IMG/VR virus record: IMGVR_UViG_3300005826_000294
Span: 1-64,000 of that record
Strand: one strand, 5' to 3'
DNA length: 64,000 bases
The notes below the pieces were generated by a model, which saw only the letters and a list, made by a program, of their open reading frames with translations, did not search any database and was not told the DNA's origin. A program made the position numbers and the translations under genes. This document shows positions 1-64,000 of the stretch, piece after piece (the first letter of the stretch is position 1; every line of letters begins with the position of its first letter).

Positions 1-63
1 GACCTAGACCAAGATTTACATAATTTTGGTTTCTTATATTTATTTTTCTTAAAAGGTTTTATT

Positions 64-240
64 TTAAAAATTCTTCGTTCCAAATTTAGATTTAGACCAA
101 GACCAAGGCCAAAATCCAGCCCAAGACCAAGACCAAGACCTAGACCAAGACCTAGACCTAGACCAAGACCAATACCAAGACCTAGACCAAGATTTACATC
201 TGTTTGGTTTCCTAAATTTATTTTTCCTAAAAGGTTTCAT
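64..240 (-). CDS. Basic Trp/Ser/Arg-repeat peptide (array unit)
   Basis: MKPFRKNKFRKPNRCKSWSRSW...SKFGTKNF; ATG 1 nt after the previous unit's TAA; paralogous units either side. Confidence 0.55.
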   Translation of the reverse strand: MKPFRKNKFRKPNRCKSWSRSWYWSWSRSRSWSRSWSWSWAGFWPWSWSKSKFGTKNF

Positions 241-241
241 T

Positions 242-394
242 TTAAAAATCCTTCGTTCCAAATTTAGATTTAGACCAAGACCTAGACTTAGACCAAGACC
301 AAGACCTAGACCAAGACCTAAACCAAAACCTAGACCAAGACCATGATTTACATGATCTTAGTTTCCTAATTTTACCTTTCTTAAAAGGTTTTAT
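242..394 (-). CDS. Trp/Ser/Arg-repeat peptide (array unit, ATA at the start position)
   Basis: IKPFKKGKIRKLRSCKSWSW...SKFGTKDF; start codon is ATA rather than ATG. Confidence 0.4.
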   Translation of the reverse strand: MKPFKKGKIRKLRSCKSWSWSRFWFRSWSRSWSWSKSRSWSKSKFGTKDF

Positions 395-410
395 TTTAAA
401 AATTCTTCGT

Positions 411-551
411 TCAATATCGAGATTTAATCCAAGACTCAAACCAAAACCTAGGCCAAGACCCACAAAATCTAGACTTATACCAAGATCTAGATCCAAACCA
501 CGATTTAAATAATTTCAATTTTCTAATTTTACTTTTCTTAAAAGGTTTCAT
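411..551 (-). CDS. Trp/Ser-repeat peptide (array unit, ends 5 codons early at TGA)
   Basis: MKPFKKSKIRKLKLFKSWFGSRSW...KSRY*; TGA stands where other units have GGA. Confidence 0.4.
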   Translation of the reverse strand: MKPFKKSKIRKLKLFKSWFGSRSWYKSRFCGSWPRFWFESWIKSRY

Positions 552-552
552 T

Positions 553-747
553 TTAAAAATTATTCGTTCCAAATTGAGATTTAATCCAAGACCAAGACCT
601 AGACTTAGACCAAGAATTAGACCAAGAATTAAGCCAAGACTTAGACCAAGACCCAGACCTAGACCAAGACCTAGACCAAGACCAAGACCAAGACCAAGAT
701 TTACATCTTTTTGGTTTTCTAATTTTACTTTTCTTAAAAGGTTTCAT
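553..747 (-). CDS. Trp/Ser/Arg-repeat peptide (array unit)
   Basis: MKPFKKSKIRKPKRCKSWSWSWSWSRSW...SQFGTNNF. Confidence 0.55.
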   Translation of the reverse strand: MKPFKKSKIRKPKRCKSWSWSWSWSRSWSRSGSWSKSWLNSWSNSWSKSRSWSWIKSQFGTNNF

Positions 748-911
748 TTTAAAAATTATTCGTTTCACATTGAGATTTAATCCAAGACCAAGTTAAAGAC
801 CAAAACCAAAATTCAGACCTAGACTGACACCAAGATTTACATAATTTTGGTTTTCTATATTTATTTTTTTAAAAAGTTTAAAAATTTAATTATATAAAAA
901 TATTTAATATA

Positions 912-974
912 ATCTTAACTTTGATTTGAATAGAAAAAAATAATTTATTAAATTATTCAAATCAAAGTTAAGAT
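912..974. terminator. Perfect 21-bp inverted repeat (terminator or processing hairpin)
   Basis: ATCTTAACTTTGATTTGAATA (912-932) and TATTCAAATCAAAGTTAAGAT (954-974) with a 21-nt loop; between the Sm-like gene stop and the array. Confidence 0.6.
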
Positions 975-1012
975 CGGTATGGAATTTAAATTCCATACCG
1001 ATCATTTTTACA

Positions 1013-1576
1013 CTACAAAACAGATTTATTCGATGCCCAAGTTGGAATACAAATCTGCTCTACTCCTTCAAAGCTTACAATCAAAGATCCTGGAATCTTT
1101 GATTCATGCTTTGTATTCTCAGATACAGCATCCCCTGTCTCATCAACTGCCCATACATCATGTAGAACCAATGATTGAACTCCTACTTTCTTTACTTTTC
1201 CACGATAAATCCAATTAAATCCCCAAACTGCTATATACCTGTCATCCCACTTTTCATCCTTTAAAACATCCTTCCATAGTCTTCCATTAATAGAACAATT
1301 TTCATTTGACTCATCCAATTTTGCATTGTTTGCAGCCCATGTTGGAATGCAAATTTGTTCAATAGAATCTAGATTTATAATTAGATCACTAGGAATCTTG
1401 GTCTCATGACTCACTTTTTGATCAGTTGCAAGACCTGTTTCTTCTACAGCATAAGGATCTCTTAAAGTAAGTGTTTGTGCATCTATATTACAAAGCTTTC
1501 CACGATAAACCCAATTCCAACTCCATACTGCAACATAACGACCCAAGAAATTTTCTTCACAAATAAACTCTTTCAT
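1013..1576 (-). CDS. Tandem Sm/LSm-like fold protein (two ~85-aa domains)
   Basis: Internal duplication RY(V/I)AVW..NW(V/I)YRGK...L.L.D..AV(E/D)ETG...HE(T/S)KIP..LI(I/V)...EQICIPTWA.N; AGGAG RBS before ATG 1576. Confidence 0.55.
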   Translation of the reverse strand: MKEFICEENFLGRYVAVWSWNWVYRGKLCNIDAQTLTLRDPYAVEETGLATDQKVSHETKIPSDLIINLDSIEQICIPTWAANNAKLDESNENCSINGRLWKDVLKDEKWDDRYIAVWGFNWIYRGKVKKVGVQSLVLHDVWAVDETGDAVSENTKHESKIPGSLIVSFEGVEQICIPTWASNKSVL

Positions 1577-1587
1577 TTTCTTTCTCC

Positions 1588-2742
1588 TTAAAAAACTTTT
1601 ACTATTCTTCCCCAAGGTGGGGTTCCACTACGATCTCTTTCACTCATCCATACAACAGGATATTGAGGCTTCTCTCCAAATGTTGCATGACAATCACTAA
1701 TTGCTACACAAACATCAATAATTCCTTTAAATTTATTAAAACCATCTGTTAATATAGTTCCTCCTCCTCCTTTCACATTTCCATATTTATATATATCTCT
1801 TATATTTTTAACATGGAAAAATGTTTGAACTTCTGTGTCAATTGATAAAAACCAAACATCTTTAAAATATTTACTAATATGTTTTACCTGAGATAAACAT
1901 TTATTTATTAATTCATTACTCATTGATCCTGATGTATCTAAAAGAATTCCAAGTCTTGACTCATATCCTTTAAGACCAGGATAAATTATATTACTTTGCC
2001 TCCTAGATAATTTAGCATATGAATAATCATCTTTACCTCTTGAACTATTGATGGAATTTTTTATTTTTAATCTAAAAATTTTCCTCCAATCTGCTTCTGG
2101 TTTAGAAAAGAACTCCTTTAGTTCAATTAATAAATTATTAGGAACATTTCCATGTTTTTCAGAATACTCCTTTATTAAAATTGCAGTTGTTCTTATAATG
2201 ATTTCTAAATCTTCTGGTGTAATTCCCTCTCCTGGTGTAATTCCCTCTCCTGGTATAGTTCCCTCTCCTTTATATTCTTCTACAAAAACATCCTGAATAA
2301 AAGATTTAAAATTTTCTTCAATATTATTTTTTAATTTTTCATAATAAAAATCTGCTGATTTAGATCTAGGAAAATTATAAGTTCTTGGATATAAAATTGG
2401 AAGACTACATGTAAATCCATATTGCTCCAAAATATCATTGTTATAAATATCAGAAGCCATATTAAATATTTTAGGAATTTTATTAGTTACTCTTTTAAAA
2501 TAATCTCCTAATAAATGAAGAATTTCATGTAATAATACAAACACCATATCTTCTTCATTTAATTTTAAACATTCTTCATTTATATGTAGAGTTCCTTTAT
2601 CTGAAATTGCCATATATGGAATTTTATTATTTATTACCGGCTTAATAATATAAAGTAAACTTGCCATATATGGTAATCTTTTTAAAGCTTTATATCTTAT
2701 TCTATATAAAAATTCATGACATTCTTTCTCCATTTTTGTCAT
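1588..2742 (-). CDS. VWA-domain protein with N-terminal HEXXH metallopeptidase (DUF2201-like)
   Basis: HEILH motif; MIDAS LLDTSGSM; GGGGT; SDC; downstream of a MoxR ATPase; GEGITP x3 linker. Confidence 0.85.
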   Translation of the reverse strand: MTKMEKECHEFLYRIRYKALKRLPYMASLLYIIKPVINNKIPYMAISDKGTLHINEECLKLNEEDMVFVLLHEILHLLGDYFKRVTNKIPKIFNMASDIYNNDILEQYGFTCSLPILYPRTYNFPRSKSADFYYEKLKNNIEENFKSFIQDVFVEEYKGEGTIPGEGITPGEGITPEDLEIIIRTTAILIKEYSEKHGNVPNNLLIELKEFFSKPEADWRKIFRLKIKNSINSSRGKDDYSYAKLSRRQSNIIYPGLKGYESRLGILLDTSGSMSNELINKCLSQVKHISKYFKDVWFLSIDTEVQTFFHVKNIRDIYKYGNVKGGGGTILTDGFNKFKGIIDVCVAISDCHATFGEKPQYPVVWMSERDRSGTPPWGRIVKVF

Positions 2743-3040
2743 ATTTTTCTCCTCGAATTAAATAATATCCATTTCCAAATTTAATTTTATTTATAGGAAT
2801 ATTTAATTTCTTAGAAATATTCTCCCTTTCATCAATAATCTTTGTTGCTGTTTTTTTATCTAAATATTTAATCATATCTTTGTTTTTTGCATCATCTAAA
2901 ACCTGTCCATATTTATTAACAATTAACTTATATAAAATTTTTTCTATATCATTGTTATACCAAGAAAATTCAAATATTTTTTTTAACCCATTCAAACCAC
3001 TAATCACGTCAATATTATTAATTATTTTTTCGTAATTCAT
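2714..3040 (-). CDS. Hypothetical protein
   Basis: ORF overlapping both neighbours in the operon. Confidence 0.6.
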   Translation of the reverse strand: MNYEKIINNIDVISGLNGLKKIFEFSWYNNDIEKILYKLIVNKYGQVLDDAKNKDMIKYLDKKTATKIIDERENISKKLNIPINKIKFGNGYYLIRGEKYDKNGERMS

Positions 3041-4077
3041 AGTTCTAATCCCTCAACCAGATTAAGAAACTCTTTAGAATTTCCTAAGTTCTTATTTAAT
3101 AGTTCCGTAACAACTTGAACTTTAATATCATTTATACTTATAGAAGACATCACCTCACAAAATTTAGGAACATGTTCATTATATTTAAAAACAAAACTCA
3201 AAGTAGCCATAATAGATGTGTAAATTTTATCTATCCTGTTTGGCATAGCATTTTTATATAAAATGTCAGTTGGAAGTGGAAGATCTAATTTCGCCATGTA
3301 CTCGTAAACTTCCTTTGTAATTCCTTCTCCAACACATCCTTTAATATAATCAAAAGCAGAAATTCTCTTTGTCCTACATGTTGCCCAAAGCCTACACGTC
3401 ATTTCCCATGATCTTGGTGAAGCAAATGATCTATCTTCAACATTTCCTTGAATATTATCTCTATTTGTTTTAAGATAATTAGTAATAATAGAAGTAACAT
3501 AACTATAATTTTCGTCCCATAGTTTTTTATCTATAGGAGAATAATCAACAACTTTTTGTTTATTGAATTGAAGGTAATCTCCAAACATTTCAACATCAGG
3601 TTTAAGATCAAAATGACAAAAACGATTGGCTAGTGGTGGTTCTAAATCTCCAGAATTTGCCCCCTCTTCTGCAGGGTTACATGCAGCAATAATTAAAGTG
3701 TCCTTTGGAAGAACAACCTCTCCTACAACTTTTTCACAAACAATTCTCAAAGCCGCTGCTTGAACAGCAGGAGGAGCACAATTTAGTTCGTCAAAAAATA
3801 AAATCCCACCATTATGTTTAACTAAATTATTAGCCCATGATGGTGGAAAAAGTTCAATTCCATTTTCTGTCCTTACTGGAAGACCACCTACATCTGCCGG
3901 ATCTCTAATACTTAAAATTACAACCTCACAATGAAGTCCCATTTGTTTTGCTATGGAAGAAATAATAGCACTTTTACCAATTCCAGGGGAACCCCAAAAT
4001 AATAGAGGAATCCCTCTTCCACCATCACTTCGTTGTGTAGCCCAACTGACTTCTATTGCTTTGCTTAGAATTTCCAT
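3037..4077 (-). CDS. MoxR-family AAA+ ATPase
   Basis: Walker A GSPGIGKS, Walker B LFFDELN, AACNP, ANRF, SPRSWE; likely start ATG 4077 after GGTGA. Confidence 0.85.
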   Translation of the reverse strand: MEILSKAIEVSWATQRSDGGRGIPLLFWGSPGIGKSAIISSIAKQMGLHCEVVILSIRDPADVGGLPVRTENGIELFPPSWANNLVKHNGGILFFDELNCAPPAVQAAALRIVCEKVVGEVVLPKDTLIIAACNPAEEGANSGDLEPPLANRFCHFDLKPDVEMFGDYLQFNKQKVVDYSPIDKKLWDENYSYVTSIITNYLKTNRDNIQGNVEDRSFASPRSWEMTCRLWATCRTKRISAFDYIKGCVGEGITKEVYEYMAKLDLPLPTDILYKNAMPNRIDKIYTSIMATLSFVFKYNEHVPKFCEVMSSISINDIKVQVVTELLNKNLGNSKEFLNLVEGLEL

Positions 4078-4101
4078 TACTTCACCTTTAAAATTTGTTT
4101 G

Positions 4102-4133
4102 TTTAAAAATTCTTCGTTCCAAATTGAGATTTA
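4102..4133. repeat. Solitary copy of the 32-bp array core motif
   Basis: 31/32 identical to the array copies at 63 and 552. Confidence 0.9.
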
Positions 4134-4140
4134 TTAAATA

Positions 4141-4217
4141 TAAGGTGTTTAGCTCAATTGAAAGAGCATCGGACAAAAAGATCCGGGAGATGTAGGTTCA
4201 ATTGAGCTGAACACCTT
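4141..4217 (+). ncRNA. tRNA-derived 21-bp hairpin in inverted orientation
   Basis: Arms 4141-4161 and 4197-4217 (one G-U on plus strand); 4141-4202 aligns with the tRNA-like gene at 12514-12586. Confidence 0.55.
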
Positions 4218-4234
4218 AGGTAATCGGTAATCCT

Positions 4235-4399
4235 CTATTGATATTTTATTCTCCGCTGTTTCTTTCTTTGAATCGTCTTTTCTTTTTCCTTCTTCTTAAT
4301 ATATTTATGCTCATAATTCTTAGAAGATTTATTATCTCCTTCTTCATCAATTTCATCATAGTCAAACCAATTATCATATTCAGGCCATTCTTCATACAT
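4235..4399 (-). CDS. Small acidic/basic hypothetical protein
   Basis: AGGAG RBS before ATG 4399. Confidence 0.5.
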   Translation of the reverse strand: MYEEWPEYDNWFDYDEIDEEGDNKSSKNYEHKYIKKKEKEKTIQRKKQRRIKYQ

Positions 4400-4429
4400 T
4401 TTTACTCCTCCAAAAATTTCAGAAAATAA

Positions 4430-4592
4430 ATGATTTGAAATCTTTTGTGTGCTCATGAGAACATGAACTATTGTTAGAAATTACATCACTACCAAAAGAA
4501 TAATTTATCCAAAATTTATCAGGATATTCAACAACAGGTCCATCTTCTTGATGAAATTTTCCAATTAAACACTATTCTTTTTTAATATTCAT
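4430..4592 (-). pseudogene. Degenerate H(R/Q)EDGP-repeat protein remnant
   Basis: MNIKKE*CLIGKFHQEDGPVVEYP; in-frame TAG at 4572-4574; paralog at 5101-5370. Confidence 0.5.
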
Positions 4593-4636
4593 GGTTTTTT
4601 TCCCAATTGATTTGTTGTTTATTAGATGTTCAATAG

Positions 4637-4709
4637 TAGGCCCGCAGGGATTTGAACCCTGAACCTTTTGGTTAAAAGCCAAATACTCTACCAGTTGAGT
4701 TACGGACCC
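4637..4709 (-). tRNA. tRNA-Lys(UUU)
   Basis: Cloverleaf; anticodon arm TTTGG-CTTTTAA-CCAAA; T-loop GTTCAAAT; no encoded CCA. Confidence 0.9.
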
Positions 4710-4716
4710 TAAAATT

Positions 4717-5046
4717 TTATCTATATATTCCCTTCTTTGAATTACACTTCATACAATAATGTCCTACTTCCTTTGATGAAGATATTTTCTTTTTTTGGAA
4801 TTTTGAAGAAAATTTTGTAAGAGTTATAGTAATAATATCTTTAACAACACATGGACATTCAACAATAAAAACTATAAATATAAAAACAATATATAATGGC
4901 CAAAAAATCCACCATACAATATCATTCTCAATTTCATATGGTTCGACCATTTTAAGTTTAATTTTATTACCAATTACTATAAAAATTAATGGTATGGTTA
5001 CATAACTAATTATACATATTAAAAAAATTATTGGATATAAAACCAT
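4717..5046 (-). CDS. Membrane protein with a C-terminal CxxC tail
   Basis: Two hydrophobic segments; tail SSSKEVGHYCMKCNSKKGIYR. Confidence 0.65.
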   Translation of the reverse strand: MVLYPIIFLICIISYVTIPLIFIVIGNKIKLKMVEPYEIENDIVWWIFWPLYIVFIFIVFIVECPCVVKDIITITLTKFSSKFQKKKISSSKEVGHYCMKCNSKKGIYR

Positions 5047-5100
5047 AAGAACCTCTGACTTGTTTAATTCACTAATATTTATCTTACATCTCGACCAACT

Positions 5101-5370
5101 TTACTTCTTTCCGCCAACCTCGATGATTTTTCCATTGTACCTATTATTAAACTCTTCCTCGCTTAATTTTTTTCCGTTTAAAAACCAAAATTTCTCTCCA
5201 TTAACATACTCAACAGCTGGACCATTTTCTCGATGATGTTTTCCATTTAAATACCATACTTTATATCCATTATTATATTCAATAGCTGGTCCATCTTCTC
5301 GATGATGCTTTCCTTCTTTATTAAACCACTCTGTTCTGTCTTTATATACTCTTACAATATATTCTTTCAT
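5101..5370 (-). CDS. HREDGPA-repeat protein
   Basis: Two GKHHRE(D/N)GPA(I/V)EY repeats; AGGAG RBS. Confidence 0.8.
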   Translation of the reverse strand: MKEYIVRVYKDRTEWFNKEGKHHREDGPAIEYNNGYKVWYLNGKHHRENGPAVEYVNGEKFWFLNGKKLSEEEFNNRYNGKIIEVGGKK

Positions 5371-5379
5371 CTTAAACTC

Positions 5380-5754
5380 CTACCGATTTACCTTATGTAA
5401 AAACACATCTTCACTATAATATCCGTTTGATATTCCAAACCACCGAAGTGTCACTGTTCCTTTAATTGTTGAAATATGATAAAAAGTCCATGTTTCTTCA
5501 TCATATTCTACATTATAATTAAGATCATAATTAGATGGAGATCTCCCCCTATTTGATCTTTCTAATGCATGTATAATTGGTGTTCCAATAAGATCTTCTA
5601 GATCTCCGCAAATATCTTCTAATCAAACCTCTTCACAACAATCTTAGTCATGAAACATTTTATAATGATCATCGCCTATGAAATGTAGAGTATCTCCGTC
5701 TTTGTAAATCTTATGAAATGTCTTATCAATCAAAGTTTCAAATGAAACTATCAT
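5380..5754 (-). pseudogene. Conserved phage protein (H-x-QDCCE...TWTFY...WFG.SNGYYS type) broken by two in-frame stops
   Basis: A single frame of 125 codons with TAA at 5644-5646 and TGA at 5623-5625; no frameshift. Confidence 0.7.
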
Positions 5755-5768
5755 CGTTTTCTCCTTTA

Positions 5769-5841
5769 TAGGTGCGCAGGGACTTGAACCCTGAACCTTC
5801 TGGTTAAAAGCCGGATACTTTTCCAATTGAGTTACGAACCC
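5769..5841 (-). tRNA. tRNA-Lys(UUU), one mismatch each in the acceptor and anticodon stems
   Basis: Paralog of 4637-4709; loop CTTTTAA. Confidence 0.7.
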
Positions 5842-5848
5842 TAAAATT

Positions 5849-6394
5849 TTATCTATAAATCCCTTTTTTCGGATTACACTTCATACAATAATGTCTTACT
5901 TCCTTTGGTGAAGATATTTCCTTTACATGTGGGATACTGTTTCTCGGATCCAGACATGTCTCAGTCAGGGTTGCCCCTCGCAGATTCGCACTTATCAGAT
6001 TCGCGCCGTCCAGATCCGCGCCGGTCATATCCGCGCCTCGCAAATCCGCGGAGGTCAAGTCCGCGCCGGTCAGATCCGCGCCGGACAGATACGCCCATTG
6101 CAGATTCGCCCATCGCAGACACGCACCTCGCAGATCCGCGCCGGACAGATCCGCGCGAGCCAGATCCGCGCCGGACAGTTTCGCGCCGAACAGATCCGCG
6201 CCGGACAGTTTCGCGTTGGCCAGAACCGCGTCTCGCAGTTTCGCGTTGGCCAGAACCGCGTCTCGCAGATCCGCGCCGGACAGTTTCGCGCCTTGCAGAT
6301 TCGCGTTGGCCAGATCCGCGCCTTGCAGATTCGCGCCTCGCAGATCCGAGCCTGGCCTGATATTGTACTCGCGACCATTTATCGTCCTCTTCAC
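5849..6394 (-). CDS. Pentapeptide-repeat protein fused to the C-terminus of the 4717-5046 protein
   Basis: A(D/N)L.G repeats; ends ISSPKEVRHYCMKCNPKKGIYR. Confidence 0.85.
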   Translation of the reverse strand: MKRTINGREYNIRPGSDLRGANLQGADLANANLQGAKLSGADLRDAVLANAKLRDAVLANAKLSGADLFGAKLSGADLARADLSGADLRGACLRWANLQWAYLSGADLTGADLTSADLRGADMTGADLDGANLISANLRGATLTETCLDPRNSIPHVKEISSPKEVRHYCMKCNPKKGIYR

Positions 6395-7113
6395 CCTAGC
6401 ACCTCCAGTTTCCTACATCTCCACTTATTGCTTGTCCTGTGCAGATCTTCCCTCCTGCACCTGACACGTACGATACTTCGATCAGGGTATTTTTTTCCTA
6501 TCCATTCCCTACTCGCTAGGTAGATTCCGGGGTGACACTTTGTGTCAGACGTGGAGAAATAAGGGGCTGTGTATTCTCCAGGTGTGTAATGTGTGTCTCC
6601 AACCTCAGTAGACCTCTCGGTCCGCCAGCCGTAGATCCAGTCGTCACCCCCGATCTCGAGTCCTCCTCCGAGTATCTCTGCGTCTGTCACGCGTGGGATA
6701 CTGTTGCTCGGATCCAGACATGTCTTAGTCAGATCCGCGCCGGTCATATCCGCGCCTCGCAAATCCGCGGAGGTCAAGTCCGCGCCGGTCAGATCCGCGC
6801 CTCGCAGATCTGCGGAGGTCAGATCCGCGCCGGTCAGATCCGAGTCGGCCAGACCCGCGAAGGTCAAGTCCGCGCCGGTCAGATCCGCGCCTCGCAGATC
6901 CGCTCCGGTCATATCCGCGCCTCGCAGATTCGCGTGTCGCAGATCCGCGTTGGTCAGATACGCGCCTCGCAGATTTGCGTCTCGTAGATCCGCGCCGGCC
7001 AGATACGCTTGTCGCAGATCCCTCCATTGCAGATTCGCCCGTCGCAGATCCGCGCATCGTAGATTTGCGCCTGGCTTGATATTGTACTCGCGACCATTTA
7101 TCGTCCTCTTCAC
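6391..7113 (-). CDS. Pentapeptide-repeat protein with a C-terminal domain (CHPGIYLA motif)
   Basis: ADLTG/ADLRG repeats; 4-bp overlaps with both neighbours. Confidence 0.9.
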   Translation of the reverse strand: MKRTINGREYNIKPGANLRCADLRRANLQWRDLRQAYLAGADLRDANLRGAYLTNADLRHANLRGADMTGADLRGADLTGADLTFAGLADSDLTGADLTSADLRGADLTGADLTSADLRGADMTGADLTKTCLDPSNSIPRVTDAEILGGGLEIGGDDWIYGWRTERSTEVGDTHYTPGEYTAPYFSTSDTKCHPGIYLASREWIGKKYPDRSIVRVRCRREDLHRTSNKWRCRKLEVLG

Positions 7114-7547
7114 CCTAGCACCTCCAGTTTCCTACATCTCCACTTATCTCCTGCCTTGTGCAGATTTTTCCTTCTGCATCTCACACGCACGATACGTCGC
7201 CTGGGGTAGTTTTTTTCCAACCATTCCCTGCTAGAGAGGTAGAGACCAGGATTACGCTTTGTATTAGATGTAGAGAAATAAGGGGCTGTGTGTTTCCCTA
7301 AGATGTAATATGTTCTCCCGGATGTGACTGACTTCTCCACCCGCCATCCGTAGACCCAGCATGTGTCGCTGATGGACATTTCTGTCAGGTATGACTCGCG
7401 GAAGTTCGCCCAACGCAGATTCGCCCTAATGAGGTCTATCCCGCTGAAGTCTGACTCGCAGAGGTATGACTTGCGAAAATCCATACAACGCAGGTCCGCC
7501 CTCGGATAAATTTCGTACTCAACTCCGTTTTTATTTTTGATCTTCAT
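7110..7547 (-). CDS. Degenerate pentapeptide-repeat paralog with the same C-terminal domain
   Basis: Shares YGWR...TAPYFSTS...KWRCRKLEVLG with 6391-7113. Confidence 0.75.
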   Translation of the reverse strand: MKIKNKNGVEYEIYPRADLRCMDFRKSYLCESDFSGIDLIRANLRWANFRESYLTEMSISDTCWVYGWRVEKSVTSGRTYYILGKHTAPYFSTSNTKRNPGLYLSSREWLEKNYPRRRIVRVRCRRKNLHKAGDKWRCRKLEVLG

Positions 7548-7769
7548 TCGTTCACATACCTTTGATGAAATGTTTTACCAACTAAAGTTTTAATAAAAAA
7601 TCATTTTCATGATTTTTTTTTGGTTGTTTTACTATATTATTTTTAAAATTTTAAAACTTACTCATCTACTTTTAAATTTAATTTGATATATTTCTGTGTA
7701 TCAATAATAAATATATGTTCACTATAATACACCAATCTATATTCATTGTTTTTTCTTATTAAATATAAA

Positions 7770-7842
7770 TTGGTTCAATAGGACTTGAACCTACAATTTT
7801 CCGATTATGAACTGGGAGCTCTACCAATTTAACTATGAACCA
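7770..7842 (-). tRNA. tRNA with CAU anticodon (Met-like), degenerate anticodon stem
   Basis: Acceptor TGGTTCA/TGAACCA and T arm GTAGG-TTCAAGT-CCTAT intact; anticodon stem has two mismatches. Confidence 0.55.
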
Positions 7843-7864
7843 TAAACCTATTAAATTATGAATT

Positions 7865-8314
7865 CTACAACAACTTCAATTCTACAGATATTTTCAAATC
7901 TTTGTTGTTCTCCAGTTCTTTCACCATTTCTCGAATATCTTCGGGAAGAGCTTTTCCGCAATATGTATTATTCTGTTTTTGTAACTCCTTTACTAGTGCT
8001 ACGGTTTCTTTCAAACCTTTTTTAGTATAGTTTCTTATTATTTTTACTGTTTCAGAAAAAATGACTTCACCTACAAAAGTCATATAGAATGCAACCTTAT
8101 TTTTGTCCAATTTTTCTTTCTGAACCGAAACTTTGTCTTGAAAACGATTTATTTGATACTCATCTGCAGCCGACAATCCAACGACCTCAGTGACCTTTTT
8201 CTGAATCAATTCCAAAAACTTCTTGGCTTCCTAATTCTCAACCAACTTACCATTGATCTCCCAAAACTTCATGGAATTCAACATCACAGAAATGGATACC
8301 AACAAATCATACAT
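7865..8314 (-). CDS. Ribosomal protein bL12 (L7/L12)-like, with an in-frame TAG at codon 28
   Basis: ELIQKKVTEVVGLSAA resembles the bL12 N-domain/hinge; VKIIRNYTKKGLKETVALV resembles the bL12 CTD; AAGGAG RBS before ATG 8314; TAG at 8231-8233. Confidence 0.55.
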
Positions 8315-8334
8315 TTTTTCTCTCCTTGATTTAG

Positions 8335-8399
8335 TACCACAGTAGAATTCGGACCTACATGCCCTTTAATTCCGTCACTAGCCATTAGGCTACCGTGAC
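8335..8399 (-). pseudogene. Decayed tRNA-Leu-like remnant
   Basis: Shares CACGGTAGC and GTGGTACTAA ends with 9715-9773; arms scrambled. Confidence 0.4.
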
Positions 8400-8464
8400 T
8401 AACTATTTATCAAAAAATATTCTATACTTCCTATTTAAATAACTGAATTACAAATCAGTTTAAT

Positions 8465-8500
8465 ATTGACGGAGAAGGAATCGAACATCATTTCCATCAA
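8465..8500 (-). ncRNA. Degenerate acceptor/T-arm minihelix
   Basis: TTGATGGA...TTCGATTCCTTC-TCCGTCAA; paralog of 10911-10953. Confidence 0.35.
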
Positions 8501-8674
8501 AAACCAGATCCAAGCTAAAACAAACCACACGACGTTTGATGATAAACGTTTTTCCTCTTCGTTTATAAACACTTACATGTATTAATTGATACCACTAAGT
8601 TATAAAAGTATACGAATATGAATTTATACGCCCTTTTGGAAAAAAATTTTCTATAACAAAATTGGGATTAGTGA

Positions 8675-8736
8675 TGAAACCTGCTGGAGTCGAACCAGCT
8701 TCCGCCTTGGCGCTGTCCCATTGACAGATAGGTTTC
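8675..8736 (-). ncRNA. 62-nt tRNA-like RNA lacking a normal anticodon arm
   Basis: GAAACCT-AT-CTGTC-AATGG-GACAG-CGCC-AA-GGCG-GAA-GCTGG-TTCGACT-CCAGC-AGGTTTC-A; all stems perfectly paired. Confidence 0.7.
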
Positions 8737-8776
8737 GATTGAAATTATTTAATCAGTCAACTAATCAGTCAACTAA

Positions 8777-9331
8777 TCAGTCGGTATAACTATCTGTTAA
8801 GATATAAGTTCCGCAGTCCATTACACCCCAAGGTGGAAGACCAAAATATTGAAGAATAATGCGACGCTCCTCTTTCGAAAAAGGCGCATTACTTCTCTTC
8901 TTAATTTTAGAAGAATACTGATGAGTATATTTTCTGGTTTCGAGCATCAGAAGACTATCAACAATCAACTTCCGTTCAGCTTGCTCAACTTTCCAGACTT
9001 CCGCCTTTTTATGATGTTCTTCATTCGCAGCATCCCATTTGGCTTTGATGATTTTTGATGCCCTGTGAACAGCATCTTCATCCATGAAGTCTGTGTCAAT
9101 TGGCAACCAAGCACCTCTACCATCAATCCATACACCCGTTTCCACATGGCCAAATGAACAGGTTTCGATCTCTTTGTCGATTAAAACAGGCACAGTCATT
9201 CCAACTTCCATTTTATGACGATTAGAATTAATAAGGATAACCTTACCCTCAGAGAAAGCAACCCACCTATCTCCTCGCCTGGAGATATATTTGATGACTA
9301 CAACTACTGACCACATTGGACGAAGATTCAT
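8777..9331 (-). CDS. Hypothetical protein
   Basis: GAGGAG RBS; 184 aa. Confidence 0.7.
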   Translation of the reverse strand: MNLRPMWSVVVVIKYISRRGDRWVAFSEGKVILINSNRHKMEVGMTVPVLIDKEIETCSFGHVETGVWIDGRGAWLPIDTDFMDEDAVHRASKIIKAKWDAANEEHHKKAEVWKVEQAERKLIVDSLLMLETRKYTHQYSSKIKKRSNAPFSKEERRIILQYFGLPPWGVMDCGTYILTDSYTD

Positions 9332-9389
9332 CTTTTACTCCTCTTGCTGTTGATATGGTTCTATTATGTTATATATTATTATGGTGTTG

Positions 9390-9614
9390 TTATCTTATAG
9401 AGACATGTACACATATATATGTATACTTATCTATATATCTTTGGTTATACGAAATTTTCCAAAAAACTAACTCTACTACGTAAGTACCCCATGGGTCCCC
9501 TATTTCCCCAAACGATTTTACGGGTTCCCCGGAACTTTCTTCACTTGGCTTATAAGATTTGTTTTTGTAAGTAAATAAAGGATCATGACCAAAAAAACCA
9601 TGATCCGGAGTCAT
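9390..9614 (-). CDS. Hypothetical small ORF; decayed paralog at ~12285-12503
   Basis: Shared TAGAGACATGTACACATA and VELxF..xxYN segments. Confidence 0.35.
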   Translation of the reverse strand: MTPDHGFFGHDPLFTYKNKSYKPSEESSGEPVKSFGEIGDPWGTYVVELVFWKISYNQRYIDKYTYICVHVSIR

Positions 9615-9625
9615 AAAAATTATAT

Positions 9626-9701
9626 TGGTGAGAGCGGAGGGGTTCGAACCCTCGACCTACAGATTAAAAGTCTGTTGCTCTTCCAGCTGAGCTACACTCC
9701 C
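9626..9701 (-). tRNA. tRNA-Lys(UUU) with encoded CCA
   Basis: Canonical cloverleaf; ACAGA-CTTTTAA-TCTGT. Confidence 0.95.
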
Positions 9702-9714
9702 ATAAAAATCTTAG

Positions 9715-9773
9715 TACCACGGGTGGGATTCGAACCCACACTGAACGGATTTTAAGTCCGTTGCTACCGTGGT
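9715..9773 (-). tRNA. D-armless tRNA-Leu(UAA)-like RNA
   Basis: ACCACGG/CCGTGGT acceptor; AACGGA-CTTAAAA-TCCGTT; GTGGG-TTCGAAT-CCCAC; only TAGC between acceptor and anticodon arm. Confidence 0.65.
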
Positions 9774-9780
9774 TAAACTT

Positions 9781-10263
9781 CTACACTATTATCTCCCAAC
9801 CCTTCATTCTCATTTTTTCCTCCCTCTTGTCAGTACACCTAATAAGTTTACGGGCTTTACCATTCCTTATGTTTTCAAGTATCTTTGGAACACTTAAATA
9901 ATCTAGAAAAGAGTTTAATCCATATCTGTTTAGTCGCAATGTATTAATATCGAAATCCGGAGAGAACACCAGATTTGACACTACATCAATTTGCATCTGT
10001 TCATCTCCGTGAACAACAAACCTTTCAAGATGAATACTATTATCATAATTACTACAATAATATTCAAGTGCCAAAACTCCAAATGACCCAAAATGACGTA
10101 GCAAAAACTTCTTAAAACTAAATCGATATTTTGGATCGATACAACAATCGATGTCATTTGTTGACTTACCGGCAATTGTGTCTCGTACATAACCTCCAAA
10201 CACAAAACCAAAGTTGTTAGCAATTTCATTTACGAGTTCTTTTTTATCCATGATGGCCTCCAC
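9781..10263 (-). CDS. Minimal nucleotidyltransferase (CCA/poly(A) polymerase head-like)
   Basis: FGGYVRD...DID catalytic motif and DFDIN (RDFTIN-like). Confidence 0.7.
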   Translation of the reverse strand: MEAIMDKKELVNEIANNFGFVFGGYVRDTIAGKSTNDIDCCIDPKYRFSFKKFLLRHFGSFGVLALEYYCSNYDNSIHLERFVVHGDEQMQIDVVSNLVFSPDFDINTLRLNRYGLNSFLDYLSVPKILENIRNGKARKLIRCTDKREEKMRMKGWEIIV

Positions 10264-10272
10264 ATATGGTGA

Positions 10273-10344
10273 TACTCCGGGTGGGACTTGAACCCACGCT
10301 CTGTCGCTTATAAGGCGACTGCTTTACCACTAAGCTACCGGAGT
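10273..10344 (-). tRNA. tRNA-Ile(UAU)
   Basis: Perfect cloverleaf; GTCGC-CTTATAA-GCGAC. Confidence 0.9.
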
Positions 10345-10352
10345 TCTTTAAC

Positions 10353-10655
10353 TTAAAGTTCAGGAAGAAGATCTTTCAATACTTCCCAATTCTTATTCCT
10401 TGGCATACTCTTTCCCGTTTCCCAAAGGGAAATCGTTACATTAGAAACTCCCACTAACTCTGCAAATTCTGCCTGAGAAAACTTGTGGTGTTTCCTTAAC
10501 TTCCTAAGCCGTGAAGAAAAGTCGTTTGTGCAAAGTTTTCTAGAAATAACTTCACACTTTCTTTCCTTTAAAAGACGATTCATTTTCTCGGCCGCGGCAA
10601 TACGAACCTCAATTGGTAAGTTCATATCATTTTGAGCCTTTAATAACTCTTCCAT
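10353..10655 (-). CDS. XRE-family HTH transcription regulator
   Basis: LRKLRK...SQAEFAELVGVSNVTISLWETGKSMP. Confidence 0.85.
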   Translation of the reverse strand: MEELLKAQNDMNLPIEVRIAAAEKMNRLLKERKCEVISRKLCTNDFSSRLRKLRKHHKFSQAEFAELVGVSNVTISLWETGKSMPRNKNWEVLKDLLPEL

Positions 10656-10665
10656 TGTGGCCTCC

Positions 10666-10863
10666 TTAACACATTCCTGTACATGCCCGGTGATACTCTT
10701 CCTCGATCTTACTCATTATTTTTGTTGCCTCCCTTACTCCACTACACTTCCTCTCTTCCAAAATGTTATTACCCTGAATAACTTTAACGGTTTTGCCGTT
10801 GTAAATAAAATTCAAATTAAACAATGCAACTTCTCTCTTGATGATTTCCATTGTCTCCTCCAT
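10666..10863 (-). CDS. Hypothetical protein
   Basis: ORF co-directional with neighbours. Confidence 0.5.
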   Translation of the reverse strand: MEETMEIIKREVALFNLNFIYNGKTVKVIQGNNILEERKCSGVREATKIMSKIEEEYHRACTGMC

Positions 10864-10910
10864 TTTGTGGTTCCTTAATGAACAAATAAAATATTCATCA
10901 TATTTTTAAT

Positions 10911-10953
10911 ATTGACGAAGAAGGAATCGAACCTTCATAAACCATTTCGTCAA
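10911..10953 (-). ncRNA. 43-nt tRNA minihelix (acceptor stem plus T arm only)
   Basis: GTTGACGAA-ATGGTTAT-GAAGG-TTCGATT-CCTTC-TTCGTCAAT. Confidence 0.55.
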
Positions 10954-10961
10954 CCTTTTAA

Positions 10962-11798
10962 TTAAATAGACTTAAACAATAATCTATTCAAATCTTCCAT
11001 CGAAAGTCTCTCCTTCGTTTTTGCGATAAATCCGCCCGGATGGGCGAATAATACTTCCTCTTCATTAACAATCTTAGAAAAGTCTACCTTAGGGTGATCG
11101 TTAAATCTATATAGTGACCATCCTTCCCCCCTATTGTCATAGGAAACCATTGCTCCAGCATTAGGATATTGAGTCTTTTGAATATATGAAACTACACCCA
11201 TATCTGAATTAGAAAGTCCTTTTTCTACAATCAAAACATCCACTCCATTAAGCCAAATAAAATTAATTTCTTCCTTCAAACTTTCCATCCCCTTATACCA
11301 TTCCTCCGCGTTCTTTACCAGTTGCTCTCCAATCATGGAAAGCATAGTATAAAGATCACTTCCTACCTCAATATTTCTCTTTTTTGAAACCATATTCATA
11401 ATTGCTTCATCGACCGGAGACCAAAGACTATCAGTCCAATCATTTGGAAGACCAAGTCTCTTGGCGACCTGGAATGGACCTTTGCTATCCATTTCCATGG
11501 ATGTATCCCACCACATCAAAGAACTAAAACACTTATAAAGACTTGGAAATACTCCTAAGAGAAAATACCCAAACCCCCACGCCGGGTCATCGTCCCTTTT
11601 AAGTTGATGATGATCATAATTATTCAATTTAGGTTCGTGCTGATTCCCAACATCGACTACTAATACCTCAGGATCATTCAACTCTTCCTCTGTAGGATCC
11701 CTACGGAAAATGGAAATCGCCATCTTGAAGGCCACAATGGCCATTGTAAGAAAATCATCTCGATGTGTTGGACCTGAATGTACAATCAACTTTTTCAT
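10962..11798 (-). CDS. MYG1-family (DHH-like) exonuclease
   Basis: HSGPTHRDD, VVDVG, YDHHQ, LFAHPGGFIA; likely start MKKLIV. Confidence 0.8.
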   Translation of the reverse strand: MKKLIVHSGPTHRDDFLTMAIVAFKMAISIFRRDPTEEELNDPEVLVVDVGNQHEPKLNNYDHHQLKRDDDPAWGFGYFLLGVFPSLYKCFSSLMWWDTSMEMDSKGPFQVAKRLGLPNDWTDSLWSPVDEAIMNMVSKKRNIEVGSDLYTMLSMIGEQLVKNAEEWYKGMESLKEEINFIWLNGVDVLIVEKGLSNSDMGVVSYIQKTQYPNAGAMVSYDNRGEGWSLYRFNDHPKVDFSKIVNEEEVLFAHPGGFIAKTKERLSMEDLNRLLFKSI

Positions 11799-12188
11799 TG
11801 TCTTTCCTTTCGCGTTGTTGTGTTGATTTAAAAATCTATCCGCAACGATCCCATCCGGATCCACATGGACATTCATAGTGCCCGTTTTGTCTATTGTTGT
11901 CTAGATAATTAAAATAATAATCATACAACAAATCTTTCACTTCCTTCTCAGACATGCTTTTAAGAAGCGAAAGACTTATAACTTCTCTATTTTGCAAACT
12001 TCACAAACCCAAGTTTTTCAAGAATCTTTGAAGCTTTGGTTATTCCAACCGTCCCACAAACTTTGTTACAAATCTTGATTGCCTTTTCTGCGTTAATTTT
12101 TCTTTACTTTTTCTACTGATTTACACGCAGTTTTGAAAAAAAATTTTTTTATATAAAAATCAGTATTTTGATTTTAATGAGATCTTAT

Positions 12189-12245
12189 TCTATTATCTCT
12201 AATATAGTGAAATCTATAAGACTTGAACATATTAGAGATAATAGA
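12189..12245. terminator. 17-bp perfect inverted repeat
   Basis: TCTATTATCTCTAATAT / ATATTAGAGATAATAGA with a 23-nt loop. Confidence 0.45.
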
Positions 12246-12513
12246 TTAGAATAACATATTTCTGTTATTATAGTGTTATTGTCTCGTAGAGACATGTACA
12301 CATACACATATCTATATGCCTTTAGTTATACGGCATTTGGCAAAAAATTAATTCTACTATGTGACCACCCCCGCCCCTCGTATATACACCTGATATTGCT
12401 CAGGTTTCTTGGGCCCACCCTCGTTTGAAAATAATGATCTTTTCGTGTAAGGTCCTAAAATTACAAAAGATCATTGTCCAAAGGACAAATGATCCAGCGC
12501 CATGATCTTTTAA

Positions 12514-12586
12514 CGGTGTTGTGGGAATCGAACCCACGTCTTTCGAGTCTTTCTGCTCGACGCTCTTCCAGTTGAGCTAAACACCT
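12514..12586 (-). tRNA. Atypical tRNA-like gene with an 8-nt anticodon loop (CAGAAAGA, Phe-like)
   Basis: D, anticodon (TCGAG/CTCGA) and T arms intact; 6-bp acceptor; A33 instead of U33. Confidence 0.6.
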
Positions 12587-12629
12587 TACATTTTTCTACT
12601 CCTGAACAATATTGAAATTATATGGTGGT

Positions 12630-13001
12630 TTAAACATCATCGGTGAAACTAAACCTGCATTTTTTACAGGTAATTGTTTCTATGTGTCTATTTTTACCAA
12701 GGGATAAAATAAGTATCCCAAGGCCAACACAACCAAGAGGTAAGGTAAGTGTCCCAACCCCATTACCACCAAGAAACAGAACAAGTGCCCCAAGCCTATC
12801 AAGGGACAAGATAGTCCCTAGCCTAGTGCTCCCAATGGATAGACCAACCGAGAATAAGGCCCAAAGTAACCCCATGATTATCAAAACACAAGAAATGAAT
12901 AGTGATCCCGTTGGAACCACATTACGTCGACGTCGATGTAAATCTACATCTACTCCTGCTTCCGAACATTTAGGACAATTTCTGATGTCTGATATATCCA
13001 T
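12630..13001 (-). CDS. Membrane protein with a split CxxC...CxxC zinc ribbon
   Basis: CPKC, hydrophobic segments, CKKC. Confidence 0.7.
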   Translation of the reverse strand: MDISDIRNCPKCSEAGVDVDLHRRRRNVVPTGSLFISCVLIIMGLLWALFSVGLSIGSTRLGTILSLDRLGALVLFLGGNGVGTLTLPLGCVGLGILILSLGKNRHIETITCKKCRFSFTDDV

Positions 13002-13207
13002 AAACTTCTCTCTTTCAAGTTGAGATTGTTTTCCATGTAATCCTTTATGTTATTTCATCAATCCCCTTTCTTTTGCTATGTAATTAGCCCCCTTACACCC
13101 TTTTGAAAACTTAGGTTTCTGGATACTGCTTCCCGCCATACGACGACTTGGTCGGCAAATAGTAACCATGACTTCCTGACCATTGATAATCGTCTTCCCT
13201 TTCTATA

Positions 13208-13280
13208 TGAGAGCGGTGGGGCTCGAACCCACGACCTACAGATTAAAAGTCTGTTGCTCTTCCAACTGAGCTACGCTCCC
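13208..13280 (-). tRNA. tRNA-Lys(UUU)
   Basis: Canonical cloverleaf; near-identical to 9626-9701. Confidence 0.95.
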
Positions 13281-13309
13281 GAAGTAATCTCTATGATCTT
13301 TTGGAAAAC

Positions 13310-13524
13310 TTAATTCCCCTAGGGGAAAATGCTTCTTTTCCCAAAATGCTATCACTATGCTTGCTACTTGATAGTAGGTTGCTATACACTTACTATAATA
13401 CTGCTGTATTCTTCACAAGCATTTTACTGGGGGGTTTTAAAACTTTCCCATACAGCAAAATGCTAAGTGCTTGTAATCATTAGGGGCAGGTTCAAAGAGC
13501 CAAAACCCCCTAGAGAAATTAAAC
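13310..13524 (-). ncRNA. 215-nt structured element, copy 1
   Basis: Near-identical to 13936-14150; the ends form a 16-bp helix with two G-U pairs on the minus strand. Confidence 0.65.
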
Positions 13525-13528
13525 TTAG

Positions 13529-13600
13529 CGGGACTGACGGGGATCGAACCCGCCTCGCCGGATCGACAGTCCGGAGGCCTCACCAGATGCCTACAGTCCC
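13529..13600 (-). tRNA. tRNA-Asp(GUC)
   Basis: CCGGA-CTGTCGA-TCCGG; acceptor GGGACTG/CAGTCCC. Confidence 0.9.
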
Positions 13601-13610
13601 AATAAAATAA

Positions 13611-13694
13611 TGCCTGAGGTGGGACTCGAACCCACATGCTCATAAGAACGGCAGATTTTAAGTCTGCTGTGTATGCCAATTCCACCACTCAGGC
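13611..13694 (-). tRNA. tRNA-Leu(UAA)
   Basis: GCAGA-CTTAAAA-TCTGC; long variable arm. Confidence 0.95.
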
Positions 13695-13727
13695 ATAGCA
13701 GTTTATACTTATGCTGAGGAGTTATAA

Positions 13728-13850
13728 CTAAAACTTAATGTGCTTAAAACACAGTATCTTTCCGTCCAACTTCATTGTGTTCCTTTTCTCCACCATTTCC
13801 CCACACACCGTACATTTTACCAAACGGATATCACAAAGATTCTTGTACAT
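13728..13850 (-). CDS. 40-aa zinc-finger-like peptide
   Basis: AAGGAG RBS; CTVC...CFKH. Confidence 0.5.
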   Translation of the reverse strand: MYKNLCDIRLVKCTVCGEMVEKRNTMKLDGKILCFKHIKF

Positions 13851-13935
13851 TGTCTTTCTCCTTGGTTGAAAAGTTCTACGACCGTTAGCATTACCCAGAC
13901 AATACCACGTGGAGGTGGTCGCTTATTGTCCATCT

Positions 13936-14150
13936 TTAATTCCCCTAGGGGAAAATGCTTCTTTTCCTAAAATGCTATCACTATGCTTGCTACTTAATAG
14001 AACAATGCTATACACTTACTATAATACTGCTGTATTCTTCACAAGCATTTTACTGGGGGTTTTTAAAACTTTCCCATACAGCAAAATGCTAAGTGCTTGT
14101 AATCATTAAGGGCAGGCTCAAAGAGCCAAAAACCCCTAGAGAAATTAAAC
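13936..14150 (-). ncRNA. 215-nt structured element, copy 2
   Basis: Direct repeat of 13310-13524. Confidence 0.65.
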
Positions 14151-14331
14151 AACAGAGATTTTTCGCAGACAAGATGACCATAAGAGTCGAACCTCATAGG
14201 ATCACTCCCAAGAATAACCCTTGTGTAAAGAAATATGTCTAGTCAGACATAGACACATGTAAGTATTTACACATGATGTGATCTCGGTTGGTTATCCAGT
14301 GGCACCACGAGGAGGTGATCACATGCCACCA

Positions 14332-14362
14332 TACTCCCCCCCCTTTGACGAGGGGGGGAGTA
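14332..14362. terminator. GC-rich hairpin downstream of 14386-14772
   Basis: TACT-C8-TTTGACGA-G7-AGTA, 11-bp stem; no U tract. Confidence 0.5.
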
Positions 14363-14385
14363 AAAGCCGAAATAATTACGGGAGC

Positions 14386-14772
14386 TTAGCTCCCAACAAC
14401 CTCATCCTTAAAAGACTTGGTGGCCTTATCGGCAACCTCCGCTTCGGAAGTTGCTGAACTCAAATCAAGCTTGCTTGTATCAACCCAACCCGTAGCCCAG
14501 AGATAGACATTACCCCTGGAGTTCTTCTTGGCGACACAGCTGATATGCAAGGCCCCGAGGGCCTCTTGAGGCACGCTTAACTTCACTCTCTTCCCAACGA
14601 GATCCTGATGGGTTCCTTTTTGAAACACGAGGTTAGTGCTGATAACCAAAGCATCCGAAGGACGCCTTCCATGGGCCTCACGCAACTTGGCATTCTCACT
14701 CTGGAGAGCCGCGAGCTGAGCTTCAAGGGCGGCCTGGGTCTCAAGCAAAGTCTTCTTGCTAGGAACGTTCAT
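14386..14772 (-). CDS. Hypothetical protein (N-terminal coiled coil, beta-rich core)
   Basis: GAGG RBS; higher GC than the core genome. Confidence 0.7.
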   Translation of the reverse strand: MNVPSKKTLLETQAALEAQLAALQSENAKLREAHGRRPSDALVISTNLVFQKGTHQDLVGKRVKLSVPQEALGALHISCVAKKNSRGNVYLWATGWVDTSKLDLSSATSEAEVADKATKSFKDEVVGS

Positions 14773-15443
14773 TATTCCTCTTCCTTTACGCCGACTTACA
14801 AATCCCCCTATTGAGGATAGCCTCAGTCGTTTGGCTTGTATAGTTTTACAACTATACTTCTATTAAGTTATCTAAGCATGACAGCCGGTAGGGTCTTCCC
14901 ACTTGTCGCTTAGTTTTGAAACACCGAAAGCTAAAATCACCTCAGCACCACCGCCAAAGTAATTTTTTTGCTTTCAGCCCCTAAGAGCGAAAAAGTTGTG
15001 GTTTCAAAAAAACCTAATCATTTCGCTAAGTTTTCCTATGTGATTTTTAATCACATTGAATGCCTTGTGAATACCACGCCCAACAGGAAAAGCTGTGAGC
15101 CGGAGGCTCAGGCTCGCGCCCCCCCGATAGATTTTTGTAAAGAAAAACATATATAGAGTATAATATAGAAGTTTCTTGGTATAGTAATAACACAGATCCA
15201 GCAAATAGAGTATAATAATTTTATAGAACATAGAATAATGTATAATAGTTTATAGGATAAAAGATTTTTTAGATAGTAGAGTAATAAATTAAAGTATAAT
15301 AACAGATATAGAATAATGTATAATGGTTTCTTAATTAAGGAAGTATGGGGTAATAATTTATAATATAATGGTTTTTATAGATTATAGAAGAATAATAGAT
15401 TATATAATAGGTAGTTTTATAGTTTATAAGTTTCTTGTTGTTT

Positions 15444-15645
15444 ATTCAGATAAAATTATTGATTATTCTTTGCCGTTTTACTTATTGATTATTCTTTTAT
15501 TGCCGTTTTACTTTATATTCAGATAAAATTATTGATTATTCTTTGCCGTTTTACTTTATATTCAGATAAAATTATTGATTACCGCCATTTTTATTTTACT
15601 TTTATTGATTATTACCGTTTATTGTTTATCTCCTCGCCGTTTTTT
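15444..15645. repeat. AT-rich iteron-like repeats
   Basis: ATTCAGATAAAATTATTGATTA at 15444, 15517 and 15560; GCCGTTTT four times. Confidence 0.75.
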
Positions 15646-15769
15646 ACTGAATAAAATGATGGGAAAATTTATTCAGGTGATGTATAAAATTATTGGATTA
15701 ATAAGACGAATAATTACGGGCAGTTATGGGGGCGAAAATAGTATAAAAAAGACGAATAATAATAACACA

Positions 15770-16906
15770 TTAGGCGGGCACAATTTTTCTCACGATGGGA
15801 TGATTTTTCAATTGATTCACGACATACAGGTCATCTGTTTGAATAATAACATCAGAGGTAGAGATCAGATTTCTTTCTAATTTATAATTAAAGTCATCTT
15901 CAACAATAGAGAAGTCATATTTTTCTTGAAGGTTTTTAATTTCATTTAGGGCATATTCAAAGGCATCCATAACGCCGAGGCGATAATTTAGTTCTTGATC
16001 TCTATTCATATTCAGAAGGTTTGGTGGATTATCAAACCCCTGATATTTCAAACCTTGTTCAGTAATAAAGAACTGCAATTGGGAATCGGTAGGTTTTATT
16101 GAAAGAATGTATTGTTTCAATTCTTTTTCTGCTCTTTTTGCTATACGCATAGAAGCCTCCTTAACGGATTTATATAATTCTTTCACAGCTTTCTGCCATT
16201 TTTTTGGTTCTTGTTTTAATTCTTCAAAGAACATTCTTGGAGCTGATTTCATATTTGATGGCAAGAACCAAGTCAATTTATCAGAAGGTGGAAACCCCAA
16301 GAACCATCTAAAAATCTCATCTTTCATATCGGGCCATTTTTGTAAATATCTTTTTAGTTCTATTTTAGCATCATTAAGAATAGGATAGAACTCAATATCT
16401 CTTAGGTTATAGTTTTTTTCTTCGAATGTTTTTTTATGTTGACCTTCTGGTGAATAATCAGTATTTGATATATTTTTAGATGGCAGTCCAAAATTTTTAA
16501 ACAAGAATTGTCCTAAATGAGCGACTTCATGTTCGATATTTCTATGAATTGAAGCTTTAATTCTTTCATATTGATGAATAGTAGAAGGATCAAGCCAATT
16601 ATTATCAAATATAATTTCAATAGTATTAGTTTTATAATTATAAAGTCCGAAGTATTCTGGATCTTGTTCAGCAAAGATAAGTACATTAACATTCAAATAA
16701 TCCCATTCTTTTACATACCAATTTTCCAGATCCAAAGGAATAGTAGTTATAAAATCATATTTTGGGGAAACGAAATCTTTTTTTGAAAGTTCTTTAATTT
16801 CAGGATTATTTGTATTTAAATACACTTGAGATGCATATCTTGTAAGCACCCAGTCCCATATTTTTTTTACCATTTCTGGTGGGGGTTTAAATCCTTTTTT
16901 TAACAT
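15770..16906 (-). CDS. Hypothetical protein with an HEXXH zinc-peptidase-like motif
   Basis: IEHEVAHLGQ. Confidence 0.65.
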   Translation of the reverse strand: MLKKGFKPPPEMVKKIWDWVLTRYASQVYLNTNNPEIKELSKKDFVSPKYDFITTIPLDLENWYVKEWDYLNVNVLIFAEQDPEYFGLYNYKTNTIEIIFDNNWLDPSTIHQYERIKASIHRNIEHEVAHLGQFLFKNFGLPSKNISNTDYSPEGQHKKTFEEKNYNLRDIEFYPILNDAKIELKRYLQKWPDMKDEIFRWFLGFPPSDKLTWFLPSNMKSAPRMFFEELKQEPKKWQKAVKELYKSVKEASMRIAKRAEKELKQYILSIKPTDSQLQFFITEQGLKYQGFDNPPNLLNMNRDQELNYRLGVMDAFEYALNEIKNLQEKYDFSIVEDDFNYKLERNLISTSDVIIQTDDLYVVNQLKNHPIVRKIVPA

Positions 16907-16920
16907 ATTTTTATGCTTTC

Positions 16921-16930
16921 ATATTAGCAG
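16921..16930 (-). promoter_or_regulatory. Putative phage promoter motif CTGCTAATAT
   Basis: Same 10-mer upstream of genes at 33742-33751 and 38112-38121. Confidence 0.45.
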
Positions 16931-17425
16931 ATTAACCCGCATTTTTGGAATAGAATTTGAGCAACCGCAAAGGGGACAGGTCATTTTATTTGACACTTTT
17001 ATAATAAACAAATAGCATTTACAATATTTACAATTCATTTCCAATTCAGTTTTTTCTTTTGGTTTTGTTATTGAAATTGATTTCATTATACTCCTTTTAA
17101 TAATGATTTTATGGATTTATGGTTTTAATTTTTTTCTATATTCTTGGAATTATTGAATTTTTATTATTTAGAAATAAATATAATAATTTCGAGAACTTGG
17201 CAACAAATTTTTTTCCAAATTAAACATCTACGGAACACCCTTTGTATGTTTTTCTCAAAAAAACCTTTCAATGGCATAGAATTTAACATAAACCATTTTC
17301 AAACATTTATTTTTTAATTTCTTTTGGCAAATTAGGATCTGGGAACCCTATAAACTCTAATTCAGATATTCTCGAATTAATATATTTTACTATCTTCTTC
17401 CATTTTACATTTGAATTTATTAATT

Positions 17426-17740
17426 TCATGCTACACCTTTTGGAATTTTTCTTCCTTTTTTAATATCTTGAGCTATAAAATATGGTTCTTCAATATTGGC
17501 GAAATAATTTTTAATTTCTTCTACATATTTTTCTTGATTATTTTCAGGTCTTAGAGCCCATAATATAGCATCCATTTGAATTGTAAGCATTTTAAACTCT
17601 ATTAACTCGGAATCATTTAATTTATCGGTTTTACCAAGAACCATAAATTCTTGTCCGCCAATTGCTTTCAATTCTGCTAATCTTCTTCCTTTGGTGTCGA
17701 AGAATTCTTTAATTTTTGGATGCATACTTTCTCCTTCCAT
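17426..17740 (-). CDS. Hypothetical protein
   Basis: ORF track. Confidence 0.55.
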   Translation of the reverse strand: MEGESMHPKIKEFFDTKGRRLAELKAIGGQEFMVLGKTDKLNDSELIEFKMLTIQMDAILWALRPENNQEKYVEEIKNYFANIEEPYFIAQDIKKGRKIPKGVA

Positions 17741-18600
17741 GTTTTATCCATTAACTTACTTCTTTCATAAATCCATTTAGAGTTTTTTTGTAATTCTTTA
17801 TTTTCTCCAAGAAGTTCATTAACTTTATTCATAAAAACCATTCTAAATTCAGCCTTTCCTTTAAAAGGTTCTGTAGAATTAATCATTTCTTTTGCAATTT
17901 TTTCTATACACATTAGTCCATTTTCATATAATTCTTTATTTAAATAATTTTCATATAATTCCTTATTTAAATAATTTCCTATATTTACTATGTTAATTAT
18001 ATTTTTTGGTTCTCTAAAAACACAACTATCAAAGGATGGTTTTTGATTTTTCAAATCATTTCTAACCATAATTCCATTCTTGATATAATATTTTCTTTTT
18101 CTACCAGAAACATAGTTAGGATCTATCCAAGTAGAATGTGTATCCAAAATACCTAATTTAACAACAGACATATAGTTATATAAATCTTTTTTATGTTTTA
18201 ATAGATATTTATATGCAGTTGCTAATTCTTTATATTGCTTTCTAATAAAAGATTTCTTATTTTTCTCCATACGTTTAAAGAAAAACAATATACGATTTTT
18301 TAATAATTGTTTTCTAGAGGATTTAATCATAAATAAAATTTCTTCAAACAATGAATCTTCTATTTTTTTATTAGATTTTTTTTTATAAACTGGTATTTCT
18401 ACAATTTTTAAACTTATTCCAGAAAGAAATACACCTAATGCTTGTCTTAATTTTTCTACCCATTTTTCTTTACCCATTTTTTTCTCCCGAGGCGTTGAAA
18501 TTATTAATATTTTCTTTTCATACTTTTTACATATTTCAAATATTTTATTCCAATTAAATTCATTCATCATAGTTATTTTATGTTTTTTAATTAACTTCAT
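17677..18600 (-). CDS. Hypothetical Lys-rich protein
   Basis: 307-aa ORF. Confidence 0.65.
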   Translation of the reverse strand: MKLIKKHKITMMNEFNWNKIFEICKKYEKKILIISTPREKKMGKEKWVEKLRQALGVFLSGISLKIVEIPVYKKKSNKKIEDSLFEEILFMIKSSRKQLLKNRILFFFKRMEKNKKSFIRKQYKELATAYKYLLKHKKDLYNYMSVVKLGILDTHSTWIDPNYVSGRKRKYYIKNGIMVRNDLKNQKPSFDSCVFREPKNIINIVNIGNYLNKELYENYLNKELYENGLMCIEKIAKEMINSTEPFKGKAEFRMVFMNKVNELLGENKELQKNSKWIYERSKLMDKTWKEKVCIQKLKNSSTPKEED

Positions 18601-18998
18601 TTAATAACTCTCCAGATTGATTCAATAATTGCATATTTCATCATTTCTTTTTTATTTACCACTCCATGAAGGGGGTCTAAAAACTGCTTTCTTTTACTAT
18701 CCCAAACAACATAATGTCCGGTCATATTTTCTTCTTTCCATTGGATTGTAACCAGAGCTTTTCCATTTTTTGGTAGATTTTTCACTTCTTTACAATCATA
18801 CCCAAATTCATCAAGCAATTCGAACATATGATTTAGATACATTCCTTTACTCGTACTTATTTTTAAAGCTCGTATTACGGCTACAACTTCTCCATATAGT
18901 TTATTGGCCAACATAGCTGCACAGGCTATTCCGCAGTCTGTTTTCTTCCTCTGCTCTATAAACTCAATCTGCTTGGGCCTATGAGAAGGAAAATTCAA
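18597..18998 (-). CDS. C39-like cysteine peptidase
   Basis: Q...DCGIACAAM, GHYVVWD, FLDP. Confidence 0.75.
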   Translation of the reverse strand: MNFPSHRPKQIEFIEQRKKTDCGIACAAMLANKLYGEVVAVIRALKISTSKGMYLNHMFELLDEFGYDCKEVKNLPKNGKALVTIQWKEENMTGHYVVWDSKRKQFLDPLHGVVNKKEMMKYAIIESIWRVIK

Positions 18999-19001
18999 AT
19001 T

Positions 19002-19238
19002 TTACCCCTTTTGGCTTTTAATATCACCTAATTTAAACATAATTTTTTTAAGTTCCGATATTGTAGCCATTTGCTCTACAGTAGTTCCTGTTTTTTGAGA
19101 AAGATTGTCAAATTCTTTTATGACCATCAAAATCTTATTCAGGGTTCTTTCTCTTGCTTTTTGTCTATCAGTTGTTTCTGTTTCAAATTTTTTCTCTAAT
19201 TTTTCTTTTAATAATTTTAATTGTTCTTTAATATCCAT
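19002..19238 (-). CDS. Hypothetical coiled-coil protein
   Basis: ORF track. Confidence 0.6.
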   Translation of the reverse strand: MDIKEQLKLLKEKLEKKFETETTDRQKARERTLNKILMVIKEFDNLSQKTGTTVEQMATISELKKIMFKLGDIKSQKG

Positions 19239-19515
19239 TTAATTCCTTTTCAAGAGAATTTAGATCTTGAGATTTAAATAAATTCATAAAACAAATTATT
19301 CTTTCCATTTCTAAATCAATTGTATTTAATTTCTTTATAGGGTGGGAATAAACTTCTTTAGCGTCAATCAAGAAAACCATATCTCCTCGATCTCTATCAA
19401 TTTTAATCTCCCAACAAGGAAATCTTTGTTCCTCATTTTCAAAGAAATCATAACTTTCTGGTTCTGAATTCTCCAAGATTTTTGTTATAACTTTTCTACT
19501 ATTAATCAATTTCAT
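19228..19515 (-). CDS. Hypothetical protein
   Basis: ORF track. Confidence 0.6.
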   Translation of the reverse strand: MKLINSRKVITKILENSEPESYDFFENEEQRFPCWEIKIDRDRGDMVFLIDAKEVYSHPIKKLNTIDLEMERIICFMNLFKSQDLNSLEKELNGY

Positions 19516-19524
19516 AACTCCGCC

Positions 19525-19722
19525 TTATTCTTCGTTTAATTGTAAATCTTTAAAACAATATTCACAAACATTCCAATTAACCTCTGGATCAACTGGATCA
19601 ATATATTCCATCAATAAAGCTGGTTTTTCGCAACTATTACACTTTCCAAATTGCCGTTTTTTTCTATATTTGGCAATAAAACTTTGATGTCCTCTTTTAA
19701 CAAGTTTTGTAAAATCAACCAT
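19525..19722 (-). CDS. Small zinc-finger protein
   Basis: CNSC...CEYC; likely start MVDFTK. Confidence 0.6.
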   Translation of the reverse strand: MVDFTKLVKRGHQSFIAKYRKKRQFGKCNSCEKPALLMEYIDPVDPEVNWNVCEYCFKDLQLNEE

Positions 19723-19726
19723 TTTA

Positions 19727-20329
19727 TTAATCCTTTTGGATTTTAACGCCAGAATGTCTTTTAACCCAAGCAGCATAAGCTTTTCTCTGCTTAGAATTTT
19801 TATCAACTGAATGAGGACCAATTGCCTCTTTTATACCAAGAGTTTCAGCTGCCTTTCCTGTAACGCTACGATAATAAACTTCGTCATCATCCTTTTCGAC
19901 CTTATCTTCTGTTATAATAGAATTTTTACCATTAATATTCTCTCCGACCATAACTGTTGATGGTGTCTTCACTTCTAATTCAACTGGTATTTCTACTCCG
20001 TTATGAACCAAAGATGGAGGTTCGCCTGTTCCATTTGGACCTGGAACCACTACCATTACTACTCTAGGTGGATTATCTTCAAAACGAATATCATTTACAT
20101 TATTTAATTGTTTATGTAAATCCCACGCATTTTTTTGTAAATAATCAAGAACAAATTTTCTATTTAATGAATTAGATTTCTCATTTTTCTTTGATTTTCC
20201 AGATTGTTTCGCTTCTTTCATTGCTTTCTCAGCGACCGCTCTTGCTTCAATTGCTTCTTTCTCTAATCTCTCCGCATTACGAAGTGCTTCTTCTGCTTTT
20301 CTTGCCGCCTCTACCGATTTCTTAGACAT
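19727..20329 (-). CDS. Hypothetical protein
   Basis: AGGAG RBS; N-terminal coiled coil. Confidence 0.7.
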   Translation of the reverse strand: MSKKSVEAARKAEEALRNAERLEKEAIEARAVAEKAMKEAKQSGKSKKNEKSNSLNRKFVLDYLQKNAWDLHKQLNNVNDIRFEDNPPRVVMVVVPGPNGTGEPPSLVHNGVEIPVELEVKTPSTVMVGENINGKNSIITEDKVEKDDDEVYYRSVTGKAAETLGIKEAIGPHSVDKNSKQRKAYAAWVKRHSGVKIQKD

Positions 20330-20332
20330 TAT

Positions 20333-21466
20333 TTACTCCTTTAATATATTTCGTGCTGCCACAATACCAGAAGCCATTGCTCCTATTAAAGAAACAACTC
20401 TGATAGTACATTCTCCTGCTCCATATAAACCATCTATTTCTGTTCTCATTTTAGCATTTACTGGTAAAACTCCACGTAATCTCACTTCTGGAGAATACAT
20501 AACAGCATAGGTAGTAATTGAAGGAAAAAATGTTTCTAAATATTTAAATGATTGTTTTAATTTATTAAATGTTTTTAAATGTTCTAAGGCTGATTTCCCC
20601 TCCACATAATCTTTAACTCTTTCTGGTCTAATTTTATCATTTTGTAAAACATTAGCAATCTTCACCTCTCTTAAAGCATTTTCAGACTCTTTTTCTGTTT
20701 TAGGTTTAGTTCCAACCATAAAATTTGTTCGCTCGGAATTTTTATTTGGTAAACAATGCCCAAAAGCCGATAGTATATCTGAATCTTCCCATTCTCCAAC
20801 AAATGAATTAATTCTAGCATCTTCTGTAAAAACATTATCATTACATTCTATTTTAATATCTCCGGTATCTTTTAAGACCTCATTTATGCGAAATGTTGGA
20901 ACTTCTATACGAACTCCAACTCTTATTCCATTTGTTGCTGGAATAATATTAAACATTTTACAAATTTTCTTTATCCATTCTAATGAATTTTTTCCTGTTG
21001 TTATAAGGCATCTTTTAGAACAATATTCTTTTCTTAGTGTTTTAATATGAAATAAATCTCCATCTTTATTAATTGATTCAACTTCCGTATTAAATACTAT
21101 ATCCGCACTTTTTGAAATAGAATTAAAATAATATTCTGCTAGTTCTTTTCCAATTGAGTCAGATAATCTACAATATTGAGGTTTATCATTAGGTTTTATA
21201 ATTTGAGGAATTTCCGTAGAAACCTGTTGAACAACCTTAAATGCTTCTTTTATTGCTCTTTTATTTTTAAATACTGGGTCTTCGAGTTCCAATCTATTCA
21301 TAGCATATAATCCATGACCAAACCATCCAGAAGTTAAATCTCTTCGTCTATTTATATCTTTTCCTCGTTCTATTAAAAGACAAGACATTCCTTTTGAGGA
21401 GACAACCTTAGTAGCAGAAACCCCAGCAGGCCCAGAACCTATTACAATTAAATCGTATATCTTCAT
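20333..21466 (-). CDS. NAD(P)/FAD-dependent oxidoreductase
   Basis: VIGSGPAG dinucleotide-binding motif; GLYGAGE; GAMASG. Confidence 0.8.
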   Translation of the reverse strand: MKIYDLIVIGSGPAGVSATKVVSSKGMSCLLIERGKDINRRRDLTSGWFGHGLYAMNRLELEDPVFKNKRAIKEAFKVVQQVSTEIPQIIKPNDKPQYCRLSDSIGKELAEYYFNSISKSADIVFNTEVESINKDGDLFHIKTLRKEYCSKRCLITTGKNSLEWIKKICKMFNIIPATNGIRVGVRIEVPTFRINEVLKDTGDIKIECNDNVFTEDARINSFVGEWEDSDILSAFGHCLPNKNSERTNFMVGTKPKTEKESENALREVKIANVLQNDKIRPERVKDYVEGKSALEHLKTFNKLKQSFKYLETFFPSITTYAVMYSPEVRLRGVLPVNAKMRTEIDGLYGAGECTIRVVSLIGAMASGIVAARNILKE

Positions 21467-22101
21467 GATTTTATAATTTCATACACATCTCTATAAGCTG
21501 GATTTGGGTCATTTAAACAGTTAAGATCTTGACTTGACCATTCTTTTAGCTCTTTCTTTATACTTTTAAAAGGCCACATATAATAATATGCTGAAGATGT
21601 GAATTTATCAACATATAAATCTTCATTGATATTCCATCCCAACCAATTACGAACCTTTAAACTCATTCCATATCCTCTTAATTCCGCCTTTTTTCGAAAT
21701 GGAGCTGGAAGAGGAGATAATGTAAGAAGAAATAAAAGAAATAAAAGAAACCAAGGAGAAATAAATGCTAAAACAGAAAATAGAGAAAAAATTGCTAAAA
21801 CCTGAGGAAATAAATAACCTAAAATAAATTTAGAAGGATTTTCCTTATAATCCATAATATGAACATATTCATGAGCTAATGTTAAAAAAGACCCTAATGG
21901 ATATTGATCAAATTTTTCTTTACTAGGCCAATATACTTTTGTTCCAATAGTAGTAATATAATCATTCATAAAACCTTTATTAAAGAAAAGCAATTTCCCG
22001 AGACATTTCATAAATAAACTTTTATCTTTAAATTTAATATCAAAACTAGGAACTCTTTCTTTTATTTTTGTTTGTAAGACATCTAATCGTTGATCATTCA
22101 T
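21463..22101 (-). CDS. Membrane-associated HEXXH metallopeptidase-like protein
   Basis: AHEYVH, hydrophobic hairpin, AELRGY. Confidence 0.6.
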   Translation of the reverse strand: MNDQRLDVLQTKIKERVPSFDIKFKDKSLFMKCLGKLLFFNKGFMNDYITTIGTKVYWPSKEKFDQYPLGSFLTLAHEYVHIMDYKENPSKFILGYLFPQVLAIFSLFSVLAFISPWFLLFLLFLLTLSPLPAPFRKKAELRGYGMSLKVRNWLGWNINEDLYVDKFTSSAYYYMWPFKSIKKELKEWSSQDLNCLNDPNPAYRDVYEIIKS

Positions 22102-22309
22102 TCGAAAACTCCTTTACCAATTCATCTCCAATCCAATTAACAAGATCAATGGTTTCATCTGATGTTAATTCTACACTAGTTGAAGTATATTTTATTTCTT
22201 CTCCAAGATGACGAGCCTGCAATATTAATGTTATTTTCCCGCCATTTAAAAGAATTACTTTTAACATACTACCATCTTCAAATTTTAAGACTTTTTCTCT
22301 CTGTGCCAA
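22094..22309 (-). CDS. Hypothetical protein
   Basis: ORF track. Confidence 0.6.
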   Translation of the reverse strand: MAQREKVLKFEDGSMLKVILLNGGKITLILQARHLGEEIKYTSTSVELTSDETIDLVNWIGDELVKEFSNE

Positions 22310-22563
22310 TGTAATATCCTTGTTTTTATAACTAATGGAACAATTTGATCATATTCAAGTATTCCAGGAACTTCTTCAACTGTCACCATAGCAGTTTTAT
22401 CTAATTTTTGAATAGATTCAATTGTAAATTTATTTCTTTTTCTTCTGGACCATTCTATAAAATTTTTAGGAACCTGTCGAGATCCAAACATTAAATAAAG
22501 AGGTCTAATCTTAATTTTTCCCCCCACTTTAATATTTTTAAAATAGTCTACAAACTCAAACAT
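22285..22563 (-). CDS. Hypothetical protein
   Basis: GAGGTG RBS before ATG 22563. Confidence 0.55.
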   Translation of the reverse strand: MFEFVDYFKNIKVGGKIKIRPLYLMFGSRQVPKNFIEWSRRKRNKFTIESIQKLDKTAMVTVEEVPGILEYDQIVPLVIKTRILHWHREKKS

Positions 22564-22573
22564 CTTCACCTCT

Positions 22574-22604
22574 ATATTATAACCATAACGACATAAAGTC
22601 GACA
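22574..22604 (-). promoter_or_regulatory. Putative promoter TGTCGAC-N16-TATAAT
   Basis: Related motifs at ~27570 and ~56570. Confidence 0.45.
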
Positions 22605-23063
22605 TTATTTTTTCAAATAATTAATAAATTCGTACTTTATTCCACTTTTACTTGTTCCAGAAAACTCTTTTTCTTCATAAAACTCATTAATATTAAAATT
22701 TGGAAAAAACGTATCTCCTTCTACATTTAAATAAACTTTTGTTAAATATATTTTATCTGCTTTATTTATATAATGTTTATAAATATATGATCCTCCAATT
22801 ATAAATATATCTTCTTCAACTATTTGATTTGGGTCTGAAACAACATAAGCATCTTTAATATTAATATTACTTCTGCTAAGAACTATATTTTTTCTATCCG
22901 GTAGAGCTTTTCCTATAGACTCATATGTTTTTCTGCCCATTACAATAACTTTACCTGTTGTTAATTTTTTAAACCTTCTTAAATCTCTCGATAAATACCA
23001 TGGAATTTTTCCATTAATCCCAATTACATTATTTAAACTTACAGCCACAATTATAGAAATCAT
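22605..23063 (-). CDS. folA: Dihydrofolate reductase
   Basis: VIGINGKIPW...DLRRFK, VMGRKTYESI, IIGG, GDTFFP. Confidence 0.95.
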   Translation of the reverse strand: MISIIVAVSLNNVIGINGKIPWYLSRDLRRFKKLTTGKVIVMGRKTYESIGKALPDRKNIVLSRSNINIKDAYVVSDPNQIVEEDIFIIGGSYIYKHYINKADKIYLTKVYLNVEGDTFFPNFNINEFYEEKEFSGTSKSGIKYEFINYLKK

Positions 23064-23869
23064 ACTATCATTTCCGCCTTTATAGTTCCTTGATGTTTAT
23101 AATCAAAAAGTTTTATATCTTTCATTGTAAAATCATTTATGTCATTTATTTCTTTATTTAACCAAAGTTTGGGAAGAATTTCATAAGGAGTCCGTGATAA
23201 TTGTTCTTTTATAGCAGAAAAGTGATCATGATAAATATGAACATCTCCTAGAATATGAACAAACTCATATGGTTGTTTTCCTGTAATTTGAGAAACCATG
23301 CTTAAAAGAAGAGAATAACTGGCAATATTAAAAGGGACACCTAAAAACATATCACAGGATCTTTGATACATTGATAAAGACAACCCCTTAGATGAATTAT
23401 AAAATTGAAAAAACATATGACAAGGAGGTAAACACATATTATCAAAGTCGCTAGGGTTCCAAGCACTTACAAGAATTCTCCTATCATTTGGAGTATTCTT
23501 AATTTTGTCAATAGCAATTTGTAATTGATCTATTTTATTATCCCAATTTCTCCATTGAGTTCCATAAATCCTTCCAACATCTCCTTTAAACTCTGCTTTA
23601 TCTAACCAATAATCTGAATAAGCATTTGCATCCCAAATTTTTGATCCTAATTTATTTAATTCCCTTACATCTCTCGATCCAGAAATTAACCATAATAGTT
23701 CAGCTTTAACAGATTTAAAATATAATTTTTTAGTTGTTAAAGCAGGAAAACCATTTTGAAGATTATACCTCATTGTTAATCCAAATTTTGATCTTGTTTT
23801 ACCATTTCTACACTCTTTATCTTCTCCGTTTTGATATATATCATTTAAAACTTTCAAATATTGTTTCAT
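23060..23869 (-). CDS. thyA: Thymidylate synthase ThyA
   Basis: MCLPPCH, YQRSCD, GVPFNIASY, DVHIY. Confidence 0.97.
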   Translation of the reverse strand: MKQYLKVLNDIYQNGEDKECRNGKTRSKFGLTMRYNLQNGFPALTTKKLYFKSVKAELLWLISGSRDVRELNKLGSKIWDANAYSDYWLDKAEFKGDVGRIYGTQWRNWDNKIDQLQIAIDKIKNTPNDRRILVSAWNPSDFDNMCLPPCHMFFQFYNSSKGLSLSMYQRSCDMFLGVPFNIASYSLLLSMVSQITGKQPYEFVHILGDVHIYHDHFSAIKEQLSRTPYEILPKLWLNKEINDINDFTMKDIKLFDYKHQGTIKAEMIV

Positions 23870-24864
23870 CTTAATCCATTTTCCTTAGTAATTAAATCCA
23901 TCATGTATTCTGTTTTCTTACCCCAAATTCCATCAACAGCAAGACCAACTTTAGCTTGAAAATATTTAATAGCATTTTTAGTTTTTAATCCATATTCACC
24001 ATCAATGGGCCCTGGACTGTAACCTAATTTTTTTAACCATTCTTGCCTTTCTTCCCAAGAATCAAGTTTTAACCAAGTTGGCCCCTGATTTGGATTTTTT
24101 TCTTTTATTCCTCGAAGTAATCTATAATGATCAAATGAGATAGGATCATTTTTTGCTGTACTATTATTATAATGACAAATCAAACCACAATGGGTTTGTG
24201 GGTTGTTCATCGAGAATTTAATAATTCTTTTATTATTTGTAGGAAAATTCATATCTCCCATTTTTGGAAAAATATATTTAAGAGCTATTGCTAATCTTAT
24301 AAGAGTTTTATATTGATTATCATTATACTCATATCCTTCTGTCCAACCTTTTTGAACAAGATCAATTCTTTTTCTACGAGGAATAACTTTATATTTCTTA
24401 CAATGAACCTCATCATAGGCATCAGGAAATCTACCAGCATGGGCCCTTGAATCAATTTCAATTCCAACAGACATAGTGTTATTACTTCCTCCATGCCAAC
24501 CCTTTTCTCTAAGATCTAGGGTTTGATATAAAGTTCCATCATCATCAAGAATAAAATGAACCGACAATCTACGCTGATTATGAAGAACATTAAAAGTATC
24601 TTTTGATCTATATAATCCAGAATGATGTAAAAAAAACTGGGTCACTATTTCTTTTAATTGTTCTAAATTTGGTGTTTTCCAACTTCTTTTACTATATCTT
24701 ACTCCTTGTATAGTAGTTTTGATTTGCTTACCAGTTTTTCTATCTGTATCTATAATTACATTTTTTGATGTATCATAAGCATTAAATCCATTATCTTCAT
24801 TCCATAATATAACTCTGGTTCCAATATCATATTTTTCACCACATACAATTATTGAATTATTCAT
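23866..24864 (-). CDS. Endolysin: N-acetylmuramoyl-L-alanine amidase with a peptidoglycan-binding domain
   Basis: LHHSG, SVHF, WHGG, SVGIEI; C-terminal LGY.PGPIDG..G.KT..AIK.FQ...GL.VDGI.G. Confidence 0.88.
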   Translation of the reverse strand: MNNSIIVCGEKYDIGTRVILWNEDNGFNAYDTSKNVIIDTDRKTGKQIKTTIQGVRYSKRSWKTPNLEQLKEIVTQFFLHHSGLYRSKDTFNVLHNQRRLSVHFILDDDGTLYQTLDLREKGWHGGSNNTMSVGIEIDSRAHAGRFPDAYDEVHCKKYKVIPRRKRIDLVQKGWTEGYEYNDNQYKTLIRLAIALKYIFPKMGDMNFPTNNKRIIKFSMNNPQTHCGLICHYNNSTAKNDPISFDHYRLLRGIKEKNPNQGPTWLKLDSWEERQEWLKKLGYSPGPIDGEYGLKTKNAIKYFQAKVGLAVDGIWGKKTEYMMDLITKENGLR

Positions 24865-25901
24865 ATTTTTCTCCTACATAATTTTATCCATTCATCTTCC
24901 CATATATCAATTATATTATAATTTTCTTTTAAATTATTCTTTTTTTCAAGAGTATTTCTATATAATTCTCCAAAAGTAGTTTTTGTTATTGGGTTTATTT
25001 CATCCAAATTATATATTCTAGGGTTCCCGTGCCAAAAGTCTCCGTTAAACTCATAAACAGTGTTTGTTTTATTATCATAAGCATCAACTAAATATTGTTT
25101 ATCATTATATTTTACTAAAACTTCTCTATATTTTTTAGGTATATTCAAATAATCTAACCATTGCTGAGATATTTTAGAAACATTTGAACAACATTTGGGG
25201 CATCCACATCCTTTTAAATGATGATTAGGAGCCTGTAAAAATTCTCCATGTTTTTCACAAATAATAATAATTTTTGTATGAGAGTTTTTATAATTAACTT
25301 TTGAATAATCATATTTATGGATTTTTTTAGCTTCTTTGATAAATGATTTAGAAGTTTTCTTTTTATTATTTGAGCATTTAGAACAACCAAAACCTTTTAA
25401 ATGACTTAATGGAAGTTGGGAAAATTTACCATGTATGGGACAGATAATAGTTATTTTTGTTTTATTGTTTTTATATTCTATTTTTGAATAATCATATTTA
25501 TTCTTATGTATTATATTTGATTTAGATATAAAAACATTATCTATTACACATTTATTACATCCATATCCATTTAAATGATGTTTTGGTGTTTGTAAAAACT
25601 CTCCATGCTTTTCACAAATTATAATAACTTTTGTATAAGAATTTTTATAATTAACTTTTGAGTAATTATATTTATGTATTTTTTTAGCTTTAATAATAAA
25701 ATCTTTTGCTCTGAGTTTATCAATACCACATTTATTACATCCATGCCCATTTAAATGATGATATGGTAATTGTTCAAAATCTCCATGAATTGGGCAACCT
25801 ATTATTATTTTTGTATGAGAATTTTTATAATTAACTTTTGAGTAATCATATTTATTATGTATTTGACTTGCTTTAATAATAAAATCTTTAGTTGATCTCA
25901 T
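24861..25901 (-). CDS. Putative homing endonuclease (repeated KYDYSKV.Y...C..HG.F zinc modules plus PD-(D/E)XK-like C-terminus)
   Basis: About four repeats; YEFNGDFWHGNP. Confidence 0.8.
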   Translation of the reverse strand: MRSTKDFIIKASQIHNKYDYSKVNYKNSHTKIIIGCPIHGDFEQLPYHHLNGHGCNKCGIDKLRAKDFIIKAKKIHKYNYSKVNYKNSYTKVIIICEKHGEFLQTPKHHLNGYGCNKCVIDNVFISKSNIIHKNKYDYSKIEYKNNKTKITIICPIHGKFSQLPLSHLKGFGCSKCSNNKKKTSKSFIKEAKKIHKYDYSKVNYKNSHTKIIIICEKHGEFLQAPNHHLKGCGCPKCCSNVSKISQQWLDYLNIPKKYREVLVKYNDKQYLVDAYDNKTNTVYEFNGDFWHGNPRIYNLDEINPITKTTFGELYRNTLEKKNNLKENYNIIDIWEDEWIKLCRRKI

Positions 25902-26565
25902 CCATTAACCCATTGACCCAAATCTTTTTAGAAATAATATTAACTACTTCTTCATGAATTTGTTCAATTGTTTTTGGAGGAGAAGCATTTATAACAACAA
26001 ATCTATGCTGTTCTGCTATACTTTCCGCCAATTTTAGAAATCCATATCTCACATCTTCATGGAATTTAAACCCAGCATTTTCTATTCTGTCCCCTTCTTT
26101 ATAGATACTTTTTGCTTTTGCTCTATTAAGGCCAGTATTCACAGGAACATCAAGAATAAACGTAATATCAGGCATTACACCGTCAGTTGAGAATTCTAAA
26201 AGTAAATCTATTTTATCTCTACTAAATCCACGAATATTTTGATATACCAAAGTAGAATCCGAAAATCTATCACATATAATATGTTTATTCTCTTCAAGAG
26301 AAGGCTTTATTAAATTATTTACATGTTGGGCTCTATCGGCAAGAAATAGTAATAATTCTGATTTAGAACATATATTATTTTTTGGATTTAACAATAACTC
26401 CCTAATTTTTTTACATTCTTCAATATGTGGAGTTCCAGGTTCTTTTGTTAAGATATGTGGAATTCCTCTTTCTTTCATCCATTTAGATAAAAGTTCTGCC
26501 TGAGTAGTTTTTCCTCCTCCCTCTCCTCCCTCAAAAGAAATAAATAATCCTTTACTCATTATCAC
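25888..26565 (-). CDS. tmk: Thymidylate kinase
   Basis: FEGGEGGGKTT, LFLADRAQH, CDRFSDST. Confidence 0.95.
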   Translation of the reverse strand: MIMSKGLFISFEGGEGGGKTTQAELLSKWMKERGIPHILTKEPGTPHIEECKKIRELLLNPKNNICSKSELLLFLADRAQHVNNLIKPSLEENKHIICDRFSDSTLVYQNIRGFSRDKIDLLLEFSTDGVMPDITFILDVPVNTGLNRAKAKSIYKEGDRIENAGFKFHEDVRYGFLKLAESIAEQHRFVVINASPPKTIEQIHEEVVNIISKKIWVNGLMDEIN

Positions 26566-27292
26566 TCCTTGTTAAAATCAATGGCTCATCTTCAGTAATC
26601 AAAATTGTATGCTCAAAATGAGCTGTAATATTTTCAGCTATAATATCCCATTTATTATCTGCTATTCTTAAATTCGAGCTTCCATTAATGAGCATGGGTT
26701 CTATGGCGAAAATCATATCAGGTCTTAATTTTAGATCATAATAATAATCAGGAATATTTGGAACAAAAGGTTCAGAATGAAGATTATATCTATCTATTCC
26801 ATGTCCACCATATTCTTCTGGAATAGAATATGACTTTTTACATTTATAAACTTCCTTACTAATTATACTTAATTTATTTCCAGATCTAGCTTTTTTAATT
26901 GCTGAGTATAAAGAGTTTCTACAAGCATCTATTATGTCATTATGAATATTACTAACAGATTTAGTATAAGCAGTATCACCTATAAATCCATCCAGAGTGA
27001 CCCCCAAATCAATTGAAATAATATCTTTTGGTTTTAATGGAATATCTGTTGGAATACCATGAACTAATGTATTATTTACTGAAGCACATATTGCGGCTGG
27101 AAACCCCCTATAATTTAAAAATGTAGGAACAACATTATTTTTCTTACACTCCTCTCTAGCAATTTCATCAAGTTCTTTTGTAGTTATTCCAACATCAACA
27201 TTATCAAGAAGTTTTTTTAAAATTAAACCGGCTATTTTGCCGGCTTCTTTAAATCCTTCAATTTCTTCCTTAGTTTTTAAATATACTATCAT
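26552..27292 (-). CDS. map: Type I methionine aminopeptidase
   Basis: HGIP, DLG...GDTA, GHGI...H, AIEP, HFEHT. Confidence 0.93.
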   Translation of the reverse strand: MIVYLKTKEEIEGFKEAGKIAGLILKKLLDNVDVGITTKELDEIAREECKKNNVVPTFLNYRGFPAAICASVNNTLVHGIPTDIPLKPKDIISIDLGVTLDGFIGDTAYTKSVSNIHNDIIDACRNSLYSAIKKARSGNKLSIISKEVYKCKKSYSIPEEYGGHGIDRYNLHSEPFVPNIPDYYYDLKLRPDMIFAIEPMLINGSSNLRIADNKWDIIAENITAHFEHTILITEDEPLILTRSDNE

Positions 27293-27298
27293 TCTTCC

Positions 27299-27535
27299 TC
27301 ATTTTTGTGTATAAATTTCCCTTAATTCAAAATTATTATCTTCAAACATTTGGGAATTATCTTCCATTAATCTATTTATTAATTCTTCATCAATTTCTTT
27401 TAAACGAATGCGAACTTTTGATATTTGTTCTCTTGTTGGTTTAGCAAATAAAAAACTATCTGTTGAATTCATTACAGCAACTAACCATATTCTTGATTGT
27501 AAAAGTTCTAACAATGAAAAATTCTTCACTTCCAT
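27299..27535 (-). CDS. Hypothetical protein
   Basis: GGAGG RBS before ATG 27535. Confidence 0.55.
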   Translation of the reverse strand: MEVKNFSLLELLQSRIWLVAVMNSTDSFLFAKPTREQISKVRIRLKEIDEELINRLMEDNSQMFEDNNFELREIYTQK

Positions 27536-27623
27536 CTTACCTCCCTTTAAGTACATCAACACGCAAATTGTCGACAAGAATGTTATAACTACCGAAAATC
27601 ATTATTAAATTAAACTAAAATCA

Positions 27624-28541
27624 CTATTCATTTTTAATATCTCTTATTTCATTTGAAGGAATAAATCCAGACTCTTCAGTCATAAAAATAATTGCTCTAT
27701 TTCCTCCTATAGATATTTGTGTTAAACCACCATTTCCATATCCATCCGAGGTAGCTACAAATATAATACCATTTTCTTCATCTGTAGATATATCTGATAT
27801 ATTTTTAACCGACCCTCCTATACACTCATTAGGTGCTCCCCCTCCAATAATACTACAAAATGTTGAAGTTCCAGAACTATCTAATCCAGCACTATATCCA
27901 TCGGAAACTTCTTGATCAAATGCGTCAATAATAGTCATACCTATAGATTGACCTACATATATTCTTGTACCACCAGTTAAAGCTTCAGATTCTCCGCTTA
28001 CTACATGAATTGTTTTAATAATTCCCGTATCATATCCATCAGCAAATAATGGTGGAGTTGAATATCCATCATAAATGTAATCTGGAGATCTTAAATATCC
28101 ATCCCTAAAATCAGCTCCATAATATGCTTCTATTCTATTAAAAGTTCTATTAATAAGATATAAAATACCATTATCCGTTATACTTGCTTTTTCACATAAA
28201 TAACCATCAGCATATGTATTAATATCTATTTCATCTTTTATTACTTCAACACCAAATCCACCAGCTAAACCTCCCCAATACCAAAGACCCCATGGTAAAA
28301 CTCCCCAAGGAATTTCTTCCCAAGTATCATAACCACGAAGAGCATTTAATCCCATAGATGCTATTAAAAAATCATATCCATCTATATGCTTTGACATTAA
28401 ATGAGTAACACGGTTATCAGGAATTGAAGGAACACTTCCAGTATGAAAAAGTCTTTGAGAGACGGTTTGACTTTCTCCAACAGCATCTTCAATATTTATT
28501 TTAAAAATACCATAAGCATCAGAATAGTAAAGTGTATTCAT
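27624..28541 (-). CDS. Putative virion/tail-associated protein
   Basis: Acidic, Gly-rich with DGY motifs; co-transcribed with tail-like genes. Confidence 0.5.
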   Translation of the reverse strand: MNTLYYSDAYGIFKINIEDAVGESQTVSQRLFHTGSVPSIPDNRVTHLMSKHIDGYDFLIASMGLNALRGYDTWEEIPWGVLPWGLWYWGGLAGGFGVEVIKDEIDINTYADGYLCEKASITDNGILYLINRTFNRIEAYYGADFRDGYLRSPDYIYDGYSTPPLFADGYDTGIIKTIHVVSGESEALTGGTRIYVGQSIGMTIIDAFDQEVSDGYSAGLDSSGTSTFCSIIGGGAPNECIGGSVKNISDISTDEENGIIFVATSDGYGNGGLTQISIGGNRAIIFMTEESGFIPSNEIRDIKNE

Positions 28542-31500
28542 TAAACACCTCCAAATGGAAATCCGCCAAATGGAGATCCTCCAAAACCATCAATAGAAAC
28601 AATTATATTAAAATTAAAACTCGTATCGAGTTCATTTTCCATTAGATCTTGAGCAACCACCCTAACTGTTACTATAGATGCCAAATCAAACAAGGAATCC
28701 TGCCATATTTCAATAGAAAGTTGGTGATGCTCAACATCAATTGATCCTGACCAATAATTCTGCCAACCACCATATCCTCCACTAAAAACTAAATTTCCTT
28801 CTACATATATTCTTAAACTTGTAATTTCTACAGCAGTTTCTAAATCCCTAACCTTAAAAGAAATATGTGTATTTGCTGTAGCAAAATAAGATGGAACTGG
28901 AAAAACATCTACCAATATTGGAGGGGTTGTATCCGTTATTTCTATATCTGTTGGATAATTGTAAACAGTCATAGCATCTATTCCATATTCATCAAAAATT
29001 TGTCCCCATCTATAGAAAATTGTAGAAGTATGTTTTCTAAATATATCTATACCTTTTGTTCCCCCAAGATATATTCTTTGTGAATCACTATCTATTATAT
29101 AACTATCATGCCAAGTTCTAACCATAGCATTATAATTTGTAAAAGTAGCATCTGATTTAAATGGAGCAATATTATAAGCATCCATACTAGTATTAAAACT
29201 AAATCCGTCAATATTTTTAACTTTTTGATTTATAGATAGTAGAGCAAAATCATCTCTTCCATAAAAAAGTTCCACCCATAACCTAATACTTGTATTACTT
29301 AAAACATCTACTTTTCTAGCATACATTCCATTATTAAAAACATAATTTGCTGGATTTCTTAATTCATTATTATCCAGCATATCTACATTAAAATCAACAT
29401 CAAGTGTAATTTCATATAATGAGGATTTGATACTCAAAACTTCTGGAATAATTGTTATGTTAAAAGAAAAACTTTCATCAAAATCATTACCATAAGCATC
29501 TCTACCGGTTATTCTTAATGTATGAGAACTTCCAGAAATATATTCATTTGTATTATCAATTACTAGATTATATCCATCAAATCCACCATACGTTGTTGAA
29601 CTAATTATAGAAGATAATCCATCATACGGAGAAATAAAAATATCTGGACCAGAGAAAATTAAAACTCCATCCATATAAGCATCTAAAGATGATTGTAAAA
29701 CTCCAGAAGCATCATCAAGAATATCTGTAGAAACTAAAGTATTTATTGATGCTCCTGATGTTGGACTATTATTTTCTAACCAAGGAGCTACGTAATCTAA
29801 TACTTGAAATTGCCATGTATAATCTATATAATTGTTATGTAAATCATAAGCAATTATCCTAATATTATAAATGCCATATGAATCTAAATCTGTAGAACTA
29901 TCAAGAGAAAGAAAATATCCATCATAACCATCTACTACAACATCTGTAATAGTAGAACTAATATCAAATGGAGAATAAAAAGTGTTTGGACCTGAAAAAA
30001 CTAGTGTTCCATTAACATAGGCATCTATTTTATTTATATCTACACCACTATAATCATCTAGAATATTTGCTGATATTATAGTGTCTTTCGAAGCATATTG
30101 TCCAATAGGAAATTCATCTTGTATCCAAGGAGCATTATAATCAATAACTCTAAACTGCCAATTATCATCTAATAAATTTTCGTCAAGATCACTGGCTACT
30201 ATTCTTACTGTATAAAGTTCTCCTGAATCAAAATTAGAAACATTATCTAATAAAAGATAATATCCATCATATCCATCTATGAAAGTAGGAGTGATTGTTG
30301 AAAATGTTCCATCATATGGAGATATAAAGGTGTTCGGGCCTTCAAATGCTTTTATTCCATTTACATAAGCATCAATAGAATTTATATCTACTCCGCTATA
30401 ATCATCTAAAATATCTACAGATATAATAGATCCTGGAGCAACTCCTGAACCAGTGGGAGATTGGTTTTTTAGCCAAGGTGGAGTTCCATCACCACTAATC
30501 TTAAAACTCCAATCTGTATCAACAAAATTACCATAATTGTCATATGCTACTATTCTTACAAGAACATCATCTCCAATTCCAAAATCTGATGTTTTTTCTA
30601 TAGTTAAATGATAACCGTCATATCCATCAACAATTGTTCCTAATATTGTTGATGATGTTCCATCATATGGAGATATAAAGGTGTTCGGGCCTTCAAATGC
30701 TTTTATTCCATTTACATAAGCATCAATAGAATTTATATCTACTCCGCTATAATCATCTAAAATATCTACGTCTATTAAAGTATTTGAATTTACATTAATT
30801 CCTGTTGGAGATTCATTTTCAATCCATGGGATAACATAATCTGCTACTTCAAATGACCACTCTAAACTTGATAATGGTAAAGATGGTGAATATTCTATAT
30901 AACGTAGAATTAAACCTAAAGCAGATGAGGTTTCATCCCATATATCATTATTTGAGCCTGAATATGAATATGTATTATCCCAATCACTACCATCATATTT
31001 TCTATATCTTCCATTAGCAATAAGTGCTATAGCACTACTTGGAACATCATCTCTTTGAGTAATATCAGAAGTAGAAGTTCCATATTGAACTCCTTGGTCT
31101 ACTGACCATGTGCTTCCATTATAATATAAATAATAATCACTTTCTGAACTGGGTCCAGTTACTTGGAAAAGAGCCCAACCTTCTGACCCATCTTTTGCCA
31201 TCCAAAGACCAACAATTCCATTTGATCTAATGTCTGTATCTTCATATTCTACTGAAAGTGAAGAACCATTCCATTTCCAAATCCTACCAACTAAATCTGA
31301 TCCCCCAACAAAATATCCACCAGTAATCCAAACTTCATTTTCACTAATAACTCTAACCTGTTGCCATCTCCAAGAATTACCGTCTGTAATAGAGGCAACT
31401 GAACTCCATGTTCCATTAGAATTCCTTTTTAATAATTCAACATCATCATTCCCAGAGCCAAGATATGAACGTATAGCAAAAACTGCAGAACCATCTGGTG

Positions 31501-31918
31501 TTCCATGAATATCATTAAAATATCCATTACCCGCACCGTCATCAAATTCTGTAACCCACGACGTTCCAGGAAGTCCAGGTCTTGTTCGTATCACATTATT
31601 GTATGAACTACTCCATCCAGCAGCACATACAATTGAATCATCATCTGAACACCAAATAGTTTGACTCTCTGGTCTTGATTGTGTAGCATACCACCATGGT
31701 CCGTTCGCATCTTCTAAATGCCAAGTTCCATCATAATAGTATGTTCCATCATCTGCTACTCCAACATAAATCTTCCAAACACTTGTTGGCCCCCATAGAC
31801 CATTTAACCAATTAGAGAGACTAGAAACATCTACTTCTGACCAAGTGGTTCCTTGATCAAAACTATACCAGAGTTCTTTGTTTGCTCCAAGAGCCCAGAG
31901 GGTATTGTCATTAACCAT
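28541..31918 (-). CDS. Large tail/fibre-like protein: beta-propeller-like N-terminus plus ~6 Ig-like DGYDGY repeats
   Basis: Repeats of PW..N..P...DILDD.SGV....DAY..G...DGYDGY; C-terminal GFGGSPFGGFPFGG. Confidence 0.6.
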   Translation of the reverse strand: MVNDNTLWALGANKELWYSFDQGTTWSEVDVSSLSNWLNGLWGPTSVWKIYVGVADDGTYYYDGTWHLEDANGPWWYATQSRPESQTIWCSDDDSIVCAAGWSSSYNNVIRTRPGLPGTSWVTEFDDGAGNGYFNDIHGTPDGSAVFAIRSYLGSGNDDVELLKRNSNGTWSSVASITDGNSWRWQQVRVISENEVWITGGYFVGGSDLVGRIWKWNGSSLSVEYEDTDIRSNGIVGLWMAKDGSEGWALFQVTGPSSESDYYLYYNGSTWSVDQGVQYGTSTSDITQRDDVPSSAIALIANGRYRKYDGSDWDNTYSYSGSNNDIWDETSSALGLILRYIEYSPSLPLSSLEWSFEVADYVIPWIENESPTGINVNSNTLIDVDILDDYSGVDINSIDAYVNGIKAFEGPNTFISPYDGTSSTILGTIVDGYDGYHLTIEKTSDFGIGDDVLVRIVAYDNYGNFVDTDWSFKISGDGTPPWLKNQSPTGSGVAPGSIISVDILDDYSGVDINSIDAYVNGIKAFEGPNTFISPYDGTFSTITPTFIDGYDGYYLLLDNVSNFDSGELYTVRIVASDLDENLLDDNWQFRVIDYNAPWIQDEFPIGQYASKDTIISANILDDYSGVDINKIDAYVNGTLVFSGPNTFYSPFDISSTITDVVVDGYDGYFLSLDSSTDLDSYGIYNIRIIAYDLHNNYIDYTWQFQVLDYVAPWLENNSPTSGASINTLVSTDILDDASGVLQSSLDAYMDGVLIFSGPDIFISPYDGLSSIISSTTYGGFDGYNLVIDNTNEYISGSSHTLRITGRDAYGNDFDESFSFNITIIPEVLSIKSSLYEITLDVDFNVDMLDNNELRNPANYVFNNGMYARKVDVLSNTSIRLWVELFYGRDDFALLSINQKVKNIDGFSFNTSMDAYNIAPFKSDATFTNYNAMVRTWHDSYIIDSDSQRIYLGGTKGIDIFRKHTSTIFYRWGQIFDEYGIDAMTVYNYPTDIEITDTTPPILVDVFPVPSYFATANTHISFKVRDLETAVEITSLRIYVEGNLVFSGGYGGWQNYWSGSIDVEHHQLSIEIWQDSLFDLASIVTVRVVAQDLMENELDTSFNFNIIVSIDGFGGSPFGGFPFGGV
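30305..30769. repeat. Exact 114-bp intragenic direct repeat
   Basis: 30305-30418 equals 30656-30769 (offset 351 bp). Confidence 0.9.
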
Positions 31919-31946
31919 TGATTATATACCTCAATATAAACATTTT

Positions 31947-33692
31947 TTAATTACCCTCTCTATCAAGAGCAGTTATTCTTACAGAAATATTCTCTCCTGA
32001 CTTAAATGTTCCAACTTTATCTATTATTAATTTATATCCATCATATCCATCAACTACTATTGGTATAAGATCAGAGTGGGGACCATCATATTCTGAAATA
32101 AATGCTCCATTATAAATATGCTGACCACCAATATATGCGTCTATAGAATTAACATCAACTCCTGAACCTTTATCATATACTTCAGCCCATATTAATGTAT
32201 TTGGACCAGGATAGGATTTTTCAGCCGATGGGTAATAATCCCCGAAAACTGGACCTTCAATATCTTTAATTCTAAATTGCCATGTATCTGACCCAATACT
32301 TAACTCATCTTCAGCATATGCATCAATGATGATTGTTTGATATGAATTCCAAGGAATATTTATATAATCTAAAATCACTTTATAACCATCATATCCTTCA
32401 ATTGTAGTAATGTGTCCAAAATATGAATCAATTCCATTGAAAGGAGCAATAAAAGTTTCATCAAAGACAGCTAAAACTCCATCTACATATACATCTATTG
32501 ATGACCCTTCTACATATGAATCATAAGATATAACATCAAATTCAATTGTGTCTTGATTTACAGGAATTTGGATTTCATAAGGATAAGGATCTTTATTAAT
32601 AAAATCTATTCCAGCTCCCATCCATCCATATAATGTGACTGATTGTAATCCACTTGTTGATGACCATGGTAAAGACATATCCTCAAATGAGTCAAAATTA
32701 TCATATGAAATAAAAACATGAGATAATATGCTACTATCTGTAACAATAATCGTATGTGGATTATCTTCTGTGATTCCAATTATATTTCTTCCAAGTGGAG
32801 TTCTTAAACCACTTACAAGTAATTCAGTTGTTGATTCATATGTTGGATGAGGTATTGTCCTCCATCCTTCAAAAGATAACCCTGCATCTAAAGCACCCAT
32901 ATAATGATTTGTTCCATCAGACCACATTCCCGGAGTTCCACCAAGTCTGGCTGAGGGGCCATCACCAATTCCACCATAATTTCTAATAAATAATTGATAA
33001 CCTACTCTCTGAGACACTTCATTCCAATAAATTCCATCATATTTTATAACTGATGCGAAAGTATACGTTAAAAAAGGTGTATATTTTAATGATATTGAGC
33101 AATACACTTCATTTGAGGACAATCCCCAAATAGCCCCTGTATAATAAGAATGTGTATTTATATCTCCAAAAGGAATATCCCACCAAGGAGTTCTCCAAGT
33201 AGTATTAAGATCAGAAAGAATTTGAGACCAAATATCATTCCAAGTAGCACCATAATCATCAGAATAATAAATCGCATTACCACCTGTGGATGCCCAAACA
33301 TATCGTCCAGTATTATTACACCAAATAGTATTTACAGAAAATCCTGTTGTTGAAACTGACCAAGAAACTCCATCCCATTTATGAATGTAATTACTACCAC
33401 CAGAATAAACTATATCACCATTATCTGAGCCATGAAAAGCACGTGGAGGATTTCCTGAGGGAATTGTGGGAGATGTATATTCAGACCAGACTGATCCATT
33501 AAAAAATAAATATTTTGGAATTCCTATAGTGGATTTTCCATTATGTGTCCATATTGTATTTTTTGGACCACCCCAAATACCAGTAGTAACCCCATCACTA
33601 GGTTGAACCGAAAACTCAGACCACTGAAGGGGGTTTCCAGAAAGTTCATAGATTTTTCCATCAGTAGGTCTTGTACCAATAATTATAGTCAT
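31947..33692 (-). CDS. Tail/fibre-like paralog with two DGYDGY repeats
   Basis: Trp/Gly-rich N-terminus; IEGYDGY and VVDGYDGY repeats. Confidence 0.55.
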   Translation of the reverse strand: MTIIIGTRPTDGKIYELSGNPLQWSEFSVQPSDGVTTGIWGGPKNTIWTHNGKSTIGIPKYLFFNGSVWSEYTSPTIPSGNPPRAFHGSDNGDIVYSGGSNYIHKWDGVSWSVSTTGFSVNTIWCNNTGRYVWASTGGNAIYYSDDYGATWNDIWSQILSDLNTTWRTPWWDIPFGDINTHSYYTGAIWGLSSNEVYCSISLKYTPFLTYTFASVIKYDGIYWNEVSQRVGYQLFIRNYGGIGDGPSARLGGTPGMWSDGTNHYMGALDAGLSFEGWRTIPHPTYESTTELLVSGLRTPLGRNIIGITEDNPHTIIVTDSSILSHVFISYDNFDSFEDMSLPWSSTSGLQSVTLYGWMGAGIDFINKDPYPYEIQIPVNQDTIEFDVISYDSYVEGSSIDVYVDGVLAVFDETFIAPFNGIDSYFGHITTIEGYDGYKVILDYINIPWNSYQTIIIDAYAEDELSIGSDTWQFRIKDIEGPVFGDYYPSAEKSYPGPNTLIWAEVYDKGSGVDVNSIDAYIGGQHIYNGAFISEYDGPHSDLIPIVVDGYDGYKLIIDKVGTFKSGENISVRITALDREGN

Positions 33693-33762
33693 ATATTCAC
33701 CAATTTACATTAGGCATTCGCATAAATATAAGATTATTGATATATTAGCAGGTTAAGGTGTT

Positions 33763-34512
33763 TTATCTATATTTCTTTAGATATTCTATAAATAATCCCT
33801 TATCATATGTATCCTTTTTAGATAAATTCTCTTTATCCAAAAGCCATTGATGATTTTCCGGGGCAAAAGCTGCAATAATATGATTTTCCTTTGTTAAATC
33901 AAAAGCTTTTAAGGGAAATATATGATCTATATGATAATCATTTCCTGGAGGAGGACCTAAATATTTAATAATTTTTCCATAATCTATTAAATATTTCAAC
34001 GATTTGCGAAAACATAATGATCTTATACTTTTAGAAACTCTTTTCCTTAATTTTGTTCTTATGTGAAAATTAACATCTTTCTCGCATCTTTCTTTAGTAC
34101 GGCAAGACATACATAGTTCTTTTGTTGCTAATTTTCTAATTTTTCCACAAGATAAACATTTCTTTTTATTAGGGTTATATAGTTTAGAATAACATTTTCC
34201 ACATATTGGACCATTTTTAGCATTTTTATGGATGCATCTTTTTTCTCCACACATCACACATATTTTTTTAATAGCATTATATTCTTTTATATAACATTTT
34301 CTACATAATAATGGTTCTCTTTTATAAACATTGGTTATATCACCACATTGAGAACATTTTTCAATAGGAGTTTTATATGTTTTTAAATAACAATTTTTAC
34401 ATATTGGTTTCCCATTTTCTTTATAATATGATTTATTTTTTCTACCACATTTAGAGCAAACTATTTGCGGAATATTTCTTTTACCGCAAATAGTTTTTTT
34501 TACATATTTCAT
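33763..34512 (-). CDS. HNH endonuclease with multiple CxxC zinc fingers
   Basis: YHIDHIFPL...PENHQWL...NLSK; paralog at 59020-59796. Confidence 0.8.
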   Translation of the reverse strand: MKYVKKTICGKRNIPQIVCSKCGRKNKSYYKENGKPICKNCYLKTYKTPIEKCSQCGDITNVYKREPLLCRKCYIKEYNAIKKICVMCGEKRCIHKNAKNGPICGKCYSKLYNPNKKKCLSCGKIRKLATKELCMSCRTKERCEKDVNFHIRTKLRKRVSKSIRSLCFRKSLKYLIDYGKIIKYLGPPPGNDYHIDHIFPLKAFDLTKENHIIAAFAPENHQWLLDKENLSKKDTYDKGLFIEYLKKYR

Positions 34513-35306
34513 AATATTTTAGAAGCTAATGTTGCTAATTCAGATCTTTCTCCCTTTTTTAGAGTAATATGTCCTGCTATTTTTTGATCTTTAAATTTCT
34601 CTACAACATGAGTTAAACCATTATCAGCAAAATCAAGATAAGGAACATCTATCTGATTTATATCGCCAGTTATTACTATCTTACTACCTTCTCCAATTCT
34701 TGTAATAATTGTTTTAATTTCATGAATAGAATTATTTTGAGCTTCATCAAGTATCATAAATGACTTTGGAACAGATCTTCCTCTAATATATGTTAATGGC
34801 TCTATTTGTAACAGCCCACTAAACTTATATTCTTCAATCATTTGTTTATCGCCACCTAATAAAAACTCCAAATTATCATAGAGAGGTTGCATCCAAGGTT
34901 GAAGTTTTTCATCGATAGTATTATGAGTGACTATAAAATCATCAGTTATATATAAATGTTCAGGGTTTTCTATTAGTATACACTGAACTTCTTTTTCCCC
35001 AACTAATTCAACTGATGATATTTTATCTACAGAATTTGTGTGTTTGAAATATTTAGATTTTCTACTTAAATAAAATGGATTTACTTCATTTCCAAATCTA
35101 ATCGAAACATCATACCCAATATGCTTAGATATTATCTTTGATCTATTAATTATGTTTATTCTTCCCAATCTATTTCTTTCTCTAATTCTTGCTCTCCCGC
35201 CCAATGATTTTACTAATTCAACAATATCTAAACTTAATTGTTTTGAGGTAGTTGAAAAGGTCGCTTCTCCAGTCTTTTTCTTTACACATCCATCAGTATC
35301 CATCAA
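34509..35306 (-). pseudogene. phoH: 3-prime remnant of an intein-containing PhoH gene (intein C-part 34920-35306; PhoH C-extein 34509-34919)
   Basis: LMDTDG LAGLIDADG block; HLYITDDFIVTHN/T; EKLQPWMQP, YIRGRS, ILDEAQN, GD..Q.D; no P-loop or intein N-terminus. Confidence 0.85.
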
Positions 35307-35314
35307 CCGTTCCC

Positions 35315-36418
35315 TCAAACTTGGACATTTTTACCAAGTTCTTTAGGTTTGTACGAGGCACCGTAGGGACCTCGAAGAAGCCGCTGAAGTATATTGATGG
35401 CAGCATTTATATCCGCATTTCCGCTGTGATCACATTTTAAACATCTAAATACTTCACCTTTGCGATTTCTCCTCTCTGTATGACCACAATTAGAACATTG
35501 CTGACTGGTATAATAAGACGGCACACTACGAAAGCAAACACGGTTTTCTTCCGTTGCCTGTTGAAGTCTAGTTAACCAATAGCGATAATTCCAACTACCG
35601 AGAGAACGACGCATATTTTTACTCAAGCGTCGTTTGAGTTTTGTTTTATAATTTAAATTGCTTAACTTCTCTACCACAATTAATTGCGGATTTTCATTTA
35701 TAATTTCTTTTACTGTTTCGTTGATATATTGCTTTAAAGCATTTCTTCTTTTCTTTTGATTCTTCGAGCCATATTTACATCGTTTAATTTTTTCAATATA
35801 TTTCTCAATATCTTTACCGAATTGTTTTCCATCAGAAGTAGATGCCAATGCTTTAATGCCTGTATCCACTCCAATAAGTTTTCCAGATGTTTTCTTGGAT
35901 TCGGTTTCTATTTTAAACACAAATTGAACATAGTCATTTGTAATAGTATAAGCATTTAACCTTCTACCTTTTTCATTCCACTTATTAAATTGCCTATGAT
36001 GTTTAATTGGAATGTCTAAAATAGTTTTGCCTCCAATTGAAGCAAGGTGTAACCAAGCATCAAATGTGCTATTTTTACTGGGTTGTAATTCGGCAATAGT
36101 AGAAGAAACACACATTCTCTTACCTTTATGTAGAGGCATTTTTATTTTGCTTGGCTTATTCTTCCATCGTTGCTTCACTGTTAAAATCATATCTATTGCT
36201 TCTCTAGCAGCAACTTTTCTCAATCTTGCGGATAACCAAGTTTCTGGTAGATTAACTATGTCTTTTAACAATTTGGATTTACTTGGAATTTTTTCCCAGA
36301 ACTTTTGGATAAAGAAATTACACACTCTGCCATATTCTTGAAGAGTATTTTCTAATTGCTGTTTCTTGTGTTTGGTAGCAAACTTGGTGCTACATTTAAC
36401 AGAGCGTTTGAATTTCAT
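35315..36418 (-). CDS. tnpB: TnpB RNA-guided endonuclease
   Basis: RuvC GVDTG / VVEKL / NADINAA intact; zinc finger CSNC...CLKC. Confidence 0.92.
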   Translation of the reverse strand: MKFKRSVKCSTKFATKHKKQQLENTLQEYGRVCNFFIQKFWEKIPSKSKLLKDIVNLPETWLSARLRKVAAREAIDMILTVKQRWKNKPSKIKMPLHKGKRMCVSSTIAELQPSKNSTFDAWLHLASIGGKTILDIPIKHHRQFNKWNEKGRRLNAYTITNDYVQFVFKIETESKKTSGKLIGVDTGIKALASTSDGKQFGKDIEKYIEKIKRCKYGSKNQKKRRNALKQYINETVKEIINENPQLIVVEKLSNLNYKTKLKRRLSKNMRRSLGSWNYRYWLTRLQQATEENRVCFRSVPSYYTSQQCSNCGHTERRNRKGEVFRCLKCDHSGNADINAAINILQRLLRGPYGASYKPKELGKNVQV

Positions 36419-37032
36419 TTTACCTTTGCTTGTTTCAATTTCTTTCTATTCTCAGCAGATCGTTTCCCATAGATTCTTGCGGAAAAAGACGACATTAAAG
36501 ACAATATGTCTTCCACTAATTCTGACTCATATGACTTCGGTAAAGTATCTTCTATTACTTCTACCTCAACACCAAAACTTTCAAAATATTTTTTCAACAG
36601 GTTGAAATTAAATCTAACAAGTCTGTCTTTGTGCTCAACTACAAGTCGTGATATTTTGCCATCTGCCGCCATGTCCATAAGTTTTAACAGTTTGCGGCGA
36701 TTGTCTGACATACCAGAACCAACTTCATCACAGATGTATTTAACTTTGTAATCTTTCTCGGCACAGTATTTGACTAATCTCGCTTGTTGCCTATCTAAAT
36801 CACCTTTTTGTTTTTGTTCGTGGCTAGACACTCTACAATAGATTGCTATGTCGTCTGTTTGCTCTTCGTCTTCAAATCCCTGCATCGCTTCTATTTCAGA
36901 AAGTAAATATCTGCGATGCCCGCCAATTGTTTTTTGAGGAGAGATCTTATCATCGGATTCCCATCTGCGAAGCGTTTTTGGATCTACACCCAATAGTTCT
37001 GCGGCCTCTTTTATGGCGATGAGTTTATTCAT
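36415..37032 (-). CDS. tnpA: IS607 serine recombinase transposase
   Basis: N-terminal MerR-like HTH; IYCRVSS; GSGM; EHKDRL. Confidence 0.95.
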   Translation of the reverse strand: MNKLIAIKEAAELLGVDPKTLRRWESDDKISPQKTIGGHRRYLLSEIEAMQGFEDEEQTDDIAIYCRVSSHEQKQKGDLDRQQARLVKYCAEKDYKVKYICDEVGSGMSDNRRKLLKLMDMAADGKISRLVVEHKDRLVRFNFNLLKKYFESFGVEVEVIEDTLPKSYESELVEDILSLMSSFSARIYGKRSAENRKKLKQAKVK

Positions 37033-37213
37033 ATACTTCGATCTCTAAATAATAATCTTCGGTACTTAATGGAGATTTTATTACATGACCAAAAGGTTTT
37101 TGATTATCATTAACAGGTTTGGTTGTGAACTGATGGTCTTTGATATAAATAAGTGAATTTATTGGATATAAATATCTAGCATCATAACTCTTCGTTTTAA
37201 CATAAATCATCAT
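37025..37213 (-). CDS. Hypothetical protein (stop overlaps the tnpA start)
   Basis: ORF track. Confidence 0.5.
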   Translation of the reverse strand: MMIYVKTKSYDARYLYPINSLIYIKDHQFTTKPVNDNQKPFGHVIKSPLSTEDYYLEIEVYE

Positions 37214-37830
37214 TAATCTCTTTCTTTATTTTTGATTAACTTTCCACCCAACTTTCTTTCCAAATCTTTAATTTTTTTGTTGAGTAAATATTCTTTTGAA
37301 CTTATACTATTATACAAATCATTAAATTCTTTTTTATCTTTTAAAAAAATGTCCCATTCTTTTTTAATCCATTTTAAAGCATTCATTAAAGCATTAATGC
37401 CAATAACAAACTCCTTACTTGTGGGTTCGTTTTTGATATAATTTAGATATGTCAAATTCCCTGTTTTGCGTCTTAATCCATCTCTCCAATGCCAATATTT
37501 AGACAACAATTCTTTGTTGTTTGTAACACCCGCTTCCTTGGCTACAATATTATCCAATTTTATAACTATGTCTTTTAAATCTTCAGCAATAGATTGTATA
37601 GACACATTATCTTCATAGATCTTTTTAATAAGAGCAGCAAGCCCAACAATTCCAGCCAATCCTACGGTAATGGCAGATTTTGGATAAGAATAAAAATAAT
37701 TAAGTCCAACTTTAGGGGCAACTTCAATATATTCTCTAGCACGAAGTAAAACCGCCCCAGCATAACTGGTTTCTACTGTTCCAGCACCTTTATACAATTG
37801 CCTTTTAGACAAGATAAATTTTTTTTTCAC
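37213..37830 (-). CDS. Hypothetical protein
   Basis: 205 aa; GTG start after AGGTGA. Confidence 0.65.
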   Translation of the reverse strand: MKKKFILSKRQLYKGAGTVETSYAGAVLLRAREYIEVAPKVGLNYFYSYPKSAITVGLAGIVGLAALIKKIYEDNVSIQSIAEDLKDIVIKLDNIVAKEAGVTNNKELLSKYWHWRDGLRRKTGNLTYLNYIKNEPTSKEFVIGINALMNALKWIKKEWDIFLKDKKEFNDLYNSISSKEYLLNKKIKDLERKLGGKLIKNKERD

Positions 37831-37872
37831 AATTGTTCACCTACAAAATAAAATTACTACCACAATGTATCT

Positions 37873-38091
37873 TTAATCCCTATTCTGCCCTAACTCGGAA
37901 TGTAAGTCGTGACCTCCATCCCGTTGGAGAGGTAACTCCCGACCCATTGATCCTAGAAGTTTATAACAATATTCATAGATTTTTTGAAACTCTTCTACAG
38001 TTGGCACCTCTTCCAACTCTACCATATGAGGATATATGGTGCCGTCGTCAAGTTCAAATTCTTCGGAATCTACTCTTACTACTTTTCTCAT
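37873..38091 (-). CDS. Hypothetical protein
   Basis: GAGGTG RBS; CTGCTAATAT motif upstream. Confidence 0.6.
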   Translation of the reverse strand: MRKVVRVDSEEFELDDGTIYPHMVELEEVPTVEEFQKIYEYCYKLLGSMGRELPLQRDGGHDLHSELGQNRD

Positions 38092-38162
38092 TTCTACACC
38101 TCTATGTTAAAATATTAGCAGATTTTTGTCCAAGTTTCTTCAAAAATGTCCAAGTTTATTGA

Positions 38163-38366
38163 CTACTGTTGGTAACCCTTTTCCCTTAACTCATCCAACA
38201 TTCTAATTGCACTTCTAATATTACGACCAAGTTCATCTGGACGAGCTTTCATATTATCTAATTCATCCAATACTGAAATGGGAATAATGACTTCATTGTC
38301 GTCAAAAATCTTAAGAGCGGAAGGGTCATACATTAGCACATTAGTATCAAGAATAAATTTTTTCAA
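38163..38366 (-). pseudogene. phoH: 5-prime remnant of a PIN-PhoH gene (truncated PIN domain)
   Basis: FILDTNVL...V.DELD...GRN.R.A.R.LD.LR; AGGAGG RBS with TTG start; ends abruptly at the IS end. Confidence 0.8.
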
Positions 38367-38421
38367 GTATGCTAACCTCCTATGGCAGGACTTCATTATA
38401 ATATTGAATTATTGATATAAA

Positions 38422-38883
38422 CTACCTACTCCTTCTTGCTCTCCTATTAGATATACGCTGTTTGATTTCATTCACTTCCCTATATTCATTAACACTTATA
38501 TCTGTTGGTAAAAACACAACTTTTTTTGTAATTCCTCTTAATTGTTCTTTCGCCATTTTTTGTAATGCTCCAAGATTTGATAAATCGTCTGCTCCTGTTA
38601 CTCTCACAACTATATGTTTTTCCCCAACTTCTTTTAAAGTTCCTACAATTTCAAAACTAAAATTATATACGGATGTTAAAAAACTAATATTTTCCCACAT
38701 TTCCAAAGCATCATCATCTCTTAAACATTCCATTGTTTCTTCAATCTCATGTTCATCTGCTGGATTTTCATCACTACCAATCCTAACAGCAATTAATTTA
38801 TTTTCCCAATCTTTAGTTATAATTTCTGTAAAAGTTATTGGAATGTAATTTCCATCTTTAGTTTTTTTATAAAATGTCGTCAT
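38422..38883 (-). CDS. Hypothetical protein
   Basis: AGGAG RBS. Confidence 0.7.
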   Translation of the reverse strand: MTTFYKKTKDGNYIPITFTEIITKDWENKLIAVRIGSDENPADEHEIEETMECLRDDDALEMWENISFLTSVYNFSFEIVGTLKEVGEKHIVVRVTGADDLSNLGALQKMAKEQLRGITKKVVFLPTDISVNEYREVNEIKQRISNRRARRSR

Positions 38884-38892
38884 TATTTCTCC

Positions 38893-39405
38893 TTAAAATC
38901 TAATACAACCTTTAAAAAACTCTAAAGGTATTTCTCTATATCCAGTTATTGCTTCTGAAAATTCATCAGTTTTTTCAAGTTCTTCTCTATGAATATTTCT
39001 GTATTCTAAATATTCAGTTTCAATTAAATCATTTACATATTCATCAAACCATTTTATCATATCTTCTTTTAATATATTTAATTTTCCTTGTCGCCCTATA
39101 CTACAATCACTTACATCACAATCAAACCAAAAGAAATAATAATGTTTTCCTGTCTCTCCTAAAATAAGAACATCATCATCAAGATCACTAAGTTTAGTAT
39201 GAAACTTAAATTCCATATTATTCCATTTTTCTTCAAACTTGGGACCTTGGGTTCTATATCTTTCTAATAAATATGCTTTGATAGGCTTAATATGATTAAT
39301 ATAACCTTCAAGAAATGATGATCCAATATAACTATATAAAACTCCGCTTCTAAAATTTGATACTAAATCTTCAGTATTGTATTCAACAATTTCAGGAAAT
39401 ATCAT
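38893..39405 (-). CDS. Hypothetical protein
   Basis: ORF track. Confidence 0.7.
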   Translation of the reverse strand: MIFPEIVEYNTEDLVSNFRSGVLYSYIGSSFLEGYINHIKPIKAYLLERYRTQGPKFEEKWNNMEFKFHTKLSDLDDDVLILGETGKHYYFFWFDCDVSDCSIGRQGKLNILKEDMIKWFDEYVNDLIETEYLEYRNIHREELEKTDEFSEAITGYREIPLEFFKGCIRF

Positions 39406-39735
39406 TTATTTCTCCAATTTTTGTAAATGTTTTGCCCAAGAGTCAATATGGATTTCATAATACCAATTAGGCTTATCTTTTATTAATATAAGTCTAGGAA
39501 CTTTCCATTGAGCTACAATCTCATCATTCTTATAAACATCTAAAGCTCCATCATAATTGTTCCAAACTTCTATGTTTGAAGATGAAAGATGCTCTTTCAT
39601 ATCTTCCATGTCCAATTCAAATAATTGTTCAGAAATTCCCAAAGCTAAAAGAACTTCAACTAACCAATCATGCTTTTCTTCCTCTATAACTTTCTGTTCA
39701 TCTCCCCTATCTGCTAAAACCAACATTATCCACAC
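39406..39735 (-). CDS. Hypothetical protein
   Basis: ORF track. Confidence 0.65.
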   Translation of the reverse strand: MWIMLVLADRGDEQKVIEEEKHDWLVEVLLALGISEQLFELDMEDMKEHLSSSNIEVWNNYDGALDVYKNDEIVAQWKVPRLILIKDKPNWYYEIHIDSWAKHLQKLEK

Positions 39736-42700
39736 CTACTCTCACCACAATCTAAACAACTCATACATCCTTCTTCCATTCTTATATTTGAACTTCCACA
39801 CTTTTCACATAATACTTTCCTCATATCTAAACTTTCAGATAAAATATTACAAAGTCGTGCGGATAAACTTCCAGCATAAGAATTAGAATCTAATATGTCA
39901 ACCGCTTTATCTAAATTATTGGTTTTCATAGATAATGATAAAAATCTTGTTAATCTTGTTAAAGAATTATTGCTTCTATCAATATATTTTTGTATTCTAT
40001 CTTCCGCAACTCCCTGATTTGAAAGCATTTTTATTAGAGCATTACTAGTTTTAATAAATGAATCACTTTCTTTCTTTTTATAATTAAGAACAAAAACTTG
40101 ATAAGGATGCTTTATATTTTTATCCTTATAAGAAATCATTATGTAAAACTTATCTCCTCCTTCGGCTCTAACACATCTTGTAATAGTATCCATATTTGGA
40201 GTTTTTTTCTTCGCAAATTTCTCTGTAACCAAAACTCCTTCTCTTGATCCTTCTCTATAAACAGTAATTCCTTTTAATCCTTCTCGCCAAGCATCCATAT
40301 AAATTTGACTAACAACTTCTGGAGAAACATCTGCTGGTAAATTTATTGTACTAGAAATACTAGCATCAATGTGTTTTTGAAGAACCCCTTGAAGTTTAAC
40401 ACGATGTTGATAATCTATATCATGAGCGGTCACCCAATATTCTGGTAAATCTTGTTTCCCAACAATGTTAAAAAACCTAGAAATTCCCTGATGATATACT
40501 GAAAATTCCTTTTTCTCTTCTTTGCCCAACATTACATTTCTAGTATATGAAAAAGCAAAAATTGGTTCTGCACCTCCAGAACATTGAGCTATAATTGAAA
40601 GTGATCCGTTTGGAGCAATTGTTGAAATTGCGACATTTCTTAAACCATTTTCTTTAGCCTTTTGTTTTAATTCCTCTGGTAATGTAGCACAAAAACCACG
40701 AGAAAAATGAATATTTGGATCATATAAAGGAAATGGTCCACGAAGTTTTGCTAATTCAATAGAAGCATCATATTCATGTAATTTTTTAAACTCCATTAAT
40801 TTATCCGCAAACTGAATTGCTTCATCAGAATCATATTTTATTTTGAGAGAAACAAACATATCCGCAAGACCAGTAAGGCCTAACCCTATTCTACGACCAG
40901 ACACCGATGCTTCTTCCTGCTCAGCAAGAGCATGCTTTCCTATGTTTAATTGTACTACATTATCCAAATGTCTAACACCACGAGAAATCATCTCACCAAA
41001 TAATTCAAAATCAAATTCTGCTTGATCAGTAAAAGGATTTTTAACAAATTTATGTAATAATAGAGAAGATAATACGCAAGTTCCACCATTTTCTAATATT
41101 TGCTCACCACAATTTAAATTATTGAAATAAAACCATTTTCTTTTTCCAAAAGGAGTTGTACTTTCAAAAGCTCCTGTAAAAAAATTATGGAATTCATCTA
41201 CAGTACCATTGTAAACATTTTCATATCCACAAAACTCTACACTAACTACTCTATGATTATAATCTAAAGCAGATTCTTTTAATTGTTTGAAATTGAATTT
41301 TAATGTTTGGATAACATTGTTTTCGTTACAATATTGTTCCCATTCTTTTTTTCTAGGTTCTCTACTTAATTTAAATTTTAAATCTGTATATGCTTTAAGT
41401 TGATTTTCTTTATCTGTATATTCTTTAGATTTATATCCAGAATTTATATTACCCATATAAACAGAACGGCATTTTCTAGAACAAATTCCTGATTCTCTTC
41501 TACTATGATGAATTTCATATTCTTTACCACAAATTTCACAATTTTTAATAATAAAAATTTTCTTGTCCCTAATAATACAATTATATCCTTGTTCTAATAA
41601 TTCTAGATAGTATTTTTTATTTATAGGATCAAGATCAATATTATTTAAACCACATTTGTTAAATGCCCATTTTGATAATCCTAAAATCCCTCCAAGATGG
41701 TCATTACGCCATTTTGGAAATTGCTCCGTAATTTTATTATTTCTAGCATATTTAATCCAATCTTCATTAGAAAACATACATCCCAATTCTTTTGTAAGTA
41801 AAACTGCATGTTGCTTTAATTCTTCATTAGAAACATTACTAATGAATTTTGAATCATTTTCAAATCTAGTTATAATTCTTAGACTATCTCCTTTTTTTAA
41901 TTCATCAGTTCTTCTATAAGAACCATTTTTTAGTCTAAATTTATGATTATTAGTCACTTTAAGATGATTGCCATCATCAAATGTAATTTTATAAACTGGT
42001 TGATTATATCCAGTAATTCTAGGATTACGCATATTCCTTATAGATATTTTTTCATCATTGTCAAAACAAAATACAGGAACATCTTTACCTTCTTCAGCTA
42101 ATTGTTTAATCGAAACATTATTTCTTCCATCAGCAACATAAACCAAAGTATCACCAACAACACATGGATTTGTAGAATGAACTTTTAGTCTCTCATACGA
42201 ATCCGATGGAGACATTTCAACCATTTTTGTCCAAAATAAAAGACCAGGCTCTGCTGAATCACGAGCAGATAAGATAATTTTTTTCCATAAATCACGAGCC
42301 TTAATAGTTCTTTTTATTGTCTCGTGGTAAGTTTCAAAAGACAAAGTAAAATCATCATCATTTTCAACAGCCATCATAAAATCATCTGTTAATTTAATAC
42401 TTATATTAGCATATTTTACTTTATCTATATTATTATGCTTCATTTCAACAAACTTTTCAATATCTGGATGATTAACAGGAATTGTAATCATAAGAGCACC
42501 ACGACGCCCATGTTGTCCAACAAGCCCGGTAGTTAATGAATAAAGATCCATAAAACTTACAGCTCCTGTAGAAAATTTAGCACTATTAGACACCTTTGAA
42601 TCTTCTGGCCTAAGTTCTCCAATACATAGACCAATACCGCCACCGTATGAATATGTATGTGCTAATTTCTTTGCTGCATTGAAAATACCTTCTAAACTAT

Positions 42701-43103
42701 CATCTTCAATCTTTGTAACATAACAATTAGTGTAAGTTGCCTTATTAATATACTTATTTCCCAAAGCAAACATTTGCCTGCCTGCTGGTAAAAAATATTC
42801 ATATAATTCACGAAAATAACCTACTTTTTTTTTACCATTTGGAAACTCATTTTCTGCGGAAACTATACATTCTGCCCATCTGTCTTTTGCTTCTTCCAAA
42901 GTAAATTCAATTATCTTATTATCACCATCTCGAAGAGCATATTTTTTATAGAAAACAGATGTAGCAATTTCATCACCGCCAAAAGACTTTAAGGTTTTCA
43001 ATACATTTTCTCTATTTAGACCGCAATTATTTAATTCTGTATCAGATAAAATCCTATCTATTGTGGAACCAATATCATCATTTAAATAAATTAAGTTATT
43101 CAT
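39726..43103 (-). CDS. nrdJ: Ribonucleotide reductase large subunit (class II NrdJ-like) containing an intein
   Basis: PAGRQM, NCY, GGGIG, RRGA, NP/CGEQ split by the intein, TIAPNG, C-terminal zinc ribbon; no nrdB in the window. Confidence 0.85.
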   Translation of the reverse strand: MNNLIYLNDDIGSTIDRILSDTELNNCGLNRENVLKTLKSFGGDEIATSVFYKKYALRDGDNKIIEFTLEEAKDRWAECIVSAENEFPNGKKKVGYFRELYEYFLPAGRQMFALGNKYINKATYTNCYVTKIEDDSLEGIFNAAKKLAHTYSYGGGIGLCIGELRPEDSKVSNSAKFSTGAVSFMDLYSLTTGLVGQHGRRGALMITIPVNHPDIEKFVEMKHNNIDKVKYANISIKLTDDFMMAVENDDDFTLSFETYHETIKRTIKARDLWKKIILSARDSAEPGLLFWTKMVEMSPSDSYERLKVHSTNPCVVGDTLVYVADGRNNVSIKQLAEEGKDVPVFCFDNDEKISIRNMRNPRITGYNQPVYKITFDDGNHLKVTNNHKFRLKNGSYRRTDELKKGDSLRIITRFENDSKFISNVSNEELKQHAVLLTKELGCMFSNEDWIKYARNNKITEQFPKWRNDHLGGILGLSKWAFNKCGLNNIDLDPINKKYYLELLEQGYNCIIRDKKIFIIKNCEICGKEYEIHHSRRESGICSRKCRSVYMGNINSGYKSKEYTDKENQLKAYTDLKFKLSREPRKKEWEQYCNENNVIQTLKFNFKQLKESALDYNHRVVSVEFCGYENVYNGTVDEFHNFFTGAFESTTPFGKRKWFYFNNLNCGEQILENGGTCVLSSLLLHKFVKNPFTDQAEFDFELFGEMISRGVRHLDNVVQLNIGKHALAEQEEASVSGRRIGLGLTGLADMFVSLKIKYDSDEAIQFADKLMEFKKLHEYDASIELAKLRGPFPLYDPNIHFSRGFCATLPEELKQKAKENGLRNVAISTIAPNGSLSIIAQCSGGAEPIFAFSYTRNVMLGKEEKKEFSVYHQGISRFFNIVGKQDLPEYWVTAHDIDYQHRVKLQGVLQKHIDASISSTINLPADVSPEVVSQIYMDAWREGLKGITVYREGSREGVLVTEKFAKKKTPNMDTITRCVRAEGGDKFYIMISYKDKNIKHPYQVFVLNYKKKESDSFIKTSNALIKMLSNQGVAEDRIQKYIDRSNNSLTRLTRFLSLSMKTNNLDKAVDILDSNSYAGSLSARLCNILSESLDMRKVLCEKCGSSNIRMEEGCMSCLDCGESRCG
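41112..42164 (-). mobile_element. 351-aa intein in the RNR active-site loop
   Basis: Starts CVVGDTLV, TNNHKF block B, VYNGTV block F, ends NNLN before Cys+1. Confidence 0.88.
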
Positions 43104-43738
43104 TATTTTACCTCAAAAAATTTTCTCAATTCTATATTTTTACGTAATTTTAAAACGGCACCAGAACTTATTTGTTCTATTCGTTGTTTTGTTAAAGAAA
43201 ATACATCACCGATCTGTTGATAAGTTTGACCTTCATTATGCCCATCTAATCCAAATCTCATCTTAATTACTTTCTTGTCCATATCAGGAAGTTCGTTTAT
43301 AGCTAAAAGCAACATCTTTTTTGCTTCTTTTTGTTCAAGAGTAGTTGCTGGTGTTGATTCATCAATATAATCTATAACATAATCAACAAGAACTTCCTTT
43401 TTTCTTCTCTTATGTTTTTTTAAATATATTCTAATTTTATTTTTGATATGCCAAATACAATAATGAAAAAAGTTCGGACATCTCGATGGGTCAAACTTAT
43501 CCATAGCCATCATAATTCCGAGACACGCTTCCTGCATTAAATCTTCATATATATTAGTATTCTTATAAAATGCTATTCTTTTTCCAATCATAAAACTCAT
43601 ACGAGATATTATACGACCTTGAATAAAAGATTTTTTATTTTTTGGAGCCTCTTTCCAAGCTTGTATAAGACCTAATATTTCATCATTATAGACATAGTAG
43701 GTCTTATCCCACTCTGTCTTTACCTCATTGTTTTCCAT
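43103..43738 (-). CDS. Sigma70-family RNA polymerase sigma factor
   Basis: EDLMQEACLGIMMAMDKFDP (region 2); RFGL...TYQQIG..FSLTKQRIEQI (region 4). Confidence 0.9.
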   Translation of the reverse strand: MENNEVKTEWDKTYYVYNDEILGLIQAWKEAPKNKKSFIQGRIISRMSFMIGKRIAFYKNTNIYEDLMQEACLGIMMAMDKFDPSRCPNFFHYCIWHIKNKIRIYLKKHKRRKKEVLVDYVIDYIDESTPATTLEQKEAKKMLLLAINELPDMDKKVIKMRFGLDGHNEGQTYQQIGDVFSLTKQRIEQISSGAVLKLRKNIELRKFFEVK

Positions 43739-44289
43739 TATTTACCTACTGTGGGTGGAGTCCACCCATTATTAAGGTCTTCTTTAAAAACAGGACGAAG
43801 ATCATTAAGAGCATTGAATACAAATTTAGAATTTTTAAGTGCTGATTTCATAGCATCATATGTTCCACCACGTTTTTTTCCTACCCAAAATGCTATTACA
43901 AAACTAGCTTCCTCTATCATTTTACTATTTCTTTCAAAATATTTAGAAACATCGTATTCAATATTAGGATCAGGTTCCATAATATTTATTCCAATTGCTT
44001 TCTGTAATTGTCTATCTAACTCTTTTCTTTGTTCGTACGTCCAATAGGACGCTTGAACTTTTGGATGAAATGGTAAATATAATCTAAATTTTACATTATT
44101 TTCTATACAGGCAGAACCTACCCATAAATCAGCACCTAAGGCTCCACCCAAATTAAAACATAAATTTTCACCATATTCTTTTTTAAGCTTCCATACAACA
44201 TCATCAGCTATTCTTTGTATTGTTGATGGGTTATAATGAGATATTAAAAAAGAATCGGGGCGATGCCCCGTTATAGCAATATGAATCAT
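43738..44289 (-). CDS. SLOG-superfamily (YspA/DUF1273-like) protein
   Basis: ITGHRP, GGALGAD, RN..M, GGT. Confidence 0.75.
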   Translation of the reverse strand: MIHIAITGHRPDSFLISHYNPSTIQRIADDVVWKLKKEYGENLCFNLGGALGADLWVGSACIENNVKFRLYLPFHPKVQASYWTYEQRKELDRQLQKAIGINIMEPDPNIEYDVSKYFERNSKMIEEASFVIAFWVGKKRGGTYDAMKSALKNSKFVFNALNDLRPVFKEDLNNGWTPPTVGK

Positions 44290-44298
44290 ATTTTCTCC

Positions 44299-45738
44299 TT
44301 ATGGTAAAATAATTCGACCACGATAGGGTTGATCTTCTTCAACTTCTTCAAAACTTAATCCTTCATCTAAATTCTTCTCATAATATCCACCCTCATCAAA
44401 ACAAAGAATAATTTCCTCATCTTCCTCATTTTTAGTATAAAGTTCAATACGAGCTGCCCATAAATCCCAAATATATTCAAGTGTTTTGGAAGCAAATTTA
44501 TGATCAAGAGTCCCAGATTCAGAACTATTATGTTTCAAAATAAGAGTACCATCAGGACCAATTTCAGTAATCACAATCTTAGGAACTCCTCCATTATATA
44601 AAGAAGAAATTAGAGTTTCTACAACACAATCTCTAATTCTCTCTTTAACTTCAATAAACTTATCTCCCTTATGATCCTTTGGATAATCATCAACATATCC
44701 AAAAGTAAATAATTTCATTTCTTCAACCAAATCAGCAGTTAAATAATTTCTAATAAAAGATATATCATTTTCGTTTTTAATTACATCAAATACTTTTTTT
44801 CTCCCTTCACCTTTCCCATATTTTTCATCCCATCTTTTTTCGATGTCTTTAAAAATCTTAAACCCAAGATAATATGGGTTTATTCTAAAGGGATTCCCGC
44901 CAGGTTGAACAACTTTTTCATGAGTTCTTAGAAAATCTACATATTCTGAAGAACTTAAATTATAATTATACATAACTTCCGCATGCCAATAACTAGCTGC
45001 CCCCTCATGAACTATCTTTGTTTGCATCTGTGGATAAAAATAAAACTGCTCTTCTCTTATAATATCAAGAACATCCTTCTCCCATTCTTCCAATGGAGCA
45101 TAATTTATAAAAAACCATAATAAATCTTTTTCTGGATGTGGAGGAATTTTATTACAAGAAACATTAGGTTTTGGTTTCTTTTTTATTAACAAATCATCAA
45201 ACTCATTTGGTTTTCTTCTATTACATTTTACAGGTTTAACTCCATATGGTTTTCTATAAAGTCCCTTATGCCAATCAATATGATGACTCAAAGCCATACC
45301 AATATCCATTAAATGCTCAACTTTTTCAAACCCATATTTTTCAATATAATCTTCAATTCTTCCTGCATGCTCGGCAGCATGTTTAATCATATTTCTATTA
45401 GTATTTTCAAACATATAATTGTTTTTAAACACAGCACTATGCCCTTGACAATGCGCTACTATAAACAAATTTTGAACTTCTGTGTTCGTATCTAAAAGAA
45501 AAGCATAAGAAGGATTGTTGTTTAATATTACTTCATAAATTTTGGAATATCCCATCTCGCCTGTTGCTTTTTGAAAATCATATGAACGACCATAACTCCA
45601 ATGCCTAGCTCTAGTAGGAAGACCATAAGCACATATATTAAACATCGTAGATCGTTCAATTATCTCATGAACAACAGGAAAAGCATCAATCCCAAGTTCT
45701 AATCCAACTTCTATTACTTCTTCAAATCGTTTATTCAT
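44299..45738 (-). CDS. spoVR: SpoVR/YcgB-family protein
   Basis: HWSYG, YEV..N.NP, AHCQGH, QTKIVHEG.ASYWH, NPYYLG. Confidence 0.92.
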   Translation of the reverse strand: MNKRFEEVIEVGLELGIDAFPVVHEIIERSTMFNICAYGLPTRARHWSYGRSYDFQKATGEMGYSKIYEVILNNNPSYAFLLDTNTEVQNLFIVAHCQGHSAVFKNNYMFENTNRNMIKHAAEHAGRIEDYIEKYGFEKVEHLMDIGMALSHHIDWHKGLYRKPYGVKPVKCNRRKPNEFDDLLIKKKPKPNVSCNKIPPHPEKDLLWFFINYAPLEEWEKDVLDIIREEQFYFYPQMQTKIVHEGAASYWHAEVMYNYNLSSSEYVDFLRTHEKVVQPGGNPFRINPYYLGFKIFKDIEKRWDEKYGKGEGRKKVFDVIKNENDISFIRNYLTADLVEEMKLFTFGYVDDYPKDHKGDKFIEVKERIRDCVVETLISSLYNGGVPKIVITEIGPDGTLILKHNSSESGTLDHKFASKTLEYIWDLWAARIELYTKNEEDEEIILCFDEGGYYEKNLDEGLSFEEVEEDQPYRGRIILP

Positions 45739-46901
45739 CTTCCACCTACATTTGGTAAAAATTCTTTAAGGGTTTGGTAAATATCTTCACGCTTCTCTAT
45801 TGTGGCAACTACGAACCTCTCATTATCAGCAAGTTCTCCGTCTTTTTCAAAAATATCAGCTAAATTAGACCACAATGATGTTCCTCCAGACCATCCCCAA
45901 AAATTAGAAGATACTTGAACTTCACCATATCCTACAGATTGACATAATGGAAGAATGTCTTTTACAGATTTTAAACACCTACTATTATCTTCCGGCCAAT
46001 TATCTCCATCGGAAAAAGCAAATACATAATTATTCCAAATATTTGTTGGAAACCTATCTTCTATTATTTTTCTCGCTAAAATAAATCCCGAACTAACCAT
46101 TGTCCCACCAGATTGAGAAATCTTGAAAAAATTCTCCTCTTCAACTTCCTTTGCCTCTGTATCATGAGCAATAAATACTAATTCCACATTATCATACTTT
46201 TTCTCAAGAAACCTAACCATCCACCAAAAAAATGATTTAACAATATATTTCTTTTCAGAAGTCATGCTTCCTGATCTATCCATAATAAGAATAACTGTAG
46301 CATTAGAATGCCGCTCAATAACTTCTTCATATACTTTATATCTTAAATCAGATGGATCAAAACCTCCGATTTTCATTTTCCCCTTCATAGCATTCTTTCT
46401 CATATTTCTTAATACAGTCCTTCTCTTATCTATATTAGAAGCTAATCCTTTCTCTGCTATATCTTGAAAAACAACATCTTCGGTTTCTATCTCTATAGAT
46501 TTTTCTTTTTGCTCCATCCAAGGTAGATCAAGATCTTCAAGCATCATTTCTACAATTTCTTCAATATCTACCTCTTCCTCATAAACATCTTCACCAGATT
46601 CTTGACCGGCCTTTCCTTTTCCCTGACCAGGATTTTCTTTAGCAATTATATCACCAGGATCACCATCCCCTTGCCCCACACCCTTTTGCTTATTGTTCTT
46701 GCCAAATTTAAATCTCCACATATCCAAAAACTTAATGGGAACTTTTACTTTCTTTCCACCCTTTGAAGAAATTATATTTTCTTCAGATATTAAATCATGT
46801 AGATTCTTTTTAATTGCTTCCCTTATTCTCTGTTTATGTCTTTCCGAGTCAATAGCCCCCGGTTTTCTTAAACTCCAAATATCTTTAAAACTATCGGACA
46901 T
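45735..46901 (-). CDS. yeaH: YeaH/YhbH-family (DUF444, VWA) protein
   Basis: MDRSGSM, FIAH, SGGTMVSS, SDGDNW. Confidence 0.92.
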   Translation of the reverse strand: MSDSFKDIWSLRKPGAIDSERHKQRIREAIKKNLHDLISEENIISSKGGKKVKVPIKFLDMWRFKFGKNNKQKGVGQGDGDPGDIIAKENPGQGKGKAGQESGEDVYEEEVDIEEIVEMMLEDLDLPWMEQKEKSIEIETEDVVFQDIAEKGLASNIDKRRTVLRNMRKNAMKGKMKIGGFDPSDLRYKVYEEVIERHSNATVILIMDRSGSMTSEKKYIVKSFFWWMVRFLEKKYDNVELVFIAHDTEAKEVEEENFFKISQSGGTMVSSGFILARKIIEDRFPTNIWNNYVFAFSDGDNWPEDNSRCLKSVKDILPLCQSVGYGEVQVSSNFWGWSGGTSLWSNLADIFEKDGELADNERFVVATIEKREDIYQTLKEFLPNVGGR

Positions 46902-46909
46902 TTTTCACC

Positions 46910-48835
46910 TTATCTCGTTCTAGACATAATGTTATTTACATAACGAAGTAATTCATTAGCACTCTCTGCAGTATATCCATGATAATCAACTAAAGAACTA
47001 ATAACAGAATTTAATTTCTTTAACGCTTCAGGTTCAGGATTTCTTGTAGAAACTGTTAATCTAATAGTGTCAGCTCTTTCCTCAAAAAGTTGCTTCTGTA
47101 AAGCTTCCTTTAATTTTGGGTGGCTTTGCCACTTATATTCTCCATCTTCATTCTTAGTCTTTAACATTTTTCTATAAACTTCAGATCTAAATGAATCCTT
47201 TCCTGTGCTTGTAATCTCTACCTTTTCTTCAACACTTCTCATTAATTCTTCATCTGGATCAACTAACTCATCCCACTCATTTTTACACTTACTATCATCT
47301 AAATATGCAGCAACATTATCAAGATAATTTTCAAGCAAATTGTTAATTTCATATTCAAAATTAACAAAAAAAGCCTTTTGAACCTCATTCATCGCAATCT
47401 TATTATATTCTTCAACACATAAAGAAACAAGATTTTCTAGTTTTTCTACTGCTTCATCATCAAGTTTAGCATTTGTTGGAAGACCTTCCTTAATACTTCT
47501 AAGAGCACTAATAGGAGTAATATATGTTGCTCCATGCTTTGCTAAACACGCAGAAAGTCTATTAATAATATATCTTGGAGAAACTCCATCTAATCCTTCC
47601 CTTTCAGCCGATTTTTGAAGTTCCTTAATATCCTCTTTCGTAAATCCATCAACATCCTTACCATTATATAAATGCATCTTTTGTAGAATTGTTATGCTCT
47701 TATCTTTTGGTTCTTCCAATCTGGACAAAATAGCAAACATCGCGGCAATTTTAAGAGTATGAGGAGCAATATGAATATTCTTAAATCCATCCGCTTCTTT
47801 CATTAATTTCTCATAAATCCTAACCTCATTATCTACCCCTAGATTATATGGAAACGGAATTAACCAAAGTCTATCATGTAGAGCTTCTTCAGTCTTATCT
47901 CCTCGGAACTTTAAAAATTCTGTTTCATTAGAATGACCTACAGGAACTAAATCAGCATAAATTAACGGAAACCTTTCAGTTTTAATTCTCTTTTCTTGAA
48001 CCAATGTTAAAAGGATATATCTGAATTTTGGATCTACCTTCAAAAGCTCAATAAATTCCATAACTCCTCTATTAGAAATATTAAGCTCTCCATCAAAGTT
48101 ATAAGCTAAAGGATGAGACTCTACTCCAAACTCTTCCAATTTGGCAAAATTAACAGACCCTGTAAGTTCTGATTGTGATTGACTCTTTTTATCAGCTGGT
48201 TGAAATGTTCCAATACCAATTCTATTCATCTCCGATAAAAATATTCTCTTTACAGGAATTTTCCAGAAATCTTCTCCAAATTCATTTTGTAATCTATAAG
48301 CACATTTTGGACAAAGATCTCCTTCAATAGAAATTCCGTACTCTTCCTTTAATCCTTTTCGTGCGGAATGAGGTATAGCATTAAGAGGATTTTCAAACAT
48401 TGGACAACCATCAATCGCAAAAAGCCTTCCACTCTCTGTCCTAGAAAAAAGTTCTAAACCCTTTTTAAGAGTTGTAACAAATTGACTCTTACCAGAGCTA
48501 GTGGGTCCCCATAATAATAAAAGTCTTTTCTTCGCATCAGATCCATTCCCCGCAGCTCTAAAAAACTCCATAACTTGAGCTAAAACATGATCGATTCCAA
48601 ACAACTCATCTTCAAAAAATTTATATTTTGGTGTCTTATCAATAAAATCAACTCCCTGTTCTTCAATCATTCTACAAACTCTAGAATGTGATGTTTCATT
48701 ATAAGAAGGATTTTCCAAAACCATAGGAAGATAGTCTTTTAGTGTTCCAGACCATTTAGTAAGATCCAAATTACTTGTAGATTCTTCTACTAAATTTAAA
48801 ATACTTTTCTTCTTACTGTTTGTTACTTTGATCAT
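46910..48835 (-). CDS. prkA: PrkA/YeaG AAA+ serine kinase
   Basis: LWGPTSSGKS, CPMFENPL, NRGVMEFIE, HIAPHTL. Confidence 0.95.
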   Translation of the reverse strand: MIKVTNSKKKSILNLVEESTSNLDLTKWSGTLKDYLPMVLENPSYNETSHSRVCRMIEEQGVDFIDKTPKYKFFEDELFGIDHVLAQVMEFFRAAGNGSDAKKRLLLLWGPTSSGKSQFVTTLKKGLELFSRTESGRLFAIDGCPMFENPLNAIPHSARKGLKEEYGISIEGDLCPKCAYRLQNEFGEDFWKIPVKRIFLSEMNRIGIGTFQPADKKSQSQSELTGSVNFAKLEEFGVESHPLAYNFDGELNISNRGVMEFIELLKVDPKFRYILLTLVQEKRIKTERFPLIYADLVPVGHSNETEFLKFRGDKTEEALHDRLWLIPFPYNLGVDNEVRIYEKLMKEADGFKNIHIAPHTLKIAAMFAILSRLEEPKDKSITILQKMHLYNGKDVDGFTKEDIKELQKSAEREGLDGVSPRYIINRLSACLAKHGATYITPISALRSIKEGLPTNAKLDDEAVEKLENLVSLCVEEYNKIAMNEVQKAFFVNFEYEINNLLENYLDNVAAYLDDSKCKNEWDELVDPDEELMRSVEEKVEITSTGKDSFRSEVYRKMLKTKNEDGEYKWQSHPKLKEALQKQLFEERADTIRLTVSTRNPEPEALKKLNSVISSLVDYHGYTAESANELLRYVNNIMSRTR

Positions 48836-50446
48836 TTAATCTCCTTTACATAATTTCTTTAAAATATCTACTTTCTTTTTAGATTGGTAGATCTCAACTG
48901 CAGTTTTTATAATTTCTGATTTTGATGCTAAAATAGGTTCATAAACACAATCTTTTTTAAATCCCTCCCATCTATAAATAACTTTATAACCATTTTCACA
49001 AAGAGTATTTAATTTATTTATTGTTTTATATAATAAAGTATAAAACATCTTTCCAACTTTTTTATTTACTTTATTTGGATTAAAGACTGCTGGATTTCCG
49101 TGCCAAAAATCTCCTAAAAATTCATATACAACATTATCTTTAAATCCGTCAGCAAAAAACCTCTTCCCATTTATTTTTATTAATTTTTCCCTTTTCTTAA
49201 TATTTTTGTTGTTTAACCATTTAGTAGAAACCTTTGATATGTTTTTAGAACAATGAGGACATCCTCTTTCATATCTATTACAAATTGTAACATTCCATTC
49301 ATGATTATTTTTACAAATCCACCAAACCTTTTTATGAGATCTCGGTAGAACATCCTTTGGTGTTAAATCTCCATTTCTTTTATAATTCCACTCTTTAGCT
49401 AATTCGGGATTTATTTTATCTAAACAATTATCTTTACATACTTTTTTATTAGAACAATAGGGACATTTACTACCATTATTTCTACCGGCAACTCTAGCTT
49501 TCCATTCATGATTATTTTCACAAATCCACCATATTTTTTTATCAGAACCTGATGTTACATCATCTGGTGTTAAAACATTTTTAGAACTCCATTGCTTCGC
49601 TAATTCAGGATTTATTGTTGATAAACAATTATCTTCGCATACTTTATTTCCTGAGCAATAAGGACATGTGTTTTTATCTTTTCTATTTATTTGAGCTTTC
49701 CATTCATGATTATTTTTACAAATCCACCATACTTTCATATTTGAACCAGCCGTAACCTTATTTGGAGTTAAATTTCCATTTTTAGAACTCCATTCTTTTG
49801 ATAGTTCTGGGTGAGTTGTGGCCAAGCAATTATCTTCACATACTTTTTTACCAGCACAATAGGGACAACCTACTTTTTGCTTTCCACTTCTATGATAAAT
49901 TTTTGCTTTCCATTCGTGATTGTTTTCACAAATCCACCATACTTTTTTATTAGATCCTGATGTAAAATTTTTTGGTGTAAGATTACCATTTTTTGTAGGA
50001 TGCCACTGTTTCACTAATTCAGGATTTATTGTTGCTAAACAATTATCTTCGCATACTTTATTTCCCGAGCAATAAGGACAATTATTACCTTTATTTCTAT
50101 CTGCAATTCTAGCTTTCCATTCATGATTTTTCTCACAAATCCACCACACTTTTTTTTCTGATCCTTGGGTTACATCTTTGGGAGTTAAAATATTTTTAGA
50201 ACTCCATTGTTTTGCTAATTCAGGATTTATTGTTGCTAAGCAATTATCTTCGCATACTTTCTTATTAGAACAATAAGGACAATTTCTTCCATTATTTCTA
50301 TGACTTACACTCGCTTCCCATTCGTGATTTTTCTCACACAACCACCACACTTTTTTAGTAGAATTTACGGAAACATCATTAGGTGTTAAAGTATTTTTAG
50401 AACTCCATTGCTTCGCTAATTTAGGATTTTTTATGGAAAGGCTCAT
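48836..50446 (-). CDS. Putative homing endonuclease with ~7-8 zinc-ribbon repeats (DUF4379-like)
   Basis: Repeated NPELAKQW...KVWW.C...HEW.A...CPYC; YEFLGDFWHGNP. Confidence 0.85.
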   Translation of the reverse strand: MSLSIKNPKLAKQWSSKNTLTPNDVSVNSTKKVWWLCEKNHEWEASVSHRNNGRNCPYCSNKKVCEDNCLATINPELAKQWSSKNILTPKDVTQGSEKKVWWICEKNHEWKARIADRNKGNNCPYCSGNKVCEDNCLATINPELVKQWHPTKNGNLTPKNFTSGSNKKVWWICENNHEWKAKIYHRSGKQKVGCPYCAGKKVCEDNCLATTHPELSKEWSSKNGNLTPNKVTAGSNMKVWWICKNNHEWKAQINRKDKNTCPYCSGNKVCEDNCLSTINPELAKQWSSKNVLTPDDVTSGSDKKIWWICENNHEWKARVAGRNNGSKCPYCSNKKVCKDNCLDKINPELAKEWNYKRNGDLTPKDVLPRSHKKVWWICKNNHEWNVTICNRYERGCPHCSKNISKVSTKWLNNKNIKKREKLIKINGKRFFADGFKDNVVYEFLGDFWHGNPAVFNPNKVNKKVGKMFYTLLYKTINKLNTLCENGYKVIYRWEGFKKDCVYEPILASKSEIIKTAVEIYQSKKKVDILKKLCKGD

Positions 50447-50719
50447 ATTTTTTCTCCTATATCCCATTATACGAAACTAGAATTCAAAATTCAACGCAAT
50501 TTTGGAAAAAATTATTCAAGAACAATAATATTAAATTTGTTATTTGAGTTAGATAAAGCACAATATCTATGATAACCATCAATTATCCTATATTTTTTAT
50601 CATCTTTTATATAAACTCCAATTGGATATTTATAATCCTTATATTTTTCAACAATCTGTTTATCTAATTTTCTATAATGTTCTAGATTTGGAATTACTAA
50701 ATCATCTAAACCGACTGTT

Positions 50720-51397
50720 TTAATTGAACATTTTTTTTAATTTATTTATTTCTTTTAATAAATACCCATATTCATTTATTAAAACATATTTAATTATATT
50801 AATTGGGGTTAAAAACAATAATTTACTAATATTTATTTCTATTTCTTTTAAAGAATCTAGTTTTATTGATTTAATTTCTTCACCATAATAACTATGATGG
50901 CAATCAACATAATAATTATCTTTATTATTTAGATGATAAAATTGTAATATTCTTTCTATACCATATTCTAAAATTACATTATTATTATTATTATTATTAT
51001 TAATTAAAAACCTTTTATTTAAATTATTAGATATTTCTCCAATTATTACTTCTATAATACGAGATTCATCTACTTCATTTATCTTTAAATCTATTATTTT
51101 TCCACAACGACAGATTGAATCACAATTTTCTTCTATACAATTATAACTATAATCATAATCTACATCCATATAATGGTATAGATCTACATTTAAAGCGTCA
51201 TTTATTATATTTTCAACTGAAAAACTTTTATGAAGTCGTATTTTAGTTCCTTTTTCAGAAATAGTTTTTTTATAAATTTCTACTTTATCATTTTGTTTTA
51301 TTGTACTAAAAGGTATTTTATATTTTTTAAGTTCTACTCCTTTTAAATCTTTTTTTAGATATTTTTTACCAACACGCACATCATATATGTATTTCAT
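50720..51397 (-). CDS. Hypothetical protein with a Cys cluster and poly-Asn tract
   Basis: CIEENCDSICRC; AAT microsatellite near 50975-51000. Confidence 0.65.
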   Translation of the reverse strand: MKYIYDVRVGKKYLKKDLKGVELKKYKIPFSTIKQNDKVEIYKKTISEKGTKIRLHKSFSVENIINDALNVDLYHYMDVDYDYSYNCIEENCDSICRCGKIIDLKINEVDESRIIEVIIGEISNNLNKRFLINNNNNNNNVILEYGIERILQFYHLNNKDNYYVDCHHSYYGEEIKSIKLDSLKEIEINISKLLFLTPINIIKYVLINEYGYLLKEINKLKKMFN

Positions 51398-51406
51398 TAT
51401 TTCTCC

Positions 51407-51688
51407 TTATTTATTACCATAATACTCTAATGCTCCTTTTTCTCCAAGATAGTCTGCGGCTTTTTCAATATCACCATTTCTGATATCTTCAATATCTTTT
51501 TTTGCTTCTTGTTTTATTTGTTCTCCTAATTCTTTAGCATCTCTAAATACTTGGGCATTTGTGTTAGAAATTAATCTTTTTATTAATTCTCCACATTCTG
51601 GACATTCTGTTAATGGTTCATCTGTAATTGGTTGAAATTCTTCAAAAAAATAATCACAAACATTACATTTATATTCATAAAACGGCAT
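51407..51688 (-). CDS. FmdB-family zinc-ribbon protein
   Basis: MPFYEYKC..C...FE..Q...CPEC. Confidence 0.85.
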   Translation of the reverse strand: MPFYEYKCNVCDYFFEEFQPITDEPLTECPECGELIKRLISNTNAQVFRDAKELGEQIKQEAKKDIEDIRNGDIEKAADYLGEKGALEYYGNK

Positions 51689-51709
51689 TGTTTAACTCCA
51701 TTAAAAATT

Positions 51710-51877
51710 TTAACCTTGTTTTTTATCATCAATAACTAATTTTACATCCATATTTTGCCACTCTCTTATAATTCTCTGTCTCCACGTTGGATCTGTAACT
51801 TCCATTTCCAAATAAACTTGACCTGTATCCGTATTTACCTTTACATTTAAAAGTCTAGCAATTTCTATTTCAACCAT
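51710..51877 (-). CDS. 55-aa hypothetical protein missed by the ORF track
   Basis: MVEIEIARLLNVKVNTDTGQVYLEMEV...; GGAG RBS. Confidence 0.55.
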   Translation of the reverse strand: MVEIEIARLLNVKVNTDTGQVYLEMEVTDPTWRQRIIREWQNMDVKLVIDDKKQG

Positions 51878-53454
51878 TTTCTCTCCATAAAAATATCTAC
51901 ATATTCATCCATTTTAAATATTCTCAAAGCATTCTTTTTTATATTTTTAACATTTACCGGAAAATATTGTCTTGATTTATCACTTTCCCATTTATAAATA
52001 ATTATAAATTTTTTATTTAAAATATTTAACCTTTTCGCCGTCTTAATCAAAATATCAAGATACAACATATTCTTTATTGGATGGATTTTTCTTGGGTCAA
52101 ATATATTGGGGTTTCCATGCCAAAAATCTCCAAGAAACTCATAAATAACATTATTTTTGATTCCATCAACAATATATTTTCTTCCTCTTATAATGATAGA
52201 TTTTTCTCTATTTGTAATTCCTATCTCATCCAACCATGCTTGAGATATTTTTGAAATACAATTCTTACTACATTTAGGGCATCTTGCCCCACTATTCCTT
52301 CTATTTATTTGAGCTTTCCATTCATGATTATTTTCACAAACCCACCATACTTTTTTATTTGATCCAAAAACTACATCATTGGGAGTTAAAATATTTTTAG
52401 AACTCCATTGTTTTGATAATTCAGGATTTATTGTTGCTAAACAATTATCTTCACAGACTTTCTTATTAGAGCAATAAGGACAGTTTCTTCCATTATTTCT
52501 ATGACTTACACTCGCTTTCCATTCATGATTGTTTTCACAAACCCACCATACTTTTTTATCAGATCCAGCTAACACATCATAAGGTGTTAAAGTATTTCTA
52601 GAACTCCATTGTTTTGCTAATTCGGGATTTGTTGTGGTCAAACAATTATCTTCACATGCTTTTTTATTGGAACAATATGGACAACCTAAATTTTTGTTTC
52701 TTTTATATATTAATGCTTTCCACTCATGATTATTTTCACACACCCACCACACTTTTTTATCAGACCCTGATGTAAAATTTTTTGGAGTAAGGTTTCCATT
52801 TTTCGTAGGATGCCATTGTTTTGATAATTCGGGATTTATTGTAGATAAAGAATTATCTTTACATACTTTCTTATTAGAACAATAAGGACAATTTCTACCA
52901 TTACTTCTATGACTTATACTTGCTTTCCATTTATGATGATTTTCACAAATCCACCATACTTTTTTACCAGATTTACATACCACATCATTTGGAGTAAGGT
53001 TTCCATTTTTATCAGGATGCCATTGTTTTGCTAATTCAGGATTTATTGTTGCTAAACAATTATCTTCACATACTTTCTTATTAGAACAATATGGACAATT
53101 ATTTCCACACATTCTATCATTTATTACTGCTTCCCATTCGTGATTATTTTTACAAATCCACCAAACTTTTTTATTTGAACCAGAAACTACATCATATGGA
53201 GTTAAAATATTTTTAGAATTCCACTCTCTTGCTAATTTTGGATGAGTAGTTGCTAAACAATTATCTTTACAAACTTTTTTATTAGAACAATAAGGGCACC
53301 CCGAAACATTTCTTGAATATATTATGGCTTTCCACTCATGATTATTTTTACAAATCCACCAAACTTTTTTAGTAGAATTCTTAGAAACATCTTTTGGTGC
53401 TAAATTACCATTTTTAGTTGGATGCCATTCCAAAATTAACTTCTTATTCAGCAT
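51865..53454 (-). CDS. Zinc-ribbon-repeat homing endonuclease, paralog of 48836-50446
   Basis: Same repeats and C-terminal motif. Confidence 0.85.
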   Translation of the reverse strand: MLNKKLILEWHPTKNGNLAPKDVSKNSTKKVWWICKNNHEWKAIIYSRNVSGCPYCSNKKVCKDNCLATTHPKLAREWNSKNILTPYDVVSGSNKKVWWICKNNHEWEAVINDRMCGNNCPYCSNKKVCEDNCLATINPELAKQWHPDKNGNLTPNDVVCKSGKKVWWICENHHKWKASISHRSNGRNCPYCSNKKVCKDNSLSTINPELSKQWHPTKNGNLTPKNFTSGSDKKVWWVCENNHEWKALIYKRNKNLGCPYCSNKKACEDNCLTTTNPELAKQWSSRNTLTPYDVLAGSDKKVWWVCENNHEWKASVSHRNNGRNCPYCSNKKVCEDNCLATINPELSKQWSSKNILTPNDVVFGSNKKVWWVCENNHEWKAQINRRNSGARCPKCSKNCISKISQAWLDEIGITNREKSIIIRGRKYIVDGIKNNVIYEFLGDFWHGNPNIFDPRKIHPIKNMLYLDILIKTAKRLNILNKKFIIIYKWESDKSRQYFPVNVKNIKKNALRIFKMDEYVDIFMERKWLK

Positions 53455-54820
53455 TCTGTCCTTCAAACTCTGGACTCCAACTGTCAAGATCTTCATCATA
53501 TATTCTCATTAAATCAAATCTTTTTTGTAGCATAAAACATCCACCTTGTTCTCCATCTCTCATTTTTACAATATGTATCGGCATATCTAATCTTGTACTT
53601 TCATCCTCCCTTGTTTCAATATTTAACATTATATTACAATTCTGAGGTAGTAATATGCTTCTTCCAACTCTCTCTTGCCCAGGAGCCCTGTCCCCAGGCT
53701 TATTCCTTGTGAGCTGAACAGGAGAAATTAAAGGAATAGAAAAATTACGACAAAAATCATGTAAATATTCTGCTAATCGACCTAAATTTAACCAATCTTG
53801 TTCTAAATTATTATCCGCTTTTAAAAGACTAATATAATCTATAACCACAATTTCTGGAACAAAATCATATAATAATTCCAAATATTTAGCTTCTATTTGT
53901 GCAACTGTACAACCTCTTGGAATATCTACCACATAAAATTGTTTTGGATATATTTTTTGAAATGATAAAGCATTAAAGTATTTCTCTTCTTCACTATTAG
54001 TTAAAGTCCCGTCTCTAATTCCATACAAAGGAACCTCAGCTAAACACGCATCAAAACGTCTTCTAAATGGATCAAATGGCATTTCTAATGTAAAATATAC
54101 AACATTAGCTCCATCTGTGGAAAACTCTGGAACTGGACTACCAGGTGGAGGAACTGAATTACTACCCAACCAACAATTCATAGCCATATTCATTGATAGA
54201 GTGCTTTTACCAGATCCGCTTGTTCCTCCTATTAGAATTAATTCTGATTTTTGTAATCCATTTGTTATTCTATCTAACTCCCTATAACCTGTCAAAAGTC
54301 CTTTAGCAATTTCAGGATTTTCTTTTCTTTTGATATATTCTTCTTTGGCACTATCACTTGTTTCAGCAACAGTCCCTTCTTTATATGTTCTTCCAACTTC
54401 TAACTGATCAAGTTCCCCAACAACCTTTTTTAAAGATTTCGCTGCTTCCTGTAGATCATTAAAATCTTTGCCGTTCCAATTCTCTTTAAATATTTCTTTT
54501 CCTACTTTTAATATAGTAGTTTTCTTATATCTTTCTTTAAGATCTTCTAATTCAATAATAAAGTTTTCTGGTACGAAATCATCATCATTTTTAATATCTT
54601 TTGCTGTTTCAAATATATTTTTTAGGTCATCATCCCATTTTTCACATCTTTTCATCATTTCAATTGTTGGGACTTCATTATATTTCTTAACACATTCTGC
54701 TATGACTAATAACATAGGTCTAAACTCGGGCTTTAGGGTTTTTGGCATTACTTTATCAACAACCTTAATGGCTAGAGATTTATTAGTTATAGCATATGCT
54801 ATTATTCTTTCATCTAACAT
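53444..54820 (-). CDS. dnaB: Replicative DNA helicase
   Basis: TGYRELD, GGTSGSGKS, FTLEM, IDY, QLTR, KMRDG. Confidence 0.92.
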   Translation of the reverse strand: MLDERIIAYAITNKSLAIKVVDKVMPKTLKPEFRPMLLVIAECVKKYNEVPTIEMMKRCEKWDDDLKNIFETAKDIKNDDDFVPENFIIELEDLKERYKKTTILKVGKEIFKENWNGKDFNDLQEAAKSLKKVVGELDQLEVGRTYKEGTVAETSDSAKEEYIKRKENPEIAKGLLTGYRELDRITNGLQKSELILIGGTSGSGKSTLSMNMAMNCWLGSNSVPPPGSPVPEFSTDGANVVYFTLEMPFDPFRRRFDACLAEVPLYGIRDGTLTNSEEEKYFNALSFQKIYPKQFYVVDIPRGCTVAQIEAKYLELLYDFVPEIVVIDYISLLKADNNLEQDWLNLGRLAEYLHDFCRNFSIPLISPVQLTRNKPGDRAPGQERVGRSILLPQNCNIMLNIETREDESTRLDMPIHIVKMRDGEQGGCFMLQKRFDLMRIYDEDLDSWSPEFEGQNAE

Positions 54821-55491
54821 TTTTCTTCTCTCTTTCTAGCATCAGGACCTGCAGCGGTTAGAGTTTTAACAAATTGATTCCATAATGATTGAAATGATTC
54901 TTTAAATTGTCCTTTAAAAACAAGATCAATATCAAGGGCATTACTACACATAATTGTTGGCAATTTATTCTGCATTCTACTTCTCAATAAACTTTCTAAT
55001 TGAGCACCATATAATTCCATACTATTTTCTGTCGGGAAAAATCTATTATCAATTTCATCAATGGTAAGAAAATCAATGTTTTTTAAATTTAATTTAAGAG
55101 ATGGAGATATTGTTGTAATTCTTGTAATTAAATCTGATAAATTTATATAGAATGCTGAATATCCACTTAATAAAGATTTTTTAAGAACACTACAGGCCGA
55201 CATTGTTTTTCCTCTTCCTCTATTCCCAGCGATATAAAATGACTGTCCTGATTTATATATATCATCAATATTATTTGATATGTTTAAAATTTCATTTTTC
55301 AATTCCTTATAACCATAGAAGTTATTCATACTACGAAACCAATAATCAACTGGAATTTCTGCGTTTGCCATTTGATTAATAAAACCAAACCATCTTTTAC
55401 AATTATAACAAACTGTTGATCTATTTTTACATGTTTCACATTTATTTTTAATATCTTCTTTTGCTAATTCTATTTTCTTTATTGGAATCAT
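54814..55491 (-). CDS. DnaC/IstB-like helicase loader ATPase
   Basis: GNRGRGKT, IDEID, R...KLPTI..SN. Confidence 0.8.
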   Translation of the reverse strand: MIPIKKIELAKEDIKNKCETCKNRSTVCYNCKRWFGFINQMANAEIPVDYWFRSMNNFYGYKELKNEILNISNNIDDIYKSGQSFYIAGNRGRGKTMSACSVLKKSLLSGYSAFYINLSDLITRITTISPSLKLNLKNIDFLTIDEIDNRFFPTENSMELYGAQLESLLRSRMQNKLPTIMCSNALDIDLVFKGQFKESFQSLWNQFVKTLTAAGPDARKREEKC

Positions 55492-55814
55492 TTTTTACTC
55501 TTTACAAACTCTATTTGTCTCACATAAGGAGACTTATTTACGGGCATAGGCATTGTATATTCATTACTAGAACTAACATATTGGGGTTTTGGGGGTTCAT
55601 AATTTTCTTTTTCATCGTATTCATTATTTGTATATTCGTTTTTGTATTCAACTCCAATTCTGGCAAAACTAATATCTAATATTTTAACAATTACTTTTTT
55701 ATTATCATTTTCTATAAGTGTTAAATATATCTCTTCCATATTATCTACAAAACCTTCTAATACACTTCCATTACTCATACTTAAAACAACATGTTTTTTA
55801 AGAATTTCTTCCAT
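55488..55814 (-). CDS. Hypothetical protein, possible Sm/Hfq-like fold
   Basis: VVLSMSNGSVLEGFVD...LTL. Confidence 0.45.
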   Translation of the reverse strand: MEEILKKHVVLSMSNGSVLEGFVDNMEEIYLTLIENDNKKVIVKILDISFARIGVEYKNEYTNNEYDEKENYEPPKPQYVSSSNEYTMPMPVNKSPYVRQIEFVKSKK

Positions 55815-56515
55815 TATTCCTCCAATTGAGCATATCCAGTTTTTGGTAATATTCCCTTATTTCTTGCCTCTTCAACCACTTTTGCTTCATTAGAGATATT
55901 ATTTGAAGACGATAATGATATAAGAACATTAAGGTCATTAAATGATTTTAACTCATGATACTCAACCACCTCTGGATAATTTTCCTTACACCATTTTAAA
56001 AAACTTTCTGGTATTTTAGTACTTCTTTTAGGTTTAATATTTCTAGCTCTAGCACTTTTATAGTCATTTACAAATTTTGATGATGCTAAAAACCCAAGAC
56101 TATTTACAGGATATTTTCTTGATCTAACTCTTTTATTAAACACCCACTTAATATAGTTAGGTATTTGTAAATAATCATCTCCAAATAAAGTTAATATACG
56201 TCTAGCCATTGTAAATTCTTTATTTTTATATGGTATTGGGTTGCTATAATCCATCGTATATGAAAACCCATAAAACTTATTAAACTGATAACAAAAATAA
56301 CTAACAATACAAGAGGGTTGATCTTTTTTATTATTCCAATATTCCTTTTTTAACCCCCTATTAGAATATTTGTCCCACCACAATTGCCATTCATTTCTTT
56401 TATCTGGGCCATGCTCTAAACAAGAAAAAACGGGGTATTTTATCCCGTCTCCATCAAAAGAAATTTCCTTTTCTTTTCCACATATTACACATTTTGGTTT
56501 CATTTTTCCTCTCAT
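55814..56515 (-). CDS. Hypothetical protein in the replication cluster
   Basis: ORF track. Confidence 0.7.
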   Translation of the reverse strand: MRGKMKPKCVICGKEKEISFDGDGIKYPVFSCLEHGPDKRNEWQLWWDKYSNRGLKKEYWNNKKDQPSCIVSYFCYQFNKFYGFSYTMDYSNPIPYKNKEFTMARRILTLFGDDYLQIPNYIKWVFNKRVRSRKYPVNSLGFLASSKFVNDYKSARARNIKPKRSTKIPESFLKWCKENYPEVVEYHELKSFNDLNVLISLSSSNNISNEAKVVEEARNKGILPKTGYAQLEE

Positions 56516-56616
56516 TTTTCAAATTCGCTTCGACCTCTTACCTGAACATAATTACCACAAACCGCAAATTGTCGACATGATTTTTATAATTTGTTGAAAT
56601 TATTTAGAAAATTAGT

Positions 56617-58143
56617 TTATTTCGCTTTGCTGGAAATTTTATCTGGCGGTTTTAATGACAAACGATCAAAATTTTTAGGAAATTTAATTTTGAAAAGTGG
56701 TTCCGTTTCATATATTGCTATTCTTGTTGCTGTGTGTTTATCTAAATATCTAGCATTATCAATAAAATCAACAATGATAGCATTTTTCTTATTTTTAAAA
56801 GTTCTAATAACTCTTCCTACTCTCTGCAATGCTCTAACTGTAGATTTTCCTCCTCCAGCCATTATAAGACTATCTAAACAGGGAATATTTACTCCAATAT
56901 CAAAAACACTTGAAGCAATTAAACATTGTAATTCTCCATTCTCAAAATCTTTTTTTACTTTTTCTCTTGTTTCACTATCTACTTCACCATTAACAAAAAA
57001 CAATGGAATATCAGATAATTTTTCTGCTAATTCCTTTCCATGGTTAATATATCTTACTAATATAAGAAGTTTCCTTCCTTTTTTTATTAAAAGTCTGGCA
57101 GAATCTTCTATCATTCCGTTTCTAATATCATTATTAGATATATATTTATTATAAACAGAAGCATAATGTTTTGGTAATTTTTCTATATATGGAGGAACTT
57201 CTAACATTGTAATATGTGCTGGAACAAGAAATCCATCTTTTATTAATTTTGATGCTGGTAAGTTAAATATTCTTTCTCCGCATACAGATTCTAATAATAA
57301 ATCAGCACCATCTGTTCTCCAATCAGTTCCACTTAATCCAAATAAATATCTACAATTTTTACTTGCCTTAAATATTGATTGAATTGTATCTGTTGCTAAA
57401 AAATGTGCCTCATCATAAATTGCTAGGTTTGTATTTTTAATAGCTTCTCTAATCATTCCTTTTTGTTTTGTTCCTGCTGGCATTACCTCTGGGGCCCAAT
57501 CTTCGTCATCAAGGGAAATTGCTTGTTTAAGATCAAAAGAAGTTATTGCTGTCCATATAGAACATACATTTATCTTTTCAATTATACATTGTCCATCTCC
57601 TATAATACCAATTTCTATCCCCAAAGCTTTTTTCATTTCATCATGAAACTGATATAATAAATCTTTACCAATAACATAAATCATTGTTGGAATATTATAA
57701 TGGGCAGCAATCATAGCTGCAAGGATAGTTTTACCCGATCCTGTAGCCATCCTTATAATTCCTCTTTCATGTTTTATAGCAGATTTCAATGCTTCCTGTT
57801 GGTAATCTCTTGGGATATATTTTTTTATTTTTATTGGGGTTTTTGCTTTTGGAGTATATCTTTGATCAATTAATTCATATTGTATTTTTTGTTTATCTAA
57901 GAATTTTTTTACCCTTTCTAAAAGACCAGTAGGAAAAACTAACTTACTATTTAATAAATGCTTTTTTCCATCCCAATGAACAAACATTCCTCTTTTCTTA
58001 TCATAATAACCTTCTCTAAAAGCTTTTGTATACATGTATCCTTCTAAATAAAAACTGGTTTTCTTATCTAATGCATCTATGGTTTGAATATCTTTTAAAT
58101 TTCTTATTCTGGACCATACATTATTTATTATTATTTCAACCAT
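56617..58143 (-). CDS. SF2 helicase (UvsW-like)
   Basis: PRDYQ, ATGSGKT, DEAH, SGT, QRVGRVIR. Confidence 0.9.
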   Translation of the reverse strand: MVEIIINNVWSRIRNLKDIQTIDALDKKTSFYLEGYMYTKAFREGYYDKKRGMFVHWDGKKHLLNSKLVFPTGLLERVKKFLDKQKIQYELIDQRYTPKAKTPIKIKKYIPRDYQQEALKSAIKHERGIIRMATGSGKTILAAMIAAHYNIPTMIYVIGKDLLYQFHDEMKKALGIEIGIIGDGQCIIEKINVCSIWTAITSFDLKQAISLDDEDWAPEVMPAGTKQKGMIREAIKNTNLAIYDEAHFLATDTIQSIFKASKNCRYLFGLSGTDWRTDGADLLLESVCGERIFNLPASKLIKDGFLVPAHITMLEVPPYIEKLPKHYASVYNKYISNNDIRNGMIEDSARLLIKKGRKLLILVRYINHGKELAEKLSDIPLFFVNGEVDSETREKVKKDFENGELQCLIASSVFDIGVNIPCLDSLIMAGGGKSTVRALQRVGRVIRTFKNKKNAIIVDFIDNARYLDKHTATRIAIYETEPLFKIKFPKNFDRLSLKPPDKISSKAK

Positions 58144-58146
58144 TTT

Positions 58147-58650
58147 CTACTCCAAAAATACAAATATAAATTGAGAATCAAAAGAATTATTTTTAAACAT
58201 ATTATATATATTATCAACTTCTCTCTTAGATAAAATAGAAGAACAGTCTATAATAACTCCATCTATTTTTCGACCAAAGAATTTATTTTGATTATCATTT
58301 GCTAATCCTATCCAACTCCATTCTGGATATAGTTTTAAATTACAGGCAACTCTATAATTCGGCATAATGATTACTGGATTTTTAAATATATCTTTATTTG
58401 TGGTTCCATTTGGACCATACTCTCCAATAATCTTTTTTAAAAAACTAGTATGTCCAGATTGTCTTGAAACACAAAATTTAATTGTAGAAAACTCTTTTGC
58501 CCATATTAAAGGATGCTTATAATCATAATTTATTTTTTCTTTAAATTGCCTAGTCCATTTAATCATAGTTATTAAAGAATTAAACAAATCATCATGACTT
58601 ATTTTATTAGAACATTTTATCATTTTTATTAAATTTTTCATTAGGAACAT
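58147..58650 (-). CDS. Hypothetical protein with a degenerate P-loop
   Basis: SRQSGHTS. Confidence 0.55.
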   Translation of the reverse strand: MFLMKNLIKMIKCSNKISHDDLFNSLITMIKWTRQFKEKINYDYKHPLIWAKEFSTIKFCVSRQSGHTSFLKKIIGEYGPNGTTNKDIFKNPVIIMPNYRVACNLKLYPEWSWIGLANDNQNKFFGRKIDGVIIDCSSILSKREVDNIYNMFKNNSFDSQFIFVFLE

Positions 58651-58663
58651 CTCCTTTTAAGAC

Positions 58664-59023
58664 TTACTTCGTCTCATCTATCCATTTTCCATTTTTAAAT
58701 ATCTCGGTTTTTATATTTTCTTCTTTCATTAAATCATTAACTTTCTCTTTTATTGATGAAAAACCTTGTAGTCTTACTGCTGACTCCATTTTAATCCATA
58801 TTTTAAACTCTTTTGTATTTACTAATCTATTAAAAGCTTCTTTTAAATTTTGATTTTGTGTTCTATGGGTATTTGATTTTCCAATAGCACCAGAGTCTTT
58901 ATGCTTTATTCTTACGGCTGTTGCTCTTTTATTAACATTTTGGCCACCCGGGCCTTTTGATGAAGCGTAGTATGTGATTTCTAAATCTTTTTTTGTTATT
59001 GAAAATAAAAGTTCTTTTTTCAT
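58664..59023 (-). CDS. Peptide chain release factor-like (ArfB/PrfH-type GGQ domain)
   Basis: GPGGQNVNK..TAVRI.H; RTQ.QN...AF. Confidence 0.9.
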   Translation of the reverse strand: MKKELLFSITKKDLEITYYASSKGPGGQNVNKRATAVRIKHKDSGAIGKSNTHRTQNQNLKEAFNRLVNTKEFKIWIKMESAVRLQGFSSIKEKVNDLMKEENIKTEIFKNGKWIDETK

Positions 59024-59796
59024 ATTTTCACCTTGTTCATAATTTTATTTTTAAATATTTTCAATTCTTCTAAATTATAATTACTACCTTTTAATAGATT
59101 ATCATTTGCCAATAACCATTGATGATTTTCTGGAGAAAAAGCAATATCAAATTCTTTTTGTAAATTGAAAGCTGATAATGGAAATATATGATCAATATGA
59201 TAATCTTCTATATTTCCAGGGCAAGGTCCTAAAAACTCTATAATTTCTCTATATTTTGTTTTAGGATGTTTTGATTTTATTGAATTTCTAATTCTTTTTC
59301 TAACCAATTCTTTAATCTTAAATTGTTCATCTGTTTCCATTCTACATTTCTTATAACAATTAAAACATAATTGTTTTGAATGTATAATAGACATTATCCC
59401 ACATTTTTTACATTCATGTTTTAAACGAGTTTTATTAGAGCATTTTGGACATATTGGGTTTCCATCAATTCTTTTTTCTACTCTTTTAACTTCTTTACAA
59501 CTAAAACATTTTTCTTGTTTTCCTTTTCTATAACAACTTTGACATTTTCCTTTTCTTAAATGTTGTAGTTTATTACATTTTATACATTTTTGTTTTGGTG
59601 TTGATTTTATATAACAATTAGGACATAAAGGATTTCCATCAATTCTTTTATCTACTCTTTTAATCTTATTACAAATAGAACATTTTTCTTGTTTTTCTTT
59701 TCTATAACAACTCTGGCAATATTTTAAATCATTTTTTCTATATTCAATTCTAACATCTTTTCTTTTACAAATATCACAGGCACCTTTTGCCCTCAC
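59020..59796 (-). CDS. HNH endonuclease with CxxC repeats, paralog of 33763-34512
   Basis: YHIDHIFPL...PENHQWL...NLLK. Confidence 0.8.
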   Translation of the reverse strand: MRAKGACDICKRKDVRIEYRKNDLKYCQSCYRKEKQEKCSICNKIKRVDKRIDGNPLCPNCYIKSTPKQKCIKCNKLQHLRKGKCQSCYRKGKQEKCFSCKEVKRVEKRIDGNPICPKCSNKTRLKHECKKCGIMSIIHSKQLCFNCYKKCRMETDEQFKIKELVRKRIRNSIKSKHPKTKYREIIEFLGPCPGNIEDYHIDHIFPLSAFNLQKEFDIAFSPENHQWLLANDNLLKGSNYNLEELKIFKNKIMNKVKI

Positions 59797-61193
59797 CTCT
59801 TTCTCCGATCCTTTACTTGTTTATTCATAGCATTTGATGTTAGTTTACCAAATCCAGATTTCTTTTGCTGAATAATTCTATGAACCTCTTGAGCTTTACT
59901 TTGAGATTCTGTTCCAGCTCCATAATCAATCATCATTTTTTCTGCTCTATTTGTTTCTTTCTCTTTTAAAATCGCCATACGTTGGGCAGCTTCATTTTTA
60001 AGACCTTCTATCCTAGCAGTAGGTAATCCTAAGCCACTAAACATCGTATAAACTCTCACAACATCTTTTTCAATTGGTTGTTCATAAACACCACTTACTA
60101 GGCTTGGAGAGTCGCACGTTTCGCTTAAAACATGATTAGCATAGTTGATATTAACTGCTGGCAAATTAGAAAGTACTTCCGAATTCCCAGTAATTATGAA
60201 TCCACCAAATCTTGTGTCTTTTAAATTAAAATCACTTGCTAATAATCCAGATTCTAAATTATCTATAATCGCCTCAGATATTGCTGTTGTTTCTCTATAA
60301 TTTTCAACTTCTAACATTCCATAAGTTAATAAATCTCCTGCTGTAAAAAGACGACCATAATCCATAGGATCTAAAGATCCATATTTAGAAGGCTGAGATG
60401 ATAAATGATTAAACAAATGTAATGGTTCAATAATTGCTTTATTAGCAGTTGTCCAAAACTCTGCTTTACTAAGACCAGGATAAAGAAGTTCAATTCTAGA
60501 ATTATCAACTACAATTAATGTAGTAATAACATCTGAACTAGCCATCTTTGCTAATTTTCCTAATGTTACAACAGAATTATGTTTACTTAAAGCATCTTCA
60601 GATTCCATTGGAAGAATATATATTACTCCTACAGGTTTTCCTAATGTTGACATTAAACCAAGCATTCCTTCAGCACCACCAGATCCAGTACCCCCACCCC
60701 CAGAAACAACAAGCATTAGCATTTCCTGATCATCACTAAATGTCTCATTAAGTTTATTAAGAATTAATTCTCCATTTTGTTCTATAGCCTGCCTTCCATT
60801 ATCAAGTTCTTTTCCAGCTCCTCCTAAACCAAAAGATAGAAATATTTTTCTATTATTTGGTAAATTAATATGTTCTAAATCTTGAGTTGCTGTGTTAAAA
60901 ATACATGTTTCATATCCTAATCCATAACATATTTCTCCAACATTTCCTCCAGCCTGTCCTAAACCAACAAACCCAAAATATAAACTTCTATCTCTTTTTG
61001 ATGTTGCCTTCACAGAACCCTCCTTCTTTTCTTTTAATTTCCTAAGAATTTCTGGGTCTAATTCATTTTCTTTTGGTTTTAAAGCATTTTCTAATTCTTT
61101 ATTTTCTTGAACAATTTCTTTTTCTGTTTTAATACGAGAAACTTCTCCAGTATCATCTATTACTACTACTCTATTTTTTTTCTCTTCAGTCAT
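59793..61193 (-). CDS. Tubulin/FtsZ-family GTPase (PhuZ/TubZ-like)
   Basis: GLGQAGGN, NT...DL, GAG, GGGTGSG, DN. Confidence 0.9.
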   Translation of the reverse strand: MTEEKKNRVVVIDDTGEVSRIKTEKEIVQENKELENALKPKENELDPEILRKLKEKKEGSVKATSKRDRSLYFGFVGLGQAGGNVGEICYGLGYETCIFNTATQDLEHINLPNNRKIFLSFGLGGAGKELDNGRQAIEQNGELILNKLNETFSDDQEMLMLVVSGGGGTGSGGAEGMLGLMSTLGKPVGVIYILPMESEDALSKHNSVVTLGKLAKMASSDVITTLIVVDNSRIELLYPGLSKAEFWTTANKAIIEPLHLFNHLSSQPSKYGSLDPMDYGRLFTAGDLLTYGMLEVENYRETTAISEAIIDNLESGLLASDFNLKDTRFGGFIITGNSEVLSNLPAVNINYANHVLSETCDSPSLVSGVYEQPIEKDVVRVYTMFSGLGLPTARIEGLKNEAAQRMAILKEKETNRAEKMMIDYGAGTESQSKAQEVHRIIQQKKSGFGKLTSNAMNKQVKDRRKR

Positions 61194-61375
61194 TTTTACC
61201 TTCCTATTTTAAATTAAATGTTTTTTTCTATTATATTTTTCAAAATCAAACATTTTGGGCAAATTTTCAAGAATTTCAACCGTTTATAAAATCTTTCATT
61301 TTTTCTCAAAATTTTTCTTGACGATTTTTTATCAACAATTTAAGTTAGTAATTGAACGTCGCGAGGAAAATTCTA

Positions 61376-62206
61376 TTATATAAGAGACCACTTATTCGCT
61401 ACAACCCATTTAATCGTTTTCTCTAAAGATGATTCTAAATCTTTTGAATCAGGTACCCACCCTCCAATTTGATCAAACTCAAATGTTTTAATAACACCTA
61501 AATTTTCTCCAAAATTCGATTCCATAATCTTTATATCATTTTTTATTATTTGATTAATTTTTTGGACAATTTCAAATTCACTTATATATCCAAGAGGAGG
61601 CATTCTAACAAGTCCTGTTCTTTTATTTTCTATAAGAAACCATAATAATGATGCTACATCTTCAGCATATACCCAAGGTATTTTATTAGTAGTAGCAGAA
61701 ATTACTTTTTCTTTATATATATAAGAAATAAATAAAGAAAGATTACTTCCAAATGATTTTAATAAACTAACATTCTGTCTCATTCCAAATTTATTTGGTA
61801 GTTCAAGAGCTGTATTCCCACTTTTAATAATTATATTTTTTATTGGAATACACATTTTATCAGGATCATTATCAGGAGAAACAGGGAGTATCATAATGAA
61901 TGGTATTTTCATATTTGTTAAATTATTAGTTGTATTAAGTAGTTTATCATATTCAAATATTTCGTCACCACATATAATAAAGTCTGGTTTTTCAAGATAT
62001 ATAAGTTTTTTCATAAATTCTATATCTGAAGCATCTCCAATATAGAATTTATGATTTTTATTAAAATATATACGTTTTGTATCTTCTAATCGATTAATAT
62101 TGTCGATACTAATTATCTCAAAATTTTTAGACCTATATACAATATAACGAATGAAATTCGCCATTAAAAACCCTGTAGATCCACATACTAAAATTTTTTT
62201 TCTCAT
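61376..62206 (-). CDS. Degenerate NAD-dependent epimerase/dehydratase (RmlB-like)
   Basis: ILVCGSTGFLMANF, IGD; no YxxxK seen. Confidence 0.65.
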   Translation of the reverse strand: MRKKILVCGSTGFLMANFIRYIVYRSKNFEIISIDNINRLEDTKRIYFNKNHKFYIGDASDIEFMKKLIYLEKPDFIICGDEIFEYDKLLNTTNNLTNMKIPFIMILPVSPDNDPDKMCIPIKNIIIKSGNTALELPNKFGMRQNVSLLKSFGSNLSLFISYIYKEKVISATTNKIPWVYAEDVASLLWFLIENKRTGLVRMPPLGYISEFEIVQKINQIIKNDIKIMESNFGENLGVIKTFEFDQIGGWVPDSKDLESSLEKTIKWVVANKWSLI

Positions 62207-62236
62207 ATTAAAAAATTCCTTGGTTTTTTAGTACTT

Positions 62237-63019
62237 TTACTTTTTCCCCCATATAAAATGTTCTTCTTCTAATTTTTTTATTTTAAATGGAGGAGTGTTG
62301 TTTATTACAATTGAATTTAAATTTCTTCTTTCTAAAGCATTTTGTAATGCCTTTTTAGCATTTAAATCTTGTTCTGTTCTTGATTTTGTTGAGACTTGAT
62401 TACTATGTTGTCTATAATAATAAGTTATAGGATCTTTAATTCTATGTATTTTAAATTTTTCATCAATTTTAAGAGCCAAATCATAATCTACAGCAGAAGT
62501 TAATTCATTAGAGTATCCACCAACATTTTTTATAACTGATTTTCTATAAAATCTCATAGGAAATAAACACATATATTTAAGAAGAACATTTGAATCATAT
62601 TCTCCACTTTTTTCTACATGAGGCAAAACCCATTTTTTTTCATTATTAAAACATATAAAATTACCACAGCAGGCTCCTATATCAGGATGTTTGTCCATAT
62701 AATTAACAAAAATTTCTAAACAATTAGTAGGAATTAAATCATCACTTCCAACATGACAAATATATTTATGATCATCTAATTTTTCAATACATTCATTTTT
62801 AATTTGTCCTATTTTACCAGAATGTTTCTCTCTTCTATAAAAAGAAAACCTTGAATCTTTTATAGATTTAGTTTTTTCAAATGTTTTATCTTCTGAACAA
62901 TCATCTATTAAAATATATTGAAAATTACTATAAGTTTGATTAATAATACTATTAATTGATTCATTTATATATTTTTCAACATTATGTGCTGGAACATAAA
63001 TACCTACTGAATTTAACAT
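62237..63019 (-). CDS. GT2 glycosyltransferase
   Basis: PAHN.E.YI...Q, IDDCSED, SDD, DYDL. Confidence 0.9.
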   Translation of the reverse strand: MLNSVGIYVPAHNVEKYINESINSIINQTYSNFQYILIDDCSEDKTFEKTKSIKDSRFSFYRREKHSGKIGQIKNECIEKLDDHKYICHVGSDDLIPTNCLEIFVNYMDKHPDIGACCGNFICFNNEKKWVLPHVEKSGEYDSNVLLKYMCLFPMRFYRKSVIKNVGGYSNELTSAVDYDLALKIDEKFKIHRIKDPITYYYRQHSNQVSTKSRTEQDLNAKKALQNALERRNLNSIVINNTPPFKIKKLEEEHFIWGKK

Positions 63020-63396
63020 TTTTTCCTCTTAAATAATGGATATTTACATAAATCTAAAGTTCCATTTATGTTTAGAAACCAAACATCAGCATTAAGTCGT
63101 TTATCAATTACACCACTATAACCTGTATAACCATCATCATGCTTTATTGAAACTTGAATATATTTTTTATTAGAATATTTATCTTTATATTCTATAAAAC
63201 TTGCAACAACAGGATTTTTATTATTTAATTGATCTATAGAATTCCATTTATTTCCATTAACCAAATTATTATTTATCCATTTAACTGCTACCTTATTATA
63301 CGAAAGTTTGTCTCCAATTTCAACAAAAAATCTGCTAGAATTGAGAATTTTCATTAAAAAACCTCTTTGTATGCTTTTTTCATTATACTTTCCCAT
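63013..63396 (-). CDS. Hypothetical protein
   Basis: ORF track. Confidence 0.55.
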   Translation of the reverse strand: MGKYNEKSIQRGFLMKILNSSRFFVEIGDKLSYNKVAVKWINNNLVNGNKWNSIDQLNNKNPVVASFIEYKDKYSNKKYIQVSIKHDDGYTGYSGVIDKRLNADVWFLNINGTLDLCKYPLFKRKKC

Positions 63397-64000
63397 TTAA
63401 ACATATTAACAGATTTAAGACTATTCTTTATTATATTCTCTCTTTCAGTATCATGATTTAAATAATATTTAATTAAATCAACACAATCACATAAAGAATA
63501 AAACCATACAATATCTTTATGATTTGTAAAATAATTTTCAAGTTTAGGAATGTATTTTGTAATCATTAAATTTCCTGAAGCCATTCCTTCAATCATTCTA
63601 ATAGACCAATAATGTTCTATATTATTGAAATGATTAATATTTAATATTATTTTTGATTTATTATAAAAATCATTAATTTTAGGAAGACTAAAAAATCCTA
63701 AAATATTTTCTTTTGGGATGAATTTATCCCATCCATTTCCTAAAATCTTAATGTTAAAATGTTTTATTAAATAAGATATTATTCCAACTCTCTCAATTGT
63801 TCCGGGGAAACCACTATTTTTATAAACATTTCCAGCAAATACAATATCATATTCTTTATTAATGTTTTTTTTAAAAAATAATAAATCACTAAATCCTTCT
63901 TGTAATATTTTACAATTTAACCCATTTTTTTGATACTCATGTTTTCTTCCTTTTTGAAAGCAAACATCAACATATTTCCCAGCACTAATTGTATATTTAT
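63354..64000 (-). CDS. GT-B glycosyltransferase (CgeB/YkvP-like), 5-prime partial
   Basis: Frame open to the window edge: YDIVFAG...SKIILNI...R.IEGMASG. Confidence 0.75.
   Translation of the reverse strand, partial: KYTISAGKYVDVCFQKGRKHEYQKNGLNCKILQEGFSDLLFFKKNINKEYDIVFAGNVYKNSGFPGTIERVGIISYLIKHFNIKILGNGWDKFIPKENILGFFSLPKINDFYNKSKIILNINHFNNIEHYWSIRMIEGMASGNLMITKYIPKLENYFTNHKDIVWFYSLCDCVDLIKYYLNHDTERENIIKNSLKSVNMFKWESIMKKAYKEVF

What the first reader, a model, noticed from the sequence alone, without database searches (positions are those of the whole stretch)
35309..38175. IS607 tnpA/tnpB element that appears to have captured phage genes
Seen: matching inverted end motifs lie at 35317 and 38142/38123, and no such motif lies directly upstream of tnpA. 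About 1.1 kb with three ORFs and a CTGCTAATAT promoter lies between the left end and tnpA, whose start overlaps the last ORF's stop. The right end forms an AACTTGG/CCAAGTT hairpin. Known: IS607 ends carry short repeats and recombine at GG without a TSD. Inference: a cargo-carrying IS607 whose transposase and TnpB are placed under phage promoter control.
Basis: partly seen in the sequence, partly recalled or inferred. Interest (0 to 1): 0.6.

Follow-up and report, generated by a model that had tools for sequence, protein, structure and literature searches.

The report
Cargo-carrying IS607 transposon in jumbo phage
A 2.87-kb IS607-type jumping gene sits inside a wrecked phoH gene of a ~300-kb phage and carries two extra passenger genes plus a small conserved third gene, which matters because IS607 elements are described as minimal two-gene elements and a sister copy in the same phage carries a restriction-modification system in the same slot.

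Summary
A perfect 16-bp inverted repeat (35317-35332 / 38142-38157) marks the ends. Its 11-mer core occurs only at element ends in the 301-kb genome (4 found, 0.18 expected). Nothing like it lies just upstream of tnpA.

The element runs from about 35307 to 38175 on the minus strand: LE, orfS, orf205, orf62, tnpA, tnpB/omega-RNA, RE. It interrupts a PIN-PhoH gene that also held an intein. About 400 codons of that gene are missing between the flanks.

- The first "cargo" ORF (orfS) is a native element gene. It abuts tnpA in about 60 relatives.
- Only orf205 and orf62 are passengers.
- The TAATAT box is part of the conserved left end, so a phage promoter is not needed to explain it.

Several results show that the ends, and the unit they bound, are real:
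- A tnpA/tnpB-deleted derivative with the same cargo sits at another site.
- An 84-bp LE+RE miniature and an LE-tnpB form also exist.
- A second decayed copy on the same contig carries an EcoRII-C-like nuclease, a Dcm methylase and orf98 in the same slot.
- A third virus has four small ORFs there.
- Many relatives carry ORFs between tnpA and tnpB.

I rate it a new variant of a known kind.

The parts
38100..38175 (-). Left end (LE). The terminus follows the flank GGG (38176-38178). Two direct 11-bp repeats AAACTTGGACA lie at 38157-38147 and 38137-38127, 20 bp apart and 20-50 bp from the terminus. A TGCTAATAT extended -10-like box lies at 38120-38112, and an RBS precedes orfS.
   Evidence: The same ~55-nt LE heads copy 2, L152, an 84-bp LE+RE miniature and an LE-tnpB form.
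A small conserved IS607-clade gene, 57-58 aa in close relatives. Here it is lengthened by a 44-nt in-frame insertion near its 3' end.
   Evidence: AF2 pLDDT is 94, with three strands and a long helix. dN/dS is 0.17-0.29.
37213..37830 (-). Passenger gene orf205. Predicted all-helical with one hydrophobic segment (residues ~53-68). No family assignment.
   Evidence: dN/dS is 0.22-0.28. A 50%-identical homologue is resident in related phages.
37025..37213 (-). Passenger gene orf62. Its start overlaps the orf205 stop by 1 nt, and its stop overlaps the tnpA ATG (ATGAATAA).
   Evidence: It travels with orf205 in L148-L152. dN/dS is 0.14 against L148.
36415..37032 (-). tnpA. IS607-type serine transposase, 205 aa, with an N-terminal MerR-like HTH and a resolvase catalytic domain.
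35315..36418 (-). tnpB. RNA-guided nuclease family, 367 aa. RuvC motifs and the CxxC...CxxC zinc ribbon are present. Its start overlaps the tnpA stop.
35307..35545 (-). Presumed omega-RNA scaffold overlapping the 3' end of tnpB. It includes a covarying hairpin at 35374-35354 and ends in ...AACGG. The guide would be read from the flank 35306 downward.
   Evidence: 33 pairs, 18 with compensatory changes; 94% canonical pairs against 40-45% in shifted controls. No Rfam hit.
35307..35340 (-). Right end (RE). Palindromic pair AACTTGG (35340-35334) and TGTCCAAGTTT (35327-35317), then the conserved terminus GGGAACGG (35314-35307).
38163..38396 (-). Left flank. N-terminal 74 residues of a PIN-PhoH gene (PIN_4 profile positions 1-65 of 132), then 3 codons and a stop supplied by the LE.
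34509..35306 (-). Right flank. It starts at the second LAGLIDADG motif of an intein, runs to the C-terminal splice site (..VTHNT), then continues with the PhoH C-terminal part. That part lacks a further ~39 residues.

Best explanation
This is an IS607-family transposon of about 2,869 bp (35307-38175, minus strand) that has grown beyond the two-gene plan.

Gene order: LE, orfS, orf205, orf62, tnpA, tnpB with omega-RNA, RE. orfS is a small gene proper to this mostly virus-borne IS607 clade. orf205 and orf62 are passengers. They occupy a slot bounded by the orfS stop and the tnpA ATG.

Inferred expression: all five ORFs are read from an element-borne promoter in the LE. Three consecutive stop/start overlaps link orf205, orf62, tnpA and tnpB, so the passengers are co-expressed with the transposase.

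Inferred movement, by analogy with studied IS607 elements: TnpA dimers bind the helically phased 11-bp repeats in the LE and the palindromic pair in the RE. They excise a circle by crossover at GG and insert it at GGG-type targets without a target duplication. TnpB with an omega-RNA ending in ...ACGG would cut vacated or IS-free sites and favour retention or homing.

Shown here:
- The element lies in a phoH::intein gene that is now a pseudogene.
- The same unit exists at another site.
- The same ends frame deletion derivatives.
- A second copy and a third virus hold different cargo in the same slot.

The loss of about 400 codons between the flanks is best explained by a TnpA-mediated adjacent deletion, or by recombination between two copies. 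This is inference.
For: Family assignment of TnpA and TnpB.

End motifs specific to element ends.

Termini: the RE terminus (G/T/A)AACGGT is shared by 16 elements with unrelated flanks. LE starts are compared. Left flanks end in GGG or GGGG at five independent sites of this sub-lineage.

The insertion interrupts a gene that is intact in relatives. L155 has a 425-aa PIN-PhoH. L154 has an 806-aa PhoH with a whole intein. Both have the same neighbours.

Same unit elsewhere. L152 has LE, orfS, orf205, orf62, 36 nt of tnpA, the tnpB 3' end and RE, with different flanks. Identity to the window is 85% and 76% over the two aligned blocks.

Deletion series on the same ends: an 84-bp LE+RE miniature, an LE-tnpB form, and an RE with a new flank.

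Copy 2 on the parent JGI contig has LE, orfS, an EcoRII-C-like nuclease, a Dcm methylase, orf98, a tnpA pseudogene and RE. Its homology to copy 1 (89%) stops at the orfS 3' end and at the tnpA ATG.

L236 has four small ORFs in the same slot, inside its own LE and RE.

The passengers are under purifying selection.

A structured RNA at the tnpB 3' end shows covariation.

Literature: GG crossover, subterminal repeats and an internal imperfect IR (PMC6188088). TGGG target and TAM, and an omega-RNA ending UCGG (bioRxiv 10.1101/2023.11.20.567912).
Against: - No direct evidence of current activity.
- About 1.2 kb of target is missing between the flanks. A simple insertion would not produce this. After excision the donor joint would not recreate a wild-type gene.
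- L152 is a short (1,557 bp) Logan contig with only 27 nt of left flank.
- L148-L151 carry orf205 and orf62 with about 25 nt of the tnpA 5' end but no ends. The direction of gene flow between phage and element is therefore not settled for that locus.
- The promoter scan found no more sigma-70-like sites than in shuffles.
- No Rfam RAGATH-18 match.
Confidence: 0.82

Rival explanations
1. The passengers are themselves mobile cassettes that target the orfS/tnpA junction, for instance by a homing-like or site-specific route. On this view the transposon did not passively capture phage DNA. It is the landing pad, not the captor.
For: Three unrelated gene sets occupy exactly the same slot, with sharp borders at the orfS stop and the tnpA ATG. 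L148-L151 carry orf205 and orf62 together with about 25 nt of tnpA in a place without element ends, as if the module moved with a little flanking sequence. In both copies the last cargo ORF ends in the same overlapped ATGAATAA.
Against: No recombinase, nuclease or repeat is common to the three cargo sets. Homologous exchange between element copies, using orfS and tnpA as arms, explains the sharp borders equally well. A 50% homologue of orf205 is an ordinary resident gene elsewhere.
Confidence: 0.15
2. The element is a dead fossil. The ends and genes look intact, but it no longer moves. The LE repeats 1.1 kb from tnpA are a leftover without function.
For: It sits in a pseudogene with extra deletions. 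The sister copy is decayed. orfS of copy 1 carries a 44-nt insertion. No activity data are available.
Against: tnpA and tnpB are full length, with catalytic motifs and scores above family cutoffs. The 16-bp inverted repeat is perfect. All ORF junctions remain coupled. The passengers and orfS are under purifying selection.
Confidence: 0.2
3. The three ORFs are native phage genes, and a standard IS607 simply landed beside them. The upstream repeats would then belong to another, unrelated remnant.
For: tnpA homology between the two copies stops exactly at the ATG. On its own, that could suggest an end at that point.
Against: Both sides of the whole 2.87-kb block are pieces of one phoH gene, which is uninterrupted in L155 and L154. 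orfS belongs to the element in about 60 relatives. LE, orfS and the cargo recur joined to the RE at another site. No LE-like repeat lies next to tnpA.
Confidence: 0.02

Closest known systems
IS607 family insertion sequences (IS607 of Helicobacter pylori, IS1535 of Mycobacterium tuberculosis)
   Same: - Serine transposase with an N-terminal MerR-type HTH, followed by tnpB.
- Termini at GG, insertion next to G-rich GG targets, no target duplication.
- Short helically phased subterminal repeats, and an internal inverted repeat at unequal distances from the two ends (PMC6188088).
   Different: - Five ORFs instead of two.
- A conserved small gene (orfS) ahead of tnpA.
- Two passenger genes between orfS and tnpA.
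- A perfect 16-bp inverted repeat.
- Residence in a ~300-kb phage genome.
IS607-type IStrons (CboIStron)
   Same: An IS607 backbone that carries an extra functional module inside its ends. TnpA_S targets TGGG/GG, TnpB uses the same motif as its TAM, and the omega-RNA ends in ..CGG (bioRxiv 10.1101/2023.11.20.567912).
   Different: There the extra module is a group I intron RNA at the left end, which makes insertions harmless. Here it is protein-coding passenger genes. No intron was found by Rfam.
Transporter IS and unit transposons (IS-sized elements with passenger genes), with MITE-type deletion derivatives
   Same: Passenger genes lie inside the transposon ends. Non-autonomous derivatives exist, namely L152, copy 2 and the 84-bp LE+RE miniature. 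They could be moved in trans.
   Different: To my knowledge these are described mainly for DDE-transposase families. A keyword search of the held library found no description of passenger genes in IS607. The cited IS607 papers state that the family encodes two proteins (PMC6188088, PMC13565253).
IS607-like elements and Fanzor2 of giant eukaryotic viruses
   Same: An IS607-type serine recombinase plus a TnpB-like nuclease living in large viral genomes (PMC13565253).
   Different: Those are in viruses of eukaryotes and carry Fanzor-type nucleases. This one is in a bacterial-type jumbo phage read with code 11, and it has orfS and passengers.

Membership tests
IS607 family | Transposase is a small serine recombinase with an N-terminal MerR-like DNA-binding domain | tested here: met
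   Pfam MerR residues 7-42 and Resolvase residues 62-202. NCBIfam transpos_IS607 equivalog at 206 bits, cutoff 110.
IS607 family | tnpB (RNA-guided RuvC nuclease) lies downstream of tnpA | tested here: met
   Pfam Cas12f1-like_TNB plus OrfB_IS605. NCBIfam guided_TnpB at 121 bits, cutoff 100. The narrower IS607_TnpB model reaches only 31 bits against a cutoff of 350. RuvC and zinc-ribbon motifs align to solved Cas12f and TnpB chains.
IS607 family | Element terminates in GG, inserts at a GG target, makes no target-site duplication | tested here: met
   The RE ends in ..AACGG in 16 elements. Left flanks end in GGG or GGGG at five sites of this lineage. No duplicated flank is seen.
IS607 family | No true terminal inverted repeats. 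Instead, short subterminal repeats and an internal inverted repeat at different distances from the two ends. | tested here: met
   LE repeats lie 20-30 and 40-50 bp from the terminus. The RE repeat lies 10-20 bp from its terminus. The 16-bp inverted repeat is internal.
IS607 family | Encodes only two proteins (tnpA, tnpB) | tested here: not met
   Five coupled ORFs lie inside the ends. orfS is conserved across the clade. orf205 and orf62 are passengers.
IS607 family | omega/reRNA (RAGATH-18 type) at the 3' end of tnpB, running to the right end | tested here: inconclusive
   A conserved structure with 18 compensatory pairs is found, 94% paired against 40-45% in shifted controls. There is no Rfam match at E<=1. 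No RNA data are available.
IS607 family | TnpA-dependent excision as a circle, and integration | not testable with these tools
Only comparative evidence of several insertion sites is available.
Transposon with passenger genes (transporter IS / unit transposon) | Genes unrelated to transposition lie inside the ends and move with them | tested here: met
   orf205 and orf62 lie between LE and RE both in the window and in L152, at a different site. Copy 2 has nuclease, methylase and orf98 between the same ends. L236 has four ORFs.

The most novel reading that the evidence does not exclude
A mostly virus-borne IS607 clade has a third core gene, orfS. This gene belongs to an unannotated family of more than 2,000 protein clusters. 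The clade also has two cargo slots, one between orfS and tnpA and one between tnpA and tnpB. On this reading it works as a small gene-shuttle among large phages. TnpA moves it, and TnpB with its omega-RNA drives it into IS-free genomes during co-infection. Passengers such as a restriction-modification pair would spread by hitch-hiking. orfS would be a transposition regulator or directionality factor.
Probability: 0.3. Interest if true: 0.8.

Novelty: new variant of a known kind. Interest (0 to 1): 0.62.

Why it matters
IS607 elements are treated as minimal two-gene units, and they are the source of compact TnpB genome editors.

A clade with a conserved third gene and defined cargo slots would have three consequences:
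- IS607 could join the list of elements that move accessory genes, here among jumbo phages, including a restriction-modification pair.
- It would point to orfS as an unstudied factor in serine-transposase control.
- It would offer natural examples of how much extra DNA a TnpA_S/TnpB element tolerates, which is useful for engineering.

It also shows mobile elements stacked in one phage gene: an intein, then an IS, with an HNH-like ORF next door.

Tried and rejected
- A 14-mer end motif scan of viral contigs gave 117+ chance hits and was useless. The 23-mer RE scan worked in viral contigs but found nothing in metagenome contigs.
- Rfam at E<=1 found nothing in 34800-38600.
- Pfam, PHROGs, PADLOC and NCBIfam gave nothing for orfS, orf205, orf62 or orf98.
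- The ESM Atlas feature search for orf205 gave only sub-threshold hits.
- AF2 of orf205 reached pLDDT 45 and was not usable.
- Foldseek of the confident orfS model against the PDB found no match at E<=0.001.
- Complex prediction of TnpA with orfS returned no verdict (0.30 against a mark of 0.32). This is not evidence either way.
- The sigma-70 and terminator scan was not above shuffles.
- A test of CTGCTAATAT as a genome-wide phage promoter found 7 sites, mostly coding. My crude gene mask was too greedy to settle the question.
I tried no other route to reads and did not use read laying.
- The full HMMER search for orf205 found only its own cluster, one 207-aa relative and one doubtful long protein.
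- Considered and rejected: contig chimera. L153, an independent JGI assembly, is 99.8% identical across LE, orfS and orf205.
- No alternative genetic code was needed.
Full report
**Setting.** The window is the first 64 kb of a 301,683-bp IMG/VR virus record with 30% G+C. Nearly all genes lie on the minus strand, so the element is described here in minus-strand order.

**1. Observation**

- The repeat finder gives a perfect 16-nt inverted pair at 35317-35332 and 38142-38157.
- The 11-mer core TGTCCAAGTTT is exact at 35317(-), 38127(+) and 38147(+).
- In the whole genome it occurs only once more, at 300098(-), which is the right end of a second copy. That is 4 found against 0.18 expected.
- Between tnpA (ATG at 37032) and 38126 there is no copy of the motif.
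- Three ORFs fill that 1.09 kb. The last one ends inside the tnpA start, ATGAATAA.

**2. What the parts are**

*Core genes.*
- tnpA (37032..36415, 205 aa) has a MerR-type HTH and a resolvase domain. It scores 206 bits on NCBIfam transpos_IS607, cutoff 110.
- tnpB (36418..35315, 367 aa) scores 121 bits on guided_TnpB, cutoff 100. Its RuvC and zinc-ribbon motifs align to solved relatives.

*Termini.* I fixed these by comparison with relatives.
- In 16 related elements the sequence after tnpB ends in (G/T/A)AACGGT. Beyond that point the flanks are unrelated.
- On the other side the flank ends in GGG, and the element starts with T(T/A)(A/G)CC..AACAGTAG, followed by two direct repeats.
- In the window this gives 38175 for the LE and 35307 for the RE.

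*Fit to the literature.* The layout matches what is known for IS607. The family has GG termini, GG targets and no duplication. It has short, helically phased subterminal repeats, and an internal inverted repeat at unequal distances from the ends (PMC6188088). A studied IS607-type element has a TGGG target and TAM, and its omega-RNA ends in ..CGG (bioRxiv 10.1101/2023.11.20.567912).

**3. The target**

- The left flank (38396..38176) is the first 74 residues of a PIN-PhoH protein.
- The right flank starts at the second LAGLIDADG motif of an intein and runs into the PhoH C-terminal part.
- In contig L155 the syntenic gene is an uninterrupted 425-aa PIN-PhoH between the same neighbours. In L154 it is 806 aa with a whole intein at the P-loop.
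- The whole block, including the three ORFs, is therefore foreign to this position.
- Measured on L154, residues 99-504 are missing between the flanks, about 1.2 kb.
- A further ~39 residues are missing just after the intein. phoH is a pseudogene here.
- I infer a TnpA-mediated adjacent deletion, or recombination between two copies. This is not shown.

**4. Which ORFs are cargo**

*orfS is not cargo.*
- tblastn of the window proteins against 27 viral relatives of TnpA showed a homologue of the first ORF (orf72) immediately upstream of tnpA in almost all of them. Its stop overlaps or abuts the tnpA start.
- A search seeded with an alignment of this small protein (A1) returned 53 viral loci and 7 cellular ones. 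The cellular ones are from cyanobacteria, Altiarchaeales, Saccharibacteria and Vampirococcus. The adjacency holds in all but one.
- The family has at least 2,125 clusters in the 5.8-billion-protein set. All are unnamed and none has a Pfam domain.
- The AF2 model is confident (pLDDT 94): three strands and a long helix. It has no PDB match.
- I call it orfS. It is a core gene of this clade.

*orf205 and orf62 are extra.*
- They are under purifying selection. dN/dS is 0.22-0.28 for orf205 and 0.14 for orf62 against L148.
- orf205 is an orphan. A full HMMER scan of 1.8 billion representatives found only its own cluster and one 207-aa relative.
- That relative (50% identity) sits next to an HNH-NUDIX pair. 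The pair is syntenic with 293-296 kb of this genome. There are no IS parts around it.
- This supports a phage origin for that passenger.

**5. Evidence that the unit between LE and RE is real**

(a) L152 (Logan, 1,557 bp) has LE, orfS (57 aa), orf205, orf62 and 36 nt of tnpA. These are fused to the last ~120 nt of tnpB and the RE. Both flanks differ from the window, and the junctions fall exactly at the termini.

(b) Three viral contigs hold the RE 23-mer. Two carry an 84-bp miniature made only of LE and RE. One has the LE directly followed by tnpB. One has the RE with yet another flank.

(c) Copy 2. The IMG/VR record stops inside it, but the parent JGI contig of 312,596 bp continues.
- Its order is LE, orfS (57 aa), an EcoRII-C-like nuclease (206 aa) and a Dcm methylase (316 aa, 5e-109).
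- These are followed by orf98, a tnpA pseudogene with in-frame stops fused to the tnpB 3' end, and the RE.
- Homology to copy 1 is 89% and comes in three blocks. These are LE plus orfS, the first 264 nt of tnpA, and the RE. The breaks fall at the orfS 3' end and at the tnpA ATG.

(d) L236 is from another virus and has TnpA 66% identical. It has four small cysteine-rich ORFs in the same slot, inside its own LE and RE.

(e) Many relatives carry ORFs between tnpA and tnpB. Examples are a YopX protein, a GIY-YIG/NUMOD endonuclease-like protein and several signal-peptide-like proteins.

Passenger carriage is therefore a trait of this clade, not a single accident.

**6. Open point on the origin of the cargo**

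L148-L151 (four Logan runs) have orf205 and orf62 at 83% identity. They lack LE, orfS, tnpA, tnpB and RE, yet about 25 nt of the tnpA 5' end follow orf62. That stretch is conserved in relatives' tnpA. This locus therefore looks like a relic of an element-linked module rather than the source.

**7. How it probably works**

*Shown:* gene order, overlapping stops and starts from orf205 to tnpB, and conserved ends.

*Inferred:*
- Transcription starts at the TGCTAATAT box in the LE. This box is conserved as TTAATAT in relatives' LEs, so it belongs to the element. The generic promoter scan is not informative.
- TnpA binds the repeats, excises a circle and inserts it at GGG sites.
- TnpB uses an omega-RNA whose scaffold overlaps the tnpB 3' end. 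RNAalifold on 15 elements gave 33 pairs, 18 of them with compensatory changes. Canonical pairing is 94%, against 40-45% when partners are shifted. Rfam finds no RAGATH-18 match.
- The role of orfS is unknown. A TnpA-orfS complex prediction gave no verdict.

**8. Comparison and novelty**

All sequence-level marks of IS607 are met, except 'two genes only'. The papers I read describe the family as encoding two proteins (PMC6188088, PMC13565253). Keyword searches found no account of IS607 passenger genes or of a gene ahead of tnpA. This is a limited library search, not proof of absence.

I rate it a new variant of a known kind.

**9. Limits**

- There is no activity or expression data.
- L152 is short.
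- The functions of orfS, orf205, orf62 and orf98 are unknown.
- The nuclease call in copy 2 rests on a 34-bit Pfam hit.

Noticed in passing
G000 300094-301683 and beyond (L234 8176-10647): The IMG/VR 'provirus' boundary cuts through copy 2 of the element, at the start of the Dcm gene. The parent JGI contig (312,596 bp) runs 11 kb further, with OmpA-domain, peptidase M42 and metallophosphatase genes. G+C there is similar (26-36%), so the trimmed end may not be a true virus/host border.
   Followed up: partly
L064 5606-5692; L291 40-126: An 84-bp miniature element made only of the LE (two repeats) and the RE (palindromic pair) of this IS607 lineage. It is flanked by GGG on the left and a T after ACGG on the right, which makes it a MITE-like derivative.
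   Followed up: partly
L291 13411-13531: The same LE is followed directly by the tnpB start codon, with no orfS and no tnpA. This is a tnpB-only derivative.
   Followed up: no
L236 8624-10237: The gene after tnpA in this cargo-bearing relative is a 537-aa protein. It has only weak TnpB/Cas12f-type matches (35 bits on guided_TnpB; PADLOC Cas12f 5e-6). It looks like an enlarged TnpB-like nuclease.
   Followed up: partly
window 34509-34910 (PhoH C-terminal part): Right after the intein C-terminal ..VTHNT, about 39 residues present in L154 and L155 are missing. This is a second lesion in phoH, independent of the IS.
   Followed up: partly
window 39726-43103: The ribonucleotide reductase large subunit is 1,125 aa and carries an intein-like insert after ..STNPC. 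The syntenic gene in L155 is 784 aa without it.
   Followed up: no
window 33763-34512: A 249-aa ORF with many CxxC pairs and, by eye, an HNH-like C-terminal motif lies just downstream of phoH. It is absent from the syntenic place in L155. It may be a free-standing homing endonuclease. Pfam gave only double-zinc-ribbon hits.
   Followed up: no
window 37934-37890 (3' part of orfS): Copy 1 has a 44-nt, relatively G+C-rich, in-frame insertion relative to L152 and copy 2. It lengthens orfS from 57 to 72 aa.
   Followed up: partly
G000 about 25.3-25.7 kb, 139.8-140.5 kb, 245.8-246.7 kb, 269.9-271.0 kb: A repeated gene family (motif ..EFIKDA.KIHG.KY.YS..) matches the right flank of the L152 element. 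There are several tandem or dispersed copies in this genome.
   Followed up: no
window 16921-16930 and 33742-33751 (minus strand): The 10-mer CTGCTAATAT of the LE also lies, by eye, upstream of two phage ORFs, preceded by TTAAT or TTAAC. It is too rare to call a phage promoter consensus, but the coincidence is unexplained.
   Followed up: partly
L121, L237, L260, L261, L265, L272, L273, L277 (between tnpA and tnpB): Relatives carry one or two ORFs in a second slot between tnpA and tnpB. These include a YopX protein, a 615-aa GIY-YIG/NUMOD protein and several small proteins with signal-peptide-like N-termini.
   Followed up: partly
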